A DNA stretch of 63,577 nt, the filler included, from Octopus bimaculoides (lineage: Eukaryota): assembly GCF_001194135.2 (NCBI RefSeq). It is 9 parts of 7 records of this genome, joined end to end, with 100 filler letters (N's around TTAATTAATTAA, not from the genome) between each part and the next. Parts side by side here need not be neighbours in the genome. Positions count along the whole stretch, not along the records: positions 42,229 to 51,985 come from NC_068996.1; 8 more parts are not named here. One strand, given 5' to 3'. Under the pieces are notes generated by a model, which did not search any database, was not told the origin of the DNA, and saw only the letters and a list, made by a program, of their open reading frames with translations. Shown here one piece after another: positions 1-63,577 of this stretch (position 1 is its first letter; the number at the start of each line of letters is the position of its first letter). A program made the position numbers and the translations under genes.

Positions 1-399
1 CACCAGAGTCCTATTTCAAGTAGCTGTTTTAATTACTACCACCAGTGCCAGAGGCCCTGAATGTGGTCAACGTTATTACTCTTACTCGTTTGACTAAACC
101 ATATTAAATCTAGTAGGAATTTTAATTGACAGTGCCTTACTCGAGAATTCGTAGATCATGGAGTTAATGCCTTGTACGTATTCAATTGACTTCCAAAGAT
201 TATGATGAGTACGGAGACAAATAAATCGACGTCAGTATTTCTCAAACATATTTTGCTACTTAACCCTTATACTATTTTCTAAAAGTCGTGGAATCCACAC
301 CTATATTCTATGGACAACACAACCGCCGTAATTTTTACTAGACATTAAATGAAACAAAAACTGCTTTAAAAATAATGAAAAAACTCATATAACTTATCC

Positions 400-522
400 T
401 GAAAATATTGAGTATCACTTTTTATTTAAAAAATGTTAGTAAATTTTATTAAGAGATTGTGGAGCCCGAATATTTTTTCATAGTACTCTAAAGTTCCATG
501 GAACTGACTTTAGGAAACACTG
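400..522. mobile_element. Terminal fragment of a hAT/Charlie-like MITE
   Basis: Ends TTCCATGGAACTGACTTTAGGAAACACTG; the reverse complement CAGTGTTTCCTAAA resembles Charlie-type TIRs. Partner end not found. Confidence 0.4.
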
Positions 523-689
523 CTATAAATCTTTTGACGGATGCTCTAATGTTTCTGTTGCTCTAGCATTTGTAAAAGTCTCATATTTTAATAATTTACA
601 GCATCATTACAAGATCACACATTCTGAAAAATGCAGCCGATATAAATGAACGGTGATACAAATATGACTGAAGTTTTCAGTTCTTTAGG

Positions 690-1300
690 AATATGTTGGG
701 GTTCCCACATCTTCAGGATGAGGGTGCAAGGGTAAGCCTCCATGTTTGATTAGCTCAAATGGGATGTTATCTGGGTCTGGAGACTCCCTTAATCTCATTT
801 GCATCAGTGTTTGTTTGAATTCGTGAAAAGTAGCCTGAGGAGGATGATTTGGACTGTTTCTCAGGAAGTTCTAAGCTGTGTTCGATTTTCTATTTAGGAG
901 GGTGGAAAAATATTCCTTCCAGCGTAGTAGTATGTCATGTGGATCGGTCAGGATACTTTTATTGTCAGCTGCTGGAAGGGATCCAGTTGATGTTCGTACT
1001 GGTCCAAATAGTTGTTCCGTTCCAGCATAGAAACTTCTAAGGTCACGTGCATCTGCATATTTCTGAAGCTCGACTACTATTTTTTGCCACCAAATGTTCT
1101 GTAGTTTTTAGTTTTGTTTGAGATTCCTGTTTTAGCTTCTGGAAATGCTCCTTTTTGAGTCTGGACCATCGGTCTCGTTCGTGAGCCAGTTGAGCATTCT
1201 CCTTTTCTTTCAATCAGGTTTCTGATTTCAATGTTGTTTTTATCAAATCAGCCCTAATTTTTGGTCTTGGTTAAACTGATGATAGTGTTTGTTGTTTTTG
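690..1300 (-). mobile_element. Decayed RTE-clade LINE ORF2 fragment (EN-RT linker)
   Basis: Minus-strand translation ELQKYADARDLRSFYAGTEQLFGP...ILLRWKEYFSTLLN...*...SPDPDNIPFELIKHGG matches the RTE RW.E.F..LLN and SPGPDGIP.E..K.GG motifs; contains an in-frame stop. Confidence 0.75.
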
Positions 1301-1623
1301 CGACTATATATATATATATATNNNNNNNNNNNNNNNNNNNNNNNNNNNNNNNNNNNNNNNNNNNNNNNNNNNNNNNNNNNNNNNNNNNNNNNNNNNNNNN
1401 NNNNNNNNNNNNNNNNNNNNNNNNNNNNNNNNNNNNNNNNNNNNNNNNNNNNNNNNNNNNNNNNNNNNNNNNNNNNNNNNNNNNNNNNNNNNNNNNNNNN
1501 NNNNNNNNNNNNNNNNNNNNNNNNNNNNNNNNNNNNNNNNNNNNNNNNNNNNNNNNNNNNNNNNNNNNNNNNNNNNNNNNNNNNNNNNNNNNNNNNNNNN
1601 NNNNNNNNNNNNNNNNNNNNNNT

Positions 1624-1829
1624 TTGTGTGTCTGTGTTCGTCACCAACCATCGCTTGACAACCGATGCTGGTGTGTTTAGTCCCCATAACTTAGCGATTC
1701 AGCAAAAAAGAGCGATAGAATAAGTACTAGGCTTATAAAGAATAAGTTCTGGGTTCGATTTGTTCGACTAAAGGCGGTGCTCCAGCATGGCCACAGTCAA
1801 ATGAGAGAAATAAATAAAAGAATAAAAGA

Positions 1830-1832
<3 letters not shown>
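1624..1832 (+). mobile_element. 3' half of CORE-type tRNA SINE (family C)
   Basis: ACCATCGCTTGACAACCGATGCTGGTGTGTTT...CTAAAGGCGGTGCTCCAGCATGGCC...AAAAGAATAAAAGAAT; the same tail recurs near 17908 and 47940. The 5' half probably lies in the gap. Family assignment rests on recalled consensus. Confidence 0.65.
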
Positions 1833-1882
<50 letters not shown>

Positions 1883-3664
1883 AAAACGATCCTAGCGGGA
1901 TTTGAGCGCCAACTGTAAGGGTGCATAATTAACTAAAATCAGAAAAGCATTTCCCCAACCACTCCACGGATTATAGCAACCAGCTGCATCACGTACAACT
2001 GTTAATTATAATACAGATAATAACAAAAGATAGTCTAGTCACTCGCACATCATTTCTAAATGAAATTGTTGAAACAATTGAAAACATTTATAGAAAAACT
2101 AATTACATTCCTCACACATATACACTGACATGGACGTAGGAACATATTGTAATAGGATGTATACATGCATGCATACATACCTAACTACATACATACATAC
2201 ATACATACACACATACAGTCTCATTCATGCACAGTACCTACACAATCACGCAAGCGCACACATGTATAAGGAGACAGACAAACAACCGTATACATACACA
2301 CTTGTGAATAATGGAGTTGGGGGTTGTAGGGAAAAATGAATAAGTTAAGTAAGTACAAAAGAGTTGAAAAATGAAACTGAAAGAATGAATATTATTGTGA
2401 AGTGTTACATTAATTGCTAACCTCTGCTAAAGGTACAAGAAAAAGCAGTGAATGAAAAGCTTTACTACCAGCCGAACCAAGCTAACAATAGGCCAGTGAC
2501 ACAAGCGTAATTCAACAGAATACACTAAATTTACAGGACAGAAACATACACCTATACATACACACATATATACACATGCAAACATGCATATATTATATAT
2601 ATATACGTATATGTATATGGGTGTGTATGTATAATATACGTGTCTATACATACACACACATATATACGTGTATGTATGTATGTATATATATATATATATA
2701 TNNNNNNNNNNNNNNNNNNNNNNNNNNNNNNNNNNNNNNNNNNNNNNNNNNNNNNNNNNNNNNNNNNNNNNNNNNNNNNNNNNNNNNNNNNNNNNNNNNN
2801 NNNNNNNNNNNNNNNNNNNNNNNNNNNNNNNNNNNNNNNNNNNNNNNNNNNNNNNNNNNNNNNNNNNNNNNNNNNNNNNNNNNNNNNNNNNNNNNNNNNN
2901 NNNNNNNNNNNNNNNNNNNNNNNNNNNNNNNNNNNNNNNNNNNNNNNNNNNNNNNNNNNNNNNNNNNNNNNNNNNNNNNNNNNNNNNNNNNNNNNNNNNN
3001 NNNNNNNNNNNNNNNNNNNNNNNNNNNNNNNNNNNNNNNNNNNNNNNNNNNNNNNNNNNNNNNNNNNNNNNNNNNNNNNNNNNNNNNNNNNNNNNNNNNN
3101 NNNNNNNNNNNNNNNNNNNNNNNNNNNNNNNNNNNNNNNNNNNNNNNNNNNNNNNNNNNNNNNNNNNNNNNNNNNNNNNNNNNNNNNNNNNNNNNNNNNN
3201 NNNNNNNNNNNNNNNNNNNNNNNNNNNNNNNNNNNNNNNNNNNNNNNNNNNNNNNNNNNNNNNNNNNNNNNNNNNNNNNNNNNNNNNNNNNNNNNNNNNN
3301 NNNNNNNNNNNNNNNNNNNNNNNNNNNNNNNNNNNNNNNNNNNNNNNNNNNNNNNNNNNNNNNNNNNNNNNNNNNNNNNNNNNNNNNNNNNNNNNNNNNN
3401 NNNNNNNNNNNNNNNNNNNNNNNNNNNNNNNNNNNNNNNNNNNNNNNNNNNNNNNNNNNNNNNNNNNNNNNNNNNNNNNNNNNNNNNNNNNNNNNNNNNN
3501 NNNNNNNNNNNNNNNNNNNNNNNNNNNNNNNNNNNNNNNNNNNNNNNNNNNNNNNNNNNNNNNNNNNNNNNNNNNNNNNNNNNNNNNNNNNNNNNNNNNN
3601 NNNNNNNNNNNNNNNNNNNNNNNNNNNNNNNNNNNNNNNNNNNNNNNNNNNNNNNNNNNNNNNN

Positions 3665-3860
3665 CGTGGTCGTCGTCGTCGTGGTGGTGGCCTTGGTAGG
3701 GTGGTGGCCTTGGTAGGGTGGTGGTGGTGGTGGTGGTGGTGATGACGTTGCAATGGTGGTGGCTTTCGTAGGGGTGGCTGTGGTGATACTGGTGGTGGCT
3801 GCGGTGGTGCTGGTGGTGCTGGTGGTGACCGTGAGGATGGTGACCCTGGTGGTGGTGAAA
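3665..3860. repeat. Degenerate (GGT)n/(CGT)n trinucleotide region
   Basis: Direct reading; source of spurious His/Thr-rich ORFs. Confidence 0.9.
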
Positions 3861-4364
3861 ATCACGCCTTAACGACGCCGTAAGGAACAACTACTCTGAC
3901 AAACAGACAGGGTCGCCTCTCCGTGGGCGCTCGAACTACTAGAAATAGCAACTCGTTAAAATTTCCCTCAAATTGCACCAAACTGTTTGTAAGACGAGAA
4001 ATGACGGATTAGATGATGTAGCTCGTAGAAGACAAACTCATTTATGGAATGGCCATGTTTGGAAAAATCACTGATCGTTTGTCTGCTGACAGCAACAGAA
4101 TCGTTGACGATCGAAACCAGAAGAACTTAAACAGCTCAAACAGAAGAAAAAACACTCGACGCGCGCTTCTTCATATATTTCTTTGATCTGCTAGAAATAG
4201 CAACCAAACCTTTTTTATATTATCGCCCTAAGTATAGAATATATAATCTAATACAATATACTTTTTGACAGACAAACATAAGGGATGAACATATCAGAAA
4301 CACTTTTCATATTTGATCAGGGCAAACCAAAGTTTCAACCATAACATCATTGCAAGCAACAAAC

Positions 4365-5255
4365 CTTTCTACTGGAAGCACGAGGAGAATAGTCGATTAC
4401 ATCGAGCCCAATACTCAACTGGTACTTAATTTTTCAACCCCGAAAGGAAGAAAAGCAAAGTCGACCTCGGAATTTGAACCCAGAACGTAGCGACGGGCAA
4501 AATACCGCTAGGCATTTCACCCGGAGTGCCAACGATTCTACCAACTCTCCGCCGTCATTGTAAACAACAATAACGACAGTATTAATAGTCTCTAACAGCC
4601 AGAACAACTACCGCAAAGCATTTTCCTTGACTCGCTAACAATCCTGTCAATTCACAACTTTAATAATGATAATAATAATTGTTTCTACTATAGGCACAAG
4701 GCCTGAAATTTGCAGGGAGAGGTTAGTCAAGTACATCGACTCCGGTGTTCAAATGATACTCATTTTATCAACCCCAGAAGGATGAAAGCCAAAGACTACC
4801 TCAGCGGAATTTGAACCCAGAACGACGAAATGACGCTAAACATTTTGCCGGGCGTGCTAACGATTCTGCCAGCTCACCGCCTTAACAATCCTTACTACTA
4901 TAGACACAATGCCTGAAATTTTGCGAGAGGATGTTAGTCGATTACATTGACCCCAGTATTCAAATGGTACCTAATTTTATCTACCTGGAAAAGATCAAAG
5001 ATAAAGTAGACCTCAGTGGAATTAACAACAGCAACGGTAATAATGGTTTCAAATTTTGGCACAAGGCCAGTAAGTTCGGGGAAGGGGTGAGTCGATTAAA
5101 TCGATCCCAGTGGTCAACTACTACTTAATTTATCGACCTCAAAAGGATGAAAAGCAAAGTCGACCTCGGCGGAATTTGAACTCAGAGCGTCAAGACGGAC
5201 GAAATGCCGCTAAGCATTTTGCCCGATGTGCTAACGATTCTGTCAGTGCGCCGCC

Positions 5256-5310
<55 letters not shown>

Positions 5311-5431
5311 GTTTCAAATTTTGCCACAACAGCAGCAATGTTGGGGGAGGGGCGAGTCGATTACATCGACCCCAATATTCAACTGGTACTTATTTTATAA
5401 GCCCCGAAAAGATGAAAGGCAAAGTCGACCC
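4365..5431 (-). mobile_element. Head-to-tail stack of five family-A tRNA SINE copies (approx. 4365-4553, 4681-4884, 4893-5030, 5046-5257, 5310-5431)
   Basis: Each repeats GAAAGGATGAAAGGCAAAGTCGACCTCGGCGGAATTTGAAC (B-box GTTCAAATTCC on the minus strand) with variation; AAT tracts lie between several copies. Confidence 0.85.
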
Positions 5432-5559
5432 CGTTCTTTTGTGGGGGGGGGCTAATAATAATAAATAACTCAGTACAGATGCAGATTGACCACAGCTGTT
5501 ATCCTAGGACAGCTTCAAGATATAAGAGGGTAAGGAGAAGGAAGTCGACCAGTGAAGAA

Positions 5560-6260
5560 AATAGGATAAAGATGCAGAGCTACTTAGAAAGTGAGCCTAA
5601 AAGAAGCGGTTATAGAAAACAGATGTTAAGATTTTGAGTAGCGAAGGGTTTGTTTAAAGTGGCGAAGGAGAAACTAGTAGACCAAGCTAATGCCATTAGG
5701 AGAAAAAAGTGGATGACAGAATTGGAAGTGGAATGGATGACAAGAGAATTGAAAAAAAAAAAAAAGACTAAGCAATAAGAAAGCCAATCAAGAGTTAACA
5801 CCGAAGAAGAAACTAAAGAAAAATATAATAATAGCATAGCCGATTGAGGACTAATTGGATAAAAGCCGAGATAGACAAAAACCAGGTAGATGCCCAATGT
5901 AGGTTCTTTCTGCTGGCACAGAAAGAATGCAAGACATAACAATCTATGGAGAATAATCAACTGGGAGTTATGGAGAAAGTTAGGATTTAACCATACTGTA
6001 GCCCGATGTTAAGAACTTTTCTTTTCCAACAGTTTAATCTGTTGTGCGTCGGACAAATACATAACTCAAACACAAGGACTTATGAATGTATATAGCATAC
6101 AGAAAATAATGCTGTGAGGGACCGCGCACATCCTACCTAAGCACTTTCAGTAGTGTGAAAATAAGAGCACCACAACAAACCACAGAACACACCCATGGCA
6201 CACAGAGCTGCGCTCGCTGGTGCAGAGATATCACGATAGAAATAAGACTATTGAATAATA
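5560..6260 (+). mobile_element. Internally deleted R4/Dong-like non-LTR retrotransposon
   Basis: 5' part reads SEPKRSGYRKQMLRF*VAKGLFKVAKEKLVDQANAIRRKKWMTELEV, homologous to the 20309-20701 N-terminus. 3' part reads DKYIT...IQKIML*GTAHIL, the RLE C-terminus. Ends in an AAT tract. Confidence 0.65.
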
Positions 6261-6270
6261 AGAATAATAA

Positions 6271-7343
6271 TTCGTTCGTTTTATTGGCCACAAGGGCTAA
6301 TATCAATTAAAAAACATATGAGGACAAAGACAGGACAAAGGTTACAAAAGGTTTTGTCCGAAAAGGTAGGAAAGTTCGTCTAAACAATGGAAGAAAACGG
6401 AGAAAGATATAATAAATAAATAGATAAATAAATAGATAAATAAATAAGTAGAACTCCCAAAGGGGGAGGCGCTTCGAAAAAGGAAAGGTTACACGTGGAA
6501 AAACCCATAAAACCACGGGAGCCTGGTCAGAAAAAATAAGAAAGGGGTATAGAGCCCTTTCTCCTTTTACATTACCTTTTTTTCTAATTTTTTTTTTCTT
6601 TACAAGTGTATTCTCAGAATTNNNNNNNNNNNNNNNNNNNNNNNNNNNNNNNNNNNNNNNNNNNNNNNNNNNNNNNNNNNNNNNNNNNNNNNNNNNNNNN
6701 NNNNNNNNNNNNNNNNNNNNNNNNNNNNNNNNNNNNNNNNNNNNNNNNNNNNNNNNNNNNNNNNNNNNNNNNNNNNNNNNNNNNNNNNNNNNNNNNNNNN
6801 NNNNNNNNNNNNNNNNNNNNNNNNNNNNNNNNNNNNNNNNNNNNNNNNNNNNNNNNNNNNNNNNNNNNNNNNNNNNNNNNNNNNNNNNNNNNNNAGCCGG
6901 ATCCGTCCTACACGTGACAGTAGCTGTTCGATATAGACTCACAGGTCAGCAATGCTCGGGCACTGGACGAGTGCATGCAGAACGGTTTCGTCGTCCTGAG
7001 CGCACCTCGGGCAGGCCCGGTTGACGGCACTTCCATGTTGGTAGAGTTTATCTCGAACAGGTAGCGCACCTCGGTAGCACTGCCAGGCGAGGGACCTTTG
7101 GAAATTATCCATGGGCCCCGGCCCGAAAGTTCTGAACAGACTGCTTAGCTGATTATCCTCGGCGCCTAGAGTTTCCCCGAGAACTTCGTCGCACTTTCTC
7201 GCACTAACCCTCTATAGAACGCTAGAGTGGAGCTACTACCGATCGCACTGCCCGCGTGACTGAGGGCGGTGAGAGCTTGGCGGCACTCGAGGTGCCAAGC
7301 GCCCTTTCTCGGTCTACGTTTGATCCAGGATTGCAGCTCTGTT
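6271..7343 (-). mobile_element. 5'-truncated Tx1/L1-like LINE (ORF2 C-terminus + 3' UTR), gap inside
   Basis: Minus translation ELQSWIKRRP...SLAWQCYRGALPVRDKL...ACPRCAQDDETVLHALVQC (C-terminal CCHC); homologous to 37790-38240; 3' end TTAGCCCTTGTGGCCAATAAAA. Confidence 0.85.
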
Positions 7344-7356
7344 AAAGAAACGAGCT

Positions 7357-7467
7357 GAAGAAGAAGAAGAAGAAGAAGAAGAAGAAGAAGAAGAAGAAGA
7401 AGAAGAAGAAGAAGAAGAAGAAGAAGAAGAAGAAGAAGAAGAAGAAGAAGAAGAAGAAGAAGAAGAA
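7357..7467. repeat. (GAA)n microsatellite, about 37 units
   Basis: Direct reading. Confidence 0.97.
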
Positions 7468-7469
7468 AC

Positions 7470-8398
7470 CTTTGAATGGCAAATACTCAAAGAGAGCGAA
7501 TAATGCCGATGTTGAAAAGCCCTTACCCATCAATGGCTAATGGCTTCTGGCTTAAGATCAGAAGGGATTTTCATAGCAGCCCAAGATCAATGCCTACCTA
7601 CGAGAAACTACTAGGCGAACATATTAAAGAACGGCAGCTCCCCAGTATGTCGTGTATGTCAACAACACAATGAGACCATTAATCATGTGGTCTCCATGTG
7701 CAGTTTTCTTGCGCCTACAGAGTATCTTAACAGGCATGATAGAGCTGCACAATATATTCACTGGGTAATTTGCAAAAACCTGAACTTACCCCATGATAAA
7801 GACTAGTGGGAACACAAACCACCGCCAGTGCTTGAAAATGATCACATCTCACTCCTCTGGAACTTCACCATTCAAAATGACAGAAAGATAGATGCAAATA
7901 GGCCAGACATCATATTGAAAGACTTCAGACAAAATCATACCTTCTCATTGATATGACTGTTCCGATCGATATAAACGTATCTGTCAAGACCTACCAAAAA
8001 CTGAGCGAGTATAAAGATCTTGAAATAGAAATTAGTAAAATGTGGAACCTGAAGACTAAAACAATACCTGTTTTCATAGGTGCCCTAGGAATGATAGCAA
8101 AAGGGGTTGATTCCTACCTAGCTCAAATATCAGGAAACCCCAAAATGGCAGAAATCCAAAAGATAGTGCTCATGGGAACTGCTCATATCCTACGTAAAAT
8201 ACTGTCTCCGTGATCTCAAATTTTAAAACAAACACATAATTTTCTTATGGTTTCTTAAACATTCTCTAGAACAACACTATGTACAAATCCAAATATATGG
8301 TACCCTAGGCATAACATCTACATGAACTTCTAAATTGTTGTCTCTTGAGGTCTCTGGGTGAGACTTAGATCCAACTTGTACAAATGCAAAACAAAAAT
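7470..8398 (+). mobile_element. R4/Dong-like retrotransposon 3' part: CCHC + restriction-like endonuclease + 3' UTR
   Basis: Frameshifted CRVCQQHNETINHVVSMC...YLNRHDRAAQYIHW...ANRPDIILKD...LIDMTVPIDINVSVKTYQKLSEYKDLEIEISKMWNLKTKTIPVFIGALG...GTAHILRKILS; PD..D / K..KY..L RLE motif. Confidence 0.9.
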
Positions 8399-9373
8399 CN
8401 NNNNNNNNNNNNNNNNNNNNNNNNNNNNNNNNNNNNNNNNNNNNNNNNNNNNNNNNNNNNNNNNNNNNNNNNNNNNNNNNNNNNNNNNNNNNNNNNNNNN
8501 NNNNNNNNNNNNNNNNNNNNNNNNNNNNNNNNNNNNNNNNNNNNNNNNNNNNNNNNNNNNNNNNNNNNNNNNNNNNNNNNNNNNNNNNNNNNNNNNNNNN
8601 NNNNNNNNNNNNNNNNNNNNNNNNNNNNNNNNNNNNNNNNNNNNNNNNNNNNNNNNNNNNNNNNNNNNNNNNNNNNNNNNNNNNNNNNNNNNNNNNNNNN
8701 NNNNNNNNNNNNNNNNNNNNNNNNNNNNNNNNNNNNNNNNNNNNNNNNNNNNNNNNNNNNNNNNNNNNNNNNNNNNNNNNNNNNNNNNNNNNNNNNNNNN
8801 NNNNNNNNNNNNNNNNNNNNNNNNNNNNNNNNNNNNNNNNNNNNNNNNNNNNNNNNNNNNNNNNNNNNNNNNNNNNNNNNNNNNNNNNNNNNNNNNNNNN
8901 NNNNNNNNNNNNNNNNNNNNNNNNNNNNNNNNNNNNNNNNNNNNNNNNNNNNNNNNNNNNNNNNNNNNNNNNNNNNNNNNNNNNNNNNNNNNNNNNNNNN
9001 NNNNNNNNNNNNNNNNNNNNNNNNNNNNNNNNNNNNNNNNNNNNNNNNNNNNNNNNNNNNNNNNNNNNNNNNNNNNNNNNNNNNNNNNNNNNNNNNNNNN
9101 NNNNNNNNNNNNNNNNNNNNNNNNNNNNNNNNNNNNNNNNNNNNNNNNNNNNNNNNNNNNNNNNNNNNNNNNNNNNNNNNNNNNNNNNNNNNNNNNNNNN
9201 NNNNNNNNNNNNNNNNNNNNNNNNNNNNNNNNNNNNNNNNNNNNNNNNNNNNNNNNNNNNNNNNNNNNNNNNNNNNNNNNNNNNNNNNNNNNNNNNNNNN
9301 NNNNNNNNNNNNNNNNNNNNNNNNNNNNNNNNNNNNNNNNNNNNNNNNNNNNNNNNNNNNNNNNNNNNNNNNN

Positions 9374-9413
9374 CATAAAATAATAATAATAATGATAATA
9401 ATAATAATGGTGG

Positions 9414-9469
<56 letters not shown>

Positions 9470-9499
9470 ATGATTATGACGACGACGACGACGACGACG

Positions 9500-9531
<32 letters not shown>

Positions 9532-9540
9532 AATAATAAC
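9374..9540. repeat. Compound trinucleotide ladder AAT>GAT>GAC>AAC>AAT
   Basis: Direct reading; successive blocks differ by one base. Confidence 0.95.
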
Positions 9541-10384
9541 CAAGACAGAACTGAAGCGATCAATACTTTAGCCATTCTAGTCGTGACAGAAAAATACGAA
9601 AATTGTTGACAATACATAGAATCACCACCCTCAGGCAGATATAGAAAGACTTTACCTGCCAAGAAAAAGGGTGGCCGTGGACTTTTACAACTGGAATTAA
9701 CAATGAAGATTGCCACAATTGGCCTAAAAACCTACCTGAAAAACTCTGATGACTAGATGTGAAGACTTGTCTTAAAGCATGAAAACGAGAAAGCATCATA
9801 CTCAGTAACAAAACAAAGAAATATCTAAATGGATTCCAAATACAACAAATCCCAGAATTAGAAAAGAATTCGATAGCTGAAAAGAACGAATAGCATGGTA
9901 TTGTAGGCTGCAGGTAGTAAACCCGATACGCATACACGACTCCAGGAACTCCAACAAAACCTGTGATAAAGAGTAAATAATATGCCAACAGTATGGAATA
10001 ACAACAGAAAGAAGATGGTATAAGCACACGCTAGAAAAGATCACAGAAAAGAGAAAACAACCATACTTTGGGATATGCCAATGCACACAGATAGAGAAAT
10101 TAAGGCCAATAGGCCGGATATAGTTGTCAGAGATTACCAACAAGATATGCTTTCTAATCGATGTATCAATACCAACAGATGACAACGTTTCTCTAAAAGA
10201 AGCGGCGAAATTTTCAAAATACAGAGGACTGGAAATGTAGCATACGCGGAGTCTAAACACAGGAACAATTCCTATAATAGTAGGCGCATTGGTACGATAA
10301 AAAATATTCAGACAAATACATAACAAAAACGCCAGGACTAACAAGTATATGTAACATACAGAAAATAGCACTACTAGGCACTAG
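9541..10384 (+). mobile_element. R4/Dong-like fragment (post-RT region and RLE), decayed
   Basis: HHPQADIE(R)LYLPRKKGGRGLLQLE (GGRGL motif), then IKANRPDIVVRD...LIDVSIPTDDNVSLK...KFSKY...IIVGAL...IQKIALLGT. Confidence 0.85.
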
Positions 10385-10606
10385 AGTGTATGAACCTATT
10401 TGGGATTGCATCGAATGTTGAGCGATTGCTTGGAAAAAAGTATGAAGAATTGGAGGACGGACCTGACAGCATACGGAAGAAGTTTAGGGACAGTAGAAAT
10501 CAGGAGGGGCATCTTCCAAGGGGAGTGGTTGTCCCCACTGATCATTGTACTGTGCTTGATACCACTGACACTGATTCTGAGGAAAGCAAAAGCTGGGTAT
10601 GTATTC
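10385..10606 (+). mobile_element. R4/Dong-like RT core fragment from a separate copy
   Basis: SMKNWRTDLTAYGRSLGTVEIRRGIFQGEWLSPLIIVLCLIPLTLILRKAKAGYVF (RT motif GIFQGD.LSPL); followed by (AAT)n(AGT)n. Confidence 0.85.
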
Positions 10607-10698
<92 letters not shown>

Positions 10699-11103
10699 CC
10701 CACATTCTTCGTAAGATATCAATTCAATAGAGCAAACCAAATAAAACAATCCACAAACACACTCTATTCAGTATGTGTTCAACAGGTCGAATACCCATCA
10801 TAACATAACTCATATTACATACACCACACAATACAAACACTAAGAAAACAAAAGCTCAGGACAAACCACATTTCAAAACAAACTCATGCAATATAATACC
10901 GGAAAGTGCGCGTGTACTCCCACAAAAACAAAAATAGAAAAAAGAAATGACAAAAAAAAAAGAAACAAGAACACTCAAGAACACACCTCCGCAACACGGA
11001 CGTGTAGCTGCTGACGTAGTAGAAATTGACTTGAAAGTATCAAATGTCGAATAATAATANNNNNNNNNNNNNNNNNNNNNNNNNNNNNNNNNNNNNNNNN
11101 NNN

Positions 11104-11115
11104 TTAATTAATTAA
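11104..11115. other. Artificial gap linker TTAATTAATTAA between N runs (also 18778, 21277, 26297, 42173, 52030, 60258, 62283)
   Basis: Identical 12-mer always flanked by N on both sides; stops in all six frames; assembly artefact. Confidence 0.95.
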
Positions 11116-11159
11116 NNNNNNNNNNNNNNNNNNNNNNNNNNNNNNNNNNNNNNNNNNNN

Positions 11160-11211
<52 letters not shown>

Positions 11212-12310
11212 CATGTATAACCCGCTCACAGTAACCATAAACAATATACATATTTTGCAATTTTCTGTCATTCTTCTGCTCGTGTTTCTTAATACATCAG
11301 TGTGGCGCATTAATTCAAATTCGTTATGTCACTAGCCCTTCATACCAACATAAAAAGAAAACATTGGTTTTAGGATCTGTTATAGATTCATATCGTAGTA
11401 TTGCGTACTGCTTCGATTTCAGATGCCACAAGCGATTATGATCCACGTTCTACTGATACTGAAACCTTTCGCCATTTCTTTATATCTATAGACAAATATA
11501 GTCATCAAATGTATTTATCATGTTGATAATGTAGAGGAAATTGCTGACCTAACGTGGTTCTAACAAACTAACTTTTGTAAATGCATAAGTCTAAATCTCC
11601 AGATTAATTTTTTTTTTAACGTTTTTGTTCCGTTGATATTTCTGTATGAAACATTAATCAAAACAACCAAAGTACAGGTGTTTATTGTTTTGCCTTCTTT
11701 CCAGACAAATAAGTACACACAACGATTTTCATAATTATCTTTAGATAGTTTACTGGGAATAAATTCTGTTTACCATTGTGCTACAGAGCTTTACATGTCA
11801 ACAAGTAATATCAAACAATTGTAAAGTATTGTTCGACATGACACAGATCCTATGATACCAAATTCAACTATTTAATTAATCATTAAAAGCGATAAATTGA
11901 TTAATAATGATATTTACTTTGCAAATAAAGACGTGGAGTGTTATATTACATATATGATACTAGAAACTTAGAAGAAAGCATACCCCAAGCCATCTAAGGT
12001 TATATGTCAATGGAAGTAATGTACTTTATTGTGGTGACGTTCAGCCTTGGCACAACACCAGTGAGGTGTTCTGTGATGAATGGCGGGTTTTGTAGACATC
12101 GTAAACCAACATTCCCTGTGTCACAGTATAATGGTCTGAAAATCATTAAGATACGCCGAATAACATCATAGCTGTGCTCACTGTATTATGTTTTGCGAGA
12201 ACTTGAGTTTCATTCCATTTTTTAGTTCTTACACAAGTAATTGTGGAAGGTTGCGAAAAATTATCCAGTGTCTGAAGATTAAAATTCTTCCTTCTGCTAT
12301 ATAACTTTTA

Positions 12311-12541
12311 CAGTAATCCCTTGACTATTGCGGGTGTTACGTTCCAGCCACCACTGCGATAGATGAAAATCCACGAAGTAGAAACAGTGCTGTATATTTT
12401 TAAAATTCTTTTTATAATTTGTACATATTTATTTTATTATAAACGCAAACCAACACCACGGAGGAATCGACGAAGGCTTAAATAATAAACCGCGGTAAGT
12501 AAACCGCGATAGGTGAACCGCGATATGGCGAGGGATTACTG
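12311..12541. mobile_element. pogo/Tigger-type MITE (231 bp) with TA target duplication
   Basis: TA|CAGTAATCCCT at the left end and AGGGATTACTG|TA at the right end; subterminal AACCGCG repeats. Confidence 0.8.
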
Positions 12542-13224
12542 TATAACATTATAAAGTGTTTAATTTTTCAAGTTGTCAACACCTCCTATCTTTAAATAGG
12601 TACCACTGGTTAGTGCAATAACAAATCATCATTCGAGGCCGCATCAGTCCTGCTCATGTAACAAAAGTTTCGGTAGAGTACAATGCTGAGTACAATTTCT
12701 CTGTTCGTGAAGTCTACCTGTGGCACTCCAGTCATATGGTACATGTCTTTCCTCACCTGATTGCTACAAAAACTGAAGACAAGAAGAACCAAAGTACGTC
12801 GATGTGTTTCATAAATTATACTAACGCTACGTCAAGCCAGATAGTAGGATGACAAATGGAATCGTGATAGTTTATCTCTCTCCAGATGTTTTCTGCTGTA
12901 CTTATGGTGGTTAACTTGTTGACATTTTTTTATTTCTGCTTAAATACAATCAACACCATGCATGGTTTCAGTCACATGGCATCATTGCGGTTGAACTGAT
13001 GCATAAAATGTATCTTGTTCAGATTAATCCTTGCGTCAATAGTAGATATAATAAAAGATAAAGTTTTAAAGTTTGGTTTAGAGAAATTATCTTTTTTTTT
13101 CTCAATGAAGTATCGCGAAATTTGCATGGTAAATGCCATTTTAAAAAATATTTGCAAGAAAAGTTCTTGCTTCTCAGGCATAAGGTAGAGATGCAGAGAG
13201 CAAAGTAGAGAGAGAGAGAGAGCG

Positions 13225-13267
<43 letters not shown>

Positions 13268-14539
13268 AGAGAAAGAGAAAGTTAAAGGGGAAGAGACAGA
13301 GATAGGGAAGAAAAGAAACTGGAAAAGGCAAAATATGATGTTTATAGTAGTTTAAAACTAAATTTGAAAAAGGTTAAAAAAGATTTGTTGAAGTTATTAA
13401 ATTTTGAAAATGAATTTAATATGATTATTAAAGTCACTGATAAAGTATTGTTGCTCAAAAATCACTTAATTCTTTCCTAAAATGCCATTCAACAAAACCT
13501 GAGAAAACAAAATACTTTTATTATCCATAATTCTAAATACTGAAAGTAGCAGCATGAACAAAAATAAGCAGCATCAAACGAATTTAGCAAAGACAGTATT
13601 ACTCGTTATTTTTAACAGTTTAATAAGCCTACGGTGTTTTATAAATTCTACGCAAATTGATCTTAAATTAAAGGGCGTTTTTCTGCATTAATTAAAACAA
13701 CAATAGCTAGATTACCTGATTCATGCTTTTAGCATAAATTAGCAAGTACATCACGGAATCTACTCACGCTAGCCAACAAATGATAAGTCATAATATATTT
13801 TGCATATCAGCGAAGAATGCAAAATATTAATGAATCATCCATGAAACCTCATATAGAAATTATCAACTATGATTATATTTGTGCCGTAGTCACTAATATA
13901 ATCATTCATAAATCAACATGGTATTTGCTATCAATCAGCAGAGACTAGATGTTTGAGTATTTATTTGAGTAGTAAGCATAAAATAAAATTTACTTAACAC
14001 TAATTACATGCACCCTGTGCTTTTAATCCAGTCAGTTTCACATAAGTTGAAAACGAAAGAACAGTTAGGTTTATGTGTTCGTTTTGGAAGATTTTGATGT
14101 GAACTCATGTGTTGAAACAGATATTACACTGAAAAGATTCTTACCCACAAACAAGGATTTTTATAATTCTATAATGGGTAAGAATCGAAGCAACTGTATG
14201 TAATTTGTATTTAATATTCCTTATTCATCATTTAATATTCAGTATTTATCATTACTGTAAAAATATAATATAATATTATGTTACTGAATTTGAATTTCAG
14301 AATTGACAATTGTATAACGCCATTTTCTTTTCATTTTTATAAATATAATATAAACCCATGTGAATTGTAAAGTATTTCTCTACAAATTCTCTCTCTGTTT
14401 ATTTCATGGTGTTCCTTTCTGTTGAAAAGCGTAGACTCGAAACGTAAAAGACTTTTTCACATTCCCGAGCGTTAAACTAATACACCTGTCTTCATCTTAT
14501 GTTTTTCTGTAAACTTCAACTACACACACACACACACAC

Positions 14540-14625
<86 letters not shown>

Positions 14626-15100
14626 ATATATATATATACATACATATATATTTATATGCATGCTCACTTCATAAACATTAAACATTCACGTATACAAATG
14701 CGCACACTAAGACACAAATACATACATATATGTATGCATGCCTGTACGTACGTACGTATGAATGTAAGTATGCATGTATGGATGGATGGATGGAAAGATG
14801 GATGGATGGATGGGTGGATGGATATGTAGTGTAACCGTAGCGGTGTACACAATTTATATAGTAATAATGTAAAGTTGACAAAACTTAGGGAGAAGCAATA
14901 TATTTAATAAATTATTAATTCTAAGTGATTTCTTCCCGGTTGAAGGAAGAGCCTTTTTCTTATATCTGGAGTAGACAAAAGCCGACAACTGATGAATGGT
15001 CGTTCTTTATGTTTGTTTTGTTTTCCATTTGTTTCTCTCGTTGTTTGCAAATTTTCTTTTCGTATTTCATGTTGTTTACATTTTATGATATCCTGTACCC

Positions 15101-15196
<96 letters not shown>

Positions 15197-15836
15197 ATAT
15201 ATNNNNNNNNNNNNNNNNNNNNNNNNNNNNNNNNNNNNNNNNNNNNNNNNNNNNNNNNNNNNNNNNNNNNNNNNNNNNNNNNNNNNNNNNNNNNNNNNNN
15301 NNNNNNNNNNNNNNNNNNNNNNNNNNNNNNNNNNNNNNNNNNNNNNNNNNNNNNNNNNNNNNNNNNNNNNNNNNNNNNNNNNNNNNNNNNNNNNNNNNNN
15401 NNNNNNNNNNNNNNNNNNNNNNNNNNNNNNNNNNNNNNNNNNNNNNNNNNNNNNNNNNNNNNNNNNNNNNNNNNNNNNNNNNNNNNNNNNNNNNNNNNNN
15501 NNNNNNNNNNNNNNNNNNNNNNNNNNNNNNNNNNNNNNNNNNNNNNNNNNNNNNNNNNNNNNNNNNNNNNNNNNNNNNNNNNNNNNNNNNNNNNNNNNNN
15601 NNNNNNNNNNNNNNNNNNNNNNNNNNNNNNNNNNNNNNNNNNNNNNNNNNNNNNNNNNNNNNNNNNNNNNNNNNNNNNNNNNNNNNNNNNNNNNNNNNNN
15701 NNNNNNNNNNNNNNNNNNNNNNNNNNNNNNNNNNNNNNNNNNNNNNNNNNNNNNNNNNNNNNNNNNNNNNNNNNNNNNNNNNNNNNNNNNNNNNNNNNNN
15801 NNNNNNNNNNNNNNNNNNNNNNNNNNNNNNNNNNNN

Positions 15837-15878
<42 letters not shown>

Positions 15879-16899
15879 GTATGTATACGTATATTATATT
15901 GAAAGCGTTAAGAGGTTTGAAAACGTTTTACATGCGTAAGTTTATATTAGAAAGCAAAAAGTGGAAAATGCTTTGAAACATTATGATAGATAAGAGAACA
16001 AACGTACTTTAATATTCAGCAATTTGTGCTACGAGTGACAATCACTTAAATAGAAATTTTTGTGAAACTGAAATAAAAGGGGAAATATATTGACATGAAT
16101 TTATCTTGCATGCCAAAAATTCCCTAAGTTCATATAGTTTTATTACAATAATCACATGCTGGTCAAATTTCCTTTCCTTCCGATTGTTGCAATGTCGTAG
16201 TAGTTGCAGGAGTAGGAGGAATGTTTCTGAGTTGTAGTAACGGCTTCAAGATTAACTCTTAATTGATGTAGTGATCATGGTTGTCTTACTCTAGCAAGTA
16301 GCTGTACAAGTAGTGGCGGCTTCTGCAAAAGCTGTAGCAGGGTTGGCGGCAGTTGTCTCACTTTCTCTTCGACAGGTATTTTTGAAGTGGTCGGTATTTA
16401 GTTATGAAGGTTGCATTTTGTTGTAGGCTTGCTGTTCTTTTATGTAGTCGTTAAATTCATATAAGTAGAAAAAAAAATGCAGCATTTCCTCCCGAAAAGG
16501 TGATGGATGTGTGAATTGGTACTGAAGCATGCGCAATGTATTACGTAATTTACGTCTTTTCCTCTAAAATCTTGTTTCAAGATTTCTCATTAAAATTGTT
16601 CCAAACACTAGAGAATTCATATCTCAGGAAAGTATCACAAGTAAGAAAATATATAATGAATAAAATTATGATAGTTTCTATGAATTAATAAACACAGATA
16701 ACCATAAATTTACAGACGCCGAGAAAAATAATGTGGAAAGATTTTTAAGTTGAATATATACATCAGAAATATATATAATTTCGAATACGTATGTGCTTCA
16801 ACGAATAATCACTCTCTCTCTCTCACACACACACAGCGACAGACACACTCACATACACACATGTATAAAGGCAAAATTAATAGAGGTCGTAAAGGTGAC

Positions 16900-17235
16900 A
16901 CACCTAGTGACAGAGCTGGAAAAGTTTGAAAAATACCACTAAAAGATCAACTTGCACGAACGTGTTCAATGAAGAAAGTAACTGTCATCCTAGTAGCTGG
17001 GAGCATTAACAACTAGATTTTGGGAAACTAGAGTGACATGAGGATAGGGCATGCTCAAAACCTGCTTTATTAGGAACAGTGAGGATTTTGGAATTGGGAC
17101 ATGGGTATTAAGTATCTTGGAAAGTGACCCTGTGAGGCCTTTCACAGCAAGTTCTTGTCCGCTCTTATGAATTTACCGGAGCGAGTGAAGTCAAGACCTC
17201 TGAAGAGTGAAATGGAAATAATAATGATAATAATA
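16900..17235 (+). mobile_element. R4/Dong-like extreme 3' end
   Basis: IGHAQ.PALLGTVRIL-like C-terminus, short UTR, ends in ATAATAATGATAATAATAAT. Confidence 0.55.
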
Positions 17236-18427
17236 ATTTTTTAAAATCTATTTATTCATTAATTTATTTGTTAATGATGATGATAACAACATAATTCAAG
17301 GTTAAAATGAGAATGCGTACTTTGGAATAATATCAGGAGAAAAAACTTTTCGAAATTGGAGAGTACAAAACTTGTGTATGCAAGAAACAAATGCAACGAT
17401 ATCCGAGGGAAATTTAACCGACAAACACTTGAAAATATAATAGAAGCTACATATATGGACAAATCAGCAAAGTGCTAATATTTTATATTATATTTTGTTG
17501 CTACAAAAGCAGTAAAATGAAACTACATTAAAATCCTCGTGCAGGAACAATCTGGGGAGAATCTAAACAGAAACACTCTAAATATGACACTGACTTGCTG
17601 TATATTTAATATAATATACATTCTGAAAACGAGACGGACATCGAGAATGTCAGAGGCCGGTGGGGCTGGCATAATCATTAGAACGCTGAACTGATTGTCA
17701 GTATTTCTTCTGGCATTTTATGGTCAAATTCCGAGTTCGACTTTGACTTTCATTCTTCCGGGATTAGTAAAAAAAAAGAAAAAAAAAAGAAGTAAACATT
17801 TAATATTNNNNNNNNNNNNNNNNNNNNNNNNNNNNNNNNNNNNNNNNNNNNNNNNNNNNNNNNNNNNNNNNNNNNNNNNNNNNNNNNNNNNNNNNNNNNN
17901 NNNNNNNGCATGGCCGCAGCTCTAAGCTGAAACTTAAAATATATATATATATATATAGGCTGTATTAAATCTCTGAGCGATATATACATATATACGTTTG
18001 ATTTCTTTCATTTACTTGTCTTTGACGATTCATCAACGCGTTAGATTAATCCTTTGTATAAAGATCACCTGTTTGGCCTGTTTTACTTCTTTTCAACTGT
18101 TTGGATTATAAAGTAGAATGTATGGTATTTATAACTGCCATGCTCACAGTAACACACATATGAGTTTACATGCAGCATTTTGGCAGTGACAGAGCACAAC
18201 TTTTCGTCTTATTTTTCAAAAAATATTCGCAGCTTTTTATTGGTTGGGTTTTCTGGTATTTTTTTCCTAACAAATAATCTATCGTTCATCGCTCCGGATT
18301 CGCTGATATTTATTACAAGTCAAATACAGTGCCTTCAAGTATTCCCTCCCCCAAATTTCCAGACTTGTGCTTATGTTACTGACAATTATTACAAATAAAA
18401 AAAAATGTCATTATTATTATTGTTTTC

Positions 18428-18628
18428 AAATTTTGGTACAAGCCAGCCTATTTCGAGGAAGTGGGTAAGTGGATTACCTCGAACCCAGTGCTGAAGTGAA
18501 ACTTATTTTATCAAAAGATGAAAGGCAAATGCGACCTTGGTGAAATTTGAACTCAGAATGTAAAGACAGACGAAATGCTATTAAGCATTTTGCCCGGCGT
18601 GCTAACGTTTCTGCCAACTCACCAACTT
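18428..18628 (-). mobile_element. Family-A SINE copy, followed by a 3' piece of family C (18645-18710, +)
   Basis: GATGAAAGGCAAATGCGACCTTGGTGAAATTTGAACTCAGAA...GCTAACGTTTCTGCCAACTCACC. Confidence 0.8.
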
Positions 18629-19149
18629 AATGTCGTTAATAACATTGCTTCCGACCAAAGCCTTGCGAGTGGATTTGGTAGACGGTAACTGAAACAAGCC
18701 CGTCGTATATATGCATATATGTATGTATATATANNNNNNNNNNNNNNNNNNNNNNNNNNNNNNNNNNNNNNNNNNNNTTAATTAATTAANNNNNNNNNNN
18801 NNNNNNNNNNNNNNNNNNNNNNNNNNNNNNNNNAAACTTAACTTCAAACTTCATTTGTTTTCTATTTTGATAAATTCTCTCTGTTGAAAATTATATTTTT
18901 ATATTTTAAATAATTTGCAATTTCAGGAAATATGTTTTTATATTAAATTTGTGTTTTCTAATAATTGATAGATAGATACATAGTAGATAGATATTAGTAA
19001 GTAAGTAAGCCAAAGTATCAACTCAAACCAGCAGACAGACAGACAGACAGATAGCTCAGCAGGCAAGCAGGCAGACAGGCAAGCAGGCTGACAGACCAGC
19101 AACAGGCATGCAGGCAGACAGGCAGACAGACAGCGACTACTTTCACTTC

Positions 19150-20701
19150 TGACATCTAATAGCGTGATAGTGCCAATAATTTTCACATAAGTAGCAAGCA
19201 GAGTATCGGCCTGTAATTGTCTAATGTATTGCCTATTTCAATGTTTTTAAAGCTCAGCACTGTCCTACCCATTGTCAACCACCCTGGTGTTACTTGGTCT
19301 ACATTTAATAAGGTGTCGAATTGTACAGCTATTCGAGCATGACATTCACCAAATTGTTTTTGTCCTGTAGCCTTGAACTCGATCTGGTCCCGTGGCCTTC
19401 CAGTTGCCCATTTTTGTTGCTGATTTTCTTCACTTCCCTAACTGAAATGGCTAGTTCTGCCTGCTTTGGACAGACTACTGTTTGTTTCAGTTCTTGCAGC
19501 CATTCAGCATCCTTCTCGTGCGCTTTGTCTTTGCTCCAGATGTCACTACAAAACCTTTGACTTTCAATGTTATCTGGTATCAACTTTTCATCTATACACT
19601 CTCCGTTTATTTCTTTGTAGAATCTGATCTACTCTGAACAACCGATTCTGCTAGTATCCCTTCATTCTTTGGTCGTATCTTACCATCTTTGATTTCTTTG
19701 CAATGAGACGCTGTTTCAGTTCCTCCATTAGCACTTTCGGGTCTTTTCTTTCAATATCATACTTCCTGTTCAGTAATCTGTATTTTTGTTCGCTTTTAAA
19801 CTACCACCTTCTCTTTTCAGTCTAACAAAGACATGTCTTTCGAGAGCATATCTAACCCCGCCTGTATTCTTCTTTTCCACAATGGATCTTTTCTTTTGTC
19901 ACTCACATTATATTGCTTTTTCTTGACATCAACACCCACGTTTTCTCCTACGCCAATACTTGCTGCCTTGATTAAATTATTTGTTTCTGTGATGTTTTTG
20001 TTCTAATGTATTTCAGAATTTCATTCCCCTTTTTACGTTTCTTGGTTCAATTTCCACCGATCAACCCTTTTAAGGTTGCAAATAATGTCGCTATCATTCT
20101 CCTGTAGCCTTGTCTTTATTCTGTCGTAGATTGCCTTTTGTCTATCTGTCATGTTACCATTAGTTTTATTGTCTTTTTCCAAACCATCTGTATGTCTCTC
20201 ATCGAGCAAGCTATCACTGTTCCTTTCCTGTGATTTATTAGAGATTTCACTTCTGTTTTCTGCTGTGAGATTACTTTTATCAGTAGTAACTGTATTTTCA
20301 TCGTTTCCTCAGCTGCTGTTTTCCAATAACCGTCTTTTGATAGCTTCAAGCTCTACTTCTGTGAACCAACGATTTTCTCTTAGTGCTCTAGTTTGATCAC
20401 TTAATCTCTGTTCCGTGAGTTGAAATAACCATCTTTCTCTCCATTGATCATACATACGTTGTCGGTCTCCCCTCAGATGAACACCATTTTCGTCTACAGG
20501 TTGGCTCACGTAGTAACATTCCATGACCACAGCATTGATTTGTTTGTTCCATCTACGCTGTGTATGCTGGTTCATTGCTGGATAACGACAGGCTGGAGTG
20601 GGACCAGTATCTCTGAGCCTGTCAGGTGTGATACTGTCACCATCAAGGGCTTCTGTTTCATTACCACCGTTATTCACAATATTTTGTTTTTTCATTGTCA
20701 C
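19150..20701 (-). mobile_element. R4/Dong-like retrotransposon 5' half (N-terminal domain to RT start), frameshifted
   Basis: VVMECYYVSQP...RQRMYDQWRERWLFQLTEQRLSDQ..ALRENRWFTEVELEAIKR; IWSKDKAHEKDAEWLQEL; NWKATGPD; WLTMGRTVL...NYRPILCL. Confidence 0.88.
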
Positions 20702-20966
20702 TCATATGAGGTAGCGATTATCAGCTAGCACAGTTACCTGTGTTTTTATTGTGACACCATCACTAAATGTATCATTAATCAGGATATGGAGTGATTCCAG
20801 CCGCTTCCTTTCATTATTATTATTATTATTATTATCATCACTGATATTATTTTCATTCTTTTTACTATTTGTTATTGTTAATATTCCCTCTGATCCGACA
20901 TGAGTTTTGGCTAAATTATTATTATTATCATTATTACCACCACCACCACCATTACTATTATTATTA

Positions 20967-21002
<36 letters not shown>

Positions 21003-21003
<1 letters not shown>

Positions 21004-21220
21004 AGCGGCGAGCTGGCAGAATCGTTAGTACGCCGGGCAAAATGCTGAGCGGTATTTCTCCCGTTGCTACGTTTCCAAGTTCCGCCGAGGTCGTCTTTCA
21101 TCCTTTCGGGGTCGATAAATTATGTACCAGGTGAGTACTGGAACCGATGTAATCGACTTAACCTCTACCCCACCCCCCAAAATTTCAGGCCTTGTGCTTA
21201 TAGTAGAAAGGATTATTATT
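21003..21220 (+). mobile_element. Full-length family-A SINE (tail A) inside an ATT tract
   Basis: GCGGCGAGCTGGCAGAATCGTTAG head, CTTTCATCCTTTCGGGGTCGATAAA body, tail AATTTCAGGCCTTGTGCTTATAGTAGAAAGGATTATTATT. Confidence 0.85.
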
Positions 21221-22293
21221 GTTGTTGTTGTTNNNNNNNNNNNNNNNNNNNNNNNNNNNNNNNNNNNNNNNNNNNNTTAATTAATTAANNNNNNNNNNNN
21301 NNNNNNNNNNNNNNNNNNNNNNNNNNNNNNNNGTGTGTGTGTGTGTGTGTGTGTGTAAAATGTTGTTGGGAATATTTATCACTAAAGTATGGTAAGCCAC
21401 TCCGCTATTAAGCAAAGTCTGTCATTAGCCAAGGCAGGTCATGCAATTCATATACAGCGAAGGGGAAAATATCATATCAAGTCTTTTCGATAGCTAGATA
21501 GCTATAGTGTAAGGGAAATCACCTAGTCCTGACTTGTGCGATGTTGCTGGCTGTTTTAGAATCCAGAACTTGTCAGCTGCAGTTTCCAGCTTCTTTGAAG
21601 TAAGGAATAACTTATCACAATCCCCCGTGATTTGAAATTATTCTACTAGAATACTTTCGATGGGTCTCTGAATTGTCCTCGTTCTGAATGAGTGTAACTG
21701 TTGGTTATCCCTACACTCGAATGTATTCGCGGTGTAATTTCTTTCTATACCATTCAAGGATGTTACAAAAGCTGTGTATATTATCCTACTTTATAGACTG
21801 CTAACCGAACGATCCATGTAATTACGAGTTAGTTGTTGGAGTAGTAGCTCTTTAGGTGTATATTTTAGGTTGTGTCGTGTGACCTGAGAAGGCATTCAGG
21901 AGTAAAAGTTAGCCATCGTTAAATTGGTGCTAAAGGTTAAATTTAAATTAAGTTCTTTGAATATTTCTATTAGATAGTTTTCAACTCTGCCTAACGTGTG
22001 CCGCATGTTAAACGACATTGCTAATGCTTTATGTCAGCAAATTTTCTTCGGCTTGGCCACGTCGATATATCATACGCGGACACATACTGAGTTGGATTAT
22101 AACAGCTACTTTCATAAATATATATANNNNNNNNNNNNNNNNNNNNNNNNNNNNNNNNNNNNNNNNNNNNNNNNNNNNNNNNNNNNNNNNNNNNNNNNNN
22201 NNNNNNNNNNNNNNNNNNNNNNNNNNNNNNNNNNNNNNNNNNNNNNNNNNNNNNNNNNNNNNNNNNNNNNNNNNNNNNNNNNNNNNNNNNNNN

Positions 22294-22321
<28 letters not shown>

Positions 22322-22324
<3 letters not shown>

Positions 22325-22478
22325 CGCAAACATGGCTATGTGAGAAGAAGGTTGCTCCCCAACCATATGGTTCTCAATTTCAGTTCCACAGCGTGACACC
22401 TTGGGCAAGCGCCTCCTACGAATAGCCGCGACTTCACCAAAGAACTATGAGTGGATTTGGTTGAAAGAAGCCCGTTGT
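22322..22478 (+). mobile_element. CORE-type tRNA SINE (family C) 5' half; other pieces at 45808-46050 (+), 46143-46278 (-), 47862-47995, 50192-50281 (+)
   Basis: GGCGCAAACATGGCTATGTG head; GTGACACCTTGGGCAAG resembles the CORE motif GTGACCTTGGGCAAGT; GAGTGGATTTGG body. Confidence 0.75.
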
Positions 22479-22973
22479 GTATGTGTGTTTGTTTGTGTGT
22501 GTATGGGAGAAAGGAACACAGAATGAAACAAGAAGAGAAACAAGGAGAGAAAAAATATGTGTAGTGGTCAGCGATGTATGTCTCTTCTATTTTTTAATTA
22601 TTATAAATCTTCCACTGAGGAGCGAGCCGGATTCCAACAAAGATACAAGGGTCCATCTTTGGGTTTAGGTTAACACAGACAAATTAACATTTCGAACTTG
22701 AGAAAGGTCTTGCATACTTTTACTGTTCCACTCACAGATTGCACTTGTCATGTATGTATGTACTATACACATCAATGGCAACAAACTGGATGAATAATGC
22801 TCAATAACAGCTTAACATTCAGATCAGATCCTTCATCGACTGAACAAATATCATTTGGGAACAAACTCTACTGACAAGAAACCTAAGGTATCAGACCGCG
22901 ATTGTAACTTATATAATAAATTGATAAATATTTGTATGTACGTTTGTGATTGTCTATGAGCACATTTGTATAA

Positions 22974-23018
<45 letters not shown>

Positions 23019-23479
23019 AGAGAGACAGAGAGACAGAGAGAAAATATTCCTACCAATAGATCACGAGAACTACCTCATTCTAGTCGTTGAATATTCCACA
23101 GTAACTTGTACCTTTAACATAAATTGCCAAACAGATCACAGGTATGCTTAATCAGGATTGACTTGTGGCTGATAAACAACAACAACAACAACAACAACTT
23201 GAACTGTGGCAATGACAGAATACAAGAAACACATTGTATAAGATGACAGAGTAGGGGAGAGAGTGAGGGAGAGCGTGTCGGAGGCGGAGAACTGGTTGAA
23301 AACGAACCTACTGTGGATTGAATAAGACATTCCTTTTTGTCTATAACACGCATGACTGAGAACGAGAGAGCGGCACCGGAGTGTAGCGGACGCGGGGAGG
23401 GGGTAGGTATAAGAAAGGTAATTTGCTCCACTATCAGTTTCTTCCAAGCAGTTTCAATTTCCCCTTCGTTTTGAGTCGA

Positions 23480-23756
23480 TGTCTGCGTATTTGTCTGTCT
23501 GTCTGTCTGTGTGTCAGCGTGAATTTTGCCTACGCGTTTGTCTGTCAGTCAGTCTGTCGACTTCCGGTCCCTTAATCTGTGCGTATGCATGTCAATCTGT
23601 CTTATGTGTGAATGTATGCATGTATGTGGTAATTTGGTTAATGTATGTGTGCGCATATATGTATGTGGGATATGTGTGTGTATGTGTGTATGTGCGTGTC
23701 AATGTGTCTCATATGTGCGTGTGTCAAATGTATAAGTACGAATGTGTGTATAGATA

Positions 23757-23818
<62 letters not shown>

Positions 23819-24003
23819 TGTGAGTAAGTGTGTTTTGTGTGTGTGTGTATTTGTATGTGTACACGGATATATGTATATAAACGTATATATATAAATGTAT
23901 ATATGTGTATATACGTATATACGTATACACGTATGCATATATGCATATATGTATATATGTATTTATATACGTATGTACATATATATAGAGGTATGTATAT
24001 GTG

Positions 24004-24065
<62 letters not shown>

Positions 24066-24130
24066 TCTATGTATATATGTAGGCATGTGTGTACGTACGT
24101 ATGTATGCGTGTGTGTATCTCTTTCCCGCT
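23480..24130. repeat. Long alternating purine/pyrimidine (GT/AT/AC) compound microsatellite
   Basis: Direct reading; similar blocks at 14520-14830, 26390-26690, 40200-40430, 42370-42960, 45460-45680, 49200-49330. Confidence 0.95.
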
Positions 24131-24209
24131 TCACTGGTACACTGACTACAAGAAATGCATTTTTCACGGTGTGCGTGAAAAAATAAATTGGTCACACAAC
24201 TACTAATTA

Positions 24210-24497
24210 CATCTACCACTACTACTACTACTACTACTACCGCCAACACAAATTCCACCACCACCACCACCACCACCACAACCACTACTACAACTGCTGT
24301 CCCCACCACCTCGTTACTGTTACCATCACCACTACTATCACAACTACTACCACCACCACCACCATTACTACCAATATTACTATCATCATCATCACAACCA
24401 CCATCACCACCGCCGCCATCACCACCACCACCATCATCTCTAAATACTACCATTACATCTAGGACCACTACAACACTATAGTTACTACTACTACTAC

Positions 24498-24545
<48 letters not shown>

Positions 24546-24800
24546 TAATAATAACAACAACACCGCCATGCCAACCACTACCACCGCTTCCATCATTACG
24601 TCTACTACCACTCTGACACTAATACTACTATACTTACTTCTACCACTACTACTACTACTTCTACTACTACTACTTCTACTACTACTACCACTACCAACTA
24701 CGCTTGTGCGACAACCATTACAAACACCACCACCACCACCACCAGCACCACCACCATTGCTCCCGCCTTCCACTATAACCACCTCCACCACTACCAGTCA
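24210..24800. repeat. About 600-bp compound trinucleotide region (CAC/TAC/CAT/AAT/AAC)
   Basis: Direct reading. Confidence 0.95.
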
Positions 24801-25091
24801 TTACCACTGCCGTAAACAAATCTTGGGCCGAAACGATTTTTTGCGCTTCAATAGATTTTGCGGTCAAAATATTATTCGCTCTACTGTCTCCATCCCAATC
24901 TCTTTCTCTCTCTCTCTGTCCCTCCCTCTCTCTCTTTTTCTCTGTCTTTCTCTCCCTTTCTCATTCTCTTCTCTCTCTCTCTTTCTTTTCCTTTCTCTCT
25001 TTTTCACTCCCATCTACACTTTCGTTCTAGCCTACACACTAACTCTAACATACATACATATCTATGTTGTGTGTGTGTGTGTGTGCGTGCG

Positions 25092-25129
<38 letters not shown>

Positions 25130-25336
25130 GGATTCTTTCAGTTTCCGTCTGTCAGNNNNNNNNNNCCTCCCTCTCTCTCTTTTTCTCTGTCTTTCTCTCC
25201 CTTTCTCATTCTCTTCTCTCTCTCTCTTTCTTTTCCTTTCTCTCTTTTTCACTCCCATCTACACTTTCGTTCTAGCCTACACACTAACTCTAACATACAT
25301 ACATATCTATGTTGTGTGTGTGTGTGTGTGCGTGCG

Positions 25337-25372
<36 letters not shown>

Positions 25373-25409
25373 GGATTCTTTCAGTTTCCGTCTGTCAGTT
25401 TCCGTCTGT

Positions 25410-25705
25410 CAAACCCCTAAAAAATCTCCACGAGGCTCCGGCAGGGGATGGTGGAGAACCCTGCTGTACTCTTTCACCACAACTTCCTCTCACTCTTTCT
25501 TCCTGTTTCTGTTGTGCCTGTAATTCCAAAGGGCCAGCCTTGTCACACTGTGTCACGCTGAATATCCCCCGAGAACTACGTTAAGGGTACACGTGTCTGT
25601 GGAGTGCTCAGCCACTTGCACGTTAATTTCACGAGCAGGCTGTTCCGTTGATCGGGATCAAATGGAACTCTGGACGTCGTAAGCGACGGAATGCCAACAA
25701 CAACA
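25410..25705 (+). mobile_element. 5'-truncated family-B SINE fused to a family-C piece in opposite orientation
   Basis: CTCCACGAGGCTCCGGCAGGGGATGGTGG...GAACTACGTTAAGGGTACACGTGTCTGTGGAGTGCTCAGCC...CGTAAGCGACGGAATGCCAACAACAAC; near-identical to 52450-52730. Confidence 0.85.
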
Positions 25706-26214
25706 ATTTCTTACATAAAAATAATAATATATACATAAATAAAATATCAGAAATAAATAATTCAGAACAAAATAAATACAAAAGGAAATAAAAGTAAGCA
25801 AATAACTGGTGTTGCTCATACACTCCTCTCCATACACTTTCTGCAACTTTGTGCAGGCCTCTGGATAGGTATCACCATGGAAACTCTCTCTCTGTCATGG
25901 TCAATGCAACGATCACACGCTACACACGTTATTTCCAAGCACTAGAATGTTAAAACTTAGCGCACGTGCACAGCGGAGGTCAAGGCAAGGTCAATCTGTG
26001 CCAGGTGGCTTCACTGTGCATGCTTTAACTTCGTTACTATGGCAACAGTCTGAATACTTATTGATCAGACCTCGTGCATTTGCACTTACAAATTTCGATA
26101 TATAAGTATATTTATCTATATGTCTATCTCTCTCTCTCCCTCTCTATGCACGTATGTATGTTTATACACATTCACACACATACACACACACACACTCAGA
26201 CTCTCTCACACACA

Positions 26215-26252
<38 letters not shown>

Positions 26253-27748
26253 NNNNNNNNNNNNNNNNNNNNNNNNNNNNNNNNNNNNNNNNNNNNTTAA
26301 TTAATTAANNNNNNNNNNNNNNNNNNNNNNNNNNNNNNNNNNNNNNNNNNNNTCTATCTATCTATCTATACCTAAGTCTATGTAATTTATCTATCTATCT
26401 ATATATATATATATATATGTGTGCTTGTGTTTATGCATGTGAGTTGCGTGTGCGTGTGTGCGCGCGTATGCATGTGTGTATGTGCGCGCGTATGCATGCG
26501 TGTGTGTGCGCGTGTGTTTGTATACAAATAAATAAATTACACATGCATATATATTTTTATGTACATCTGTATAAATTATACACAGCATAAATATAAGAAT
26601 GTAACTATACACATACATACATACATACATACATACATACATACATACATGCATACATACATACATACATACATACATACATGTACAACACATATACTTT
26701 TCTATGTAAGTGTATACATCTATGACACTGTTTCGTTAAGTGGATTTTTTTTTCGTCTCTCTGGAATTATAGATAGATTAGAATAGAATAGAGAATTTGA
26801 TGTATGTAACCCTTCACCCTCATAAAATCAATCCCCACTCAACCTGATTCTCCTGACATGTCACCACACCACCACCAGCAGCACTGAAGACTTTTCAAGT
26901 TGGTTGTCACTTTATTTTTACAAGGAAGAAGCAATAAATATGGCGTTATAAAAACGTATTTTTTATTACTTTCAATAACATCAAATTGGTTGACAAATCT
27001 TAACGGGGTGGATTGGGTATTCTAAGTACCTACCACGAACATTCCCGGATAATCGACACTAAAAATACATATGGATGTGCACAGAGAGTAAAACCAAACA
27101 TCTAAATCAAATATCGAAACACGTATTTGCACATACTAAGATACGTTCGCACATATATGTATTATTTATACATACAACATAGATAGACGCACATAAGTGC
27201 ATACATATATACATATATATGTATATATATATATATATATATATNNNNNNNNNNNNNNNNNNNNNNNNNNNNNNNNNNNNNNNNNNNNNNNNNNNNNNNN
27301 NNNNNNNNNNNNNNNNNNNNNNNNNNNNNNNNNNNNNNNNNNNNNNNNNNNNNNNNNNNNNNNNNNNNNNNNNNNNNNNNNNNNNNNNNNNNNNNNNNNN
27401 NNNNNNNNNNNNNNNNNNNNNNNNNNNNNNNNNNNNNNNNNNNNNNNNNNNNNNNNNNNNNNNNNNNNNNNNNNNNNNNNNNNNNNNNNNNNNNNNNNNN
27501 NNNNNNNNNNNNNNNNNNNNNNNNNNNNNNNNNNNNNNNNNNNNNNNNNNNNNNNNNNNNNNNNNNNNNNNNNNNNNNNNNNNNNNNNNNNNNNNNNNNN
27601 NNNNNNNNNNNNNNNNNNNNNNNNNNNNNNNNNNNNNNNNNNNNNNNNNNNNNNNNNNNNNNNNNNNNNNNNNNNNNNNNNNNNNNNNNNNNNNNNNNNN
27701 NNNNNNNNNNNNNNNNNNNNNNNNNNNNNNNNNNNNNNNNNNNATATA

Positions 27749-27779
<31 letters not shown>

Positions 27780-28179
27780 GCATATATGCATATATACATA
27801 CATATATAAATACCTACTTATAATTACAGCCTACTTATAAAGGTAGAAATTCCAGGATTAAGGGTAATGTTTTTGTATAACATGGATGCATTCAGAAATG
27901 GTGTCAAACGCAGGTGTTATTGAAATCATTTATACTTCCAATATGTTTCGAAGAAAGCATTGATGTTATTTTTTTTCTTCTTTGTTATTTGTACACATTG
28001 AAAAAATACACATACATTTATATAAACTTCTTCAGCCAGGTTCCCATATCACCTGCAAATAAAATAGTTACCACATATGGAGTTATTTAATATAAACGCA
28101 TCTCTTAAGGGTATATCCATTCCCCCAAGAAAGGTTTTCCTTTAGCAACTCATTAGTAACACAAATTCCTTTATTAACA

Positions 28180-30050
28180 GTATTAGATGGCTTGCTTTCG
28201 TCTTTGACAATAAAAAAATTAAACAACTTTCTAACGATCTAACTTATGAATTCAACGAATTGTTTAAATTTAAAACCAATCTTCCACCTAACCCAAGATT
28301 CAAACATTTTGAAGACGATCTCTGGTCTATCGTGGAGAATGTGAAATTCCATCGTTTACCCTTAATAAATAAACATCTGAGGTATCTTCACAATATCACC
28401 AAAGAAATTCATAACATTGATGGGATACTGGTTCAATCTGATAAAACAGGAAACATATACAGACTTAGCAAGGATTACTACCTAACATCGTTTAGGAAAG
28501 AAATACAGTGCTAACAGGAAAGCGAACCTTGAGGTTAAAAAAATATGGGGAAATATAACGTACAGATCAAGGCTGAAGCTCTTTACTTCAAACAGCCTCG
28601 TTTTATTTTAAAAGATCAAAAACCAATTTTTTTTTAATAACCCAACCTTACGACTTTTTGTCCTTCTATCTCTGATATCGGTGTACGTAGCAAAAATATT
28701 CTAGATAAATATATTCCTTCTTTAGTTAAAAAATTAAAGCTTAATTTATGATTTAATTCGTTCCAATAGTCGACTGGTTTAATTCTATTAATAACAAGAA
28801 GTGCAATAAGTTTATCCATTTCGACATTTCTAGTTACAATTCCTCTATTAACTCAATTGTATTCAACAAAGCACTCTGGTTTGCGTACAACAGAGCAGGT
28901 CTCATCAGGGATAAAATTTATGTGGTGTTAGCTGCCAGAAAATCAATCATTGAATTTGAAAATAAACTATGGGTCCATAAAGATACACCTGACAGTTTCG
29001 ATATCATGATGGGAAATTCTGACTCAGCACAATTGGCTGATTTGGTCGGTATCTATATCCTTTCTGAGATGGCTGACCAATTCCCAAAATCAATGGAGGT
29101 TTATATCGGGATGATTGTCTACTCTACCTTCAAAGTGTTTCTAACCAAAAATTACAAAGAGTTAAAAATAGGTTGGTTAAATTTTTCCGAAACCCTATTG
29201 ACATTAATTCTGCCTCTATTAATCAGGACATGAAAACACATCATAACGGTAATAACAATATAAATTTTATTTCAAATAACAACACTAAATCAAAAAATGT
29301 AATTTTTCAAGGTAAGGGAGATTACCGTTCTTTATATCCCTTTATACGTAATAAAAATAAGTTAAAGACTTTTAAACATAATTACCCTAATAAGAATGTG
29401 TGTCCTAGTAAAACAGTTTGGCTGATCGTTCCATATGATAAGCAGATCAAATGCAGCCTTCCTTATCAATTCACATCGAATTAGAATAGGTTTTTCAAAT
29501 ACCAAAAACCTTTCACAAATCATTTCTTTGCATAACTGTATGTTGTTAAATACAAATCCACTTAATGAAAATAATAACAGTGATATTCTTAACGCTAGCC
29601 ATTCTTTGAACAATAATACCAATAATATTAATATTTCTGTTATAAATTCGAATAGTTTTCATTTCCTTAGCAGTAATTCTAAGACTAGAAAGTCTTTTTA
29701 GCAATGTAAAATTACTTCACGTTCTGATGACTTTTTATAAAAAAATAATTCATCGTCTCAGTTGTCGAAAAGAATACCTAATCATTACCCTACATTTAGA
29801 CATATCAATAAACACAAAGATACTGGGCTTAGTAAAATTAATTTAGTCTCTAAAGGAACGTAATAATTCGATTTGGAATGGAAAATTCTATCAAGATACT
29901 TCCGATATGACAAAGGTAATTTGTTGTCTGCTCTGTAACTTAGAGCAATTTCGCGTACTTTCTCGGAGAATGCTCTTGTAAACACGTTTGAAGACGCGTT
30001 TATCGTTGTAAGCATTGCCAAAAACATACCTTTAGTACTTATAAGTAATT
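28180..30050 (+). mobile_element. Near full-length decayed Penelope-like element (RT + GIY-YIG), probably Naiad-type
   Basis: Frameshifted pieces: FEDDLWSIVENVKF, QSDKTGNIYRLSKDYY, ILKDQKP, ARKSIIEFENKLWVHK, FDIMMGNSDSAQLADLVGIYIL, VWLIVPY, NLSQIISLHN, DLEWKILSRY. These follow the PLE RT-to-GIY-YIG order. The clade call rests on recalled motifs. Confidence 0.75.
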
Positions 30051-31011
30051 TCTATCAATATATAAAATTCGACCCTTAACTGTTTTCTTACATTTCATTT
30101 CCACTATATCAATCTATTTACTCGCTTTTAAACTTTATTCCCATTCATCTCTCAAACTATATTTTCCAACTCTTAATTTTTTGTTAATTTCTTTCTTTCT
30201 CCTCCTTCTCTTTCTCTAAANNNNNNNNNNNNNNNNNNNNNNNNNNNNNNNNNNNNNNNNNNNNNNNNNNNNNNNNNNNNNNNNNNNNNNNNNNNNNNNN
30301 NNNNNNNNNNNNNNNNNNNNATGGATAGATAGATAGATGGATAGATAGATAGATGGATAGATGGATAGATCAGAAAGCTTATTCCTCTTGTCTCTGACCC
30401 CGCTACCTCTTTGAATTTCACTCACTAATTCTTATGCTCACTCACTGAGTCTCCTTCGCATTCTCCCCAACACTTACCTCTTCAGTTCTCTCTCTTTTTT
30501 TTTATAGTTCTCATTTTCTACTGTCTTCCTTATCTTCTTGTCAATTCTCTCCTTGACTACCTTCCAATATATTACACTACCTTACACAAAATTGTGTCTT
30601 CTTTTTGTTACGTCTTCTACCTCAACCCTTACCTTATTCTGTTTCTTTCCTCCACCCCACCAAAGAAAAAGAAAACAAAAATCAAACAACTGTACGGAAC
30701 TATTGTAAGTATTGCCCTTAGATATAAACCAATTAATGGGTAATAAATTTCACTCATTGACATTTCTTTAATAAAACTCGTATTCGAGTTGAACTTGTAT
30801 AAATACTTTTTATTCATGATGTTTGCTTATTTTATTAGTTATTATTAAAGAGCTCCAAGAAACTGTTTAATAACACCATGGGAAAATAGAAATCGTAGAT
30901 TTCAAATATTTTATCAGTGATGTCAGTGAGTATAATTTTTATACAATCACGTCTATAAACATTACATTCAAACAAATCCTCTCTGTGTATGAAAACGTGT
31001 GCCCTTGCGCG

Positions 31012-31042
<31 letters not shown>

Positions 31043-31571
31043 ATACACACACACGTGCGTGGGTATGAAGACATGGCTTTGGGTTTAAAATGTTGGTGCC
31101 ATGATCGTAAAATTGTGGGTTCTATTTTTGGATCTGAAAACGCATTGTTTCATTGAGCAAGGCATTACATTAAACGATGTCTCCCACTCAATTCGGCTTA
31201 AAAGGAGTCCAAGTTTTCTTTTGGTTCAGTTTTCCTTTCTTCCAGATGTTATTAAATTTAAGATGTTCCTGAACGGAAAGATATCTCAGAAAGTGTCTAA
31301 TTATCTCCTGATGAATTTATTGGCCATTAGTTAAATGTAATGCAAACTACCAGTCATGTTCCAATCTGTTACTCTAGAAAACTATAGGAAACTAAGTTTT
31401 GAATACAATAACTTTTATTCACACTTAGAAAATGCTTTGTTCAAATTCATACATCTGATTGTAATTTTTTTTTTCTTTAGCAAATGTTTCTAACAAGTTG
31501 AATTATCCTCTAGGTGGTGAAGCAGCCTGTGAGATATAGCCAAAAATAGTCATGTAACAGCATACAATATT

Positions 31572-31844
31572 CTTTTCTTATCTAGGCACAGAGCCCGAAA
31601 TGTTGCGGGAGGGGGAAAGTCGATTAGATCGATCCCAGTACGCAACTGGTGCTTAATTTATCGACCCCGAAAGGATGATAGGCAAAAACGACCTCGCCGG
31701 AATTTGAACTCAGAACGTAAAGACAGACGAAATGTCGCTAAGCATTTCGCCCGGTGTGCTAACGTTTCTGCCAGCTCGCCACCTTTATTCGTTTCTACTC
31801 TAGGCGCAAGGCCCGAAATTTTGGGTGAGGGGCCAGTCGATTAG
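31572..31844 (-). mobile_element. Family-A SINE plus a second tail fragment, flanked by one 16-bp TSD
   Basis: AACAGCATACAATATT at 31556-31571 and 31845-31860. Confidence 0.85.
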
Positions 31845-33004
31845 AACAGCATACAATATTACAAAGAGAAACACCGAAATATATAGACATGTCTAAACAC
31901 ATTTTAAATTATTATTTTTTTTTTTTGTGGTTTGTTGTTGATTANNNNNNNNNNNNNNNNNNNNNNNNNNNNNNNNNNNNNNNNNNNNNNNNNNNNNNNN
32001 NNNNNNNNNNNNNNNNNNNNNNNNNNNNNNNNNNNNNNNNNNNNNNNNNNNNNNNNNNNNNNNNNNNNNNNNNNNNNNNNNNNNNNNNNNNNNNNNNNNN
32101 NNNNNNNNNNNNNNNNNNNNNNNNNNNNNNNNNNNNNNNNNNNNNNNNNNNNNNNNNNNNNNNNNNNNNNNNNNNNNNNNNNNNNNNNNNNNNNNNNNNN
32201 NNNNNNNNNNNNNNNNNNNNNNNNNNNNNNNNNNNNNNNNNNNNNNNNNNNNNNNNNNNNNNNNNNNNNNNNNNNNNNNNNNNNNNNNNNNNNNNNNNNN
32301 NNNNNNNNNNNNNNNNNNNNNNNNNNNNNNNNNNNNNNNNNNNNNNNNNNNNNNNNNNNNNNNNNNNNNNNNNTCCTTCTCCACGTAAGCCAGGAACGGG
32401 TCTTTTCTGTCCCCAGGGGCACCTTACTCATTATGTGAAAAATTTTAAGACTCTAAAACCATCTCTGGAACATAAATAATGTATGTTCCCAGTTTGGAGA
32501 AAATCGGTTGAAATATACGGCCGTTATAATCATTTACACACACACACACACACACACATACAAACAGGACTAATTTTTCTATCGTCTTGGCTTAACAGCC
32601 CTTACCGTTTGTCTTCACTTTTCTGTCTTGTTCTCACTATCCTGTTCTTGTTTACATTTTCACCCTCCGCAAAAATTTTCAAATTTTATTTAATTTGCTT
32701 GCGGGAAGGATTGTTCTAAAGAAGTCACGTATTGTCCTTCCCTTCGGAACGCGGAGTAGATGGAACAGGGAAAACTGAAGAAGAGAAATATTCTTTATGT
32801 TGCATATCTCGTTTCTCTGGGTTTTTTTTCGTTGTTCGAAATAAAAGTTCGTTTTCTGTCTTTGTCTTTTTGTTTCCGTTTCTCATTGTGTTTAATGTTT
32901 TTTGTGATGTCCTGTACACATTTATGCATGTATGTATGCATATAGATGTAGGCATGTACATATATGTATGGATATATGCATATATTTATATATTATTTAC
33001 GTTA

Positions 33005-33035
<31 letters not shown>

Positions 33036-33711
33036 AATCAAGAAAAGCAACAAGGATATCCAAAGTTAATGCAGTACGATCGTTTCATGCGACTCCATTT
33101 ATTTAAGCAATGTGAATATTACATCAAATGTAAAATGCAGAGCAATCCTCAGCTGCATAAAGATATAGAAATTTACTGAAATTTCATTTCAACAGAAGGA
33201 CATATTTTTATAACTACATTTAAATTCTCCAAGTAGAAAGGAAGAATACAAAAAAACCATATATNNNNNNNNNNNNNNNNNNNNNNNNNNNNNNNNNNNN
33301 NNNNNNNNNNNNNNNNNNNNNNNNNNNNNNNNNNNNNNNNNNNNNNNNNNNNNNNNNNNNNNNNNNNNNNNNNNNNNNNNNNNNNNNNNNNNNNNNNNNN
33401 NNNNNNNNNNNNNNNNNNNNNNNNNNNNNNNNNNNNNNNNNNNNNNNNNNNNNNNNNNNNNNNNNNNNNNNNNNNNNNNNNNNNNNNNNNNNNNNNNNNN
33501 NNNNNNNNNNNNNNNNNNNNNNNNNNNNNNNNNNNNNNNNNNNNNNNNNNNNNNNNNNNNNNNNNNNNNNNNNNNNNNNNNNNNNNNNNNNNNNNNNNNN
33601 NNNNNNNNNNNNNNNNNNNNNNNNNNNNNNNNNNNNNNNNNNNNNNNNNNNNNNNNNNNNNNNNNNNNNNNNNNNNNNNNNNNNNNNNNNNNNNNNNNNN
33701 NNNNNNNNNNN

Positions 33712-33762
<51 letters not shown>

Positions 33763-34010
33763 CACACAAATATATATATATATAATGTGTGTGCATATAT
33801 GAGTGTGTATATGTATGTGACTTTGTGCGAGTGTCTGTGTTTGTGTGAATGCGGATCAAGTAACTTTAGATCTTAAGTTAATACAGGAAATGACAGGGGA
33901 GCAGCGGCCATGTACAGACATAGGAAACAGAAGACATATACAGACAACAAGAGAAACACACAAACAATAAATATATAAATAAACAGCATAATTTTGAAAA
34001 TGCAAGAACA

Positions 34011-34064
<54 letters not shown>

Positions 34065-34185
34065 TGTTTGTGTGTCTCTGTGTGTGTATATATATATTTA
34101 TATAAACACACGTACATGTATATTATGTACATACATGTATCTATATATGTGTGTAGACACATACACACACACACACACGCACACG

Positions 34186-34224
<39 letters not shown>

Positions 34225-34364
34225 ATATGTATATGAGAAAAATATTTTAATGCCAAATATGCTTAAACTGCTATGAAAATGTCAGTTTTCTTCTCATATC
34301 CACTCTTCTTGTTTTTCATTCCCCTCTTGTCTCTTCCTGTTACTGCAGCTGCTGCAACTACTAC

Positions 34365-34399
<35 letters not shown>

Positions 34400-34734
34400 A
34401 AGATTAGTTTGCCTAATCTGTGAATTACCTCTAAGCAAATCACTAAGTCTAGTAACCATCTTTGTAAGGTCATAGCGGCTACGAGTGGACTATGTAACGC
34501 TGAGAAGGTGAAATAACACTGAAACCGATTTCGGAAGTGTTACCATAGCAACCAAATATCATATGCACCTACCTCAATTTCTTCTGTATTTCCATCTTGA
34601 GAGAAATTTTTCGATAACCCAAATTACGATTGTAATCCCAGCTGATTAAAAATTATTTGCAACTCATTAAATATCCAGGACTGCGTTTACTATTATGTTC
34701 TACATAAAGAAGGCACTTCATAAACCTTAGCAAT

Positions 34735-34810
34735 AATAATTATTATTATTATTGTTGTTGTTGTTGTTGTTGTTGCCTTCGCGCAGCTTCTAACGCTGGA
34801 GATGTACTGC

Positions 34811-34878
<68 letters not shown>

Positions 34879-34907
34879 CATTATTATTATTATTATTATT
34901 ATTATTA
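34735..34907. repeat. (ATT)n/(GTT)n tracts
   Basis: Direct reading. Confidence 0.95.
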
Positions 34908-35195
34908 CCTTTGCACAGATTCTAATGCTGGAGATGTACTACGTTGTCAGCTGTTCACTACCAGTCAACTAAGGTAACACCTCTTATTTTTCGAGCACCT
35001 TCAGGAGTATTCGAGCGATTCCAAGCAGTGCTGTTTTCTGCAAGTGCTCCACCCTTATTACAGCCCCTGTTTGTTCCACGTACTTCTCGAGATTTTCACT
35101 CACTGTTCTTAGGACTCCAACAATTATTGGTACTACTGCTATCTTTTTCATCGACCACAACTGCTTAACTTCCCACACAGAGGAAGAAGCCAAAC
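34908..35195 (-). mobile_element. R4/Dong-like 3' end
   Basis: WEVKQLWSMKKIAVVPIIVGVLRTVSENLEKYVEQTGAVIRVEHLQKTALLGIARILLKVLEK* plus a short UTR ending at (AAT)n. Confidence 0.85.
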
Positions 35196-35199
35196 ATCA

Positions 35200-38100
35200 C
35201 TCTCTGAATCCCCTCAAAAGCGAGAAGCCGCTGATAGTTCCTTCAGAGACTGGCAAAAATTATAATCCAGCAGATGCCGCCAGAAATAGCCATTCCTTCA
35301 CTAATTACGGCAGTGATGATAGACATTGAGGAAAACTCGAAAATCCTCGAAGCCTATCAGATCAAAAAGGAAAACTGGTCTGTGTTGACTGTAGAATTCC
35401 TCATTCAAACAACACAAGAGAATGTGGATCTCATCCCAGACCAGATCTTTCTTTCTAGCGGCAGCATAATTCCTGTCAGAGTTGATGGAAGAAAACTAAA
35501 GTGTTACTTTTGCTTTTCACCTAAGCATTTAAAAATTGACTGCTCCAAACTAAACGGAAAAGATAGACAGGCGCCTTCCCTCTCTACGCCAACAACGGCC
35601 ACCAAAATTCCAGCAACAACAGCATCAACACTATCACCATCAGCATATTCAGCCATAGCACCACCAACACCAACACCAACAACCATGCCGACACCAAGTT
35701 CACCCAAACACTTCCCAGCGCCCGATGCATGTTCCCTTCCCGATGCAGAGCGCGATGAAGACTGGCAGTTAAAAAAAACAAAAACAAGTAAAAGAGATAG
35801 AAGGAAAAATAAACATATGGACAAACAGCAACAGTAACAACAACAATAACAACAACAATCCTCATCCACACAAGAAGTGGAATGGAAAAAAAATCAAAGC
35901 AACAAAAACAAACACGCCCAAAACAAACACTGCATCGACACCACCACCTCTAACACCTGAAACACAAGCCATTCTACACACGCAACAACAACAATCATAA
36001 CCACCACCACTACCACAACAACAACAACAAGCACGAGATAAAGAGCTACATGGCAATAAATTCAAACAACGATGAATTAATGGAATATATAATAACACGT
36101 ACAAACATTACACCAAAAGATTTTGTCATACCCACACAATTTCCCTTCCTGCACACATACAAATCATTCAAAACATATTCACACACTTAAAAACCCATTT
36201 CCCGCAGGAAATCGGAGATTTTCGCCAGAATATAACCAAGGGAATTCTTGGTGATTTGCTTTTGGAAACACCCCAAGCCAACGGCGGCACGGAAGCGGAG
36301 GTCACTGCTCAACGACCTTAGGGAACTGAATCTCGACGTGGTGGGCATTAGCGAAACCAGAATTTCTGACTCACGGTACTTCCGACCTATTTCAGTGTAC
36401 GCATCTTCAAGTCGTGCGGGAGCGGGAGGTGTATTCGCCGTGATGTTTGAGAAAAAATCTGGGTCTTGCAATACGACGATGTTCCTAGATCCGGAAGGTA
36501 AGGCGGTGGTCCTGAACATGACAGACACAAAGAACATGCTTTTAGGCTACTTGACGTCTATGCCCCGACAGGGACAGGACGACCAGATTTCTTCAGACGT
36601 CTGGAAACTTTCCTAGGGACGTCTCGCTCTTTAGGGGGGGGAATTAGAATGGAGTTTTAGATGTAAAGTGGGATTGTGTAGGTTTAATAGATAGGAGAAG
36701 AGGGTGCAAAAGCCTTGCAAACCTGCTCAGACGATTCCAACTGTCTGACAGGTATCGACTGGATTTCCCGGATATGACGGTGTGGTCCTGGTCAAACCGC
36801 ATCGGGTCATCCAGATCGTATCTAGATAGGGTATTTTGTAGAGTAGCAGATAAGGAAAGCTTTAGTTGTCCAGTTTAAAGAAGTCGACTATACAGAGCAC
36901 AAATTCTTGATCTGTACTGTCGACTTAGGCTTCATAGACAAGGACCCGATTCCTGGAAACAGAACACGTCGTTTCCGGCGCGTAAAGATTTCAAAAGCCA
37001 GATTAGGGAACTAGTTAAGTGGACGTTAATGGGGGCAATAGTCAACAACAAATGGTGATTCACCCTTAAAAGGGCAATTAGAATAAAATTGATAAGGTTT
37101 AGAAAAAGACTAGCAGTAGAACGAAAGAGAGTAGAAACGGAGTTAGTCAAGAATTTAGCCGAGGCTTTTAGAAAAGGCATCGCGACCGACGTGCTTGCAG
37201 CGAGATTGGCACTCGACCAATTCTTCAACGCAAAACACAAAGGTTGCGTTGTCAGAGCAAAGGGGCGAGCGCTTAGACACGAAGGGATGAAAGCTGTACA
37301 CCAAGTGGGAATTTCTGCATGTCCCACCCTCTCTATAAATTATAACATTTCTGTTGTGGTTCCTGTTGGAATTCACTCAAAATAGCCGTGAATAAGGTTT
37401 GTTAAAGGATTATGTCTCCGGTGGTGAATTATTCAAACGTCAAAGAATTCCTCGCAACACATTGTTCTGATGCTCCCCCACTACTTCTGCTTGTGATCAG
37501 TTATGCACATATCGTCAGTCAACTAGTGAAAGTCAAGCAACTGACAAGCACGTGTGTGGTATTTATTGAACAGAATATTTGCTGTAGACCATCTTTTACA
37601 CCAAGACAAAATATTTACATGATGACACTTACAGTCAGTTAAGATCAGAAGGCATGAGAGTCACTGCCTTGTACTGCATTTATTGAACTGGGCATGCTGT
37701 GGTTAATGATTCGCAGACATGCGCTGAGGCTGCGATATCTCCAGCGTTTCCTTAAAGGTGAGCAGGTTTGGTCGCCGTTCGTCAAACGGGACTTTCCGCA
37801 GCTCGTCTCATCGATGGAGCTACAGTCCTGGGTCAAGCGAAGACCAAACGAAGGGCGCTTGGAGTGTCGGGCAACGCGGTCGGTAGAAGTTCCACCAAGG
37901 AGTTCTATAGAAGATTAGTCGAGGGAAAGAGCGACGACGTACTCGAGGAAACTCTGGGTGTCGAGAGGGATTAACATTTTGGTCTTTTCCGAAGGACTTT
38001 CGGGCCAGGATCTATGGATAACTTCCAGAAATCCCTGGCCTGGCAGTGCTACCGAAGATCTCTGCCGGTTCGAGAGACAAGCTCTACAGACACGGAAGTG

Positions 38101-38751
38101 TTGTAAGACGGATTTGTTAAAGGTGTCCGTAGAGCGATGAAACTGTCCTGCATGTACTCTTCCAGTGTCCGTGCATTGCTAATCTGTGGAGCTTTGTGGA
38201 ACAGTTGTTGTCACGTGTAGTACGGATCCGTTTATCAGCCGAGTCCATTGTGAGGATCGCCCCGCCGTCTTCTTTTGGCCGGGAGGAAAAAGTAGCGAAA
38301 GCGGTTGTGTGGTGGACGAGGATAGGACTGAAGACAGACCCTATCCTCTTCGGTCAAGCCCACATTGACTTTTACAAGTTCTATTTGCAAAGAAAAGTGA
38401 GGGTAGAGAGGAAAGTACTTCCCCCAGTAATTTTGTTGAAAAGTGGATGAATGCTGCGAAAATGGCTCGTGTGAGCATTCATCTCTAAGTCAGAGCTGTT
38501 GAAGAGAAGAAGGGTGCCTACTTGGCGTGCCCTTGGCAATCGGGGTGACCAGGATGTGTGGGTTTCCCTGGATGGCCCTGGGTGGAACTCCCTCATATTG
38601 GAGAATTTTATTGTTTCATTTTTTTGTAAAATGTTTTTGTTTTTATTTACACGTTTTCTATTTTAAACCCCACTTCTTCCTTGTTTTGTATTGACTCTAT
38701 ATGATTTTGTGTTCGACACTTGTGGCCAATAAAGAAAGGATTATTATTATT
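35200..38751 (+). mobile_element. Tx1/L1-like LINE: ORF1 with zinc knuckle, APE endonuclease, RT core missing, C-terminal region and 3' UTR
   Basis: ORF1 35274-35837 has CYFCFSPKHLKIDC (CX2CX4HX4C). ORF2 remnants: LNLDVVGISETRI, WSWSNRIGSSRSYLDRVF, KHKGCVVRAK, GMLWLMIRRHALRLRYLQRFL. 3' end CTTGTGGCCAATAAAGAAAGGATTATTATT. Confidence 0.85.
35274..35837 (+). pseudogene. Tx1-like ORF1 (gag-like, CCHC knuckle) remnant
   Basis: 187-aa open stretch with zinc knuckle and Pro/Thr-rich tail; an upstream in-frame TAG and the decayed ORF2 suggest it is non-functional. Confidence 0.7.
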
Positions 38752-39232
38752 ACCATGATTATTATTTGTTTGTGTGTGTGTGTGTATCTGTGTGTATGTG
38801 TGTGTGTGTCTGTCTGTCTGTCTATCTGTCTGACTGTGTCCGTGTTCATGTGTCAGACATTTTAAGGAAAGAGAATTTTTTCTTTCCGATTGAGTATTTC
38901 AGGACTTAAACGTAGATATTTATTGGCACATTTTGTCGACATTCTTGAAATATTACTCCGAGGTGATGGTTGCGTCAAGATTCATGAAAATTTAATAGGT
39001 AAATTTATTTGATAAACACCAGAAAATGGTCGGCGAATAAAATATTTACACGCAGCTTTGATGTGAAAAAATTGCTTTGGTGCTTCAACACGTTAAAGCC
39101 ATAACTACTGATGCTGCTTGTTTGTCTTATAGAATCTATTCCTTGTCACGCGGGTCTTTTGTTGCGAGAACGAAGCTAGTGACCCCAGAGTTTACTGAAC
39201 TTTATAAAACTTTCTAGTACAGTACAAATATT

Positions 39233-39659
39233 CTTTTCTACTCTAGCACCAAGGCCCGAAATTTTGGGGGAGAGGGCCAGTCGATTAGATCGAAGCCAGT
39301 ATGCAACTGGTACTTATTTTATCGACCACGAAGGGATGAAAGGCAAAGTCGATCTCGGCGGAATTTGAACTCAGAACGTAGAGACAGATGAAATACCGCT
39401 ATTTCGCCCGGCGTGCTACCGTTTCTTATTTCTTTATTGCCTACAAGGGGCTAAACATAGAGAGGACAAACAAGAACAGACAAAGGGATTAAGTCGATTA
39501 CATCGACTCCAGTGCGTAACTGGTACTTAATTTATCGACTCCGAAAGGATGAAAGGGAAAGTTGACCTCGGCGGAATTTGAACTCAGAACGTAGCGGTAG
39601 ACGAAATACCGCTAAGTATTTCGCCCGGCGTGTTAATGTTTCTGCCAGCTCGCCACCTT
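39233..39659 (-). mobile_element. Two adjoining family-A SINEs (tail A and tail B) under one imperfect 18-bp TSD
   Basis: TAGTACAGTACAAATATT (39215-39232) versus TAGTAGGGTACAAATATT (39660-39677). Confidence 0.8.
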
Positions 39660-40854
39660 TAGTAGGGTACAAATATTGAACAACTATTTAATGTTGAAGA
39701 ATTAGTTCTTAACGTTTGGATCGTTTTGTAGCTAAATTTTAAAAATGACTCTAAACTGGTCATCGCCAAGCGCAGATGGTGGCCAACGACTATACTCGCA
39801 GTTAGGGCTCATACAGATACTGTAATAGCTACATATTTGATTGACGATGAGAGAAGTTCCAGGTGCTTTGCGCTCCATCTCCTACGTATACAATAAATTG
39901 CTCATATTCCCATTTTTTCTATCCTTAATCTGACATCTAAAATAAACAAGAATAAAAATTGGACAGAAAACTATTTGCATAAGGCAAGCAGAAAGAAAAT
40001 TCGTTTCAAAATGATATATATCATGAGTATAATTAAATAAACGTTTATTCCAAAGCAAGCATCAAAGTTTAAATAAATATAACCCCAGTATGTGTGTGTG
40101 TGTATGTGTGTATGTGTGTGTGTATGTAGTTTTGCAGGCATTTATCCATCTACTATATCTATCTGTCCATCTGTCTTTCTGTCTATTTGTCTAACTGCTT
40201 GTTTGCCTGTCTCGCTATCTGTCTAGATATACATACATATATACATACATACGTGTATATATATATATGTATATACATATATATATATATACATATGTAT
40301 ATATACATTCATACGTATATATATATGCATAGATATATATATAAATACACGCACCCCCCCCATATATATATATATATATGTACATATAGATATATACACC
40401 CATCCACACATACGCATATATATGTATAATATCTATATATTATCATTTTATGTGTGATTCTGTGAGTCTGGAGATGCATGGATGCATGTATGTATAGGTG
40501 GATAAATAAATTTATGTATACACAAATAAGTGTATGTATACGCTGTACATGCATACCGTCATACACCTAAACACGCGCGTACATATTTTTGCATCAGAAA
40601 TTTAGCGTAGTTGAATTCATAAGTATTATGTATCCTGACGAGTGTGAAAGGATTCTTTTCGTTTCATATATGTATTTTTGCATGCTTGTGTGTGTGTGTA
40701 TGTGGAAGGGGGTACGTGCATGTGTTTATGTGTGTGTTTGTAAATATATACACACGCATTGAAATATTCAGCCGATATCGTTTGCTTCATGAAAATTATG
40801 GAGGCGGTAGAGTTGTCATTTCGCACGTACACACACGCATCATACACACACGCA

Positions 40855-40891
<37 letters not shown>

Positions 40892-40987
40892 TATGTGCAC
40901 ATATATACGGTCATATTTTCATCCACAGTCTCACTTTATGCTTAAATTATTTATTATCTCTTCTAACTGTTGTGCGATGTTCTCTAC

Positions 40988-41036
<49 letters not shown>

Positions 41037-41439
41037 TATTATTATTATTGTAAAAATAACCAATAATTTAAATACCGAAATTTGTCAGTCTAGACACAAT
41101 TGAAATGTGCAATATTTAATTTTTATGTTTATATTTATGGGGCTCTTTCAATTATTTTACAGGTCTTCCCTAACTGGTCAGATTAGTGCGGATCATCTTC
41201 AGCTGAAACACACACCTTTGCGTCTGTATTTGGAGAAAAAAGAAACAGAAAAATGGTGTACTGATTGGTTGCATTAGTAAACGCGGTTAGTATAAGAACT
41301 AATCATTAGTAATCGCGGTTAATGGTTAGTGGTGGTGGTGGTGGTGATTGGATAGTGAAAATATATTTTTTTAACTGAACTAAGTTTTTTTATAAAAGTG
41401 AATATTTGCTTTATGATTGCTGTGTATTAAGTCTAAAAA

Positions 41440-41651
41440 ATTGTCATAACGTATATAAAGTGTATTTATAAAGAGCGCAAAGTAAGCATTGTCTTCCAAT
41501 TTCTTCCACTTTTCAATGAGTCGCAGATGAGCGACTGTCTTTTCATACAAACACAACACGGACCACGCTTTCAGGTTTTTTGGCTAAAGTTTTCAGAAAT
41601 AACCTAATACATTTACCATTAATTCCGTGAAATATTCACGGGTTCTGCTAG
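41440..41651 (+). mobile_element. Possible Helitron 3' terminus
   Basis: Hairpin CCGTGAA-ATA-TTCACGG (41625-41641), 6 nt before CTAG|T (41648-41651); 5' end not located. Confidence 0.45.
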
Positions 41652-42062
41652 TATTAATGATTATGATCAGTAGTTGGAAAGTTCCAAAGGAGAGGAGCTA
41701 TTGTTGTAGTCGTAGGAATGAAACAAGTGTTCCAGCTCATCTGTGAGATGATAGTTGTAATGAGTTGGTGACTTGGCTTTTCCCAGTTCATCTTAATCAT
41801 TTTCTCTCGTCAAGAACGGTTTATATTTGTGTTCATCTATTGTATAGCCCTAGATGCTGTATCACATTATTCCTTTATATATTGTCATTTGAGCTGTCAT
41901 TCCCAAAATGCTGGTGTAGACCCAATAATGAGCTGGTTCGTATCTGATACAGAAAGATGAGGGATTTGGTAAAATCGTTAGAATCGGATACAATACTTTG
42001 TTGAGGACAAATTTGATTTTTCGGCATTTCAACATCAATAATTTTCAAGGCAATTCAGACTG

Positions 42063-42128
<66 letters not shown>

Positions 42129-42228
42129 NNNNNNNNNNNNNNNNNNNNNNNNNNNNNNNNNNNNNNNNNNNNTTAATTAATTAANNNNNNNNNNNNNNNN
42201 NNNNNNNNNNNNNNNNNNNNNNNNNNNN

Positions 42229-42267
<39 letters not shown>

Positions 42268-43580
42268 GCATGCGTATAAATTATGTGTGGAAGTTTGAGT
42301 GTATAAAACAAGATTTTAAAATATTCAATACATGCAAGCAGATGCAATGCATTGATGCCCACAAATAAGTAGAGCGTGTGTGCATGCGCGCGTATATGTA
42401 TACATAAATACACCTACACATATATATACACACACATATACATACGAGCACATATATGTATACACGCATACATATTATATGCCTCTGTATATGTGGATGC
42501 GTGTATGCATATATAAATATATACATATGTATGTGTGGATGAATGTATATACGTATACATGTCCTCTCCACCATTGTACATATATATGTGTGTGTGCGTG
42601 TGTATGTACGTATGTTTGTATGTGTGTATGTATGTATGTATGTATGTACTAGCATGTAGAGAGGAAAGAGAAAGAGAGAACGAGTAAGTTAGTGAGAGAA
42701 ACGTACACAGCGCTGCGCGCGCATGCACGTGCACACACAGTTGAAGAACCTCACGTGAAATCTTCAGTATCTAACAGAATTCGAATTTTATTTTCCTGGA
42801 CGTCATAGGACTACGTGTGTGTGTGTGCGTATTCATGTGAATTTGTATATCTATGTATGTATGTATGTACGAATGTATGTACGTATGTATGTATGTATAT
42901 ATGTATGTATGTACGTATGTATGTATGTGTGTATGTATGTATGTATGTATGTATATGTGTGTGTGCTTCTGTGTCTGTTAATTTCATGTACATTCCACGT
43001 TCCCCTAAAAATAAAATGGAACGAAACAGAAAATGGACTCGTCCATACGTTAACTGCGGAAAGAACGCTGAATGCCTCATTTCAAATTGTCAAGGCAAAG
43101 TAAGAGGTATGTAAGCCGAAAAGAACCGGTTTGATATGTATGTATATATATAGACACAATATTAATAGCACTAAAAATAATGGTTTCTTTATTTCTTATT
43201 TATTAATGGTGTCGACGAGATAAGATTTGGGCATTCGTTACTGTCTCTCACGGTTAAATATTTTATCTGTATCAAAACCTGACAACACAATATATCTGAA
43301 AAAAAAAAAGAATATTATTCCATAATACAGTAACAATAATAACGACAATAACAACGACTGTTATTTCTAACATTTTGAAGTTCCTGCAACAATAACAATC
43401 ATAATTATCGTATAATAATCACAATCGTCGCATTATCTTTATTTATTTAGTAATAATAATACTTCGACCGTGTTTATATATATATTAGTTACAGGATTGA
43501 ATAGCGTTTGGTTTCTGTTATAACTATAACATCGTCGACAAACATTTTACCATTTAGTCTTATAAACAATTGGAGAAATT

Positions 43581-45053
43581 ATGCCATTTTCGAACTCACC
43601 ATCTGAAAATGCATATTCTTACCCAAACAGTAATGTATCGTCGACAGAAGAAACGCAAGAAGCAACTCAAAGAACTCCATTACCCTCACAGATAAGACTA
43701 AAATATGACAGGGACTTCATTCTTAAGTTACAGTATAAAGAAGCTTCACTCACCAAACCAGTTGGACTTCCAGACTTACCAGAAATATTATTCAAAAAAC
43801 CACAAATTCCGAAGCAACTTAAATACAACAAAATACGGCGAGACATCATACCGTTTAAATGTTCTAAGAATATGAAATCTGTGGATGAATATGTAAATGA
43901 TTCGGAGGACGAAGAACTTAACACGAAAATGAAAAATATTGCAAGCAGACTAGCACCGGAAAAATATAAATCCGTTTTATCACAGATACGTGACATTCAA
44001 ATTGATAAAGAGAGTAAATTAGTAGCCATCATGAATCTTTTGTTTGAAAAAGCAACCAGTGATCCTATGCTTTCTACGGCATATGCTTACGTATGTCGGT
44101 GTCTGACTTTGAAGAGAGTTCCGTCTATTCACTGTCACAAGGAAGTGGTGAATGTCCATAAAGTTCTTAATAAGAAATGTCAAAAGGAATTCGAAAAATA
44201 CCAAGTTGAAGAAGCAATGTTGAATAAGAAATTGCAGCAAATTGAAGACACCGACAACAATATAGAAAAACTGAAATTTCAAAAGGAACTTGTGAAGGAT
44301 ATTGAAATTTTCAAAAGGAAATCCCAAGCAAATGTTCGGTTTCTTTGTGAATTGTTTAAACTTGGTGTGTTGAGGGAAAACACGATGCAGAAATATATCA
44401 AAAAAATGCTTCAGTCTTTATCAGAGAATAGTTTGGAAAGTGTGTGTCTGTTGTTCAATACAATTGGTGAGAGACTTGATACGGGAAAGAAGTTTAAAAT
44501 GGATGTGTATTTCATTCAATTAAAAAGCATCGCAGAAGAGAATTCGACTCCTAACAGACTGAAAGTAATGATCGAAAACCTAATTAGTTTACGTGAAAAT
44601 CAATGGAACCAAAAAGAGGCTGAGAACCATACAAAACAAAAAGGCATGACGAGCGTAAAAGACAGCATGAAAGAGGAAACACTGAAGGTCATGGCAAATA
44701 GCTACTATGAGAACAAGGTCAAAGATATTTACCAAAACGGTGACGGTTCCGTTGCTTCTAATATGGGAGATATATTCTCAAGCGATCCTGGGACCAAAAC
44801 TAGTTCTTCATATCAACAGCCACAACAACAACAGCAGCAGCAGCAGCAACACATCAAAGAGGAGTATGTCAAACCTGGTTATATGAAAATCTTCGATATC
44901 GATGCTCAAAACAAATGTATGGATTTGACTCAACTGGAGAGGAAATACTGCAATTTGGTTTACGATGGCACAACCAGAGCATCTGCCAGAGGAGATGTGA
45001 TGGTACCAAACTGTAGCCCAAATATCATTCGAGAAACCAAAGAAGCTGTTTAA
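43581..45053 (+). CDS. Intronless eIF4G-like protein (4E-binding-type motif + MIF4G/HEAT-1 domain, no MA3/W2); probable retro-paralogue
   Basis: 490-aa uninterrupted ORF, with an in-frame TAA 15 nt upstream of the ATG. KYDRDFILKLQYKEASLTKPVGLPDL matches the eIF4G KRYDREFLLGFQ..ASMQKPEGLP segment. aa ~113-342 match MIF4G: LFEKATSDPMLSTAYAYVCRCL, KCQKEFEK, KRKSQANVRFLCELFKL, SLESVCLLFNTIGERLD, MDVYFIQL, RLKVMIENLISLRENQW. Gene symbol withheld because orthology to EIF4G1/3 is not established. Confidence 0.9.
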   Translation: MPFSNSPSENAYSYPNSNVSSTEETQEATQRTPLPSQIRLKYDRDFILKLQYKEASLTKPVGLPDLPEILFKKPQIPKQLKYNKIRRDIIPFKCSKNMKSVDEYVNDSEDEELNTKMKNIASRLAPEKYKSVLSQIRDIQIDKESKLVAIMNLLFEKATSDPMLSTAYAYVCRCLTLKRVPSIHCHKEVVNVHKVLNKKCQKEFEKYQVEEAMLNKKLQQIEDTDNNIEKLKFQKELVKDIEIFKRKSQANVRFLCELFKLGVLRENTMQKYIKKMLQSLSENSLESVCLLFNTIGERLDTGKKFKMDVYFIQLKSIAEENSTPNRLKVMIENLISLRENQWNQKEAENHTKQKGMTSVKDSMKEETLKVMANSYYENKVKDIYQNGDGSVASNMGDIFSSDPGTKTSSSYQQPQQQQQQQQQHIKEEYVKPGYMKIFDIDAQNKCMDLTQLERKYCNLVYDGTTRASARGDVMVPNCSPNIIRETKEAV

Positions 45054-45520
45054 TAATAGGTTCGCTGACGCATTCTGTTATTGTCGAAAGATGTCAACCG
45101 GTGAGGCGGAGAAATGCGAAATCTAATTGAGCTTCAGCAGATATATAACTATATCTCAAGGATCTAATTAGAGAAAGAGAAAGAGAGAGAAGGAGAGAGA
45201 GAGCTAGGGAGGGAGCTAATGGTAAGGCTAATGAATACATTCCTTTGCTAACTTTTAATTATTAATATCTCTTTATTTTCCAAAGAGTCAAAGAAATTTT
45301 ATGAAAAAAAAACTGCCCCTAAAACAAAACAACAAAAAAACAATAAAGAAAAATTCCTAATTACAACAAAGTAATTTGGAATCTATTCCACTCAAATGAG
45401 AATTTAAAAAAAACAACAAAAAAACACGAAAATTGATTTTTAAAAAGAAATGAATATATATGAATACACACACACGCACACATATACACACATGTATATA
45501 CAATGTATATATATATTATG

Positions 45521-45572
<52 letters not shown>

Positions 45573-45645
45573 CACACATGTATATACAATGTATATATAT
45601 ATGTATACACATGTATATATATTATGTATGTATATTTATATTTAT

Positions 45646-45680
<35 letters not shown>

Positions 45681-46751
45681 ATGTGTTGATTTTATTATTT
45701 TTAATTTGAATAAAGTTGTATTGGTTGGTTCAAAATGCATTTAACTTGTATTGGTTTTTTAAATATTTCCTTTTCACTGGACTGAAAAACGTTTTATCCG
45801 TTCTCTCCAGGCGTAGCTGTGAAGTTGAAAAGCTTGTTTCCCAGCCTTGTTGTCTTGAGTTCAGTCCCATATGGCGACATCTTGGGCAAATGTCACCTAC
45901 TAAAGCCGCGGGCCGGCCAATACCTTGTGAGCGTATTTGGTAGATGGAAACATAAAAGAGCCCCTCTTATATATTCTCTAGGTCGCATTACCGAACCGCT
46001 GGTTTACGATGATATAAACAAACCAACCCCAGTTGTCAAGCAGTGATGGGAACACACGCACACACACACACACACACATACGTGCACATAGCTATATACA
46101 GGGATAGCCATAAGTCGCTTTGCCCATTTATTATTATTTGAAATGTGTATATATAAATACATACGACGGGTTTCTTTCAGTTTCCGTCTGCCAAATCCAC
46201 TCACAAGGCTTTGCCCAAGGTGCCGCGCAGTGGGACTGAACCCGGAACTAAATGGTCGGGAAGCAAGCTCCTTACCGCCAAAAAAAGGTGGTTCTGGGCA
46301 ATATTTGCAGTTTCGGTTTCTTTTTTCTCAAAAACCGTTTTTTTCTCTTTTTTTGTTCTCATTCATTTCATATTTCCAGTACACACCACTAGCCTCACGA
46401 CCATTCATTGTAAATAACCTCGGAGCAATCGCAGTTCCCACGTCGGTGGAAAACTTGAGAAAAGGCGTCGCCCGATATCGCCCCGCATACTTAAGATAAA
46501 TTTGGACATCTGTATTGATCTCAAATTTTGCCACAAAAGCGGCAATTTCGGGTAAGGGGTGAGTCAGTTGCGTAGAACACGAAACAATGAAAGGCAAAGT
46601 CAACCTCGACAGAATTTGAACTCAGAACATAAAGACGGACGAAATGCCGCTATGCATTTTGTCTAGCGTACTAACGATTCTGCCGGCTTATTGTCCACCC
46701 TTCGCTATGTTTATATACGCGTTTAAGAAGATAATACAGTGAAATAGACAT

Positions 46752-47131
46752 TGATGGCACTCCGTCGCTTACGACGTCGAGGGTTCCAGTTGATCCAATC
46801 AACAGAACAGCCTGCTCGTGAAATTAACGTGCAAGTGGCTGAGCACTCCACAGACACGTGTACCCATAACGTAGTTCTCGGGGATATTCAGCGTGACACA
46901 GTGTGACAAGGCTGACCCTTTGAATTACAGGCACAACAGAAACAGGAAGTAAGAGTGAGAGAAAGTTGTGGTGAGAGAGTACAGCAGGGTTCGCCACCAT
47001 CCCCTGCCGGAGCGTCGTGGAGCTTTAGGTGTTTTCGCCCAATAAACACTCACAACGCCCGGTCTGGGAATCGAAACCGTGATCCTATGACTTCGAGTCC
47101 GCTGCCCTAACCACTGGGCCATTGCGTTTCC
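46752..47131 (-). mobile_element. Full-length family-B tRNA SINE with TSD
   Basis: A-box TGGCCCAGTGG and B-box GGTTTCGATTCC on the minus strand; GAAATAGACAT on both flanks (46741-46751, 47135-47145). Confidence 0.88.
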
Positions 47132-48156
47132 ACAGAAATAGACATAGTACATAAATAGACATAGTGAAATAGACATAGTACATTTGTAAACACGGGTGAA
47201 AAGAGAAACGTATGCCCGAGAAACAAAATTTATTGATCACATTAAAATGTCATATTTGTTGTCTTCATACTCGATCCCAGAACACTGGAAATAGAAGGGC
47301 GCATCACAAATATTGTTATTGTATGTTGAATACACTGGTCCTGTTATATCCAGCTGGGTTTAAGACAACCGGCCTTACGTCTCTTTAACAACCATGATAT
47401 ATAGAAAGCTTGTTGCAATGGAAACAGTTGGGCCTCCGAAAGAGGATGTCCAACCGGTACTTTGTTCCGAGACCCAGGAGCTAGTGAGGGCTCCACAGCA
47501 ACCATGCAACATCCCCATCAAAAGCAAGCACTTTCTACCACCCCTAGCCCGACATATATTCACATACACAAACATCACTATACTTATCAAACTGCACTTC
47601 TTTTTATTAGTATTTATTATTAATCATTATAGGCCTAGTTATATAGACTTATGATAACACTAAGAGTACCTACCTACAGCGCAAGGCCTCAAAGGGATCT
47701 TGTACTTTGTTGCAATATTTTCCTTGGAAGCCCTGAGAAACAGTATGATTTTTGAGCGTGAGAAAAGGATGATACGTGCTAACATAAATATTAGATTGAA
47801 GATTAAACGCATGGGATAAAGGTGTGTAGGTGAGTAGATATCGGAAACCGACCCGTTTGACGCTACCACACAGCCACGTCTGCGCCCTAAATATGTGAAA
47901 AATAAGTACTGAGGCTGATCTGTTTGACGAAAACCCTTCCAGGTGGTGCCGCCCCAGCATGGCCGCAATGCAATGACTGAAACAAGTAAGGATAAAAGAA
48001 AAGATAATAAATAATAACAATGGTTTCTTTTATTTGCCACAAGAACAACAGATGACTGGGACACAATACAAAGACGAATATAAAGTAAGGAGATTAACGG
48101 AGAACGGAATGATCGTCTGGTCGTAGTGGTCATTTTCCTTTTGCTCTGGTCAGTGC

Positions 48157-48460
48157 TTCTTCTTCTTCTTCTTCTTCTTTTTCTTCTTCTTCTTCTTTTT
48201 CTTCTTCTTCTTTTTCTTCTTTTTGTTCTTCTTCTTCTTCTTCTTCTTCTTTTTCTTCTTTTTGTTCTTCTTCTTCTTCGTCTTCTTCTTCTTCTTCTTC
48301 TTCTTTTTCTTCTTCTTCTTCTTCTTCTTCGTTCTCCATTCTTCTTCTTCTTCTTCTTCTTCTTCTTCTTCTTCTTCTTCTTCTTCTTCTTCTTCTTCTT
48401 CTTCTTCTTCTTCTTCTTCTTCTTCTTCTTCTTCTTCTTCTTCTTCTTCTTCTTCTTCTT
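48157..48460. repeat. (CTT)n microsatellite, interrupted then pure
   Basis: Direct reading. Confidence 0.97.
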
Positions 48461-48783
48461 TGTTCTCCATTATTCTACTACTCTCTTCAGTTTCGTCCAA
48501 AACAGATATCCCGAAAAAAGAAAAAAAAAAAAAGAAAAAAACTAAGCGATGTTGTCCGCTGCTTAGCACTGGTCTGATCCTTATTTTCACCATGCCCTCC
48601 TCCACTTTCGCCCCTCCAACACTACCACATACACACTCCACCTCTATCCGTCCACTCTCCGTCGATCACAATGTCAGCAATGTTAAGTTGCATTCGAAAT
48701 ATGTTAAAAGCGCCACCTCCAAGACATACGGGTGGAAAGAAACTTCAAAAATTCTCTCAGCTCTGCCCAGTTACGGAGATGTA

Positions 48784-49025
48784 ATTTATTTCTTTATTAC
48801 CCACAGGAGGAGGTGTGGGCTAAACATAGAGGGGACAAACAAGGACAGACAAAGGAATTAAGTCGATTACATCGACCTCAGTGCGTGACTGGTACTTATT
48901 TAATCGACCCCCAAAAGGATGAAAGGTAAAGTCGACCTCGGAGGAATTTGAACTCAGAACGTAACGGCAGACGAAATACCGCTAAGCATTTCACCCGGGG
49001 TGCTAACGTTTCTGCTAGCTCACTA
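48784..49025 (-). mobile_element. Family-A SINE with tail B and a 12-bp TSD
   Basis: TACGGAGATGTA at 48772-48783 and 49026-49037. Confidence 0.88.
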
Positions 49026-49791
49026 TACGGAGATGTACTTGCATAGCAAGTGACTTGATCTGAGACGTGTGCTGGAACAAAACCAATTGCAGCATGGAAG
49101 ATGTTTGTAAGCCATTTAAGAACACACAAAAACTGTTAGTTTCACTTCAACATTTAAATTTAATTTGTGCTGCATCTGAGAAAGTAGCAGTTAGTTCATA
49201 ATATGTATGTATGCATGTATGTATGTATGTATATATGCATGTATGTATGTATGTATGTATGCATATATGTATGTATGTATGTACGTAATGTACGTATGTA
49301 TGTGAGTATTTACGTATGTAAGTTTGTAGACATGTCTGCGTGTGTATAGATGTGTATGTACACGTGAACGTATATGTTTATGTACTGATATGGGTTTGTT
49401 AAAGTTGTATATACAATTGTTACTCTGTATAACGGTGAATAGATACAATGTCTTANNNNNNNNNNNNNNNNNNNNNNNNNNNNNNNNNNNNNNNNNNNNN
49501 NNNNNNNNNNNNNNNNNNNNNNNNNNNNNNNNNNNNNNNNNNNNNNNNNNNNNNNNNNNNNNNNNNNNNNNNNNNNNNNNNNNNNNNNNNNNNNNNNNNN
49601 NNNNNNNNNNNNNNNNNNNNNNNNNNNNNNNNNNNNNNNNNNNNNNNNNNNNNNNNNNNNNNNNNNNNNNNNNNNNNNNNNNNNNNNNNNNNNNNNNNNN
49701 NNNNNNNNNNNNNNNNNNNNNNNNNNNNNNNNNNNNNNNNNNNNNNNNNNNNNNNNNNNNNNNNNNNNNNNNNNNNNNNNNNNNNNNNNNN

Positions 49792-49862
<71 letters not shown>

Positions 49863-49986
49863 TAGATAGATATATACACACACATACTCATACGTACATG
49901 GATATGCATACATACTCACACATACATACATATTAATCTATGTACACTCATACAACTATATATACTTACATATATATATTTCAGTA

Positions 49987-50018
<32 letters not shown>

Positions 50019-50572
50019 TAGCAATCAGATATACAACTTGAACAGACACACATATCAGTGTATAAACATACGTTTACATGTACATACACATATATACACA
50101 CTTACATACCTAAATACTCACATAAATACATACATGCATGCATACATACATACATACATACATACATACATACATACATACATACATGGCATAGGCGCAG
50201 GAGTGGTTCTGGGTTCAGTCCCACTGCGTGGCACTTTGGGGTACATGTCTTCTACCATAGCCTCGGGCCGACCAAAGCCTTATCATCCTTAAAGATTGAA
50301 TTTCCCTCTGGAAACAGTTCTGCAACCATCGGATGAATTTGATCAGATAAAATGCTTAAATAGTCTTGACTATAAATTCTGCCATGAAGGGAAACCACTG
50401 GGCCGGCAGATTTCCAAGATATAGTCCCCCCAGATCGCCGCAGATCCTCCTCCACGTTGGAAGAAGGCAGTCTGGGTCAAATGCTTCTTTTGACTGTCCC
50501 CAGTAGTCGGAAATAAGGTAAAAGTTGGTGGTCGGAAATAAGGTAAAGGATGACTCGTCCGAGAAAATAGCA

Positions 50573-51261
50573 GGATCTAGTTTAAAACGGGGGCACCAGT
50601 ATTTTCTTAACGAAACACTAACGAAACACTTTGAAACTTGGGACACTGGTAGAATGTGTCATATAAAACATCTTTTACTCTTAGTCTTCTTAACCAAAAA
50701 AAGGAATTCGCAAGTTATTCCATGTTAAAGTTGTCGTATTTCTGTAATTTCAACCAATCACTGACGTCTATTCAGCTGAATAGAGTTACTGCTGGGCGGT
50801 CATAAAAATGTTATTCCCTGTGACATATTTCATCCGGTTTAATCGTAATTTATACGCATATATTGTTTATATAATAAATTACGCTGTGCGTATCTGTGTG
50901 TAACAATTTTAGAGTTCGGATTCTATTGTTAGGGTTAGTTTTAGGGTTAGGGTTAGGGTTAGGGTTAGGGTTAGGGTTAGGGTTAGGGTTAACAGTCTAG
51001 TTAGGGTTAGGGTTAGGGTTACGGGATTAATACGATATACACCGTTACAGCGCTAACTGTTTTCAACTGAATAGACGTCAGTGATTAGTAGAAATTATCG
51101 AAATAAGACAATTTTTTACATGAAATAAATTCGAATACAAAAATTTTTTTCTGTTCTATAACACAAAATAGATAAGTATACGAAGTTTGAAAGTCTTTCG
51201 GTACCAAAAACACTACATAAAACATTAATGAAAACTGGTGCCCCCGTTTTAAACTAGATCC
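50573..51261. mobile_element. 689-bp MITE with perfect 28-bp TIRs, 8-bp TSD and an internal telomeric-repeat array
   Basis: TIR GGATCTAGTTTAAAACGGGGGCACCAGT (50573-50600; reverse complement 51234-51261); TSD AAATAGCA (50565-50572, 51262-51269); inner imperfect inverted repeats at about 50705-50790 and 51045-51137. Confidence 0.92.
50929..51021 (+). repeat. Interstitial (TTAGGG)n array
   Basis: Eight perfect units at 50941-50988, three more at 51001-51018, and one at about 50929. Confidence 0.95.

Positions 51262-63577: not shown

What the first reader, a model, noticed from the sequence alone, without database searches (positions are those of the whole stretch)
43581..45053. Compact intronless eIF4G paralogue: 4E-binding motif + MIF4G only
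Seen: the only long intact ORF in 63 kb of decayed repeats. It starts about 40 aa before a YDRDFIL motif, has a linker of about 65 aa, a complete MIF4G domain and an unrelated ~150-aa tail. Known: animal eIF4G1/3 are multi-exon proteins of over 1300 aa with a PABP site, a longer linker, and MA3 and W2 (Mnk-binding) domains; DAP5 lacks the 4E site but keeps MA3/W2. This architecture fits neither. Inference: a retroposed, strongly diverged but stop-free paralogue under selection. It could be a minimal cap-complex scaffold or an eIF4E-sequestering repressor, analogous to tissue-restricted eIF4G paralogues in insects, and may mark a lineage-specific translational control module.
Basis: partly seen in the sequence, partly recalled or inferred. 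Interest (0 to 1): 0.78.

Follow-up and report, generated by a model that had tools for sequence, protein, structure and literature searches.

The report
Conserved intronless short eIF4G paralogue
An octopus gene without introns encodes a cut-down copy of the translation-initiation scaffold eIF4G, keeping only the docking site for the cap-binding protein eIF4E and the first helical domain; selection has preserved it in octopuses, argonauts and probably cuttlefish, so it is very likely a working lineage-specific translation factor, though its expression and function are untested.

Summary
Window 43581-45053 (+) is one uninterrupted 490-aa ORF with four parts: an eIF4G-type eIF4E-binding region (aa 29-75, YDRDFIL at 42-48), a 67-aa linker, a complete MIF4G domain (aa 116-340, Pfam E=7e-31) and a 150-aa tail with no detectable relatives.

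It is not a pseudogene. Octopus sinensis and O. vulgaris carry 490-aa copies that differ by 2-3 residues (47 synonymous against 3-4 non-synonymous changes). Argonauta hians has a 488-aa single-exon orthologue (74% identity, dN/dS about 0.06, dS saturated). A 361-aa single-exon Sepia protein groups with them.

The canonical octopus eIF4G is a separate gene: 1569 aa, at least 21 exons over 61 kb, only about 33% identical. Its matching region is split over at least seven exons, so the short gene is best read as an old retrogene.

Profiles of the canonical RNA-binding/Trp linker and of the eIF3-binding linker do not match the short forms. MA3, W2 and a PABP site are absent.

Most likely it binds eIF4E and forms a non-canonical or competing cap complex. 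Expression, eIF4A binding and the direction of the effect are untested. Database gene models exist, but no paper was found.

The parts
43581..45053 (+). Single-exon CDS of the short eIF4G paralogue (490 aa plus TAA stop)
   Evidence: ORF list. It is nearly identical (2-3 aa differences) to annotated proteins XP_036367469.1 (O. sinensis) and CAI9734292.1 (O. vulgaris). It is single-exon in the genomes.
43665..43805 (+). eIF4G-type eIF4E-binding region, aa 29-75: canonical helix, connecting stretch and downstream hydrophobic LPDLPEILF stretch
   Evidence: A profile of 30 canonical eIF4G 4E-binding regions scores 42.7 bits. It matches PDB 5t46_B, the eIF4G1 peptide chain. The block aa 41-75 is 94% identical between Octopus and Argonauta, omega 0.02.
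43704..43724 (+). Canonical motif YDRDFIL (Y-X4-L-phi with Ile in the Leu position)
   Evidence: Sequence. It is identical in Argonauta, and Sepia has YNREFLL.
43806..43925 (+). Shortened linker, aa 76-115, lacking the canonical basic RNA-binding stretch and the ENAWKP Trp motif
   Evidence: In the alignment about 58 parental residues are missing and no Trp is present. The profile of the canonical pre-MIF4G linker scores -0.5 here, against E=4e-21 on canonical O. bimaculoides eIF4G.
43926..44600 (+). MIF4G / HEAT-1 domain, aa 116-340
   Evidence: Pfam PF02854 E=7.2e-31, full length. Human eIF4G1/eIF4GII MIF4G structures match at E 1e-44 to 1e-48. It is 89% identical to Argonauta, omega 0.03. 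The AF2 model is helical here, pLDDT 60-85.
44601..45050 (+). Octopod-specific C-terminal tail, aa 341-490, with no detectable homologue; predicted mostly disordered
   Evidence: No hits in Pfam, PDB, canonical eIF4G or Sepia downstream DNA. pLDDT is below 50. It is still constrained, omega 0.07. Sepia lacks it.
44814..44849 (+). Poly-Q run (QQPQ9, aa 412-423) inside the tail, not conserved in Argonauta
   Evidence: Sequence and alignment.
44859..45050 (+). Conserved C-terminal module, aa 427-490 (…KYCNLVYDG…DVMVPNCSPNIIRET-EAV)
   Evidence: 49 of 64 residues are identical between Octopus and Argonauta despite saturated synonymous sites.
45300..45450 (+). A-rich tracts with an AATAAA (45342-45347), 250-400 nt after the stop. 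They may be the 3' UTR end or a relic of a retrocopy poly(A) tail; this is not demonstrable.
   Evidence: Sequence. The region is 88-95% identical to O. sinensis and O. vulgaris.

Best explanation
This is a functional protein-coding retrogene. It derives from a processed mRNA of the canonical cephalopod eIF4G gene and has been kept for a very long time in octopods and probably in all coleoid cephalopods.

Its product keeps the whole eIF4G-type eIF4E-binding region and the MIF4G/HEAT-1 domain. It has lost the PABP site, the basic RNA-binding linker with the conserved Trp (the third eIF4A contact), the roughly 100-aa eIF3-binding linker, MA3 and W2. Octopods added a new conserved C-terminal module.

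The mechanism I commit to is this. [quoted passage not shown] That produces an alternative cap complex which cannot recruit eIF3/43S, PABP or Mnk in the canonical way. It would therefore act as an eIF4G-like 4E-binding regulator that dampens or re-routes cap-dependent initiation on the mRNAs or in the cells where it is made. The MIF4G domain and the octopod tail would supply the specific partners.

Shown: the gene structure, the homology, the domain content, the losses and the purifying selection. Inferred: eIF4E binding, competition, and the direction of the effect.
For: Domains and motif.

Retrogene: the CDS is single-exon in O. sinensis, O. vulgaris, A. hians and S. pharaonis. The parent L007 has at least 21 coding exons over 61 kb. 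Short-form aa 30-73, 111-158, 179-226 and 253-301 hit four separate parental exons spread over 11.7 kb.

Selection: 47 synonymous against 3 non-synonymous changes to O. sinensis (P=4e-30, omega about 0.015). dN/dS is 0.06 against Argonauta with dS saturated. The 4E block has omega 0.02 and MIF4G 0.03. In Sepia the counts are 17 synonymous to 1 non-synonymous. Unique flanks are about 89-93% identical, against 94-100% per 150-nt bin (96.6% overall) in the CDS.

Losses: profiles of the canonical post-MIF4G (eIF3-binding) and pre-MIF4G (RNA-binding plus Trp) linkers hit canonical O. bimaculoides eIF4G (E=5e-10 and 4e-21) but not the short forms (scores of 1.3 or less). There are no MA3 or W2 relics anywhere in the piece.

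Origin: NJ trees put the octopod and Sepia short forms in one clade (100%), sister to canonical octopus eIF4G (71-75%).

Literature: the eIF3-binding region downstream of MIF4G is described as crucial for cap-dependent initiation in higher eukaryotes, and residues 682-720 as the RNA-binding domain (PMC12709193). The conserved Trp is described as a significant eIF4A contact (PMC9177959).
Against: There is no expression evidence. No transcript-like contig carries the octopus protein, and whether the Sepia Logan contigs are RNA or DNA could not be established.

eIF4E binding is inferred from homology only, and the motif has Ile where the consensus has Leu.

A repressor-like direction is a guess. 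Yeast eIF4G works without a direct eIF3-binding region. Mextli, a MIF4G-like 4E-binding protein, is reported to promote translation (PMC4573856).

MIF4G keeps only 48 of 83 positions that are conserved in canonical animal eIF4G, so eIF4A binding is uncertain either way.

The short-form clade could be inflated by long-branch attraction. Analysed alone, the octopod form joins canonical octopus eIF4G in only 30% of replicates.
Confidence: 0.5

Rival explanations
1. The gene is a functional retrogene, but the product is a genuine minimal initiation scaffold that activates translation. It would bridge eIF4E and eIF4A on the cap and reach the 43S complex through HEAT-1 contacts or through a partner of the octopod tail, for a specific tissue or mRNA class. 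This would be analogous to the testis eIF4G2 of Drosophila or to Mextli.
For: The eIF4E-binding region and a full MIF4G domain are both under very strong constraint. The short forms keep about as many canonical MIF4G positions (48-49 of 83) as functional plant eIF4Gs do (52-60). The conserved C-terminal module in octopods (49 of 64 identical) could recruit downstream factors. Mextli combines a MIF4G-like domain with 4E-binding motifs and is reported to promote translation via eIF3 (PMC4573856).
Against: The roughly 100-aa eIF3-binding linker, the RNA-binding linker and the Trp contact for eIF4A are not detectable. PMC12709193 describes the eIF4G-eIF3 contact as crucial in higher eukaryotes. 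Sepia lacks the tail altogether, so the shared ancestral function cannot depend on it.
Confidence: 0.33
2. The gene is functional but the protein no longer works at the cap. The MIF4G domain would have been recruited to another RNA process such as decay, storage granules or histone-type mRNA handling, as in other MIF4G-only proteins, with the 4E motif of minor importance.
For: The protein is strongly diverged from every eIF4G (32-37% identity). It has a new tail of unknown function.
Against: The eIF4E-binding block is the best-conserved part of the protein: 33 consecutive identical residues between Octopus and Argonauta, omega 0.02. It is still recognisable in Sepia at 30.3 bits.
Confidence: 0.08
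3. It is a processed pseudogene whose reading frame has stayed open by chance.
For: It is intronless and lies among simple repeats. No transcript evidence was found.
Against: The frame is open at 490, 490, 490 and 488 aa in four octopod genomes and at 361 aa in Sepia species. Synonymous to non-synonymous counts are 47:3 (P=4e-30) and 17:1 (P=1e-11). Synonymous sites are saturated between Octopus and Argonauta while 74% of the protein is identical. There are no indels in the CDS between the window and O. sinensis, although the flanks are full of them.
Confidence: 0.02
4. It is an exon of a larger gene: either the ordinary eIF4G gene or a gene with further coding exons upstream or downstream.
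For: Only 1.35 kb upstream and 6.9 kb downstream are available in the piece. UTR introns cannot be excluded.
Against: Canonical eIF4G is a separate 61-kb locus with its own 4E and MIF4G exons and is only about 33% identical. An in-frame stop lies 18 nt before the ATG and the MPF start is conserved in Argonauta. Gene models from separate annotations of different species give the same boundaries. No other eIF4G-like coding segment is in the piece. No other gene is called within 10 kb in three octopod genomes.
Confidence: 0.03

Closest known systems
Canonical metazoan eIF4G (eIF4G1/eIF4G3 type), here O. bimaculoides XP_052829428.1, 1569 aa
   Same: It is homologous over the eIF4E-binding region and MIF4G. 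It is the probable parent.
   Different: The short form is only about 33% identical and has a single exon, against at least 21 exons. It lacks the N-terminal about 700 aa (PABP site), about 58 aa of the 4E-to-MIF4G linker including the ENAWKP Trp, the eIF3-binding linker, MA3 and W2.
[quoted passage not shown] 2000, cited in PMC12709193)
   Same: An eIF4E-binding site plus the middle HEAT domain, without the C-terminal modulatory third.
   Different: According to PMC12709193, the middle part of human eIF4G carries an eIF3-binding region just after MIF4G. No such region is detectable here.
eIF4G2 / DAP5 / NAT1 / p97
   Same: It is an eIF4G paralogue with a MIF4G domain (4iul_A hit at E=5e-17).
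   Different: DAP5 lacks the eIF4E and PABP sites but keeps MA3 and W2 (PMC12709193). The octopus protein is the reverse.
Yeast eIF4G (Tif4631/2) and trypanosomatid EIF4G3/4 (own knowledge for the latter)
   Same: A 4E-binding motif plus a single HEAT/MIF4G domain and no MA3 or W2. Yeast eIF4G lacks the eIF3-binding domain (PMC12709193). 2vso_E hits at E=2.5e-9.
   Different: These are the main, essential eIF4Gs of their organisms, with PABP- and RNA-binding regions. The octopus protein is an extra, lineage-specific copy beside a complete canonical eIF4G.
Mextli (Drosophila, C. elegans)
   Same: It combines a MIF4G-like domain with canonical and non-canonical 4E-binding motifs and competes with eIF4G for eIF4E (PMC4573856).
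   Different: Mextli has a KH domain and its 4E motifs are C-terminal. It is not an eIF4G-derived retrogene. No KH domain is present here.
Germline-specific eIF4G paralogues and retrogene copies of translation factors (Drosophila eIF4G2/off-schedule; intronless testis PABPC2/3/6)
   Same: These are lineage-restricted extra copies of general translation factors. The PABPC copies are intronless (PMC12151635 abstract; Baker & Fuller and Franklin-Dumont, cited in PMC12709193).
   Different: As far as I know, Drosophila eIF4G2 keeps the full domain set. The tissue specificity of the octopus gene is unknown.
4E-BPs (functional class)
   Same: A canonical motif with a downstream hydrophobic stretch at the expected distance. 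The N-terminal 112 aa give a weak eIF_4EBP Pfam match (E=0.0024, below the cut-off).
   Different: The octopus protein is much larger, carries a HEAT domain, and its binding region is homologous to that of eIF4G rather than to 4E-BP1-3.

Membership tests
eIF4G family, canonical metazoan eIF4G1/3 type | eIF4E-binding motif Y-X4-L-phi with the extended eIF4G-type region | tested here: met
   YDRDFIL at aa 42-48 (Ile at the Leu position). The profile of canonical regions scores 42.7 bits over aa 29-75. It matches 5t46_B.
eIF4G family, canonical metazoan eIF4G1/3 type | MIF4G / HEAT-1 domain | tested here: met
   PF02854 E=7.2e-31, profile 3-202 of 203. Human eIF4G1 MIF4G at 154 bits.
eIF4G family, canonical metazoan eIF4G1/3 type | eIF3-binding linker after MIF4G | tested here: not met
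   A profile of 25 canonical linkers hits canonical O. bimaculoides eIF4G at E=4.9e-10 but scores -14.1 (window), -6.8 (Argonauta) and 0.8 (Sepia).
eIF4G family, canonical metazoan eIF4G1/3 type | MA3 (HEAT-2) and W2 (HEAT-3) domains | tested here: not met
   Pfam finds only MIF4G. A tblastn of canonical eIF4G against the whole piece finds only the 4E-MIF4G core.
eIF4G family, canonical metazoan eIF4G1/3 type | N-terminal PABP-binding region | tested here: not met
   Only 41 residues precede the 4E motif, and they have no significant similarity to the parental upstream sequence.
eIF4G family, canonical metazoan eIF4G1/3 type | Binding of eIF4A by MIF4G, including the conserved Trp contact N-terminal of the domain | tested here: inconclusive
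   48 of 83 canonical conserved columns are kept. The ENAWKP Trp is absent in octopods and is Phe in Sepia. Its importance is described in PMC9177959. No binding assay was possible.
Retrogene (processed, retroposed gene copy) | Lacks the introns of the parental gene across the copied region | tested here: met
   The CDS is single-exon in four genomes. The parental region aa 719-1088 lies on at least seven exons, and four exon-sized HSPs are spread over 11.7 kb.
Retrogene (processed, retroposed gene copy) | Poly(A) remnant and target-site duplications | tested here: inconclusive
   A-rich tracts lie at 45300-45450, but flanks are not alignable between Octopus and Argonauta. At this age these marks are not expected to survive. 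TSDs were not searched for.
Retrogene (processed, retroposed gene copy) | Located away from the parental locus | tested here: inconclusive
   The 65-kb parental locus L007 holds only the parental exons, and the piece holds no other eIF4G exons. The chromosomal position of the window relative to the parent is unknown.
Functional gene as opposed to pseudogene | Purifying selection on the reading frame | tested here: met
   Omega is about 0.015 (against O. sinensis), 0.06 (against Argonauta) and 0.02-0.10 (Sepia pairs).
Functional gene as opposed to pseudogene | Transcription and translation | not testable with these tools
   No transcript-like contigs carry the octopus protein. The Sepia contigs of 2.0-2.35 kb from many runs are collinear with the genome and of unknown library type.
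DAP5/eIF4G2 | No eIF4E site; MIF4G plus MA3 plus W2 | tested here: not met
   A 4E site is present and MA3/W2 are absent.
Mextli | N-terminal MIF4G-like domain, KH domain, C-terminal 4E-binding motifs | tested here: not met
   There is no KH domain, and the 4E motif is N-terminal of MIF4G. The definition is from PMC4573856.

The most novel reading that the evidence does not exclude
A retrogene born before octopuses and cuttlefish diverged would encode a stripped-down eIF4G that forms a cephalopod-specific alternative cap-binding complex: eIF4E plus short eIF4G, with or without eIF4A, and no eIF3, PABP or Mnk contacts. In octopods it would be wired to a new partner through a conserved C-terminal module. 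That would amount to a lineage-specific layer of translational control in animals already known for unusual post-transcriptional regulation.
Probability: 0.3. Interest if true: 0.65.

Novelty: new variant of a known kind. Interest (0 to 1): 0.5.

Why it matters
eIF4G is the hub of cap-dependent initiation, and extra paralogues usually mark specialised translational programmes such as the insect germline, plant iso4F or trypanosomatid complexes. Here a natural protein pairs an intact eIF4G-type eIF4E-binding region with the HEAT-1 domain alone, and selection has held it for a very long time. It is in effect a natural deletion experiment. It can show what an eIF4E·HEAT-1 module does without eIF3, PABP and Mnk contacts. 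It also gives cephalopod biology a concrete, testable candidate for lineage-specific translational control. The gene models exist in databases under generic eIF4G names, but no description was found in the searched literature.

Tried and rejected
- Word-index homologue searches with the protein and with a three-sequence alignment returned only the octopod and Sepia proteins and one fungal hit. They missed even canonical octopus eIF4G, so they say little about absence elsewhere.
- A tail-only search found nothing and did not recover the query's own cluster, so it is an unreliable negative.
- The tail was compared with canonical eIF4G, with Sepia downstream DNA, with Pfam and with PDB. Nothing was significant.
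- N-terminal similarity between the octopod and Sepia short forms looked suggestive in the alignment (MP..SPE) but is no better than shuffles. It was dropped as evidence for orthology.
- Synteny via the CAND1-like gene next to the Sepia copy found no match within 10 kb of the octopod loci.
- The AlphaFold2 model from a four-sequence alignment was poor (pLDDT 50), so no fold search was run.
- Attempts to tell whether the Sepia Logan contigs are transcripts failed. They are collinear with the genome. A 187-nt difference is a TAAG-flanked insertion, not an intron. The run accessions appear in no paper.
- Gene structures of the Patella and amphioxus short forms were not on record.
- Primary papers with eIF4A-contact residues (PMC3659266, PMC2474498) and Morino 2000 (PMC85104) are not held, so contact residues were not mapped one by one.
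- The first bootstrap script timed out.
- Rfam and tRNA scans of the piece were empty.
Full report
**Observation.**
Within the piece 42229-51985 the only long ORF that is not low-complexity is 43581..45053 (+), 490 aa. All other ORFs of 80 aa or more lie in (TATG)n, (TA)n or (CTT)n arrays or across the N gap. An in-frame TAA lies 18 nt upstream of the ATG.

- Pfam finds a full-length MIF4G domain at aa 116-340 (E=7.2e-31).
- The PDB sequence search finds human eIF4G1/eIF4GII MIF4G at E 1e-44 to 1e-48. It finds a second, separate match of aa 26-74 to the eIF4E-binding stretch of eIF4G1, including the eIF4G1 peptide chain of entry 5T46.
- A profile I built from the eIF4E-binding regions of 30 canonical-length eIF4Gs scores 42.7 bits on aa 29-75. 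It covers the canonical helix (YDRDFIL, aa 42-48), the connecting stretch and the downstream hydrophobic LPDLPEILF stretch.
- The 150-aa tail has no significant relatives.

**Whose gene it is.**
The protein is 2 residues different from XP_036367469.1 ('eIF4 gamma 3-like', Octopus sinensis) and 3 different from CAI9734292.1 (O. vulgaris), all 490 aa. The window's own sequence is present in UniRef/MetaClust. Unique flanking DNA is about 89-93% identical to the O. sinensis and O. vulgaris loci. The window therefore comes from a different Octopus species, probably O. bimaculoides; that is an inference. Argonauta hians has a 488-aa orthologue, 74% identical over the full length. In all these chromosome-scale assemblies the CDS is one exon, and no other gene is called within 10 kb.

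**It is under strong purifying selection.**
- Window against O. sinensis: 50 differences in 1473 nt with no indels, 47 synonymous and 3 non-synonymous. That gives binomial P about 4e-30 and omega about 0.015.
- Window against Argonauta: pS is 0.70 (saturated) and pN 0.12, so NG86 dN/dS is 0.06.
- By region: the 4E-binding block has omega 0.02 (33 consecutive identical residues), MIF4G 0.03, the linker 0.11, the tail 0.07 and the first 40 aa 0.20.
- DNA outside the CDS does not align between Octopus and Argonauta.

The pseudogene reading is excluded.

**Parent and mode of origin.**
The canonical O. bimaculoides eIF4G (XP_052829428.1, 1569 aa) carries the eIF4E-binding region, MIF4G, MA3 and W2. 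It occupies 61 kb with at least 21 coding exons. The part from the 4E motif to the end of MIF4G (aa 719-1088) lies on at least seven exons. The short protein aligns to that locus only in exon-sized pieces: aa 30-73, 111-158, 179-226 and 253-301 hit exons spread over 11.7 kb. A copy that lacks every one of these introns is best explained by retroposition of a processed mRNA. Poly(A) and target-site marks cannot be expected at this age. A-rich tracts at 45300-45450 are compatible with such a relic but not diagnostic.

The retrocopy lacks the 3' two-fifths of the parental coding sequence. No MA3 or W2 relic is present in any frame of the piece. How the 3' part was lost is unknown; it could have been a later truncation or a short source transcript.

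**A cuttlefish counterpart.**
The exhaustive search of 1.84 billion representatives gave 3144 hits. After the Argonauta orthologue, the best single-domain match is a 361-aa protein annotated 'EIF4G' in Sepia pharaonis (CAE1258657.1). It is also a single exon. It starts 60 aa before YNREFLL and stops three residues after MIF4G. Copies from other Sepia species differ by 17 synonymous to 1 non-synonymous, and by 11 to 4, changes.

NJ trees with 36, 64 and 152 sequences place the octopod and Sepia short forms in one clade (100% bootstrap). That clade is sister to canonical octopus eIF4G (71-75%), and no other representative joins them. The two share derived residues (YAY for YAN, IQID-ES, LRENxW, N122S, T125A, F129Y, L139I, K219Q, R328K) and the same shortening of the 4E-to-MIF4G linker.

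There are caveats:
- The two short lineages are only about 36% identical, so long-branch attraction is possible.
- Analysed alone, the octopod form attaches to canonical octopus eIF4G in only 30% of replicates, and the Sepia form in 65%.
- The N-termini are not significantly similar.
- Synteny could not be checked.

I put about 70% on a single origin before the octopus-cuttlefish split, which by my own knowledge is of the order of 250-300 million years ago. The age is in any case at least that of the Octopus-Argonauta split.

**What the protein has and lacks.**
Kept:
- The whole eIF4G-type eIF4E-binding region.
- The MIF4G helices. The short forms keep 48-49 of the 83 columns that are at least 85% conserved among 27 canonical animal eIF4Gs, against 52-60 for two plant eIF4Gs.

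Lost:
- Everything N-terminal of the 4E site, including the PABP site.
- About 58 residues of the linker, corresponding to the basic RNA-binding region.
- The conserved ENAWKP tryptophan. Octopods have no Trp there and Sepia has Phe.
- The region after MIF4G.

Profiles built from the canonical pre-MIF4G and post-MIF4G linkers find canonical octopus eIF4G (E=4e-21 and 5e-10) but not the short forms.

According to PMC12709193:
- The roughly 100 aa after MIF4G are the eIF3-binding site.
- That contact is crucial for cap-dependent initiation in higher eukaryotes, though not in yeast.
- Residues 682-720 are the RNA-binding domain.

According to PMC9177959, the tryptophan is a significant third contact to eIF4A.

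The octopod tail is predicted mostly disordered (poor model). It ends in a 64-residue module that is 77% identical between Octopus and Argonauta, which suggests a binding site for an unknown partner.

**Mechanism.**
Shown: a conserved gene whose product retains an eIF4G-type eIF4E-binding region and HEAT-1 and lacks all other canonical contacts. Inferred: it binds eIF4E in competition with canonical eIF4G and 4E-BPs. Since it cannot engage eIF3, PABP or Mnk canonically, it forms a non-canonical cap complex. I favour an attenuating or re-routing role (0.5) over a true minimal activator (0.33). The activator remains plausible because yeast eIF4G and Mextli work without, or differently from, the metazoan eIF3 linker. 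eIF4A binding is open.

**Comparison and novelty.**
The protein belongs to the eIF4G family by descent, but it fails four of the defining features of canonical metazoan eIF4G. It is the architectural opposite of DAP5. It resembles yeast and trypanosomatid eIF4Gs and the experimental human 'core domain' minus its eIF3 site. Functionally it may parallel Mextli or a large 4E-BP. Other lineages also have short 4E-plus-MIF4G forms (Patella, amphioxus), but these group with their own canonical genes. Literature searches found no description of a cephalopod eIF4G paralogue. The gene exists only as automatically named models.

I rate it a new variant of a known kind, of moderate interest. It is a well-supported, old, lineage-specific translation-factor retrogene with an unusual architecture. 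It has no expression or functional data yet.

Noticed in passing
window 50928-51021: There is an interstitial telomere-type repeat, about 15 copies of TTAGGG (reported by TRF as GTTAGG), in the middle of the piece.
   Followed up: partly
window 48156-48460: About 101 copies of CTT followed by a long T run create spurious poly-L/poly-F/poly-S/poly-E/poly-K ORFs on both strands.
   Followed up: no
window about 49450-49825: A run of N (assembly gap) is flanked by (TA)n, (GA)n and (TATG)n microsatellites. ORFs listed across it are artefacts.
   Followed up: no
window 42848-42954, 49202-49328, 50088-50187, 51883-51985: TATG/ATAC tetranucleotide microsatellites recur all over the piece and in the O. 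sinensis locus. They give hundreds of cross-matches in BLAST.
   Followed up: no
window about 45780-46060: A GC-richer block (0.43 against 0.18 just before it) contains a B-box-like GAGTTCAGTCC. It looks like a tRNA-derived SINE, but ARAGORN and Rfam find nothing.
   Followed up: partly
L003 11389-11575 (Sepia pharaonis, 3' flank of the short eIF4G): A 187-nt insertion flanked by a TAAG duplication is present in S. pharaonis and one other Sepia species (L005) but absent from another (L009/L010). It is MITE-like, not an intron.
   Followed up: partly
proteins P0042/P0169 (Patella vulgata) and P0036 (Branchiostoma): Other animals also have eIF4G-like proteins that end at or soon after MIF4G. Patella has isoforms of 475 aa and of 788 aa (the latter with two MIF4G copies). 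Amphioxus has a 708-aa protein with a Cys-rich, RING-like N-terminus, then a 4E motif and MIF4G. Their gene structures were not retrievable.
   Followed up: partly
proteins P0004, P0007, P0011, P0013 and others (teleost fishes): The highest total scores in the exhaustive search come from fish 'eIF4G1-like' or 'titin-like' models with 2-4 MIF4G-matching stretches. These suggest tandem duplications or merged gene models.
   Followed up: no
protein P0031 (O. bimaculoides canonical eIF4G, 1565 aa): In the alignment this isoform jumps from the fourth HEAT repeat straight into the GW-rich linker, as if the exon for the last MIF4G helices were skipped or missed in the model. The tblastn exon map also has gaps at aa 969-994 and 1089-1125.
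   Followed up: no
L003 17455-21086 (-): A CAND1/TIP120-like gene lies 6.4 kb downstream of the Sepia short eIF4G. No counterpart lies within 10 kb of the octopod loci.
   Followed up: partly
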